From an uncultured archaeon (GTDB lineage: Archaea; Asgardarchaeota; Lokiarchaeia; Sigyniarchaeales; SOKP01): a DNA stretch of 31,086 bases. Within the stretch, counting starts at the first letter, position 1. The number at the start of each line of letters is the position of its first letter. This document shows positions 1 through 31,086 of this stretch, piece by piece. The notes under the pieces were generated by a model. It was given only the letters and a program-made list of their open reading frames with translations, made no database searches and was not told the DNA's origin. Made by a program: the position numbers and the translations under genes. The DNA is taken from positions 1 through 31,086 of the forward strand of contig CAZWEM010000052.1 in the NCBI GenBank assembly GCA_964632315.1, given 5' to 3'.

Positions 1-712
1 AGGAATAAATTGCCTCTGGAGCAAATGAATCCATGCAAAATAGACCGATTTTTAAAATATGAGCTCGCATAAAGTATTTTAACATACCTGCTGGTGAATT
101 CATCATTTTATCTACTGCATCAATATTACAAGGAGTTCCAACAAAAGCAATTGATCGAAAATCTTGTCTAATGGCATCCATTAAGGCCTCAACGGTTTGA
201 GAATGCGTGTATATAGAACCGGATGCTTTAATTGCGTCATCTTTATTAGTGACGATTTGGGCAATTGGATGCCATGGATTTTTTGGATCCTTCATTGTAA
301 CGATAGCTGCATCAATTAAATGTTCATCAAATAGATAAGCAAGTAGAGAGGTGACAGTACCCCCATCTTGTCCTCCAATAACTTCAGGAATATTTGTATT
401 TGCTACATATCCCGACTTAAATTCACCCATTAGCTGAATGGGATCAGTAATAGTTCGCGGACATTGGTTATAGCATATACCACATCCAGTACATTTACCA
501 ATTAATTTAGGTTGAGCTGATATTGGATCCCACTCCAAAACAGGGCATACGGCAGCACAAGTACCGCATTCGGTACAAATTCCTGCTCGAATGATTTCTT
601 TCATCAGCATTCCATAACTATCTTTTTTACCTTCCAGTTTTCGCTGTATGTAATCAAAAGAATAGTCATATTGTGAAGAATCTTTCTTTTCCTCAGTTTG
701 ATTTTCAGTCAT
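1..712 (-). CDS. FrhB/FdhB-family (F420 hydrogenase/dehydrogenase beta subunit) protein with N-terminal 2x[4Fe-4S] ferredoxin domain; runs off the window edge, so the 3' end is missing
   Basis: Not in the ORF track. Manual translation from ATG at 712 gives MTENQTEEKK...CTECGTCAAVCP...CTGCGICYNQCPR...GQDGGTVTSLL...ASGSIYT...FVGTPC...IGLFCMDSF, open to position 1. These are the same motifs as in the FrhB paralogs at 12582 and 14098. Confidence 0.9.
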   Translation of the reverse strand, partial: MTENQTEEKKDSSQYDYSFDYIQRKLEGKKDSYGMLMKEIIRAGICTECGTCAAVCPVLEWDPISAQPKLIGKCTGCGICYNQCPRTITDPIQLMGEFKSGYVANTNIPEVIGGQDGGTVTSLLAYLFDEHLIDAAIVTMKDPKNPWHPIAQIVTNKDDAIKASGSIYTHSQTVEALMDAIRQDFRSIAFVGTPCNIDAVDKMMNSPAGMLKYFMRAHILKIGLFCMDSFAPEAIYS

Positions 713-1025
713 GTACTTTAAACCATTTAATACCTTGATTTATTTGGATAATTTTTAATAAATACTTATGTTAAAGAAATGGACTAGTAGTAAAAAAATT
801 TATCAATTGTTCAAACAAGTAATTGATCATATTAGATTTCATTTTATAATTTAAACTCATTTAATTGGATACAATTATTTAAGTTTAAAGATCTAAGGAC
901 TATAGTTCTGACAAAAACCATAAAAATCCCTGAAAAATTTAATAGAAAAGAAAATTACTTTAAGTTCTTACAAATAAATTACATTTGAAGATAAATTCCT
1001 CATAACTCCCCATAACCCCTACATG

Positions 1026-2603
1026 CTAATCAAAAATGAGATATTTTGCTGAGGTGATGTTAGGAAGATTTGATAACTGAACAAGAAACTCTTCTGGAAT
1101 GGAATTATCTACATTGATTAGTGATATAGCTGTCCCCCCCGGTTCATTCCTACCAAGTTGATATCCCGCAATATTTATCTTTTTTTCTCCTAAAAGTCTC
1201 CCAACGTTACCTACGACTCCAGGAACGTCTTGATTTTCTAACATCAAGATTCCTCCAATGAGATCCGCCTCAATTGGAAAATGGTTGACTTCTAATATTT
1301 TCATTAGCCTTCCAAAGAGTGCACCAGATACCGACTTTTGAACGTTTTCATAATATGCGATAACCCTTATCATGCTGGCAAAATGTCCCGCTTTTTTTCC
1401 CCGTGTTTCAGTAACCTTTATTCCTCGTTCTTCAGCAACGATTCGAGCATTAACCAAGTTAATATCTTCTGTTTGGTGTTTCAGAAACCCTTTAAGCACT
1501 GAGATCGTCAATGGAGCTATTTCAAGTTCTGAAGCATCTCCTAAATATTCTACCTGAAGTTCTTTTAATGGACCTTCAAGAAGTTGACCAACAAAAGATC
1601 CTAAATTCTCACACAGATTAAGATATGGTTTGAGTATTGGCAACAGTTCAGATGATATCGAAGGAAAATTTATAGAATTGCGAATAATCCCTCTATTCAA
1701 GAAATCTGAGATTTGCTCAGCAATTAATATTGCAACTTTTTCTTGAGCCTCCATTGTGGATGCACCTAAGTGAGGTGTTAAAATTACGTTAGGATGACTT
1801 AATAAAGGTGAATTCTTAGGAGGAGGTTCAATTTCATAAACATCGAGAGCAACACCACTTACTTGACCTGAATTTAAAGCTGACAATAAATTATTCTCAT
1901 TTACAAGACCGCCTCGAGCACAGTTGATAAGGAAAATTCCTTTTTTCATTTTACTTATAGCCTCTGCATTAATCATGCCCCTAGTTTCTGGTGTAAGTGG
2001 AGTGTGATAAGTAATAAAATCCGATTTTTTGTATATTTCTTCAATTCCAACGATTTGGATTCCTAGCTTTTCCATATCTTCCTTATGTACGTAAGGATCG
2101 TATCCTAAAACTTTCATTTTAAGTCCTAATCCTCTTTCGGCGACAACCTTGCCCACGTTCCCTAACCCTATAATTCCTAGGACTTTTCCCGTAAGTTCTG
2201 TTCCAATGAAACTGCTTTTTTCCCATTTACCATTTTTCATTGAAGCAGTAGCTTGTGGAACTTTTCGTGCTAAAGCAAGCATTAATGCAATAGCATGTTC
2301 TCCTGTTGTAATCGTGTTCCCTCCTGGAGTATTCATGACCACTATTCCCTTTCTAGTTGCAATATTAGTATCGATATTATCGGTTCCCGAACCTGCTCTT
2401 CCTATGATTTTTAATCTTGACACGTTTTGTAATACATCTGGAGTGATACGTGTTGCTCCTCTTAAAGCAATACCATCATAATTATCGACGATTTTTGCTA
2501 AGTCTTCAGATCCCATTTTTCCTTTAACATCAGTCTCAATCCCGTTCTTGTGGAATACGTCGATTGCTACTTCTTGTAGATTATCAAGAATAAGAACTTT
2601 CAT
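1026..2603 (-). CDS. serA: D-3-phosphoglycerate dehydrogenase (long form with ASB and ACT domains)
   Basis: GRAGSGTDNID, NTPGGNT, Rossmann GIIGLGNVG, NCARGG, LDVYE, TPHLGAST and C-terminal ACT domain (DVPGVVG). Start set to ATG 2603 (MKVLILD) rather than the track's 2654. Confidence 0.93.
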   Translation of the reverse strand: MKVLILDNLQEVAIDVFHKNGIETDVKGKMGSEDLAKIVDNYDGIALRGATRITPDVLQNVSRLKIIGRAGSGTDNIDTNIATRKGIVVMNTPGGNTITTGEHAIALMLALARKVPQATASMKNGKWEKSSFIGTELTGKVLGIIGLGNVGKVVAERGLGLKMKVLGYDPYVHKEDMEKLGIQIVGIEEIYKKSDFITYHTPLTPETRGMINAEAISKMKKGIFLINCARGGLVNENNLLSALNSGQVSGVALDVYEIEPPPKNSPLLSHPNVILTPHLGASTMEAQEKVAILIAEQISDFLNRGIIRNSINFPSISSELLPILKPYLNLCENLGSFVGQLLEGPLKELQVEYLGDASELEIAPLTISVLKGFLKHQTEDINLVNARIVAEERGIKVTETRGKKAGHFASMIRVIAYYENVQKSVSGALFGRLMKILEVNHFPIEADLIGGILMLENQDVPGVVGNVGRLLGEKKINIAGYQLGRNEPGGTAISLINVDNSIPEEFLVQLSNLPNITSAKYLIFD

Positions 2604-2781
2604 TTCTACCAGTAATAAGGAAATTCTATTGGAATATAAAATATTGACAATCAATTAATTTATTATTATTAATCCATTATTTGGATCACCTTTAATACTT
2701 GATGATTGAAAATAAAGGGAAGATATTTATAAGTTCTAAACTCAACATTAGACCTTAATAAAAATGTGAATCTATTCTCTA

Positions 2782-3678
2782 TTGATTTTAAAGGATGGAA
2801 AGAAATTGCCTGATAAAAAATGGTTTATCGATAAAATAAGTGGTTTTTTGCAAACTGATGAGAGCAACAAGATGACTGGAGTAGATGGAATATTAATGTT
2901 CGAACCTAACCCCCTCTTAGGATTTTGTTCAGGAAATGATTTAATTTTTGAAGAATATAAACAAGTTGTTGGACCTTTCCATCTCACTCCATCCGAAGCG
3001 TTTGAAAAGTATTGCAGCATGTATCAAATTAAGCCAGCTGATCCTAATAATCTTTCCGTGATTGCTTACATTCTTCCCATAAACGAAAAGACTAAATCAG
3101 AGAATTATCGATATTCGGAAGATTGGCCGTCAGAAAGATGGGCTCATACGAGACTTTTTGGTGAGAAAGCAAATCAGAAATTACAGAAATTTTTAGTAAG
3201 TGAACTTGAAAAAGAGTTTGGATTAATAGCCGTAGCACCAATGACGGAAAGAAAACTTTTCAAGATTTATAGAAAGCATGAAAAAGCACGACAAGGAGTT
3301 TGGGCTTCTACTTGGTCTCATCGGCATATGTGCTTCGCTTGTGGTTTAGGTTCTTTTGGATTATCAGATGGATTTATCAACGAGAAGGGAAAAGCCATGC
3401 GATGTGGCTCAATAATCGTTAATTTTAAACTACCATCAGATGCAGATAAAAGACCTCAAGATCCTTATGCTTATTGCTCAAAATGTGGTGATTGCATAAA
3501 GCGTTGCCCTATAAATGCCATTAGTTTCGAACGCGGCCATGATAAACAAGCTTGTTCAGAAAAAGTAATGGCAACAATCCCTTACATTAATGAACATTAT
3601 AATATTTCAATTTATTCTTGTGGACTCTGCCAAGTTAACGTGTCTTGTAGTAATGGAATACCCAAGAAAAATGATTAA
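2782..3678 (+). CDS. QueG-like / reductive-dehalogenase-like (cobalamin-binding) 2x[4Fe-4S] protein
   Basis: WSHRH..FACGLGSFG...G..MRCGSII motif, followed by CSKCGDCIKRCP and C...CGLCQVNVSC clusters. TTG start is uncertain. Confidence 0.7.
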   Translation: MILKDGKKLPDKKWFIDKISGFLQTDESNKMTGVDGILMFEPNPLLGFCSGNDLIFEEYKQVVGPFHLTPSEAFEKYCSMYQIKPADPNNLSVIAYILPINEKTKSENYRYSEDWPSERWAHTRLFGEKANQKLQKFLVSELEKEFGLIAVAPMTERKLFKIYRKHEKARQGVWASTWSHRHMCFACGLGSFGLSDGFINEKGKAMRCGSIIVNFKLPSDADKRPQDPYAYCSKCGDCIKRCPINAISFERGHDKQACSEKVMATIPYINEHYNISIYSCGLCQVNVSCSNGIPKKND

Positions 3679-3697
3679 GGATTAATTTTTTGTGGTC

Positions 3698-5179
3698 TTA
3701 CCTATTTCTGCTTGATTCCTTATTTTTTGCTTCTTGAACTAAAATCTTAAGATTTTTTACCATTTCTTCCAGGCTGGGAAAGTCGGGAATGTCATGTTCC
3801 CCCAATAATTTGGAAACTCGCTTCACTTCCCTATTATCTCCAACTAACCAATAAAAAAATGGTTTTGGAGCATTTTTTATTTCACCAATTATACCCGACA
3901 AATCATTAAAACCTCTGTATAATTTTGAGCAGAATAACATGTTAAATATAGCCTCAACCTTAGGGTCCTCAATAAGTGCTCTGTAAACTCTTGCTACTAC
4001 TTCCTGTGGTTCAATGTTATTCATCATGGCTTTTTCCATGGCAGGCCATATATCAACAAATCCAAACCTATTAGGAGGCATCCATTCTGGAAATACATTT
4101 ACCAATGTCTTATAGGTACTATCGCTTAAAATAGGGAAATCCAACCCATATTTTTTGGTAAGATCAGCCGTGATGGTCCCTGCTCCTCCAGATCCTGCCA
4201 CCATGGTGACATTACCATTACTAGGGAACTTTTTATGGGTCTTATAAATCATCGAGAAAGTCCGAGCATACTGAAATAGCTCATGAAAGCTATTAGCTTG
4301 GATCACGTTTGCTTGTCTAATAATCGCTTTAATTAATCTGGTGCTTTCTGAAAGTGTCCCCGTATGGCTATGTGATGCTTTTTGGCCAAGTGAGGTTGAT
4401 CCTCCCTTGACAAGAATTATGGTCTTATCTTCTCTTTTTGCTGCTTTTTTGCATAATGCTAGAAATTTTCTTGGGTCGTTAAATGATTCTAAGTAGATGG
4501 CGATAACGTTTACTGTCGGATCTTCAATTAAATATTCTAAAAATTCATTTTCACTTATATCCATTTTATTTCCTATAGAACACGAATACCTAAAACCAAT
4601 CTCGGGATATTTTGAGAATATATGCATCAAATAACCTCCATTTAGCATCCCAGATTGGCTTACTATTGCAATATTTCCTCGATTATAATATGAAAAAACC
4701 CCAAAGCTGGTAAAATATCCTCCTTTAACTTCTGAAGAACTGTCCCCGTCAATTCTGGTTAAACCCATGCAATTAGGGCCTACAACTCTTATTTTTGTAA
4801 AACCTTCTGTAATTTTTAATATCTCATCTCTAAGTTCTAGACCAGCATTTCCCACTTCTTCAAACCCAGATGCTTCAATAATCGCACCTTTTATGCCTTT
4901 AACAATGCAATCTCTAAGGATATCAGGTATGACTTTATTTGGAACATAAAAAATGGCAATATCAATGTCATCTTCGATATCTAAAATACTATTTTTGAAT
5001 TCCAAACCAAATAATTCACCCTTAGTATTTGGATTCACGGGATATATCTTGCCCTTAAAGTTATTTGACACTAAGTTATTTACTATTCGGTGTCCTCCTT
5101 TTAAAGGATTCTTTGAAGCACCAATCACCGCTACGGAGTTAGGATGAAGAAATGTGTTGATAATATTTTCATTTGACAT
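3698..5179 (-). CDS. Acyl-CoA synthetase (NDP-forming) alpha subunit, AcdA-like
   Basis: CoA-binding VAVIGAS, YPVNP, GPNCMG, SQSG, GNKMD, YLES, phospho-His motif SHTGTL and GSGGAG. No ATP-grasp beta domain is fused. Confidence 0.85.
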   Translation of the reverse strand: MSNENIINTFLHPNSVAVIGASKNPLKGGHRIVNNLVSNNFKGKIYPVNPNTKGELFGLEFKNSILDIEDDIDIAIFYVPNKVIPDILRDCIVKGIKGAIIEASGFEEVGNAGLELRDEILKITEGFTKIRVVGPNCMGLTRIDGDSSSEVKGGYFTSFGVFSYYNRGNIAIVSQSGMLNGGYLMHIFSKYPEIGFRYSCSIGNKMDISENEFLEYLIEDPTVNVIAIYLESFNDPRKFLALCKKAAKREDKTIILVKGGSTSLGQKASHSHTGTLSESTRLIKAIIRQANVIQANSFHELFQYARTFSMIYKTHKKFPSNGNVTMVAGSGGAGTITADLTKKYGLDFPILSDSTYKTLVNVFPEWMPPNRFGFVDIWPAMEKAMMNNIEPQEVVARVYRALIEDPKVEAIFNMLFCSKLYRGFNDLSGIIGEIKNAPKPFFYWLVGDNREVKRVSKLLGEHDIPDFPSLEEMVKNLKILVQEAKNKESSRNR

Positions 5180-5271
5180 TTAGGTCATTATAAATTTTAG
5201 TTAAATACTTAATTGTTGAAATTATTGAGCTAAGAAATAGTTTAAGATTTTAGATAATCTTCAGATTATTT

Positions 5272-5922
5272 CTATCTTAGATTAACCGCAAAATTATTTT
5301 TCAATAGTTTGACTAATCGCAAAATTAAATGAAGATTTTCTGTGTTGCTATTAACATTAATCGAATTAGTGTTAAAGGCATTCATTAAACGAGTTTTATA
5401 TGTTACAGGTGTAAAAATACTCTTTAATTCAAATAATATTTTTCTAATAAGTATGTCTTCAGAATTTAACACATGCAGTTTATCACTTTCAAGACTCTGA
5501 GAATCTGAAAAAATATTGTCTAGTATATTGTCATCAAAGATCATGCTTTTCACTATGTCTCCAATCTGATTTGAGATTCTTTCAACATTATTCAAGGTAA
5601 AATCATTGTCATTATTTTTAAGTACCATTATTAGCTTTAGAGTTTCATGAATACGTGAAAAGATGTATAAAAAATCTTTATTCTTGACCACATGGGTGTC
5701 AAACTCTTGTTTTAATCCTTCTATATTAAATGTCTCTAACTCGGATGAGAGAGCACAAGCTTTAGTACATATCTGGTCAATATCATATTCGAATTCTTCA
5801 TTTGCATAGTTAGCAATAGGCAGTGCATCAGAATCTACAATATGAGCCGAACAAAATGAATTTTTGAAAATCTCACGTAATTTATGTAAAATTTTCTCGA
5901 AATTCTGTTGAAGATTTTGCAT
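5272..5922 (-). CDS. Hypothetical protein with roadblock/LC7-like N-terminal domain
   Basis: The first ~125 aa fit the helix-beta-beta-helix-beta-beta-beta-helix pattern, with AHIVDSDALPIAN resembling the roadblock hhhDxDGLPIA motif. Low-complexity Asn-rich C-terminal part. Confidence 0.55.
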   Translation of the reverse strand: MQNLQQNFEKILHKLREIFKNSFCSAHIVDSDALPIANYANEEFEYDIDQICTKACALSSELETFNIEGLKQEFDTHVVKNKDFLYIFSRIHETLKLIMVLKNNDNDFTLNNVERISNQIGDIVKSMIFDDNILDNIFSDSQSLESDKLHVLNSEDILIRKILFELKSIFTPVTYKTRLMNAFNTNSINVNSNTENLHLILRLVKLLKNNFAVNLR

Positions 5923-5989
5923 GAGTTTAGTTTTTCCTAAAATTGATGACTAATTTTATTTTTAGAATCATATTTTTAAAGATCGAGAT

Positions 5990-6322
5990 TTGATTCGAAA
6001 AAAAGAAAATTTTGAAGTTAAAAAATATGATTTAACTTGTTTTTCATATACATTACCCCAACTCTCCTTTTTGATATATTTAATTTATTATCATCAACCT
6101 CCACCTAAATTCTACGATAATATCGTCTACGATTATACCGCTAACTCAATTACACTAATCTCTCAACTTTTTGGTCTAAGGGGTATGATCTCTGTTTTCT
6201 CTTATATAGATTTAAGTCAAAATCCTGGAATACCCGATTATGACCCATTGATTCTTTTAATGATTAGCGCTATTAGTATAATTGGAGTAATTTCAATTTA
6301 TCGGAAAAAATTAATTCATTAA
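5990..6322 (+). pseudogene. Short ORF or gene remnant ending in a Loki-CTERM-like sorting signal
   Basis: C-terminus NPGIPDYDPLILLMISAISIIGVISIYRKKLIH = IP(G/D)Y motif + TM helix + basic tail. TTG start, no clear signal peptide, only 110 aa. Confidence 0.45.
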
Positions 6323-6420
6323 CTTTTTTTTTATTTAATATATATCGGTCGAAAAACAGATATAAAAGTCATTTATAATCATAAAAAACCAAAATTAGTA
6401 TGAGAAAAAAAATAAAAATA

Positions 6421-7872
6421 TTAGCTTAACTTTTTAAGAGCTTCTTTCATAACTAATTCAAACTTTTCTAAGATGATATCAGCATCACTTTCAGTTATAA
6501 TTAAAGGAGGTTTTATCTTTACTACATTTCTCCTAATTATTTGACCTCTTGTGGAAAGTATTGGCATTGATTCACCTAAGTACATCCCAAATTCAGGTGC
6601 AATTAAAATCATTTCTTCAGTAAGTTCGGTAAATGGTTCTCTCGTATCCTTATTTTTAACCATCTCTACACCAATAAATAAACCCTCTCCTCGGACATCT
6701 CCAATAACTTCATACTCCTCTTGCATCTCCAATAACCTTTTTGTAATTTTTTTCCCCATTTTTTCACAATTTTCCCCTAGTTTTGACTCTTCAGCAACTC
6801 TGATTGCTGCAAATCCTGCTGCTGCCAATACGGGATTAGAACTAAAAGTTGTATGTTCTTCTGAAGGTCCGAATCGCTTCTTGATTTTTGGTGATACAGT
6901 GAGTGCTCCTAAAGGAAATCCGCCTCCAATACCTTTTGTATAAGTTATCATATCTGGGGATACATCAATATTTTGTTCTTTTTCATACCTCTCTGTAAGT
7001 GTAAAATATTTGCCTGTTCTCCAAAAACATGTTTGGCACTCATCATAAATGAGGTAAACTTTTTCCTCCTTGCACACGTCTTTAAGTTTCTTGAGAAATT
7101 CAACTGGGGCAGGAATTTGACCTCCTCCTGCTTGATTCGGCTCAAGCATTACACCTGCAAACTTCTTAGGTGCCATTCCTTTAATGTAATCTTCAACTAA
7201 GTCAAAACATTCGAGATTACAACTTGGATCCTTCTTACCCCTCAAGCCATTTTTATATTTCCATAAGCATCTATAGCAGTATGGATAAGGCATTCTAGTA
7301 AAGTGTGCATAGCCCCAGTTTTCAAATCGATTTACCGCATGAATTGGTTGCGAGGCACATCCAGTAACTAGTGAATTGCCATGATAAGCACCCCAAAATA
7401 CTCCAAAGTGGTCAGCTCCTCGTGATTCCATCAAGGCTAGCTTCATTGCCGCCTCATTAGCTAATCCTCCTCCTTCATTATTTATTAATACTCTCCCCCC
7501 CTTTAATTTTCCTGGAGCTAAGTCCGCCAACTTATTGATTAATTTGGCTCTAGCAGGGGTCAATGTATTATATCTCACGTGGGTTAAGCGCTTCATTTGC
7601 TGTAAAACCGCATAATTAACATCTGGATGAGCAAAACCTAACGATAATGCCCAATTCATTGAGGTAACGTCAATTATGTCTTTAATGGTACCATCTTTAT
7701 CTCTTACTCTTACCCACGCAGAACCTGGCTCTTTTGCTTCTATTGGAATCAGAGGTTCGACAAAGGAATTTAATGCGTGTTTATCAAATTCCAGTAATTC
7801 CTCTTCATTTATCCCCGATCCAATCCTATCAAGCTCTTCCTTTTTTAATATAATAGGTTCAATTTCTTTCAT
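6421..7872 (-). CDS. Class-III PLP-dependent aminotransferase (GabT/ArgD-like)
   Basis: GAYHGNS, MLEPNQAGGG, IYDECQTCFWRTG, PLP-Lys in TKGIGGGFPLG, HTTFSSNP, DVRGEGL, KIKPPL. Confidence 0.92.
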   Translation of the reverse strand: MKEIEPIILKKEELDRIGSGINEEELLEFDKHALNSFVEPLIPIEAKEPGSAWVRVRDKDGTIKDIIDVTSMNWALSLGFAHPDVNYAVLQQMKRLTHVRYNTLTPARAKLINKLADLAPGKLKGGRVLINNEGGGLANEAAMKLALMESRGADHFGVFWGAYHGNSLVTGCASQPIHAVNRFENWGYAHFTRMPYPYCYRCLWKYKNGLRGKKDPSCNLECFDLVEDYIKGMAPKKFAGVMLEPNQAGGGQIPAPVEFLKKLKDVCKEEKVYLIYDECQTCFWRTGKYFTLTERYEKEQNIDVSPDMITYTKGIGGGFPLGALTVSPKIKKRFGPSEEHTTFSSNPVLAAAGFAAIRVAEESKLGENCEKMGKKITKRLLEMQEEYEVIGDVRGEGLFIGVEMVKNKDTREPFTELTEEMILIAPEFGMYLGESMPILSTRGQIIRRNVVKIKPPLIITESDADIILEKFELVMKEALKKLS

Positions 7873-8010
7873 GATTTATCACTAGAATATTGATTTTTAT
7901 AACTCTTAAGATTATAGTTCTTTTATAATCTGTTGATTGAAAGTCAGATAGAGAAACAGAATGATTATTAATCATTTGTCATAATCCTAAACTCGGCTCT
8001 AGAAAAAATG

Positions 8011-9615
8011 TTATTGACTATTTTCCTCTAATTCTAGTCGCTCTTCTATTTTTTTAATGGCATTAGAAGCGTAAATCCTTACTACTCTATGGAAATCATT
8101 TACTCTGGTCATTAGTGCATTTAAAGCTTTATCATCACCGAACCTTTCTAGTATCTTGATCGTACTAATCTTAACCTTATAATCCTCTTCATCATTATTC
8201 TTAAGGAAATCGATTAGTCTCGCGTAATCTTTATTTAGTGAACGCCAAAATTCGTTCTCTGTATCTTTTAACTTATACCAATTTTTTTGAAAGATATTAT
8301 AGATTGCATCCGCAGCTACTTTTTTGATCAACCAGTATGTTTGTTCATCATTCAAAACGGAAATTAATTCATTCAAGGAACTCGTTAGCCCTATTTTACC
8401 TAAGGCTATAATAACATTTTTTTTCACATCTAAATTTCTATCATCCATTACTCTAACTAATGGAGCAGCGAATTCTTTATTACCAATTTCGCCCAATATG
8501 AAAGCAACGCTTTCTTTTATTGTTTCATTATCACCATTGAGATAATCCAATAAATAGGCATAAGACTCAACTTCAGAATTCAGATATATATTTTTTATAG
8601 CATCAATGACTTGAAATTTCATATCAATATCAGTGTATTCGAAGCTTATGTCTTCAATGTTTAAAATGCTTAACAATTCCGGAACTGCACTGATATCTCC
8701 AATTTCTCCTAATGCTTCAATAGATGCCCGCGTGACCTCATTATACATGTTATCTAAATTATCGATTAATGAATCAACAGCGTCGCGAATCTTTAATTTC
8801 CCAGTAATGATAATAGCATTTTTTTTCAATATGAAATCGTCAGTTAGTAATAACTTGATGAGATCATCTTTAATATGATCCGAAATAAGAGATAAAGTAG
8901 CAACAATTGAATTCATTAAAGCTTTATCCTCTTCCCTTAACACTCGAGAGATTTCATTTAAGACAGTATTCCTATTTTTTACTAAATCTGAAAGGATTTC
9001 AGGATATCTTGTTTTAATATAGCCAATATCATCAAGATCCATGTTGATACTTGAAATTTCGTATCCCATCAGTTTGATGATCTCAGATTTATGCTTATTT
9101 GAAAGATTATTGTCTTTTAAAGCAGATACCAATGATTGAATTAAGTATGCCGGTTCGATGTCCAATAATTTGTTCTTTACAAAATTTTTTATACTATTAA
9201 AAACTGAGTCCAGGTATTGAATATATAATTTTATCTCTTCCTTTTCGAATCTAATTTTCCCTATAGATTTTAATGCTGCAATGTAAATATCAGGATCATT
9301 AAACTCTTGATTGAGAATCCATCGTAATGGCTTTAATCCCTTTTCTAATCTCAATCTACCAAGAGCTTTTGCGGCTTCACATTTGATTTTTACACCCTCT
9401 TCAGATATCAACACATTTTCTATAGTATCGAAACAATCTTTACCTAAAGAAGATTCCTCTTTACACATTACTCCTAAATATCTTATGGCTCCAATTCGCT
9501 TATTATTGTTTTTAGTGGCGTCGATAATTTCAGTAAGCATCCTAATTGAATTATTTAACCCTAATTGTTGTCTTTTAGCGTAGACATCATCTGGTTCGAG
9601 TTTAGGATCAATCAT
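8011..9615 (-). CDS. HEAT-repeat (PBS lyase-like) alpha-solenoid protein
   Basis: Repeated units such as KCEAAKALGRL, TRASIEALGEIGD, KESVAFILGEIGN, KKNVIIALGKIG, VRIYASNAIKKI. Confidence 0.88.
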   Translation of the reverse strand: MIDPKLEPDDVYAKRQQLGLNNSIRMLTEIIDATKNNNKRIGAIRYLGVMCKEESSLGKDCFDTIENVLISEEGVKIKCEAAKALGRLRLEKGLKPLRWILNQEFNDPDIYIAALKSIGKIRFEKEEIKLYIQYLDSVFNSIKNFVKNKLLDIEPAYLIQSLVSALKDNNLSNKHKSEIIKLMGYEISSINMDLDDIGYIKTRYPEILSDLVKNRNTVLNEISRVLREEDKALMNSIVATLSLISDHIKDDLIKLLLTDDFILKKNAIIITGKLKIRDAVDSLIDNLDNMYNEVTRASIEALGEIGDISAVPELLSILNIEDISFEYTDIDMKFQVIDAIKNIYLNSEVESYAYLLDYLNGDNETIKESVAFILGEIGNKEFAAPLVRVMDDRNLDVKKNVIIALGKIGLTSSLNELISVLNDEQTYWLIKKVAADAIYNIFQKNWYKLKDTENEFWRSLNKDYARLIDFLKNNDEEDYKVKISTIKILERFGDDKALNALMTRVNDFHRVVRIYASNAIKKIEERLELEENSQ

Positions 9616-9920
9616 ATTTATAGCGGATTCTTTTTCAATTATTTATCCAATAGATTTTGAGATTATAAAAATATTTTCAATTTGAATCTTTAATTGACAT
9701 TTTGCTATTTTTTGGCACTTCGAGAAATTATATAATAAATCAAATTTTATTTAAGAACCCCATAATTTTTAACTCTTTTGCTATTATTTTCAATCAAGGT
9801 ACCTAATCTTTTTAATGAAACATAATAAAAATGACAATTCAGATAATAAAATTGTCGGTTATTGCTCATACCGGCTAATACAATAAATCTATAAATATAA
9901 ATATCATAGAAGTTAAATTA

Positions 9921-9935
9921 AAAATATTATAAATA
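9921..9935 (+). promoter_or_regulatory. Candidate archaeal TATA box (A-rich BRE + TTATAAATA) for the hdrA cluster
   Basis: AAAATATTATAAATA lies ~30 nt upstream of the leader hairpin. The region is very AT-rich and another TATA-like run occurs near 9890-9904. Confidence 0.3.
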
Positions 9936-9965
9936 AATGTAAATTAAGAGATTAAGTAACTAAAA

Positions 9966-10029
9966 GTATCGGATTTATAGAATCTTGATGAATAAATTTA
10001 GTGTTATTACAAGAATTATAGATCCGTAC
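9966..10029 (+). promoter_or_regulatory. Long stem-loop in the hdrA 5' leader
   Basis: CGGATTTATA (9970-9979) pairs with TATAGATCCG (10017-10026), with one G-U pair. TCTTG (9983-9987) pairs with CAAGA (10010-10014), and AATAA (9991-9995) with TTATT (10004-10008). Closed by GTA/TAC. Confidence 0.5.
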
Positions 10030-10045
10030 AAAATTGTAGTAACTT

Positions 10046-10052
10046 GAGGTGA
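10046..10052 (+). promoter_or_regulatory. Shine-Dalgarno-like GAGGTGA upstream of hdrA
   Basis: Matches the archaeal anti-SD complement and ends 13 nt before ATG 10066. Confidence 0.55.
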
Positions 10053-10065
10053 GTGTGAAAAAAGA

Positions 10066-12009
10066 ATGGAAAATACCCAAAAGCATCGGATTGGATACTA
10101 TGCATGTCAGTGAGGTATAAACATACGGAGTAAAGTTGATTGCAATAAACTAGTAGAATTCGCAAAGCAATTTGATGATGTAGTCGTAGCCAAGACTCAT
10201 TCGTTCTTATGTACGGAAAGCGGTCAAAATGAAATCATGAAAGACATTGAGGAACAGAAACTGGATCGCATTATAGCTTCTGCTTGAACCCCTCGGACTC
10301 ATGAACCAGTATATCGTGGATCAATAGCAAAAACTAGTTTAAGTCCCTATTATTTTCAAATGGTCAACGTACGCGAACATTGTAGTTGGTGTACGGAAAA
10401 AAACGAAGAGGCACTTGAAAAAGCTAAGATTCTTGTAAAAGGAGGGCTTGAACGAGTAAGACGACTGGAAGTTGTGCCTGTTAAAACTGTACCCGTTGAA
10501 AAGGCAACTCTGGTTATTGGAGGCGGTATCGCTGGGATGAATGCTGCTCTAGATTTAGCAAACCAAGGTATAAAGGTATACCTTGTAGAGCAAAAATCAA
10601 CCATAGGAGGTCGAATGGCTCAATTAGATCGCACATTCCCAACGGACGACTGTTCTATTTGAATATGCGGGCCTAAGATGTTGGAGGTTAACCGTCATGA
10701 GAACATATCGATTTTGAGTTATAGTGATGTGAAAAGCGTGGAAGGATATGTTGGAAATTATGAAGTAACGGTTGAAAAAAGACCGAGATTCATCGATCCA
10801 GAAAAGTGCAACGGATGTGGTGCTTGCTCTGAGGTTTGTCCAACTTACACGACGAATTTCTTTGATGAATTTTTAGGAGCACGAAAGACTATAGATATTT
10901 CATTTGGTCAAGCAGTTCCGTTTCTTTACGATATACATCGTGAAACGTGTGTTGAATGTTTTAATTGCGTGGAAGCTTGCGAGCTCAATGCCATTGATTT
11001 TAGTCAAATCCCTGAAGAAGTTAAATTCAAGGTCGGTACAATAATTATTGCGACAGGTTGGGATATCTATGAACCCTTTGGCGAGTATGGATACGGAGAA
11101 ATCGAAAATGTGATAACACAAGCTCAATTGGAACGGATGCTAGCACCTAATGGTCCTTTAGGAGGGCATGTTCGAAGGATTTCGGATGAGAAGAAGCCAA
11201 AAGAAATTGTTTTCATACAATGTGTAGGAAGCCGGCAGACTGATAGGACTTATTGTTCGGGAGTATGCTGTATGTTAGCGCTCAAGAACGGAAAGTTGCT
11301 CAAAGAAGAATTTCCTGACGCAAATATTACGATCTGTTATATTGATATTCGAACGAACGAGAAAGGCTTTGAAGAGTATTATCAACGAGCTAAGGATTCC
11401 GACATTCGAATGATTCGCGGAAAAGTAGGTGAACTCTCTGAAGATCCTGAAACTAAAAATGTAAAAATTCGCGTTTATTCATCATTAACTGATGAAATAA
11501 TCAAGATTGATGCCGATTTAGTAGTTCTCTCCACGGCAGCCTTACCTTCAAAAGGAACTCGTGATATCGCAAAGATACTCAATTTAGACATTGATATGAA
11601 CGGTTTCTTGACTGAAAGTCACTTTGGACTTATGCCACAAGAAACGAAAGCGAAGGGAATCTTTATAGCGGGATTTGCACAGGGTCCTAAGGATATTGCA
11701 TATTCTGTTTCACAAGCGAGAGCAGCTGCAAGTAAGGTGGCTGAGCTAACATCTGCAGGAGAAATCGATTTAGAATTAATCGTTGCAGAAGTGGACAAGG
11801 CCTTTTGCATATCTTGTAGGCGTTGTGAGAAGGAATGCCCAAAGGGAGCAATCAGAATCGTTGAATCAGAGGGAGCTGTTGTAGATGAAATAAATTGCGA
11901 CGGGTGCGGAATTTGTGCTACTTGTTGCCCAACGAAAGCAATTGACATTCGCTATTATAGAGACGATCAAATTATGGCAGAAATTGATGGAATTTTAGAA
12001 GGAGGTTAA
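10066..12009 (+). CDS. hdrA: Heterodisulfide reductase subunit A, selenoprotein with three Sec (U16, U74, U199), 647 aa
   Basis: Single frame from ATG 10066 to TAA 12007-12009, interrupted only by TGA at 10111 (RIGYYACQUGINI), 10285 (IASAUTPRTHE) and 10660 (TFPTDDCSIUICGPKM). Each TGA aligns with a Cys in the paralog at 16460 (CHCGINI, VASCTPRTHE, TFPTNDCSLCILAPKM). FAD motif GGGIAG, ferredoxin insert, CVGSR..YCSGVCC and C-terminal 2x[4Fe-4S] are all intact. Merges track ORFs 10360..10662 and 10678..12009. Confidence 0.93.
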
Positions 12010-12014
12010 ACGAA

Positions 12015-12464
12015 ATGGAGCATGAATACAAGATTATAATGTTTGCATGTTTGAAATGAGGTTATGGAGCCGCCGATTTAGCTGGTGTTTCTCGAATGAA
12101 ATATACGCCCTCAGTAAAGATTATTAAGGTAAGATGTACCGGGATGGTGGATGTAAAGTATATTCTTCATTCCATTAAACAAGGAGCAGACGGCGTTATG
12201 ATCGTGGGATGAAGACCAGATGAATGCCAGTTTAAAGTTGGGAACTTCACAGCCCAGAAACATGTAGATCTCGCCAACCACATTTTAGAACGTAGAGGTT
12301 TTGGAAATCAGAGAGTCAATATGTACTGGTGTAGTAGTGCTGAATCTGAAAAATTAGTTAAAAGTGTAGAAGACGCATTTGAAAAAATCCAACGTTTAGG
12401 TCCTAATCCGATAAGTATACCGGGTTTAGAAACATCGAAAGAAGAAGTATCAACCACCCCATAG
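12015..12464 (+). CDS. mvhD: MvhD/VhuD [2Fe-2S] subunit, selenoprotein with two Sec (U15, U66), 149 aa
   Basis: Missed by the ORF track. MEHEYKIIMFACLKUGYGAADLAGVSRMKY...VRCTGMVD...GADGVMIVGURPDECQF...RLGPNP...STTP*. TGA at 12057 and 12210 align with Cys in the paralog at 19567 (CCNWCSYAGADLAG; SGCHIGDC). SD GGAGGT at 12001-12006; ends in TAG. Confidence 0.93.
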
Positions 12465-12521
12465 AATGACTCCTGTAAAAAAATTGTAGTTACAGGATGA
12501 CGATCCTTGCAAGGATGGGGT
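12456..12521 (+). promoter_or_regulatory. Eukaryote-like SECIS element in the 3' UTR of hdrA-mvhD
   Basis: Helix I: ACCCCAT (12456-12462) with ATGGGGT (12515-12521). Core: ATGAC (12466-12470) opposite TGAC (12498-12501), giving tandem G.A/A.G pairs. Helix II: perfect TCCTGTAA (12471-12478) with TTACAGGA (12490-12497). Apical loop: AAAAATTGTAG. Confidence 0.88.
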
Positions 12522-12544
12522 TTTGTATTGTTATTGTTTGTATT
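12521..12544 (+). terminator. U-rich tract after the SECIS, candidate archaeal terminator
   Basis: TTTTGTATTGTTATTGTTTGTATT directly follows SECIS helix I. Confidence 0.35.
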
Positions 12545-12581
12545 AAAAAAATGTATTTGAAAAAAAATGAATTGAAGCTCT

Positions 12582-14087
12582 ATGGTCTCAATAGAAAAAA
12601 ATATTTTTGGAAATGTATCAATCAAGAATTTAATGGATGCAACCTACGAAGCATCCACTAATTTTCAAATTCGCGCCTTCTTTGAGGCAAAAGATGAGAT
12701 ATTAAAAGCCGGTAAATATTCTGAAAAAGAATTTTATGAAATTTTAGATGCGATGATTGATGCCGAGACAAGAAGGAAAATAATCTTTGAAAACCTTCGG
12801 GGAAAAGAACCGCTATTTTTATCTGAAATCGCGAATGAAATCACCATTTTTACTCCACAAGAAGTAATACGTGATGTGATCTACCTGAAAGCTCAGGGTT
12901 ATATGGAAGAACTCATTGAAGTTAAAACAAAAATGGTCACGAAAAAGATAAAAGGAGAAGAAAAGCAGGTTGAGGTCAAAGAATACTTTTACCGTTATCA
13001 AGCGAAGGAGCTAGCAAAAGATTTCATGGAAGAATATTTTAAGCCCGTTTCAGTGGTATTTGATAGTGGTGTTTGTTGCCATTGCGGGTGGTGTCATGCT
13101 ATTTGTCCAGTCAACGCGATTAACGTTGATGCTGATAATCTTAAAATTGATGATGAAGTTTGTATGAAGTGCGGATTGTGTTTTACAGTATGCCCTCGTT
13201 CTTTTTCTATTGATCAAGCTAATGCTGCGATAAACCAATTCAATAAAGAATTAAATTGGTCTGATAAGATTGGAGCATATGTAAACGCATATTCGGCAAG
13301 TACTAAAAATGAAGATATAATTAAGGTTCGACAAGATGGAGGAATTATCACGTCGATCGCGGAATACATGCTAAAAGAGAAATTAGTGGATGCCGTTATT
13401 GCGGTACAACATTCAAAAGATTTATGGAAACCAGAACCCGTTATTATTGAAAACGTGAAGAACTTATATAAAACTGCTGGAACTAAGTATGCAAATGCCC
13501 CCACATTAAAGATCATAGAAGAAGCTAAAAAATTTGAGAAGATTGCTGTCGTGGGGGTTCCATGCATGATGAAGGCTTTAGCAAAAGGAACATTATATCC
13601 CAGTGGATTACCTTTTTTCAAAAATATTAAATATAGATTAGGACTGTTCTGCATGGAATCATTTCCTTATGATGGCATCATACAACTTGCAAAAGAACAA
13701 TTTGATAAGGATATTAATGATTTAACTAAAATGAATATTGGTGGCGGAAAATTCATTATTAGATTAAAATCAGGAGAACAATTAGATGTGCCGCTAAAAG
13801 AAGTCCAAAAATATGCCCGTGGGAATTGCCACTACTGTGAAGATCTGACTTCAGATTACGCAGATATTTCTGTAGGTTCAATTGGATCTCAAGATGGATG
13901 GTCTTCGGTTATAACTCGTACACTTGAAACAGAAAAAATCTTCCAAGATATGATAAAAAAGGGGTATATTGAATCCAAGGACCTTAAAGAGGTAAAACCG
14001 GGATTTTCTTTAGTGGAACGAATTGGAGGTTCAAAAAGATCAAAATGTACTGATCCTTATGAAAAGGTAAAATCTTCTAAAGAGTAG
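12582..14087 (+). CDS. FrhB-family F420-binding subunit with ~155-aa N-terminal helical/winged-helix-like extension and 2x[4Fe-4S] domain
   Basis: CCHCGWCHAICP, CMKCGLCFTVCPR, QDGGIIT, AGTKY, VGVPC, GLFCMESF, CHYCEDLTSDYADISVGSIGS..GWSSVITRT. Confidence 0.9.
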   Translation: MVSIEKNIFGNVSIKNLMDATYEASTNFQIRAFFEAKDEILKAGKYSEKEFYEILDAMIDAETRRKIIFENLRGKEPLFLSEIANEITIFTPQEVIRDVIYLKAQGYMEELIEVKTKMVTKKIKGEEKQVEVKEYFYRYQAKELAKDFMEEYFKPVSVVFDSGVCCHCGWCHAICPVNAINVDADNLKIDDEVCMKCGLCFTVCPRSFSIDQANAAINQFNKELNWSDKIGAYVNAYSASTKNEDIIKVRQDGGIITSIAEYMLKEKLVDAVIAVQHSKDLWKPEPVIIENVKNLYKTAGTKYANAPTLKIIEEAKKFEKIAVVGVPCMMKALAKGTLYPSGLPFFKNIKYRLGLFCMESFPYDGIIQLAKEQFDKDINDLTKMNIGGGKFIIRLKSGEQLDVPLKEVQKYARGNCHYCEDLTSDYADISVGSIGSQDGWSSVITRTLETEKIFQDMIKKGYIESKDLKEVKPGFSLVERIGGSKRSKCTDPYEKVKSSKE

Positions 14088-14097
14088 TAAAGTAATT

Positions 14098-15213
14098 ATG
14101 AAAACTAAAACATTTGAGGATTTGATAAAGGAAATTCATGAAAAGGGAATCTGCCAAGAATGCGGTGGTTGCGTAAGCTTTTGCAGTTCTGCAGAATATG
14201 ATGTGATTGGCTTTAAGGATGCTTATAAGCCTCCTGTTTATGTAAATAAAGATAAATGTTTAGAATGTGGAATCTGCTATTGTATATGCCCTCAAACGCA
14301 TATTTTGGATGCAGAACTTAATGAAATGTATAATTTTTCTGATTATGCATCCATGCCCATCGGGAATTATGAAGATATCTATTCTTGTCAAGCAACAGAT
14401 GAAAGATTTTTGGAGTTTGGAACTGATGGGGGGGTTGTTAATACCATCATTTATTTCTTAATTGATGAAGGAATAGTAGATGGTGCCATAGTTTCTAAAA
14501 CTGAGGCTCCTTTTTCAAGAGAAGCGACTTTTGCTGACACCAAAGAAGATTTATTGAAAGCTTCGGGAGCAAAACTAGATATTACACCTCAGTTAAATGA
14601 AATCCAGAAGTTCTCTACATACACGCATTCTATTCCCGAATTGAATCATTATAAATTTAAAAAATTAGCAGTAGTGGGAACTCCTTGTCAGTTATATACA
14701 ATTGCATGTATGAGAGATTTAGGAGTCACTCCCTCACAAAATATTGAGATCTGTTTAGGATTATTTTGTTATGAAAATTTCTTTTTTGAGAAATCACAAA
14801 TTAAAAAATTTGAAAAAGATTTTAACATAAAATTTAAAGATATTTTAAAGATTAATATTAAAGAAGATGTGATTTTCACTCTAAAGGGGGGCACAACTGG
14901 AGAGAGAATGATACACGTGCCTTTTAATCACTTACAACCATACATGCGCCCCGCGTGTAATGCTTGTGCAGATTTTACAAATATTTATTCTGATATCTCT
15001 TTTGGAGGCCTTGGTTCTCCTGAAAAATATACTACGGTAATACCTCGTACTGAAAAAGGAAAGGAGATATTTAAAAAAGTTTTAAATAGAGGTCTAATAA
15101 AGAGTTTAGAGCTTGACAAATCAAGGAAAGAAAAGATGAGAGATATTATTACTAATTTTTCCCTCAATAAAGTAAAAAGAAGAGACGAATTTATGAAAAA
15201 AATTGAGAGTTGA
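14098..15213 (+). CDS. Second FrhB-family protein with 2x[4Fe-4S] domain
   Basis: CQECGGCVSFC, CLECGICYCICP, TDGGVV, VGTPCQ, GLFCYENF, CNACADF...DISFGGLGS. Confidence 0.88.
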   Translation: MKTKTFEDLIKEIHEKGICQECGGCVSFCSSAEYDVIGFKDAYKPPVYVNKDKCLECGICYCICPQTHILDAELNEMYNFSDYASMPIGNYEDIYSCQATDERFLEFGTDGGVVNTIIYFLIDEGIVDGAIVSKTEAPFSREATFADTKEDLLKASGAKLDITPQLNEIQKFSTYTHSIPELNHYKFKKLAVVGTPCQLYTIACMRDLGVTPSQNIEICLGLFCYENFFFEKSQIKKFEKDFNIKFKDILKINIKEDVIFTLKGGTTGERMIHVPFNHLQPYMRPACNACADFTNIYSDISFGGLGSPEKYTTVIPRTEKGKEIFKKVLNRGLIKSLELDKSRKEKMRDIITNFSLNKVKRRDEFMKKIES

Positions 15214-16460
15214 TGAGAATTACTGAAGCAGAAAAAGATTCTAGTTTAAACCAGGTTAAAAAGGAAGATGAAGCTTCCAGTATCTCTTTAAGATCATTAT
15301 TAAGTAAATGTTATCAATGTGCAAGATGTTCAGGGGTGTGTCAACTGTCTAAGGTTCAAAAGTTCACCCCCAGCCGTATTATTCAGAAAATATTGGAAGG
15401 ATTTGAAGATCAAGTTCTCCAATCAGGAGTGTTGTGGGATTGCTTAATGTGCAATAGTTGTCTTCAAAATTGTCCAGAAGACATAAACTTTGCTGATATT
15501 GTTAGGATAGCCCGTAGAAAAATGATAAATGAATATAATTTCGATGCGGATAATTATACTGCACATAAAGGCATCTACCTTTCAATTTCTGAACTCATGA
15601 GCAGACCAAATATAGAACCTAAAAGAAATTTGGATTGGATTCCAAAGAGTTGTAAAATTGCAGAAAAGGGAGAAGTGTTATACCATGTGGGATGTCTTCC
15701 ATATTTCAAGTTTGAATTTGATGAACTTGATCCCATTGCAATTAGTACCGTGAAACTCTTAAGTAAGACTGAGAAAAATCCAATCGTAATTCTTGAAAAT
15801 GAGTATTGCTGTGGTCACGATTTATATTGGGGACATGGAAATATGAAAGCGTTTTTATCGTTAGCAGAAAAGAATATTAACAATTTTGAGAAAGCTGGAA
15901 TAAAAAAAATCATCACCACGTGTTCTGAGGGATATCGCACGTTTAAAATTGATTATCCCAAATATTTTGAAGGATTTAATGATAAATTTGAAGTTAAGCA
16001 CATTATCGAATATGTGTACGAAAAATGGAAAGAAGGGATCATTGAATTTGATTCAACAAAAGCATATAAAGAAGGAACTACATTTTCTTTTCATGATCCA
16101 TGTCGTATGAGCAGATTTCTCCCAAAAGACAATAAAATCATGGACCAAGTTAGGGAAATATTTTCTCATCTAAAAAAAGTGGGAGTAAGTTTCAATGAAA
16201 TGCCCCATCACAAAGAAAACTCCTTATGTTGTGGAATTGGAAGCTGGATGGGATGCAATGAGCGATCAAAAGCTTTAAGATATAAGAGGTTGCTCGAAGC
16301 AAAAGAATCAGGAGATTTGATGATCACGAGTTGTCCCAAATGCATCATGCATTTTCAATGTTTACAAAAAGATTATGAGGATATTTCTGAAGTGTCTATA
16401 TTGGATTTCACGGAATTCATTCTTAACTTTATTAAATTTAAGAGCGTGAGGGATAAATAA
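15213..16460 (+). CDS. HdrD-like Fe-S oxidoreductase (HdrC-type 2x[4Fe-4S] plus two CCG domains)
   Basis: CYQCARCSGVC, CLMCNSCLQNCP, HVGC, YCCG, TTCSEG, FHDPC, LCCG, TSCPKC. ATG 15213 overlaps the upstream TGA. Confidence 0.87.
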   Translation: MRITEAEKDSSLNQVKKEDEASSISLRSLLSKCYQCARCSGVCQLSKVQKFTPSRIIQKILEGFEDQVLQSGVLWDCLMCNSCLQNCPEDINFADIVRIARRKMINEYNFDADNYTAHKGIYLSISELMSRPNIEPKRNLDWIPKSCKIAEKGEVLYHVGCLPYFKFEFDELDPIAISTVKLLSKTEKNPIVILENEYCCGHDLYWGHGNMKAFLSLAEKNINNFEKAGIKKIITTCSEGYRTFKIDYPKYFEGFNDKFEVKHIIEYVYEKWKEGIIEFDSTKAYKEGTTFSFHDPCRMSRFLPKDNKIMDQVREIFSHLKKVGVSFNEMPHHKENSLCCGIGSWMGCNERSKALRYKRLLEAKESGDLMITSCPKCIMHFQCLQKDYEDISEVSILDFTEFILNFIKFKSVRDK

Positions 16461-19400
16461 TGAATGGTTCTGTCTTGGTTATTGGTGGTGGGATAGCAGG
16501 TATACAAACATCATTAGATTTAACTGAATTAGGATTTAAGGTATACCTCGTGGAAAAAACGCCTTCCATAGGCGGTAGAATGGCACAACTGGATAAAACA
16601 TTTCCCACCAACGATTGTTCTTTATGTATACTTGCCCCGAAGATGGTTGAGGTTTTTAGAAATCCAAACATCGAATTACTTACATATTGTGAAGTTAAAA
16701 AATTGGAAGGAAAAGCTGGAGATTTCAAAGTTACTATCCTTAAAAAACCTCGATATATTGATGAGACAAAATGTAAGGGATGTGGTGACTGTGCTTCAAA
16801 ATGCCCCAAGATTGAGGTTCCTAATCTATTTGATATGAACTTAGGAAAAAGAAAGTCTGTTTATATTCCTTTCCCTCAAGCAGTCCCCCCAATCTACTTA
16901 ATAGACCCGGAAATCTGCTTGAAATTAACGAAAGGTGTATGTGGGGTATGCAGTAAGGTTTGTAAAGCAGAAGCTATTGACTATGAACAACAACCAAAAG
17001 ATATCGAATTAAATGTTGGTGCTGTGGTGGTAGCAACAGGATTTGACATGTATGCTGAAGAATTATCTACTCGGTGGGGCTATCGTTTTCAGAATGTTGT
17101 AAATGCATTAGAATATGAGCGAATTCTATGTGCTTCCGGACCATTTGGAGGACACGTCCTAAGACCAAGTGATCATAAAGAGCCTGAGAAGATTGCGTTT
17201 ATTCAGTGTGCTGGGTCAAGAGACCTCCACGAAGGAGTTCCCTATTGTTCAAGTGTGTGTTGCATGTATACAGCGAAAGAATCTATCATTACATCTGAAC
17301 ATTCTGAAAATACTCAATGTTTTGTTTTCCGTCATGATATCCGAGCCTACGGTAAAAATTTTTATGAATTTACCCAGAGAGCCCAAGATGAATATAGTGT
17401 CACCTACATTCAGACAAAAATTAGCACCATCGAAGAGGATCCCGAATCAAATGATCTTATCATCCATTATGAGGATCTACGAAATGGTGGATTTAACGAT
17501 TTTAAAGCTAATTTGGTTGTATTAGCGACTCCACTTGTTCCCTCCAAGGGAACGAAAGATTTAAGTAAAATTCTCAATATTGATCTGGACAGATATGATT
17601 TTTTCAAGGAAAAATCTTATTTTGCTAAGTCAGAGTCATCAAAAGAAGGAGTTTTCTTATGTGGATTTTGTCAAGGACCGATGGACATTCCTGAAACTGT
17701 AGCTGATGCGAGTGGTGTTGCAGCTAAAGTTGCTTCATTATTGAATACTGAAAAGTATACTGAAATTAAAGAAAAAGAGATTAAAGTTCCAGAGAAAATA
17801 GTGTCAAGCAGTGATGATCCAAGAATTGGGGTTTTAGTGTGTCATTGTGGTATAAATATTGGTAAATATGTTGATGTACCAGGGGTAGTAGATTACATTA
17901 AAACTCTTCCCGGTGTTGAACACTGCGAATCAAATCTTTATTCTTGCTCTAGCGATTCTCAAGAGAGAATCAAAGAGGTAATCCAAGAAAAAAACTTAAA
18001 TCGATTTATCGTAGCATCCTGTACTCCAAGAACCCATGAAGCCCTATTTCAAGAAACATGTGTAGAAGCGGGATTGAATAAGTATTTGTTCGAGATGGTA
18101 AACATAAGGGATCAATGCTCTTGGGTTCACATGACAGAAAATGAAGCTGCTACAGATAAAGCAAAGGATCTCATACGGATGGCAGTTGCTAAAGTCAAAT
18201 TAATCAAGCCTCAAAAAGAAGAGACATTAAAGGTCATTCAGAGTGCATTTGTAATAGGAGCTGGTGTTTCTGGTATGACAGCTTCCTTAAATCTTGCAGA
18301 TCAAAATTTTAAAGTGTACCTTATTGAAAAAGAGGACAAATTAGGTGGAAATCTTAATAATTTGAACATCCTTTATCCTATTGAAGAAAAAGCTTCAAAT
18401 TATCTTGAAGAAATTACTAATAAAGTAAAGAATCATAAGAATATTGAGATATATCTTGAGAGTTCAATTGAGAACATTAAGGGATATATCGGGAATTATG
18501 AGATAAATATTAAAGATTCAAGTAATAAAAAGAAAGAATTTAAAGTAGGCACCATCATTGTGGCGACAGGAGCTCAAGAATTAAAGCCAGATAATCTTTT
18601 TCAATATGATAAAAAAAATAAGAATGTCATTACACAATTAGAATTAGAAGAACGGTTAAAAAGAAAGGATTCGAGCTGGCTTGATGGAATAAAACGAATA
18701 ACTACGATTTTATGTGTAAATGCGCGTCAGAAGGAAGGTATCACTTACTGTTCAAATGTGTGTTGCGGAGTATCAATAAAAAATATTGGTATCTTAAAAG
18801 AATTAAAGCCAGATCTAGAAATTTTGGTATTATACCGAGATTTGCAAATGGCGAAAAAAGAATTTGAGGATTACTATCGTCAAAGGAGGAAAGATGCAAT
18901 ATTCTTAAGGTATAGCCTTGATAAAATCCCCGAAATTACCAAGATTTCAAAAGGAAAAGAACCAGAAAAGTACAATATTAATATTTTTGATACTAATTTA
19001 CAAGAAGAAATCAATTTCGAAAGTGACCTCATCATCCTTTCAACTCCAATGATACCTGCGGATAACCTTGATGGATTAGCAAAGATGCTAAAAGTTCCAT
19101 TAGATCGAACTGGTTTCTTCCTTGAGGCCCACGTGAAATTGAGACCCCTTGATTTTGCCACGGATGGCATATTTTTGGCTGGATGTGCCCAATGGCCAAA
19201 AAACATACAAGATTCTATTTCTCAAGCGACAGGTGCCGCTGGAAGAGCAAGCCGATTTCTAAGTGCAGGAGAGATAAAAACCTCCGGACTTGTTGCTGAA
19301 GTCTCATCCGAAAAATGCATTGGTTGTGGTCGTTGTGAGGAAGTATGCCCCTATAATGCGATTGAATTAATTGACACAATTAAGGAATATGAGGATGTGA

Positions 19401-19570
19401 AGATAACATTAAAGAAGTCTTACATAAATTCCGCACTTTGCAAAGGTTGTGGAACGTGTGCCGCCACTTGTCCCGTCAATGCTATTTCTGTGAAACATTA
19501 TGACTTTAATCAAATCAATGCGATGATTGATTCTTATTTACTCGATAAAACTTGTGTTGAAGGTGAATGA
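16460..19570 (+). CDS. hdrA: Large (1036 aa) Cys-type HdrA-family protein with two FAD modules
   Basis: Starts at FAD motif GGGIAG, then TFPTNDCSLC, ferredoxin insert and YCSSVCC. Internal RIGVLVCHCG...ASCTPRTHE...RDQCSW domain, second GAGVSG module with YCSNVCC, and C-terminal 2x[4Fe-4S]. Confidence 0.92.
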   Translation: MNGSVLVIGGGIAGIQTSLDLTELGFKVYLVEKTPSIGGRMAQLDKTFPTNDCSLCILAPKMVEVFRNPNIELLTYCEVKKLEGKAGDFKVTILKKPRYIDETKCKGCGDCASKCPKIEVPNLFDMNLGKRKSVYIPFPQAVPPIYLIDPEICLKLTKGVCGVCSKVCKAEAIDYEQQPKDIELNVGAVVVATGFDMYAEELSTRWGYRFQNVVNALEYERILCASGPFGGHVLRPSDHKEPEKIAFIQCAGSRDLHEGVPYCSSVCCMYTAKESIITSEHSENTQCFVFRHDIRAYGKNFYEFTQRAQDEYSVTYIQTKISTIEEDPESNDLIIHYEDLRNGGFNDFKANLVVLATPLVPSKGTKDLSKILNIDLDRYDFFKEKSYFAKSESSKEGVFLCGFCQGPMDIPETVADASGVAAKVASLLNTEKYTEIKEKEIKVPEKIVSSSDDPRIGVLVCHCGINIGKYVDVPGVVDYIKTLPGVEHCESNLYSCSSDSQERIKEVIQEKNLNRFIVASCTPRTHEALFQETCVEAGLNKYLFEMVNIRDQCSWVHMTENEAATDKAKDLIRMAVAKVKLIKPQKEETLKVIQSAFVIGAGVSGMTASLNLADQNFKVYLIEKEDKLGGNLNNLNILYPIEEKASNYLEEITNKVKNHKNIEIYLESSIENIKGYIGNYEINIKDSSNKKKEFKVGTIIVATGAQELKPDNLFQYDKKNKNVITQLELEERLKRKDSSWLDGIKRITTILCVNARQKEGITYCSNVCCGVSIKNIGILKELKPDLEILVLYRDLQMAKKEFEDYYRQRRKDAIFLRYSLDKIPEITKISKGKEPEKYNINIFDTNLQEEINFESDLIILSTPMIPADNLDGLAKMLKVPLDRTGFFLEAHVKLRPLDFATDGIFLAGCAQWPKNIQDSISQATGAAGRASRFLSAGEIKTSGLVAEVSSEKCIGCGRCEEVCPYNAIELIDTIKEYEDVKITLKKSYINSALCKGCGTCAATCPVNAISVKHYDFNQINAMIDSYLLDKTCVEGE

Positions 19571-20010
19571 ATGTGTCTAAAACTAAAGGTAAAACTACTG
19601 TAAAAAAGTTCGAACCAAACATCTTGGTATTCTGCTGTAATTGGTGCAGTTATGCAGGAGCCGATTTAGCAGGAGTGTCTCGGTTTCAGTATCCTCCAAA
19701 TATAAGAATTATAAGAGTAATGTGTTCTGGACGAGTGGATCCAGCATTCGTTTTAAAAGCATTGAAAGATGGAGCCGATGGTGTATTAATAAGCGGTTGT
19801 CATATTGGGGATTGCCATTATATATCTGGAAATGAATATACTAAAGAGCGATTCGAACGACTGCATAAAATAATTATCAAACAACTTGGGATAGATCAAA
19901 AAAGAGTTCGGTTAGAATGGGTGAGTGCTTCTGAAGGTAAACGTTTTGCTGAAGTGATTACAGAATTTACCAATCAGATTAAAGAATTAGGGCCTCTCAA
20001 TTATGAATAG
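19567..20010 (+). CDS. mvhD: MvhD/FlpD [2Fe-2S] subunit, Cys type
   Basis: FCCNWCSYAGADLAG, RVMCSGRVD, GADGVLISGCHIGDCHY, WVSASEG. ATGA overlap with hdrA. Confidence 0.95.
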   Translation: MNVSKTKGKTTVKKFEPNILVFCCNWCSYAGADLAGVSRFQYPPNIRIIRVMCSGRVDPAFVLKALKDGADGVLISGCHIGDCHYISGNEYTKERFERLHKIIIKQLGIDQKRVRLEWVSASEGKRFAEVITEFTNQIKELGPLNYE

Positions 20011-21160
20011 CCAAGAAAGAGTGTGGGCAGTACTAAATCGGAAACCAGTGGATAGAGTACCGATTCATATAATTACTTTGGATGGAAAGATTTGCGATGA
20101 AGTATTAGGGAAACCCCCAAGAACTGCATTTGATGCTATTGATGATATAGAAAGCCAATATCCAGAAGATTGGATTGAAAGAGTTAACGGAATACTCACC
20201 AATATAGAGATCTCTGTATTTTCACAATCTCAAGAAGCTGCTGCGGAGCTTGGATTTGATACAGTTGGAGCAGGATATATTCCTTTTATCTTTGAGAGTA
20301 AAACAGAAATGTCTGATATATTTGGGAGAAAATATCAAATCGTTAATACTCATGGGCATATCATGCCTTATTATATGGATGGGATGATTAAAAATCGTGA
20401 AGACTGGGAGAATTATCCTAAATATGATCGCACGAGGATATTTATAGAAGCAAAGAAACTATTTAAAACCATTCTTAGACGTAAGAAAAAAAGCAAAAAT
20501 CCTGATATGTGCATCATGGCTCAAGATGACTATGCTTCCGTTTTTCCACCAGCATGGCAAGCGTTTGGTATGAACGCTTTTGTGAGAAATTTAAAAAAAG
20601 ACCCTAAATTAATTGTAGAAATCCTTGATTATAGTACTGAAATTGTAATAGGATTGTTTAAAACGTATTCTGAACTTGGAGTTAAAATCTTTTTTGAAGC
20701 GAGTGATTTGGCATTTAGATCTGGTCCTTTAATAAATCCAAAATATGTAAATGAATATGTTTTACCTTGCATGAAACGAGTTACCGAAGCAGTTCATGAG
20801 TTTGGTGGGAAGATAATTTTCCATTCTGATGGAGATATCACTTCTCTTCTTGACTTTATCGTAAACTCAGGATTTGATGCAGTGCATTGCTTAGAACCAC
20901 CTTATGTTAAATTGCAACCGCTTAAAGAAAAGTATGGAGATAGCTTATGCTTCCTTGGAAATATAGATACTTCACATGTGCTAGTCAGTGGAACTAAAGA
21001 AGAAGTTGAAAATGCAGTGAAGCATGCTATTAGAACTTTAGGACAAGATGGAGGGCTTATAATCTCTCCTACGAATACACATCCTGCTATGAATTTACAG
21101 CAAATCAAATGGATGATTGAAGCTGTACATAAATATGGGACATATCCAATTACACTTTAA
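20003..21160 (+). CDS. Uroporphyrinogen decarboxylase / MtaA-CmuA superfamily TIM-barrel protein
   Basis: MNSQERV...PVDRVP N-terminus, SDLA...PLINP, FHSDG, GNID, GTKEEV, GGLIISP. Overlaps mvhD by 8 nt. Confidence 0.85.
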   Translation: MNSQERVWAVLNRKPVDRVPIHIITLDGKICDEVLGKPPRTAFDAIDDIESQYPEDWIERVNGILTNIEISVFSQSQEAAAELGFDTVGAGYIPFIFESKTEMSDIFGRKYQIVNTHGHIMPYYMDGMIKNREDWENYPKYDRTRIFIEAKKLFKTILRRKKKSKNPDMCIMAQDDYASVFPPAWQAFGMNAFVRNLKKDPKLIVEILDYSTEIVIGLFKTYSELGVKIFFEASDLAFRSGPLINPKYVNEYVLPCMKRVTEAVHEFGGKIIFHSDGDITSLLDFIVNSGFDAVHCLEPPYVKLQPLKEKYGDSLCFLGNIDTSHVLVSGTKEEVENAVKHAIRTLGQDGGLIISPTNTHPAMNLQQIKWMIEAVHKYGTYPITL

Positions 21161-21188
21161 AATTATTTTTATCAAAAATCGTTGCATT

Positions 21189-22100
21189 CTATATTATTTT
21201 CAAAAATAAATCTTCAATAGAGAGGGCTTGTTCTTCTATTTTTGTTAATTCATAACTTTGTAGTACAGAAATAAGTTTTTTATAATCATCCCTATCTTTC
21301 AATATTAGAGTTAATCCATCTTTAACTTCGTGGCATTCAAGTATAAAATCAAGCATCGATAACTTATTGAATAATTCTAGGCGATTTCTTGTGATTTCTA
21401 TTAAAATTTCAATTCCTTTTTGAAATACATTCTCTAAATCTTTCTTTTTACCTTCCTTTATTATTTTTCCATGATTAATAAAAGCAAATCGATCACATAA
21501 TTTATCCACGATTGACATGTCATGTGAACAGAGTATAATTGTTTTATCTAAGTCCTTTAATTGCTCAATTATGAAATTAGTAGTAGGAACGTCAAGTCCC
21601 AGTGTTGGTTCGTCTAGAAAAAAGATATTAGGATCTATCAAAAGCATTCTTGCGATTGATAATTTGGTTTTCATCCCCGTCGAATATCTCTCCACGTATT
21701 CATTCATCCATTTATCTAATTCTAACATTCGAGCGATTTCCTTTATTTTTTGTTCATAATCAGGGACTTCATATATTTTAGCGAAAAATTTTAGATTTCT
21801 ATAGCCCGTTATTCTATAATAAATCATTTCACTGCCAAACATTAAACCGATATTTTTCTTCACTTTATTTGGGTCATTTAATATGTTATATCCATTTATT
21901 ATGGCATATCCCGTTGTCGGTTGGATTAAAGTAGTCAAAATTGATACAAAAGTGGTTTTTCCCGCTCCATTTGGTCCTAATAATCCTAGCTTTTCCCCTT
22001 TATATACTTCTAAATTTACATTATTCAATGCTAAAATTCGTTGATGGTGTTTTAAACGGTATTCTTTTGAAAGATTGACAGTTTTTATGATAGGATCCAC
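21189..22100 (-). CDS. ABC-2 type exporter ATP-binding protein
   Basis: Walker A GPNGAGKTT, signature YSTGMK, Walker B FFLDEPT, H-loop SHDM. Confidence 0.92.
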   Translation of the reverse strand: MDPIIKTVNLSKEYRLKHHQRILALNNVNLEVYKGEKLGLLGPNGAGKTTFVSILTTLIQPTTGYAIINGYNILNDPNKVKKNIGLMFGSEMIYYRITGYRNLKFFAKIYEVPDYEQKIKEIARMLELDKWMNEYVERYSTGMKTKLSIARMLLIDPNIFFLDEPTLGLDVPTTNFIIEQLKDLDKTIILCSHDMSIVDKLCDRFAFINHGKIIKEGKKKDLENVFQKGIEILIEITRNRLELFNKLSMLDFILECHEVKDGLTLILKDRDDYKKLISVLQSYELTKIEEQALSIEDLFLKII

Positions 22101-22103
22101 GTT

Positions 22104-22937
22104 TTAATACCCCGAAGTTCCTAATTTTTTATATATTAAATTAAACATTATCACGGCCAAAATTGGCGCAATAATTATTGAGGATATCACTATGACAAAA
22201 TGACCAAAGTGTTCAACGACAGTGAAAAAAATGTTATTTTCAAGCCATGTTAAGCGTATGAAATTGATAAGGTAATAGATCGGATTAATTGATATCAGAT
22301 TTTGTATGATTCCTGGGAATAATTGGAAAGGATATGTAATGCAACTAGCCCAGAAAATAAAACCAATTATGAAAGTAAGGACGCTAGAAATGTTCTCATT
22401 TGCAACAGTTATTACACCTAATACTAGTCCAATCGCAGAAAAGACGATTGCGACTCCTATAAATAAGATTATCACGATTATTAGCGTCATAAAAGAAATG
22501 GGGTATAATATGAATAGAGTTATCAAAAAGACAAAAAAGGGAAGGGAAAGCAATGATACTTCTGATATAAAGTAGCCAAATAAGAGATAATAACGATTAA
22601 AGGGTGCAATTATAAGTGCTGGAAGAGTTTTCCAATATTGTTCTTGCTGAAGATGTGCGGGGATATAATTTATCATCCCTCTCAGTAATAAAATATTATA
22701 TCCAATAAAAATGAAAATAATGTAATTTTGAGAATTCCATGGACCAAAATTTACATTATTTTGAAAAAATCGCCCTAAGATAATAATTGGCATCAAAATA
22801 GTTATAACAGGCGCAAAGTAATTTAACAAAGTTCGATATTTGAATCGAAATTGCATGTAAATTTGCTTTTCAGCAAGTGCTAAAGTTTTTCTTATTATTC
22901 TTTGGAATTTATCTATGTTTAATTTAGAAAATTTCAT
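22104..22937 (-). CDS. ABC-2 type exporter permease
   Basis: About six hydrophobic segments, a YP...P....INPI motif, adjacent to the ATPase. Confidence 0.85.
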   Translation of the reverse strand: MKFSKLNIDKFQRIIRKTLALAEKQIYMQFRFKYRTLLNYFAPVITILMPIIILGRFFQNNVNFGPWNSQNYIIFIFIGYNILLLRGMINYIPAHLQQEQYWKTLPALIIAPFNRYYLLFGYFISEVSLLSLPFFVFLITLFILYPISFMTLIIVIILFIGVAIVFSAIGLVLGVITVANENISSVLTFIIGFIFWASCITYPFQLFPGIIQNLISINPIYYLINFIRLTWLENNIFFTVVEHFGHFVIVISSIIIAPILAVIMFNLIYKKLGTSGY

Positions 22938-22989
22938 AATTTAGATTTTAACATCAATTCCATTTTCCCTTCTTCTTTACAATAATTAT

Positions 22990-24234
22990 TCATGGTTCAT
23001 TAATTTTAGTTGCCTTAGCCAATACTTTTTTTGCAGAGTAATATAACAATAATGTAATGCTTAGAAGGATTAATGAAACGATTGAAATAGCGATATAAAT
23101 TAGCTGAATTCCACCAATATAATATGCATCATTATATATAATAGGAACAAGAGCGATCCCAGTAAATTGTCCAGCGGTAACTAAACCTGCTAAAGCACCC
23201 CGTCTTTCTATTGACAGAGATTGACTATAATACATTGCACTTGGGATTAAGGCCCCTCCTGCAACTCCGTTAAGGGATAAAGATATTGAAACGGGTATGA
23301 ATACTTCGGCTCTTGCAGAATTACCAATAATTAGAAGAATGATCTCAGCTCCAAATAGAGCAAAGAGTGCGAATATCAATGCATACTTTATACCTTTTTT
23401 TTGAATGATAAAACCTATAAATATACCTGCAATCGCCCCTATTATACCTGCCACTCCAATTGTTAAACCTGCGATGTTTTCTGGAATGACACCAGTGAAA
23501 GCTCGTGAAGTCCAAATTAAAATCGCAATGTATGTCATTGATGCCAAGAAAGCAAATAAAATCATGAGGATAACTTGAATTCTGCGAATTTCTTGACTTA
23601 GATGCTTTAAAAATATTATTAACTGTCCTTGTTGTGATTTTTTCTTTTTCTCTTTTCTTACAACAAGCATTCCGATAATTCCAAATAACGTTATAAGTGC
23701 AAAAATGACATAGACATACCTCCAATTCACAATTGCAAGTTGTCCCCCTAATAATGGGCCTAATCCTACACCCAAACTTGCAACTGCTCCAAGGATACCT
23801 AACTTTTGAGGTATTTTTGGACCAGGCGTTAGATCAGTCATTAATGCTATTAATACAGGATTGACAAAACCAAAACCAATTCCACCACATACATTTGCTA
23901 TGACGTAAAGAATAAGCGTAGCTGAGGAAGCCGCTATAACCATGCCTATACTAAATATGATTAATCCAATTATAATCACGGGAAATCGTCCTTTAACATC
24001 AGAAATCGCTCCAGAAAATAATTGAATTATTGCAAATGGGAACATGAATGAAGGTACGGCTATAAGAAGATTCGTTGGTGGAACTCCAAATTCAGAAGAT
24101 AAAACTCCAAAAAGGACTAATATCACGTTTCCAGTAAGGGGACCGAGTCCATAGAGCAAATATATGATGATCTGAACTAATATGTTTGATTGCTTTTTTT
24201 CTATCATTAATGACTTTCTTTCATTCATATCCAT
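22990..24234 (-). CDS. MFS transporter (DHA1/Bcr-like)
   Basis: About 12 TM segments, motif A GAISDVKGRFPV, motif C GLGPLLGG. Confidence 0.9.
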   Translation of the reverse strand: MDMNERKSLMIEKKQSNILVQIIIYLLYGLGPLTGNVILVLFGVLSSEFGVPPTNLLIAVPSFMFPFAIIQLFSGAISDVKGRFPVIIIGLIIFSIGMVIAASSATLILYVIANVCGGIGFGFVNPVLIALMTDLTPGPKIPQKLGILGAVASLGVGLGPLLGGQLAIVNWRYVYVIFALITLFGIIGMLVVRKEKKKKSQQGQLIIFLKHLSQEIRRIQVILMILFAFLASMTYIAILIWTSRAFTGVIPENIAGLTIGVAGIIGAIAGIFIGFIIQKKGIKYALIFALFALFGAEIILLIIGNSARAEVFIPVSISLSLNGVAGGALIPSAMYYSQSLSIERRGALAGLVTAGQFTGIALVPIIYNDAYYIGGIQLIYIAISIVSLILLSITLLLYYSAKKVLAKATKINEP

Positions 24235-24339
24235 TATCTCGTTTAGGTGTAAAATTTTTATTATTCAATTCTATTTAAAATTATTTCAAATAACTTACTT
24301 GGCGTGCTTTTTTTGAAAAAATAAAATAAGTAAATTTCT

Positions 24340-25764
24340 TTAGGGTTTAAAAATCTTCCTGGTTCTTCTAGATTTAGAGATTAGAAAGTACAAATTTATT
24401 ACAACAAATGCTCCAATTATAATCCATTGTAGAACGGGGTTTTGGGTGAGAACTGAGAGGCCTAATAGGGTTAATAGGAGGTTTGTAGTCATATCCTTAA
24501 TAAATTCACTTTTTTCCAGTGAAGATTCCAATTTTTCTTGTATAATTCTATCCGTATCGATATCTTGAATGTATTCTTCTATTAAATAATCAATTTCTTT
24601 ATCTGGTTCCATGTAATTATAAGCTTTCCGAGGATTAATGATCCAATCCTTTAAAATTGCGTTGGATATAAAGGATTTTATTAAAAATTCAAACGCGTTA
24701 TTCATAAAATCGTTATATTTATTGAGATCAAATTTAGAATCATCTTTTTCTTGGACGATTAAAGAATATTTACCATAAACTTCTTTTCCATCAAATTTTT
24801 GTGGAAAATCATATATTATTCTGAGCGCATTCGTGTATTTTGTATTAAAGAAAATCTTGCTTTTAAGTGGTCTAAATATTGGGATAACGGGGATAAATAC
24901 TTTATTTTTTTTGTTTAAAACCTTTAAAACTTCGGATTCCTTGAGATTCAGCATGATAATCTCTTTAACAATTTTTCTACCAATTTTGATAAGTGTAAAT
25001 AGAGTTTTAGCTACTGTAGAATCAGTTGTTTTGCAGCGTAAGACTAACTTATCACTTTCAATATAGCCGTTTAATTGGTCTTTAATGACGTAAAATGCGC
25101 CAGATTTTTCATAATCACTTTTCACGACTAAACTAAATCCTTTAAATTCTGCATTAGGGTAGCAACTTGTAAGAAAATGACGCGTGCTAATGTTAGATCC
25201 AGGGATTTTAAAAATAAGATAGATCTCGTGTTCTCCTTCGGGTATTTTATAATCATAAAAATTAAAAGAATACCTTTTCTCTTTTGGTTTCAATACCTTT
25301 TGCTTCTTATTAATATAATACACGTGCGAACCATTATGTATTGAAAATAAGATTTTCTTTTGAAATCGAAGACTTTTCAATACATTCCCTATATTTGGGA
25401 TTTCATATTGAATGCTATTCTCTAATAAGTTAAGTCTAAAACTATAGTTCTTAATGCCATATTGTATTAAAAGTTTTGACAAGTTATACTTTGATACTAC
25501 TTTACCCTTGCTTAAAACTTTCAGCAGAGTACTCTCGATCTCTTCCTTTTGGACTTTTTTTGCTTCTTTTTTCTCAGTTTGTTCAATCCGTCTCATCAAT
25601 CGTTTCATTTTAATTTCTTCTTTTGCTTTTCCCTTCTCTGACAAAAGTTCCTCCTCTTCTTCTCTTAAGCTCTCTTTTTCAGTCTGGTCAATTTCCTCTA
25701 AATATTCCTCGTCTGTATCTTCCTCATCAAAAAGAAATTTAATCTTGGGGATTTTTTCCTTCAT
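24340..25764 (-). CDS. Hypothetical protein: acidic coiled N-terminus, soluble core, two C-terminal TM helices
   Basis: 474-aa ORF with an E/D/K-rich first 80 aa and C-terminal LLLTLLGLSVL and WIIIGAFVVINLYFLI followed by a basic tail. Confidence 0.75.
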   Translation of the reverse strand: MKEKIPKIKFLFDEEDTDEEYLEEIDQTEKESLREEEEELLSEKGKAKEEIKMKRLMRRIEQTEKKEAKKVQKEEIESTLLKVLSKGKVVSKYNLSKLLIQYGIKNYSFRLNLLENSIQYEIPNIGNVLKSLRFQKKILFSIHNGSHVYYINKKQKVLKPKEKRYSFNFYDYKIPEGEHEIYLIFKIPGSNISTRHFLTSCYPNAEFKGFSLVVKSDYEKSGAFYVIKDQLNGYIESDKLVLRCKTTDSTVAKTLFTLIKIGRKIVKEIIMLNLKESEVLKVLNKKNKVFIPVIPIFRPLKSKIFFNTKYTNALRIIYDFPQKFDGKEVYGKYSLIVQEKDDSKFDLNKYNDFMNNAFEFLIKSFISNAILKDWIINPRKAYNYMEPDKEIDYLIEEYIQDIDTDRIIQEKLESSLEKSEFIKDMTTNLLLTLLGLSVLTQNPVLQWIIIGAFVVINLYFLISKSRRTRKIFKP

Positions 25765-25905
25765 TTTTGATAAAAATGCAAATTATTTTGATATTAAATT
25801 TAAATTCATTGAATTATTTAATCTTGTTTTCTGTTTTTAAAGAACAAACATCACATTAACGAGTTAATATAATTGATCAGATAAATGAAAAAAATAAAAA
25901 TTAGA

Positions 25906-26703
25906 TTATAATTCTTGTTTCTTAAACTTCCAAGTGGCTAATATTATAAATAGAACATCTAATAATAGAGTTGATACGATTGGTAATATAGAAAAGAAAG
26001 GTTCTCCCAGTATAATTGAAACAACAATTGAATCCCCTCCTGTTTGATTTAAGATCAAACTGAAAGGAAGAATATAATTAGCTAACGGAATTGAAAGGAG
26101 TAACTGCTGGATAAAGTTAAACATCATTGGAATACCAGCTACAATCCCTGCCTTATCTTTAAAAGTTCCTAAATAAAGCGTGAAAGCAATGAAAAAAACG
26201 TGATACGATGCTAGCAATCCCAATGAAATAATAAATCCAAAAGGATCTATTGAAATATCAGTCAGAGCAGATATTTCAAAATATCCAATTATTCCAGGAA
26301 TAAAAACAACAGTCAATAAGAGAAAGGTAGTATTCCCAAGTAACTTAGCAAAAATGAACGAGTTCCTAGAAATAGGTTTTGAAAGAATCCATGATACGAT
26401 TCCAGTAGTTCGTTCTTGTACAATAGTACCTTGCATTATTAAGATTGTTTCAATGGGAGGGAAGAAACCAAGAAAGAGGAAAAATATTGTTAATCCTAAA
26501 GCAGAATTTGAAGTAGGATCTCCAATAATAACTAATAAAGTGATTCCATTTGCAATGAAGATCCATAACAATGTCGTCCAAATCCAAGTTCTGCTTTGCC
26601 ACCATTCATTTAGTTCGAGTAACAGTAAATTTTTAAATCCGCCAAATTTGTTATCCATATCAATTGGTAATAAATTATCACTTCTAGAAGTTATTATCAT
26701 CAC
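25906..26703 (-). CDS. ABC-2 type exporter permease
   Basis: ERTTG...ILSKPISR...FAK motif, about six TM segments, F.KQEL terminus. Confidence 0.88.
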   Translation of the reverse strand: MMIITSRSDNLLPIDMDNKFGGFKNLLLLELNEWWQSRTWIWTTLLWIFIANGITLLVIIGDPTSNSALGLTIFFLFLGFFPPIETILIMQGTIVQERTTGIVSWILSKPISRNSFIFAKLLGNTTFLLLTVVFIPGIIGYFEISALTDISIDPFGFIISLGLLASYHVFFIAFTLYLGTFKDKAGIVAGIPMMFNFIQQLLLSIPLANYILPFSLILNQTGGDSIVVSIILGEPFFSILPIVSTLLLDVLFIILATWKFKKQEL

Positions 26704-27658
26704 CTATCAGTTGTAGAAATATTTCTTCTAATTCAAATTTCTTTTTAGAATATTCGAGTATTGTGACTGATTCATCTTTTAAGAAAGCTCTAAGTAATTT
26801 CTTTTCTGCTAAACTTTCATCATTGACATTAACATACCAAGTTTTTTTCTTTTCAGAGTCTTGTTCTTGGATATTAGTAACATAGGATTCGCTGATTATA
26901 ATGTTCTGTAGACTATCTCTTCCTCCGTTGAAAGTTATTTCATAAATTGTTCCTTCATTTCCTGCTAGTAATTTTTCAATTGGTCCTTGGGCAATTAATT
27001 TACCTCGATTCAGTATCGCCACATTGTCACTTACACGTTGTACATCGTCAAGTAAGTGAGTTGAATAAAAAATGGTTGATTGTTCTCGTAATTTTGACAT
27101 TAATTTCAAAACATCATGACGCCCTATTGGATCTAAAGAAGCTGCGGGTTCATCTAGAATTAAGAGATCGGGATAATGAATTACTGATTGAGCTATACCT
27201 AATCTTTGTTTTTCACCACCAGAAAAATATTTGACTGGTCTGTCTGCTTTATTTTCCAACTCTACAAGATCTATCACTTCTGAGACTCGTTCTTTAATTT
27301 TAGATTTAGGTCCGGAAAAGTAAAACTTTAACGAGAATTCCAAGATATCTCTTGCCACCATATTTTCATAAAAATTAGGATTTTGAGGAAGATAACCAAT
27401 GTGGTATCTGATTTTTAAATTCTCTGTAATGATATTATTATTAAATACGAATGCTTCTCCACTCGAGGGATGAATTAATCCTAATAATAATTTAATAGTA
27501 GTAGTTTTGCCAGCACCATTAGGTCCTAAGAATCCAAAAATAGAATTCTTTTTTACTTTAAGATTTAAGTTTTTTAAGGCTTCTACACCGTTATAATTCT
27601 TGCTTAAATTATGAGTTTCTATGATATTAATGATGGGTTCTAACATGATAATTGCCAC
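26684..27658 (-). CDS. ABC-2 type exporter ATP-binding protein
   Basis: GPNGAGKTT, FSGGEKQRLGIA, LILDEP, STH. The true start may be ATG 27646. Confidence 0.93.
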   Translation of the reverse strand: MAIIMLEPIINIIETHNLSKNYNGVEALKNLNLKVKKNSIFGFLGPNGAGKTTTIKLLLGLIHPSSGEAFVFNNNIITENLKIRYHIGYLPQNPNFYENMVARDILEFSLKFYFSGPKSKIKERVSEVIDLVELENKADRPVKYFSGGEKQRLGIAQSVIHYPDLLILDEPAASLDPIGRHDVLKLMSKLREQSTIFYSTHLLDDVQRVSDNVAILNRGKLIAQGPIEKLLAGNEGTIYEITFNGGRDSLQNIIISESYVTNIQEQDSEKKKTWYVNVNDESLAEKKLLRAFLKDESVTILEYSKKKFELEEIFLQLIGDDNNF

Positions 27659-27863
27659 GATTAGATTATGACTTAAATAATAGCAACTAGAACAAATTTT
27701 AAAGATTGGGATGATATTTCCTAATAATATTTACTCTGATTTATCAAATAAAAACTTGATCATAAAATTTCATCCAAAATAGGTCCGATAGTAGGTTTGA
27801 ATTATCTAGAATCGTTTCATCAAAAATGGGACTGTAGAAATACTGTAAATTTAAAACTTTTAT

Positions 27864-28385
27864 TTGAAATATATAAGAAATTCAATGGTTATTATGAGTT
27901 CAAAAAAAGTAGGTTATGAACGAGAAATGCCTTATACTCACTTCTATCTGATATTTACACCACTTTTGTTTATTACAGTATGGATATTAGATACAATTTT
28001 TTGGAAATTCTCCGTAATACTTAATGATTTTGTACCTCTCCTCTTAAGGCTTATTTTATTCATCTCAATTACGATCATCGCACTTCTTTTGATAAAAATA
28101 TCCCATAAGACTCTTTTTAAATCCCACGCTCCACCAAATATTTTAATTAGCAACGGAATTTTAGGAAAGACTCGAAATCCTATGTATTTTGGTATTTTAT
28201 TGATATATATTTCATTCCTATGTTTATCAATTTCTCTAATCAGCCTTACAGTTTTTTTCTTAATTTTTCTAATTTACAATACTATGGTTAAATTCGAAGA
28301 AAAAATTTTAGAGGAAATCTTTGGTGAACAATTCTTAGAATATAAGAAAAAGGTTCCAAGATGGTTTCCAAAATTCAAAAATTAA
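27864..28385 (+). CDS. Isoprenylcysteine carboxyl methyltransferase (ICMT/Ste14/PEMT) family membrane protein
   Basis: LISNG...TRNPMYFG, EEKIL...FGEQF.EYKKKVPRW motifs. The true start is probably ATG 27885 or 27894. Confidence 0.88.
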   Translation: MKYIRNSMVIMSSKKVGYEREMPYTHFYLIFTPLLFITVWILDTIFWKFSVILNDFVPLLLRLILFISITIIALLLIKISHKTLFKSHAPPNILISNGILGKTRNPMYFGILLIYISFLCLSISLISLTVFFLIFLIYNTMVKFEEKILEEIFGEQFLEYKKKVPRWFPKFKN

Positions 28386-28587
28386 TAAGAATGAATCTTT
28401 TTTTCTATTAGATAAATATTAAGCAGAATCTAGTTTTGAAATTTAAATTCAAAATGATAAAAATATGGCATGTATATTTCATATACTTTTATTAAGAGTA
28501 ATCTGAATCTTAAAATTAAAAGTAACAAATTTTATTTCTTTATTTTCCTATTTTAAATTTTAGCTTAATGTGAGTGTATGAAAATAT

Positions 28588-30051
28588 ATGTACGATAAAA
28601 TATTGCTTGCTTTAGACGGATCCTATTATTCTGAATTGGGGATAGAAACAGCATTAAAAATTGCGAAATCTTCGAATCCTAGTGCAATTCTATATGGGTG
28701 CCATGTTTATGCATCAAAAATGCATAAAGTTCGATTTACTGAAATGGAAACGGGATTACCTCAACAATATCAAACAGAAGAAAAGTTGAACTACTTGAGA
28801 GGGACTCATGAAGATCTGATTACTGATGGGATGCAATTAATTTCAGACGCTTATTTGTCACCTTTAGTCCAAAGAGCAATGGAAGAATCTATAAAGGTCG
28901 AGGGTATTACTCCCGAGGGAAGAAATTATGCCAAGTTATTAGAAAGTATACATCGATTTAACCCAGATTTAATTATTCTAGGGGGATGGGGTCATGGTAA
29001 AGTAGATGAAAAAGTATTGGGAAGTTTAACGCAAAGAATTATGCTGCATGTTACAAGATCAGATATTTTGATTATGAAAAAGCCGATGGTCTTCAAATAT
29101 AATCCTATTGTTGTTGGAATTGATGGAAGTCAAAATTCATATGCTGCTTTAGCTAAAGCTGTTGATTTTGCGAAAATTTTTGGAACTGAAATCAACGCCA
29201 TAGCAGTCTACGACCCATACTTCCACACAGGGGTCTTTAGAAAGATTGCAGATGTATTACCAGAAAAGGATCAAAAAAGGTTTAACTTCGTTGCACAAGA
29301 AAAGCTTCATGATGAGATTATAGATAAGGGATTAGAAAAGTTGTATTTAAAAGCATTGAAGAGGGCTGAATTAATGGCTTCTTCTGTGAATGTTCCAATA
29401 AAAATAGAAGTTTTATCAGGGAAGGTATATTCAAAAATAGCAGAATTTTCAAACCTTAAAAATTCTGATTTATTAGTAGTAGGAAGATGGGGATTACATA
29501 AAGAAGATTCGTCTTTTATTGGCTCGCATTCATTTAATAGTACAATATTGAGCAAAAGCAACATTCTTATAGTAAACCCTAGCGAAAAAAGTATCGATGT
29601 ACCCCAGTTAGAGCCTAGAGAACAATTGCCAATTAAATGGACAGCTGAAGCAAATAAAATGAGTGAGAAAATTCCGCCATTTGTAAGAAATATGGCAAAG
29701 AAGATGATTGAAGATTATGCTAGGGAGAATGGATTTTCTGAAGTTGTTCCCGAACTTGTAGAAAATTTAGCAGGTAAATTTGGTATGGAAAGCAAGCTTT
29801 CAATGAAAGAAGAGAAATCTGAAGCGAATTTTAAAAAAGAGTTAAAAAATTCAGATCCAAAGGAAGCAGAAAAGATAGTATTTCGGAAAGTTAAACGACT
29901 TGCCCCAAGTTTTCACCAAAACATTTTAAAGAGTAAAATTTTGGGAGAAATTTTAGAAAATGGTCAAAAAATATTAGTTTATAAAGTAAAAGAGATTTTT
30001 CCTCAATCACCGGCCTTAATCACCGAAAAAACAGTTATAGAGTTTGAGTAA
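28588..30051 (+). CDS. Tandem universal stress protein domains + PCP_red-like domain + small C-terminal beta domain
   Basis: MYDKILLALDGS, GGWGHG...LGS, IVVGIDGS, VGRWG...IGS; WTAEA...KIPPFVRNMAKKMIEDYARENG (BchB/ChlB C-terminal-like). Confidence 0.85.
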   Translation: MYDKILLALDGSYYSELGIETALKIAKSSNPSAILYGCHVYASKMHKVRFTEMETGLPQQYQTEEKLNYLRGTHEDLITDGMQLISDAYLSPLVQRAMEESIKVEGITPEGRNYAKLLESIHRFNPDLIILGGWGHGKVDEKVLGSLTQRIMLHVTRSDILIMKKPMVFKYNPIVVGIDGSQNSYAALAKAVDFAKIFGTEINAIAVYDPYFHTGVFRKIADVLPEKDQKRFNFVAQEKLHDEIIDKGLEKLYLKALKRAELMASSVNVPIKIEVLSGKVYSKIAEFSNLKNSDLLVVGRWGLHKEDSSFIGSHSFNSTILSKSNILIVNPSEKSIDVPQLEPREQLPIKWTAEANKMSEKIPPFVRNMAKKMIEDYARENGFSEVVPELVENLAGKFGMESKLSMKEEKSEANFKKELKNSDPKEAEKIVFRKVKRLAPSFHQNILKSKILGEILENGQKILVYKVKEIFPQSPALITEKTVIEFE

Positions 30052-31028
30052 TGGAAGAAGTAATCAATGTATCGAATATCTGGAAGAAATATAAACAGGG
30101 CAAAGAGTTTGTGCTTAAAGATGTTACTCTTAACCTTTTTAGTAACGAGATTCACGTTCTTTTAGGACAAAACGGCTCAGGAAAGTCGACACTACTTAAA
30201 TTACTTGCACGATTATTAACTGTATCAAAAGGAAAAATATTTTACAAATTTGATGCGTGGAATAATACAGCTAAAGCGTTTAAAAGGGATATAGGAGTTC
30301 TTTTTGATCATAATGCACAATGGGAACAATTGACAGGATATGAAAATGCTTGGTTTTTCGCCAGTTCTTACGGTTTGACAAAACAAGAAATAGAATCTCG
30401 ATTGGAATACTACTTCAAATGGTTAAATTTATGGGATAAAAAAGATGAATTAGTTAAGAATTATTCTTACGGCATGCGAAGGAAATTGACACTTATTGAA
30501 TGCTTAATTCATGATCCAAAGATTTTGTTGTTAGACGAACCTTCAATGGGTTTAGATTATCATTCTCGGGTAGCTTTATATCAGAATCTAAAAGAACGCG
30601 CTTCAAAAGGGACTCTCATAATTGTTGCATCCAATGATGTAAATGAAGCGGCCTTTTTGGCAAATAAGGTAACTATATTAAATAAAGGGAAAGTAATCGC
30701 AACAGGAACGCCAAAAGATTTAATGAAATCATTAAAGCCTTATATTAAAATTGATATTAATCTTACTTTTCCTATTAAATTAGATAATTTAAAAACAGTT
30801 GACGGTTTGACTGAAATTGAGGTTTTAGACAGTGATAAAGATACTAATGATTTTAAAATTATGATTTTAGCAAAACCTAAGGAAATTTCTAGTTATTCAA
30901 CGATATTAGCTGATATAGTTAATGAGATTGTAAAAGAAAAAGGGCAAATCCAAAATATTAATATAAAGAATCCGAATCTTGGAGATTTATTTCTTAAAAT
31001 AAAGGGGGAAGATTATGAATCCAAATAA
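30051..31028 (+). CDS. ABC-2 type exporter ATP-binding protein
   Basis: GQNGSGKST, YSYGMRRKL, LLLDEP. The H-loop His is replaced by Asn (ASND). TAATG overlap with the USP gene. Confidence 0.9.
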   Translation: MEEVINVSNIWKKYKQGKEFVLKDVTLNLFSNEIHVLLGQNGSGKSTLLKLLARLLTVSKGKIFYKFDAWNNTAKAFKRDIGVLFDHNAQWEQLTGYENAWFFASSYGLTKQEIESRLEYYFKWLNLWDKKDELVKNYSYGMRRKLTLIECLIHDPKILLLDEPSMGLDYHSRVALYQNLKERASKGTLIIVASNDVNEAAFLANKVTILNKGKVIATGTPKDLMKSLKPYIKIDINLTFPIKLDNLKTVDGLTEIEVLDSDKDTNDFKIMILAKPKEISSYSTILADIVNEIVKEKGQIQNINIKNPNLGDLFLKIKGEDYESK

Positions 31029-31086
31029 TTTACTTAGCAAGGAATTTATAGAGTTTATTAAAAATAAGAAAACCATGGTCATTAAG
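31015..31086 (+). CDS. 5' end of a probable ABC-2 permease (partial)
   Basis: ATG 31015 gives MNPNNLLSKEFIEFIKNKKTMVIK, open to the window edge and overlapping the ATPase stop. KEF...K is a typical ABC-2 permease N-terminus. Confidence 0.55.
   Translation, partial: MNPNNLLSKEFIEFIKNKKTMVIK

Follow-up and report, generated by a model that had tools for sequence, protein, structure and literature searches.

A bicistronic hdrA-mvhD selenoprotein unit in a Lokiarchaeia genome and its single candidate SECIS element

Introduction

Among archaea, insertion of selenocysteine (Sec) has been demonstrated experimentally in methanogens only (PMC9622424). In Lokiarchaeota, HdrA-VhuD gene pairs with one common downstream SECIS, the lokiSECIS, for up to six UGAs over ~2 kb are known from the work of Mariotti et al. 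2016 (PMC4989117). According to the same study, a SECIS common to both genes is specific to Lokiarchaeota, and no SBP2 homologue is found in Loki. Huang et al. 2024 (PMC11227280) repeated the shared-SECIS finding and extended it to Asgard archaea.

Here we analyse a further hdrA-mvhD pair of this kind, located in a 31-kb window (the whole stretch of 31,086 nt that was analysed) from an uncultured archaeon of the Lokiarchaeia. An earlier sequence-only reading of this DNA had proposed that one eukaryote-type SECIS recodes five UGAs on both sides of a cistron boundary. The computational tests described below support that proposal, but it is not novel, being already the conclusion of PMC4989117. 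The shared-SECIS arrangement of hdrA and mvhD is thus known, and since both arrangement and interpretation were published in 2016 and again in 2024, the locus adds little as a discovery. Its interest lies elsewhere. It is a clean and well-conserved example of the most extreme SECIS action known (5-6 UGAs, two cistrons, more than 2 kb), and it belongs to the archaea closest to eukaryotes, which makes it a good template for testing eukaryote-like Asgard SECIS elements.

Results

Two genes with five in-frame UGA codons

The features of the unit are collected in Table 1. The first product belongs to the heterodisulfide-reductase subunit A family of flavo-iron-sulfur proteins (top NCBIfam matches HdrA2 and HdrA). 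Pfam recognizes Fer4, FAD and pyridine-nucleotide oxidoreductase domains, and the protein aligns over its full length with PDB chains 9sfi_A (E 1.8e-203) and 5odc_A (E 3.7e-198). In the alignment to the former, a solved methanogen Hdr/Vhu structure, U199 falls on the non-standard residue X of the motif DDCAMXILAPKM. The protein therefore combines the HdrA domain plan with a Sec near residue 200 (DDC..U), as expected for an HdrA selenoprotein. The second product belongs to the family of subunit D, the iron-sulfur subunit of F420-non-reducing hydrogenase (top NCBIfam match VhuD; Pfam FlpD, PF02662, E 2.7e-43). Both of its Sec residues, U15 and U66, fall on X residues of 9sfi_K, so that an FlpD/MvhD domain carries two Sec with a spacing of about 50 residues, where methanogen VhuD has them.

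Table 1. Coordinates of the features of the hdrA-mvhD unit and its SECIS element
Feature	Position	Strand	Remarks
Shine-Dalgarno-like GAGGTG, hdrA leader	10046-10051	+	14 nt upstream of ATG
hdrA	10066-12009	+	647 aa; stop TAA at 12007-12009; translation with three in-frame TGAs
UGA Sec16 of HdrA	10111-10113	+	codon 16; motif C-Q-U-G-I-N-I; Cys in methanogen HdrA
UGA Sec74 of HdrA	10285-10287	+	codon 74; motif A-S-A-U-T-P-R-T-H-E; Cys in methanogen HdrA
UGA Sec199 of HdrA	10660-10662	+	codon 199; motif D-D-C-S-I-U-I-C; canonical HdrA Sec position
GGAGGT Shine-Dalgarno for mvhD	12001-12006	+	within the final hdrA codons
mvhD/vhuD	12015-12464	+	149 aa; stop TAG at 12462-12464; translation with two in-frame TGAs
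UGA Sec15 of MvhD	12057-12059	+	codon 15
UGA Sec66 of MvhD	12210-12212	+	codon 66
SECIS helix I, 5' strand ACCCC	12456-12460	+	last mvhD codons; partner strand in the minimum-free-energy fold is 12517-12521
lokiSECIS core	12466-12500	+	begins 1 nt past the mvhD stop; no other exact match to the pattern in the window
AUGA of SECIS	12466-12469	+	
SECIS helix II	12470-12478 with 12490-12498	+	9 positions: 8 Watson-Crick pairs and C.U at the base
SECIS apical loop AAAAAUUGUAG	12479-12489	+	11 nt, AAAAA...AG type
GA of SECIS	12499-12500	+	
Second hairpin AUCCU-UGCA-AGGAU	12503-12516	+	GA-strand insertion that separates helix II from helix I; from the fold
SECIS helix I, 3' strand GGGGU	12517-12521	+	

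The sequence-only reading had counted three in-frame TGAs in hdrA and two in mvhD, each at a Cys position of the paralogues in the window. It had reported TAA and TAG ends, a gap of 5 nt (12010-12014) and neither frameshifts nor further stops in either gene. All of this is seen in the sequence, the TGAs base for base, and the five TGA columns are indeed all Cys in the in-window paralogues, a fused double HdrA (16460-19570) and an MvhD (19567-20010). It had listed HdrA and VhuD as established selenoprotein families of Methanococcales; U199 and both MvhD sites align with X in 9sfi. It had also cited the eukaryote-like SECIS elements reported in Lokiarchaeota by Mariotti et al. 2016 (PMC4989117). 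It had also anticipated that gene callers would split hdrA and miss mvhD: translation table 11 yields ORFs of 100 aa and 443 aa within hdrA and of only 38 aa and 47 aa within mvhD. As table-11 calling fragments one gene and loses the other, metabolic reconstructions of Asgard electron-bifurcating complexes are distorted.

Conservation of the UGA codons was examined, as the earlier reading had advised, in 77 named Promethearchaeota hdrA-mvhD loci. The TGA is kept in 76/76 orthologues at Sec16 and in 77/77 at both Sec74 and Sec199; in a smaller set of MvhD orthologues it is kept in 40/40 at U15 and 40/41 at U66, and 35 same-genus genomes have an mvhD with two TGAs. Since the same TGAs are retained in 77 otherwise open orthologous loci, the five are not due to chance. 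At HdrA residue 49 the copy studied here has Cys, whereas 50 of 77 orthologues have Sec. Of the 75 complete loci, 63 end hdrA with TAA and 12 with TAG; none does so with TGA.

A further in-frame TGA upstream of the hdrA ATG, at 10045-10047, was considered as an additional hdrA Sec codon and rejected. It overlaps the Shine-Dalgarno sequence, whose motif G[AG]GGTG is conserved in 35/35 same-genus orthologues, the T that forms the TGA is not conserved (U in just 16 of 41 rows of the column), and HdrA homologues begin at the Met at 10066.

Spacing between hdrA and mvhD ranges from -23 to +22 nt in orthologues, with a mode of 5. Synonymous variation is lowered over hdrA codons 635-646 and the mvhD start, and the location of GGAGGT inside the end of hdrA suggests that the two genes are translationally coupled.

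A single SECIS element downstream of mvhD

According to the sequence-only reading, the sole AUGA/GA SECIS that could be seen lay after mvhD, ~2.35 kb from the first UGA. This was also the outcome of a search of the 31-kb window with the pattern ATGA-N9-AAAAA-N5-G-N9-GA, which gave one match with zero mismatches, 2353 nt from the first UGA. The element has the structural attributes of a lokiSECIS (AUGA/GA flanks, a 9-position stem and an 11-nt loop with an A-run at its start and a terminal G) as well as its placement directly after a selenoprotein coding sequence and, in the HdrA-VhuD pair, after VhuD only. Our covariance model, R1, scores it at 79.6 bits (E 1e-22), the match spanning 12450-12530. 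With the same model at E <= 1e-4, a SECIS is found after mvhD in 75/75 loci with enough downstream DNA, with one sense-strand match each. Across the 34 aligned orthologues ATGA never varies and the 3' flank reads GA or AA; within the loop, positions 3-5 (AAA) and the final G are equally constant. A UGA stop overlaps the AUGA in many orthologues.

Pairing extends outside this core. In the alignment as a whole, 89% of cells are paired and compensatory changes occur at 17/19 pairs: 6/6 modelled pairs of helix I (75 sequences), 8/9 pairs of helix II and 3/4 modelled pairs of the second hairpin, which is itself present in orthologues. None of 500 shuffles was as good, and slid controls gave ~50%. 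The 78-85% pairing obtained for helix I is an underestimate, as the covariance-model alignment opens no gaps in the variable linker that follows the second hairpin. A search for the longest complementary run did not separate real helix I pairs (5.7 bp) from cross-paired controls (5.1 bp); it is uninformative because both strands are of low complexity, and helix I was assessed instead by constrained folding and covariance-model alignment. Judged by this covariation, the SECIS is larger than the published core, with a predicted closing helix that encloses the SECIS hairpin and the second hairpin to form a three-way junction. Such a junction was not found in the main texts of PMC4989117 and PMC11227280, to which the comparison was confined. 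The covariance model also matches other selenoprotein genes of the genome, including a VhuU-like gene and further mvhD genes, and the three-way plan recurs behind every selenoprotein gene inspected in the genome.

An Rfam scan of the unit, at the gathering threshold and at E <= 10, returned no SECIS family; Rfam appears to be without an Asgard or archaeal SECIS model. Weak Rfam matches in the unit (CRISPR-DR, sR15, miRNA) were at chance level. A T-rich tract at 12521-12544, following the 3' strand of helix I, could serve as a terminator.

Sec machinery and genetic code

The genome was also searched for Sec genes, as the sequence-only reading had advised, and those of the archaeal/eukaryotic pathway were recovered, two of them as likely matches. 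It encodes tRNA-Sec (61.3 bits, above cut-off, anticodon tca), SepSecS (372.6 bits) and two SelD above cut-off, each SelD gene with one TGA (Sec-containing). A PSTK-like gene (top NCBIfam selen_PSTK, 158 bits) and an EFSec-like GTPase (top NCBIfam selB, 237 bits) fall below the respective cut-offs of 290.5 and 242, set for models built on other, distant lineages; the EFSec-like gene adjoins tRNA-Sec and SepSecS on one contig (C35). Genes of the window that terminate in TGA lie at 14098, 16460 and 22948 (the last on the minus strand). UGA is thus a normal stop among the neighbours and the genetic code is unchanged.

Search for a second signal and alternative readings

The earlier reading had named a separate functional SECIS inside hdrA or mvhD as evidence that would speak against its proposal. 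Neither covariance-model scanning nor synonymous-site analysis revealed one: in an unfiltered scan of 9400-12800 the next-best match reached 11.5 bits, against 79.6 for the SECIS, and the synonymous-site profile has just two dips, one at the hdrA start and one where hdrA ends and mvhD begins, and none inside either gene body. This bears on the improbable alternative that hdrA has its own recoding signal, hidden in the hdrA/mvhD coding sequence or located in the 5' leader, and that the 3' SECIS acts for mvhD only. A leader signal would have an analogue in the 5'-located SECIS of Methanocaldococcus fdhA, and a candidate is at hand in the hairpin 9966-10029. This hairpin is unusually stable (-18.6 kcal/mol, z -4.1) and is the second-best match of the model, a very weak one (11.5 bits, E 0.07). 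As a required SECIS it was nevertheless rejected, because its stability in the window is not conserved: the closest orthologue, L053, lacks it (z -0.5), and the leaders of other orthologues have inverted repeats at differing places with no common AUGA/GA or GAA/A motif. Synonymous variation is strongly lowered over hdrA codons 1-14, directly before the first UGA (0.35 versus a mean of 0.72); a 5' signal could hide there. Within hdrA, a relaxed-pattern match at 11410-11444 resembles a SECIS and recurs at the same place in 11/34 same-genus orthologues. It was rejected all the same, since it consists of the codons of a conserved peptide, MIRGKVGE[FI][ST]EDPE, and its pairing breaks down with any variation in the peptide (3-9 of 9 positions paired, compensatory pattern absent), while its loop has neither A-run nor terminal G. 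Scanning for a Methanococcus-type GAA_A SECIS gave 110 matches versus 59 in shuffles, scattered, multiply counted and at no conserved position; a structure of that type, with a lower stem of ~10 bp, a GAA/A bulge and a short GC upper stem at a fixed position, was not found. The one GAA_A match whose position is conserved is a mini-structure of 6+3 bp that covers the mvhD Shine-Dalgarno.

Less probable still is a decoding of the UGAs without any SECIS, as Cys or Trp by near-cognate tRNAs or by context-dependent read-through, or a SECIS that is just an mRNA-stability or termination structure. That Asgard SECIS elements act in Sec insertion is something we infer, and the position of this one, with the T-rich tract behind it, would equally suit a 3'-end structure. 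Against such a reading, the genome has what is probably a full Sec machinery, and the element joins the eukaryotic SECIS core to an A-rich loop and recurs in the genome behind ORFs with in-frame TGAs, both of known selenoprotein families and of candidates. Moreover, the Sec positions coincide with those of proven methanogen selenoproteins (the X residues of 9sfi), and hdrA is without a UGA stop in 75/75 complete loci, an avoidance that makes sense only if a UGA upstream of the SECIS is recoded. Fragments are all that standard gene calling gives, and the assembly consists of 119 contigs with 8.6% estimated contamination, so pseudogenes, assembly errors or an altered code with UGA as sense also had to be weighed. 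These would hardly place five TGAs at identical codons of otherwise intact frames in dozens of independent assemblies, and only in Cys-aligned columns; an altered code is further at odds with neighbouring genes that stop at TGA. As far as sequence can tell, this last group of explanations is refuted, and we give it almost no credence.

Discussion

We favour, with a probability of about 0.8, a bicistronic selenoprotein unit in which one downstream SECIS would serve the three UGAs of hdrA and the two of mvhD. Both genes would lie on one transcript; co-transcription is deduced from the 5-nt gap, from the mvhD Shine-Dalgarno inside hdrA and from the lack of space for a promoter or terminator. Through its kink-turn-type AUGA/GA core, the single 3' element would guide the machinery for Sec-tRNA delivery to ribosomes at each of the five UGAs, reaching as far as 2.35 kb upstream and beyond the hdrA stop. 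Being UAA, that stop would escape recoding, and the mvhD stop would be too near the SECIS to be recoded. Under coupled transcription and translation the first ribosome would arrive at UGA16 long before the SECIS is transcribed, so that the mechanism would either depend on uncoupling or have to tolerate early termination.

More tentatively, and with somewhat less than even odds, the functional Asgard SECIS could be a k-junction-like three-way junction and not a simple AUGA-stem-loop-GA hairpin. The closing helix and the second hairpin (often CC..GCRA..GG) would then be integral parts of a platform to which an L7Ae-family or other protein might bind, and which would allow many UGAs to be recoded at distances above 2 kb and on both sides of a cistron boundary. 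SECIS search tools might benefit from such a refinement, as might the hunt for the archaeal SECIS-binding factor. The likeness to the k-junction (Wang et al. 2014, PMC4005666; PMC10573300) is one of secondary structure only: the topology, with the third helix on the non-bulged strand, fits, and all three helices covary. Between helix I and AUGA the loop exceeds in length the 3-nt bulge of a k-turn.

Eukaryotic type I SECIS elements, for example that of SelP with its multiple UGAs, share with the element studied here the place in the 3' UTR, the service (here presumed) of several UGAs at a distance, a non-Watson-Crick AUGA/GA quartet at the foot of helix II, the unpaired A's of the apical loop and a lower helix I. 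In contrast to them, its helix II is shorter, its helix I is interrupted by the GA-strand hairpin, and it would act across a stop on a polycistronic mRNA; the SECIS models of Rfam give no match to it. With VhuD and HdrA of Methanococcales and Methanopyrus, the unit has in common the protein families, U199 and both VhuD Sec sites, and hdrA-vhuD synteny. It differs in that the methanogen SECIS, with its GAA_A bulge and GC-rich stems, is not found at the unit, and in that methanogen HdrA has one Sec where the HdrA studied here has three.

The closest relatives remain the HdrA-VhuD pairs of Mariotti et al. and Huang et al. As in those, hdrA is followed by vhuD/mvhD on the same strand after only a few nucleotides, HdrA contains several Sec, always including the canonical position near 200, VhuD contains two, the hdrA stop is UAA or UAG, and a single element with AUGA, 9-bp stem, 11-nt loop and GA lies after the second gene only. 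Nothing essential sets the present unit apart: it is the copy of another genome, with 3+2 Sec.

Five in-frame TGA codons in the hdrA-mvhD pair

Read with table 11, the segment 10066-12464 gives only fragments (ORFs 10360-10662, 10678-12009, 12096-12212 and 12321-12464), and gene callers do break up hdrA and miss mvhD, as the sequence-only reading had claimed. When TGA is read through, two clean frames are obtained, and the five TGAs, the TAA and TAG stops and the short intergenic gap it described were all recovered (see table). According to Pfam and NCBIfam, the first protein is an HdrA-family flavo-iron-sulfur protein and the second MvhD/VhuD (FlpD). Their nearest solved structures are methanogen Hdr-Mvh/Vhu complexes (E ~1e-200 for HdrA, 6e-37 for MvhD). 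The deposited sequences of PDB 9sfi carry X at exactly three places, aligned to HdrA U199 and MvhD U15 and U66, and have Cys opposite HdrA U16 and U74. These three places are the known methanogen selenocysteine (Sec) sites. The Cys that had been noticed in the in-window paralogues was found at all five positions.

The NCBIfam HdrA2 model (777 positions) is covered by HdrA over 1-642 and by MvhD over 647-774; since it spans both proteins, the pair represents the fused HdrA2 type in split form. At 12205-12260, over the second mvhD UGA, the C/D-box sRNA family sR15 is matched weakly (23.6 bits for a threshold of 40, E 0.23), probably by chance.

Features of the hdrA-mvhD unit and of related loci in the same genome (C2, C9 and C35 are other contigs of the assembly)
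Feature	Position	Strand	Details
hdrA	10066-12009	+	647 aa; TGA codons 16, 74, 199; TAA stop 12007-12009
GGAGGT	12001-12006	+	within 3' end of hdrA; mvhD ribosome-binding site
hdrA-mvhD spacer			5 nt
mvhD	12015-12464	+	149 aa; TGA codons 15, 66; TAG stop 12462-12464
Closing helix (modelled)	12456-12460 with 12517-12521		ACCCC with GGGGU
Second hairpin (modelled)	12503-12516		on GA strand
Fused double HdrA paralogue	16460-19570		Cys at Sec-aligned positions
MvhD paralogue	19567-20010		Cys at Sec-aligned positions
tRNA-Sec	C35		anticodon tca
SepSecS	C35		adjoins tRNA-Sec
EFSec-like GTPase	C35		few kb from tRNA-Sec; top family match selB
PSTK-like kinase			
SelD			two genes, one in-frame TGA each
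Sec-type mvhD with SECIS	C9:43179	-	upstream Sec-containing hdrA ending TAA
Sec-type mvhD with SECIS	C2:29693	-	upstream Sec-containing hdrA ending TAA
Sec-type mvhD with SECIS	C2:100073-100152	-	

UGA as stop and as predicted Sec codon

A change of genetic code was rejected: TGA terminates genes at 14098, 16460 and 22948(-) in the window, UGA being thus a normal stop in this organism, and all other odd TGAs in long window frames fall at a gene's end or ahead of its start. Gene decay was rejected as well, the frames being otherwise open and the TGAs kept across orthologous loci from MAGs labelled Promethearchaeota/Promethearchaeia, i.e. Lokiarchaeia-type Asgard archaea. The sequence-only reading had made its claim depend on this conservation: in the 77 aligned loci HdrA keeps its TGAs throughout (residue 16, 76/76; residue 74, 77/77; residue 199, 77/77), and mvhD has two TGAs in 35 same-genus genomes. 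HdrA residue 49 (10210-10212), TGT/Cys in the window, is TGA/Sec in 50/77 orthologues and is therefore a Sec/Cys polymorphic site; extra Sec at residues 301 and 614 is rare (two orthologues each).

The hdrA stop is TAA in 63 loci, TAG in 12 and never TGA, and hdrA-mvhD spacing lies between -23 and +22 nt, most often 5 nt (77 loci).

The Sec machinery that had been proposed as a check was searched for in the assembly (4.45 Mb, 119 contigs, estimated completeness 99.5%). SepSecS, tRNA-Sec and the EFSec-like GTPase cluster within ~5 kb (C35:1160-6640), and two SelD genes are present. The PSTK and EFSec candidates are best family matches, yet fall short of the curated cut-offs, the models having been derived from other lineages.

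A single SECIS behind mvhD

As described in Mariotti et al. 2016 (PMC4989117), the lokiSECIS consists of AUGA, a stem of 9 bp, a loop of 11 nt that has A's at its start and (A)G at its end, and finally GA. This pattern has a single zero-mismatch match in the window, at 12466-12500, one base past the mvhD stop; Rfam gave no match there. The same element lies at the same place in 35/35 same-genus orthologues, from which the covariance model R1 was built. R1 scores 79.6 bits in the window and, run without filters over 9400-12800, finds nothing further above 11.5 bits, which upholds the claim of a sole SECIS after mvhD. At E <= 1e-4, R1 gives exactly one match per locus, just 3' of mvhD, in 75/80 named-MAG loci, the other five being cut by contig ends. 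Over the 75 distinct sequences, pairing reaches 89% of cells, with compensatory changes in 17/19 pairs; none of 500 shuffles reached any observed measure, and sliding the partner by 1-3 columns lowered pairing to 41-59%.

In 25/35 orthologues (loci L053-L086, equivalent of 12462-12469) the UGA of AUGA is itself the mvhD stop, an overlap already on record (PMC4989117), with an in-frame TAA three codons beyond, within helix II. A 1-nt difference in frame makes the window use TAG instead, one base ahead of AUGA.

Elsewhere in the genome, R1 matches lie behind other in-frame-TGA ORFs, including additional mvhD copies, one VhuU-like gene and one small selenoprotein candidate; the element is thus tied to selenoprotein genes generally and not solely to the 3' end of this operon. 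Four SECIS elements, at C14:57685(-), C3:40565(-), C8:107403(-) and C33:41356(+), follow ORFs without obvious selenoprotein family; one ORF has a tandem UU (HADUUADNM), another is a 62-aa membrane protein with GGGGUGC, and a third has SESULL. These are candidate new selenoproteins.

Search for a separate hdrA signal

A SECIS inside hdrA or mvhD, which would contradict a shared element, was found neither by pattern nor by covariance model nor by synonymous-site analysis. A relaxed pattern at 11410-11444 recurs in orthologues and was discarded: it codes for a conserved peptide, and pairing is lost when the peptide varies. Methanococcus-type GAA_A patterns gave scattered matches without conserved position. 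The leader hairpin at 9966-10029 (-18.6 kcal/mol, z -4.1) was rejected as a SECIS needed by hdrA, its counterpart being absent in the nearest orthologue. Many orthologues have instead, further upstream, an inverted repeat TTTCGACA-N13-15-TGTCGGAAA, which may be a regulator-binding site; these repeats have no SECIS motifs in common. One 10-mer, AAAATTGTAG, is shared by the leader (10030-10039) and the SECIS apical loop (12480-12489). The leader motif AAAATTGTAR is kept in orthologues and matches the SECIS loop only in the window; the sharing may be chance.

Across 35 orthologues, synonymous-site variation shows no dip within the body of either gene. The sole dips are at the hdrA-end/mvhD-start junction, which holds the mvhD ribosome-binding site, and at hdrA codons 1-14 (10066-10110, right before the first UGA; 0.35 versus a mean of 0.72), the latter stronger than initiation constraints alone would seem to explain.

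Proposed mechanism and SECIS architecture

Taken together, the best-supported reading, as judged from sequence comparison, would have hdrA and mvhD on one polycistronic mRNA with a single 3' kink-turn-type SECIS serving all five UGAs. That hdrA never stops at UGA (75/75) agrees with recoding of every UGA located 5' of the SECIS, and the use of AUGA's UGA as mvhD stop (25/35) fits a minimal-distance rule; both points were made in Mariotti et al. 2016 (PMC4989117). Under coupled transcription-translation, the first ribosome would reach UGA16 before the SECIS is made, a probable kinetic difficulty. What was noticed in the sequence holds up and is far from random, and its interpretation is the best one; arrangement and interpretation are already in the literature for the same gene pair and lineage. 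What this locus adds is a refined SECIS architecture and a template for experiments.

In our fold model the element (12450-12530) is larger than the published core: the SECIS hairpin is joined by a closing helix and by a second hairpin in a three-way junction. The constrained minimum-free-energy fold takes this form in 28/34 orthologues, compared to 14% with the 3' flank shuffled, and compensatory changes affect 6/6 modelled pairs of the closing helix despite its coding 5' strand (75 sequences). By eye, the same three-part plan is seen in the genome's other SECIS (VhuU-like, Prx-like, other mvhD, small candidates). The main texts of Mariotti et al. 2016 (PMC4989117) and Huang et al. 2024 (PMC11227280) do not mention such a junction, and a full-text search (SECIS, three-way junction, Asgard) returned nothing relevant. 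In topology it resembles the k-junction described by Lilley's group (PMC10573300), in which the non-bulged strand of a kink turn carries an additional helix.

Follow-up and report, generated by a model that had tools for sequence, protein, structure and literature searches.

The window, i.e., the whole stretch of 31,086 nt that was analyzed, carries a tandem of hdrA and mvhD/vhuD genes that both contain in-frame UGA codons (Table 1). The hdrA product contains the Fer4 and related Pfam domains, and its three UGA codons, according to the translation, occupy cysteine-type positions; they are kept as in-frame stops at all three positions in 27 to 28 of the 29 orthologous loci. The vhuD protein matches the Pfam FlpD family with an E value of 2.7e-43, and two TGA codons are found in each of its 23 closest orthologues, which come from genomes of the same genus. 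Judging by the closest sequence records, the source of this DNA is a member of the Promethearchaeota (Asgard), a Lokiarchaeia-type archaeon that encodes the archaeal/eukaryotic Sec pathway; its genome comprises 4.45 Mb with a G+C content of 33%. Past the end of vhuD, the segment from 12521 to 12581 consists of a U-rich tract followed by a TATA-like sequence, TATTAAAAAA, and leads to an FrhB-like gene that begins at 12582. The U-rich tract may be an archaeal oligo-U transcription stop, and the whole segment may combine the end of one transcript with a new promoter. Similar U-rich tails after helix I (see below) are also found in most of the orthologues. Farther downstream, at 16460 to 20010, the window contains a second hdrA-like gene (1,036 aa, with a double module) and a paralogue of mvhD; no SECIS match was detected near these two genes.

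The sequence-only reading of this DNA had placed a compact eukaryote-type SECIS at 12456 to 12521, overlapping the stop codon of mvhD, with an AUGA/UGAC core and an 8-bp helix II capped by a loop of 11 nt that begins with AAAAA; all these features, including the stop overlap, are present where they had been described. The heptamer ACCCCAU spans positions 12456 to 12462, its final U opens the UAG stop codon, and the AUGA motif starts one base past this codon. The heptamer had been taken for the 5' strand of a 7-bp helix I, of which the five outer pairs (ACCCC/GGGGU) are supported, whereas the inner pairs A12461-U12516 and U12462-A12515 are disfavored because they compete with a third hairpin, designated here H3, and the comparative data favor the latter. 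This hairpin resides on the 3' (non-bulged) strand, between the kink turn (K-turn) and helix I, so that the segment from 12502 to 12514, which had been read as an unstructured internal loop, has to be reinterpreted as a conserved structural element.

Table 1. Coordinates of the genes and RNA features discussed in the text (positions without a prefix refer to the window; prefixed ones refer to other contigs of the same genome)
Feature	Position(s)	Strand	Comment
hdrA	about 10066-12009	+	In-frame UGA (predicted Sec) at 10111, 10285, and 10660; UAA stop; from translation
mvhD/vhuD	12015-12464	+	149 aa; predicted Sec codons at 12057 and 12210; UAG stop at 12462-12464
Helix I, 5' strand ACCCC	12456-12460	+	Within the last vhuD codons; partner 12517-12521
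K-turn closing pair	G12464 with C12501	+	G12464 is the last base of UAG; C-helix, -1b/-1n
K-turn bulge A-A-U (L1-L3)	12465-12467	+	3 nt
AUGA motif	12466-12469	+	Starts one base (A) after the vhuD stop
Tandem G12468.A12500 and A12469.G12499, then C12470.U12498	12468-12470	+	C.U is the variable non-canonical position
Helix II	12471-12478 with 12490-12497	+	8 perfect pairs
Stem strands, 9 positions	12470-12478/12490-12498	+	8 Watson-Crick pairs and a basal C.U
Apical loop AAAAAUUGUAG	12479-12489	+	11 nt
Helix II 3' side and core	12490-12501	+	12490-12497, U12498, G12499-A12500 (3' GA), C12501
UGAC	12498-12501	+	3' side of the core
Third hairpin H3, AUCCU/AGGAU, loop UGCA	12503-12516 (12503-12507/12512-12516)	+	14-nt palindrome
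Helix I, 3' strand GGGGU	12517-12521	+	Partner 12456-12460
U-rich tract	12521-12544	+	Directly 3' of helix I; read from sequence only
SepSecS	C35:1139-2515	-	Within about 3 kb of aSelB
aSelB	C35:5723-7171		Within about 3 kb of SepSecS
Small SECIS-linked ORF	C3:40577-40762	-	62 aa; membrane-type peptide ending ..GGGGUGC..
Small SECIS-linked ORF	C8:107421-107705	-	95 aa; ..HSSESUL..
Small SECIS-linked ORF	C14:57703-58161	-	153 aa; tandem UGA-UGA (..HADUUADN..)

A covariance model (referred to as R1) built from 20 orthologous vhuD 3' ends recognized the site with a score of 88.1 bits (E value, 1.6e-21), and the next-best match in the 31-kb window, with all filters off, scored 13.9 bits: the site is the sole significant SECIS within this window. 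A strict sequence pattern, consisting of ATGA, 9 arbitrary nucleotides, an 11-nt loop of the form AAAAA..AG, 9 more nucleotides, and GA, with no more than one mismatch in the inner 8 pairs, was found 4 times in the 4.45-Mb genome and 0 or 1 time in each of five genomes simulated with a second-order Markov model. Both results place the site well above chance. Searches against Rfam yielded no match at the gathering score anywhere in the window, and none of the Rfam SECIS families produced a hit around the site even at E values of up to 10. The folding energy of the 101-nt region is unremarkable (z = -0.92). Given that thermodynamic stability alone does not distinguish the element, the support for it is comparative.

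The element is located at the stop codon in all 44 distinct orthologous vhuD 3' ends. Each of the other 118 genomes sampled from this family, which represent 13 genera, yielded full-length R1 matches, 1 to 9 per genome; altogether, there were roughly 550 matches in 120 genomes. In the sampled genomes of sister families, R1 had no matches in four families and a single match in a fifth. Base pairs were counted in an alignment of 80 orthologous and paralogous sequences (79 of them distinct) fitted to the model. In the 79 sequences, 99.5% of the helix II cells are paired, and double-sided changes occur at all 8 pairs; for helix I, the respective values are 84.5% and 5 of 5 pairs. The covariation score of the whole structure is 0.606, compared to 0.211 for shuffled alignments (none of the 500 shuffles reached it) and to at most 0.142 when the pairing partners are slid by 1 to 3 columns. 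Thus, the core and helix II, whose conservation in orthologous loci the sequence-only reading had left to be checked, are both kept and covarying. In both the MAFFT and the covariance-model alignments, helix I and H3 were out of register in some sequences, and for that reason constrained folding with an own-versus-cross control, which does not depend on the alignment, was added. With its own partner strand, helix I gains -5.69 kcal/mol, compared to -3.84 kcal/mol with the partners taken from other sequences, a difference matched by none of the 5,000 permutations.

The core has, as far as its sequence goes, the signature of a standard K-turn: a C-helix pair, a 3-nt bulge, and the G.A and A.G pairs. 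For the closing pair, 74 sequences have G-C and 4 have A-U, and none of the 78 sequences with letters on both sides leaves it unpaired. The bulge follows the N-A-U pattern, with A at L2 in 78 of the 79 sequences and U at L3 in every one. Positions G1b, A2b, and A1n are likewise invariant (79/79), and G2n is G in 72 sequences and A in 7. At the 3b/3n position, occupied here by C12470.U12498, standard pairing is seen in only 45.6% of the cells, in agreement with the non-canonical nature of this position in K-turns. The apical loop has AAA at positions 3 to 5 and ends with G in 79 of 79 sequences.

The third hairpin is conserved as well. Its two C-G core pairs are found in 74 to 75 of the 79 sequences, and the next pair covaries, being UA in 25 sequences, CG in 17, UG in 12, and AU in 6. 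Overall, 78% of the H3 cells are paired, and the covariation score of 0.23, compared to 0.13 for shuffled alignments, was reached by none of the 500 shuffles. The loop contains a G in 78 and a C in 73 of the 79 sequences. All 8 copies of the SECIS in this genome (see below) have H3, and when only helix II is constrained in the folding, both helix I and H3 are predicted in 40 of the 44 orthologues. The hairpin with its (Y)GCRA loop is also kept in a GC-richer sister family, despite the GUGA core found there and a sequence that differs strongly elsewhere. An alternative model of H3 as a hairpin capped with a GNRA tetraloop was rejected, as it left 63.5% of the cells paired and its covariation was no better than in the shuffles. 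Since the 3' "internal loop" is in fact a conserved hairpin on the non-bulged strand, the element can be described as a three-way junction: as shown by covariation, the functional fold predicted from these sequences joins helix I, the K-turn arm, and H3.

Two variations on this fold deserve mention. In the sub-clade that includes the window (loci L001 to L005 and L028 to L032), H3 has lost one 3' nucleotide and its register has shifted, so that the stem is now 5 bp long and the loop is UGCA; compensatory changes are seen in the outer pairs. In the sister family f4 (loci L168 to L170; contigs G031:C144, G029:C121, and G027:C47), a vhuD gene with one Sec codon is followed by a variant element that was missed by R1. 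This variant combines a GUGA core, a 9-nt stem, a 10- to 11-nt loop, and GA, followed by U-GG, a GC-rich (Y)GCRA hairpin, and helix I.

The covarying closing pair of the K-turn, helix I, and H3 with its conserved loop are, at the level of sequence comparison, additions to the published models of Asgard SECIS. The terms "lower stem," "internal loop," "hairpin," and "three-way" are all absent from the text of the paper that described lokiSECIS (Mariotti 2016, PMC4989117), a later survey mentions the lower stem and the internal loop in general terms only (Huang 2024, PMC11227280), and a 2026 review repeats the model that consists of the core, stem, and loop. A full-text literature search found no three-way junction for Asgard SECIS; the supplementary files of the 2016 and 2024 papers contain no SECIS structures as text, and their supplementary figures might show one. 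It is tempting to propose that the working form of the Lokiarchaeia-type Asgard SECIS is a K-turn three-way junction in which H3 would be required for Sec insertion, for example, by docking a SECIS-binding factor in these organisms that lack SBP2, and which would be set apart, as a structural class, from eukaryotic and methanogen SECIS alike. This proposal is tentative, with the odds somewhat against it. In the literature consulted, no in vivo test of any Asgard SECIS was found.

The genome encodes Sec machinery, namely, tRNA-SeC, SepSecS (470 bits), and aSelB with the archaeal aSelB_III domain. The coordinates of the tRNA-SeC gene, 2538 to 2630, would make it adjoin SepSecS if it is located on the same contig, C35. 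The genes found between or beside SepSecS and aSelB (C35:1139-7171) code for NUDIX, zinc-ribbon, and Roadblock/LC7 proteins. No SBP2-like gene was found at this SepSecS-aSelB locus, and a genome-wide search for an additional L7Ae/SBP2-like paralogue returned only two genes of the L7Ae family (PF01248). The same arrangement is encountered seven more times in this genome, and for six of these copies (all except the one on contig C33) the upstream ORF could be read. Each of these six ORFs contains UGA: they include two vhuD paralogues, a VhuU-like peptide with the hydrogenase C-terminal DCUxxCxxH motif, and three small ORFs (Table 1). The latter, located on contigs C3, C8, and C14, were not assigned to any family by Pfam and can be considered candidate new selenoproteins.

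Taken together with its close match to published descriptions (see below), the element at 12456 to 12521 is very probably (with a probability of roughly 0.9) the SECIS of the hdrA-vhuD selenoprotein operon of this Asgard archaeon and a member of the lokiSECIS or Asgard type I eSECIS-like class. It could also be imagined as a general 3'-end structure unrelated to Sec, such as a stabilizer, a terminator hairpin, or a K-turn that binds L7Ae for translational regulation; indeed, it is followed by a U-rich tract, and its core sequence has everything expected of an L7Ae-type K-turn. However, the other copies in the genome whose ORFs could be read all directly follow UGA-containing ORFs, and R1 has no match in 12 genomes of the sister family f2, in which, among the vhuD matches listed, there is no in-frame TGA, with one exception that has a single TGA. 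Further, the invariant A-rich loop and the fixed geometry of 9 + 11 + 9 positions are hallmarks of SECIS that a terminator would not need. A function unrelated to Sec therefore appears extremely improbable.

The assignment of this SECIS to the entire operon calls for weighing a different arrangement, in which the 3' element would serve vhuD only and the UGA codons of hdrA would depend on a hairpin of the methanogen (GAA/A) type within the 5' leader of that gene, at positions 9966 to 10029. A stable hairpin does exist there (-18.6 kcal/mol), but it was found in none of the 16 readable orthologous hdrA leaders, including one that precedes an HdrA with a 91% identical N-terminal part, and the only feature kept in these leaders is the GAGGUG ribosome-binding site. 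For this lack of conservation, the leader hairpin was rejected as a second SECIS. The literature points the same way: the rare eaSECIS-like structures in Asgard genomes have been judged to be probably non-functional (Huang 2024, PMC11227280), and a single lokiSECIS is common to every HdrA-VhuD pair (Mariotti 2016, PMC4989117). With only 5 nt separating hdrA from vhuD, hdrA has no space for a SECIS of its own. Separate service of the two genes is thus very unlikely, and, in these sequence comparisons, the single 3' element is the only conserved SECIS candidate for hdrA-vhuD.

The conserved UGA codons, the single 3' RNA, its secondary structure, its recurrence after UGA-containing genes, and the presence of the Sec machinery all come directly from the computation; together with the literature on the eukaryotic and archaeal Sec systems, they suggest the following scheme. 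The hdrA and vhuD genes and the SECIS would be co-transcribed, with the element forming the 3' end of a bicistronic mRNA. There, it would present its K-turn core (the A-A-U bulge and the G.A/A.G pairs), the 8-bp helix II, and the A-rich loop of 11 nt, and would recruit aSelB with Sec-tRNA(Sec), either directly or via an adaptor. As a result, the three UGA codons of hdrA and the two of vhuD, which lie between 256 and 2355 nt upstream of the element, would be read as selenocysteine. That one SECIS would act on two cistrons over 2.3 kb is proposed because no alternative is present. A ribosome that has arrived at the stop codon would have already unwound helix I and the core, so that the stop would be read as a stop even where it is UGA.

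The position of the stop codon relative to the element is itself conserved. Of the 44 distinct orthologues, 29 use the UGA within AUGA as their stop; 9, the window included, have a UAG located 1 nt before AUGA; and the remaining 6 have a UAA located 3 to 13 nt before AUGA. In the seven genome copies with a readable upstream ORF, the first base of the stop codon is at most 21 nt ahead of AUGA. The sequence CCC(A/G)UAGAAUGA is kept in the orthologues irrespective of the reading frame, which points to a constraint at the RNA level. It had been suggested that a terminating ribosome would transiently melt the element and thereby couple termination at the vhuD stop to Sec recoding, for example, by timing or metering the delivery of Sec factors. 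The overlap on which this suggestion was based is real, conserved, and already published; the coupling itself received no support from the computation. The overlap and its retention in every frame are compatible with it. However, the published account is simpler: the short distance to the SECIS precludes the recoding of such a UGA, and the genome itself is compact; no coupling is claimed (PMC4989117). The conservation of G12464, the last base of UAG, is accounted for by the structure, as this base pairs with C12501, and no sequence feature demands coupling. In addition, given their distance, the Sec codons would be decoded by ribosomes other than the terminating one. Functional coupling of termination to recoding is therefore speculative and appears very unlikely.

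As a re-identification of a published RNA class, these results change little, although they add a well-supported instance; the only part with some novelty is the refinement to a three-way junction. The large comparative set (about 550 model matches from 120 genomes) brings out features that are missing from the published models of Asgard SECIS, an RNA that has been discussed as a bridge from the archaeal to the eukaryotic Sec systems. A fuller structural model provides concrete targets for mutagenesis and pull-down experiments and would improve the SECIS-based selenoprotein finders for Asgard genomes.

The closest known system is lokiSECIS, which has been described as AUGA before the stem, a 9-bp stem, an 11-nt loop, and GA after the stem; the loop has five leading adenines and an "ultraconserved" final G that is usually preceded by A (Mariotti 2016, PMC4989117). 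It adjoins or overlaps the stop codon, in one case with the UGA of AUGA serving as the stop, and every HdrA-VhuD tandem has a single lokiSECIS downstream of VhuD, apparently sufficient for as many as six UGA codons spread over about 2 kb; no SBP2 was found (PMC4989117). The subsequent work generalized these observations into the type I and type II eSECIS-like models that cover more than 400 Asgard genomes, the type I model having a stem of 7 to 15 bp with no more than 2 mismatches, a loop of 8 to 20 nt, and no ministem (Huang 2024, PMC11227280). In the element studied here, AUGA lies directly 5' and GA directly 3' of the stem, the 9-position stem and the 11-nt loop fit the geometry of both lokiSECIS and type I, and the loop, AAAAAUUGUAG, starts with adenines and ends with AG. 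The element is present in a single copy at the end of vhuD, common to an HdrA with several Sec codons and a VhuD with two, overlaps the stop, and comes from a Lokiarchaeia host equipped with the Sec pathway. As every published feature of lokiSECIS and type I is found, the element is best regarded as a further instance of this known class. The comparison with the published Asgard classes called for by the sequence-only reading thus ended in a feature-for-feature match to lokiSECIS; the description of the element as a SECIS of the eukaryote type whose helix II is short was correct, and the proposed "short-stem variant" is what had already been published as lokiSECIS. The published models include the core, upper stem, and loop only, whereas helix I, the closing pair, and H3 are also recognized here.

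The element shares with the type I eukaryotic SECIS the AUGA...AA...GA pattern, the K-turn-type core with the G.A/A.G pairs, unpaired adenines in the loop, a location in the 3' untranslated region (UTR), and a (here presumed) action on distant UGA codons. It differs in having a helix II of 8 to 9 positions, as opposed to about 11 to 13 or more in eukaryotes, and a clean 3-nt 5' bulge with a Watson-Crick closing pair instead of a larger internal loop. In addition, it has a hairpin inserted on the 3' side and abuts the stop codon, and its hosts are not known to have SBP2. Membership in the eukaryotic SECIS families of Rfam was rejected, as no model matched and helix II is only 8 bp long. The SECIS of Methanococcales and Methanopyrus (eaSECIS, with the GAA_A motif) is similar in being found in an archaeal 3' UTR close to the stop codon, and the methanogen VhuD and HdrA elements also bear an AUGA_[G/A]A motif (PMC4989117, PMC11227280). 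However, the element has neither the GAA_A bulge nor an upper stem made solely of G and C, and its loop and stem geometry is different. An identity with the euryarchaeal eaSECIS was rejected accordingly: the GAA_A bulge and the short G/C stem are absent from the segment 12440 to 12540, where the structure is based on AUGA and GA.

With respect to RNA architecture, the core corresponds to a standard K-turn at the level of sequence and covariation only, and the entire element resembles the k-junction, a three-way junction built from a K-turn with tandem G.A pairs and an additional helix that emerges from the non-bulged strand directly opposite the bulge (PMC4005666, PMC10573300). The k-junctions known so far are those of the TPP riboswitches and the DUF-3268 RNA, neither of which is a recoding signal (Wang 2014, PMC4005666; Li 2023, PMC10573300). 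The topology predicted here from sequence and covariation resembles that of Lilley's k-junction. A further difference is that, in the archaeal element, the G12464-C12501 pair and 1 to 3 unpaired nucleotides intervene between the G.A pairs and H3.
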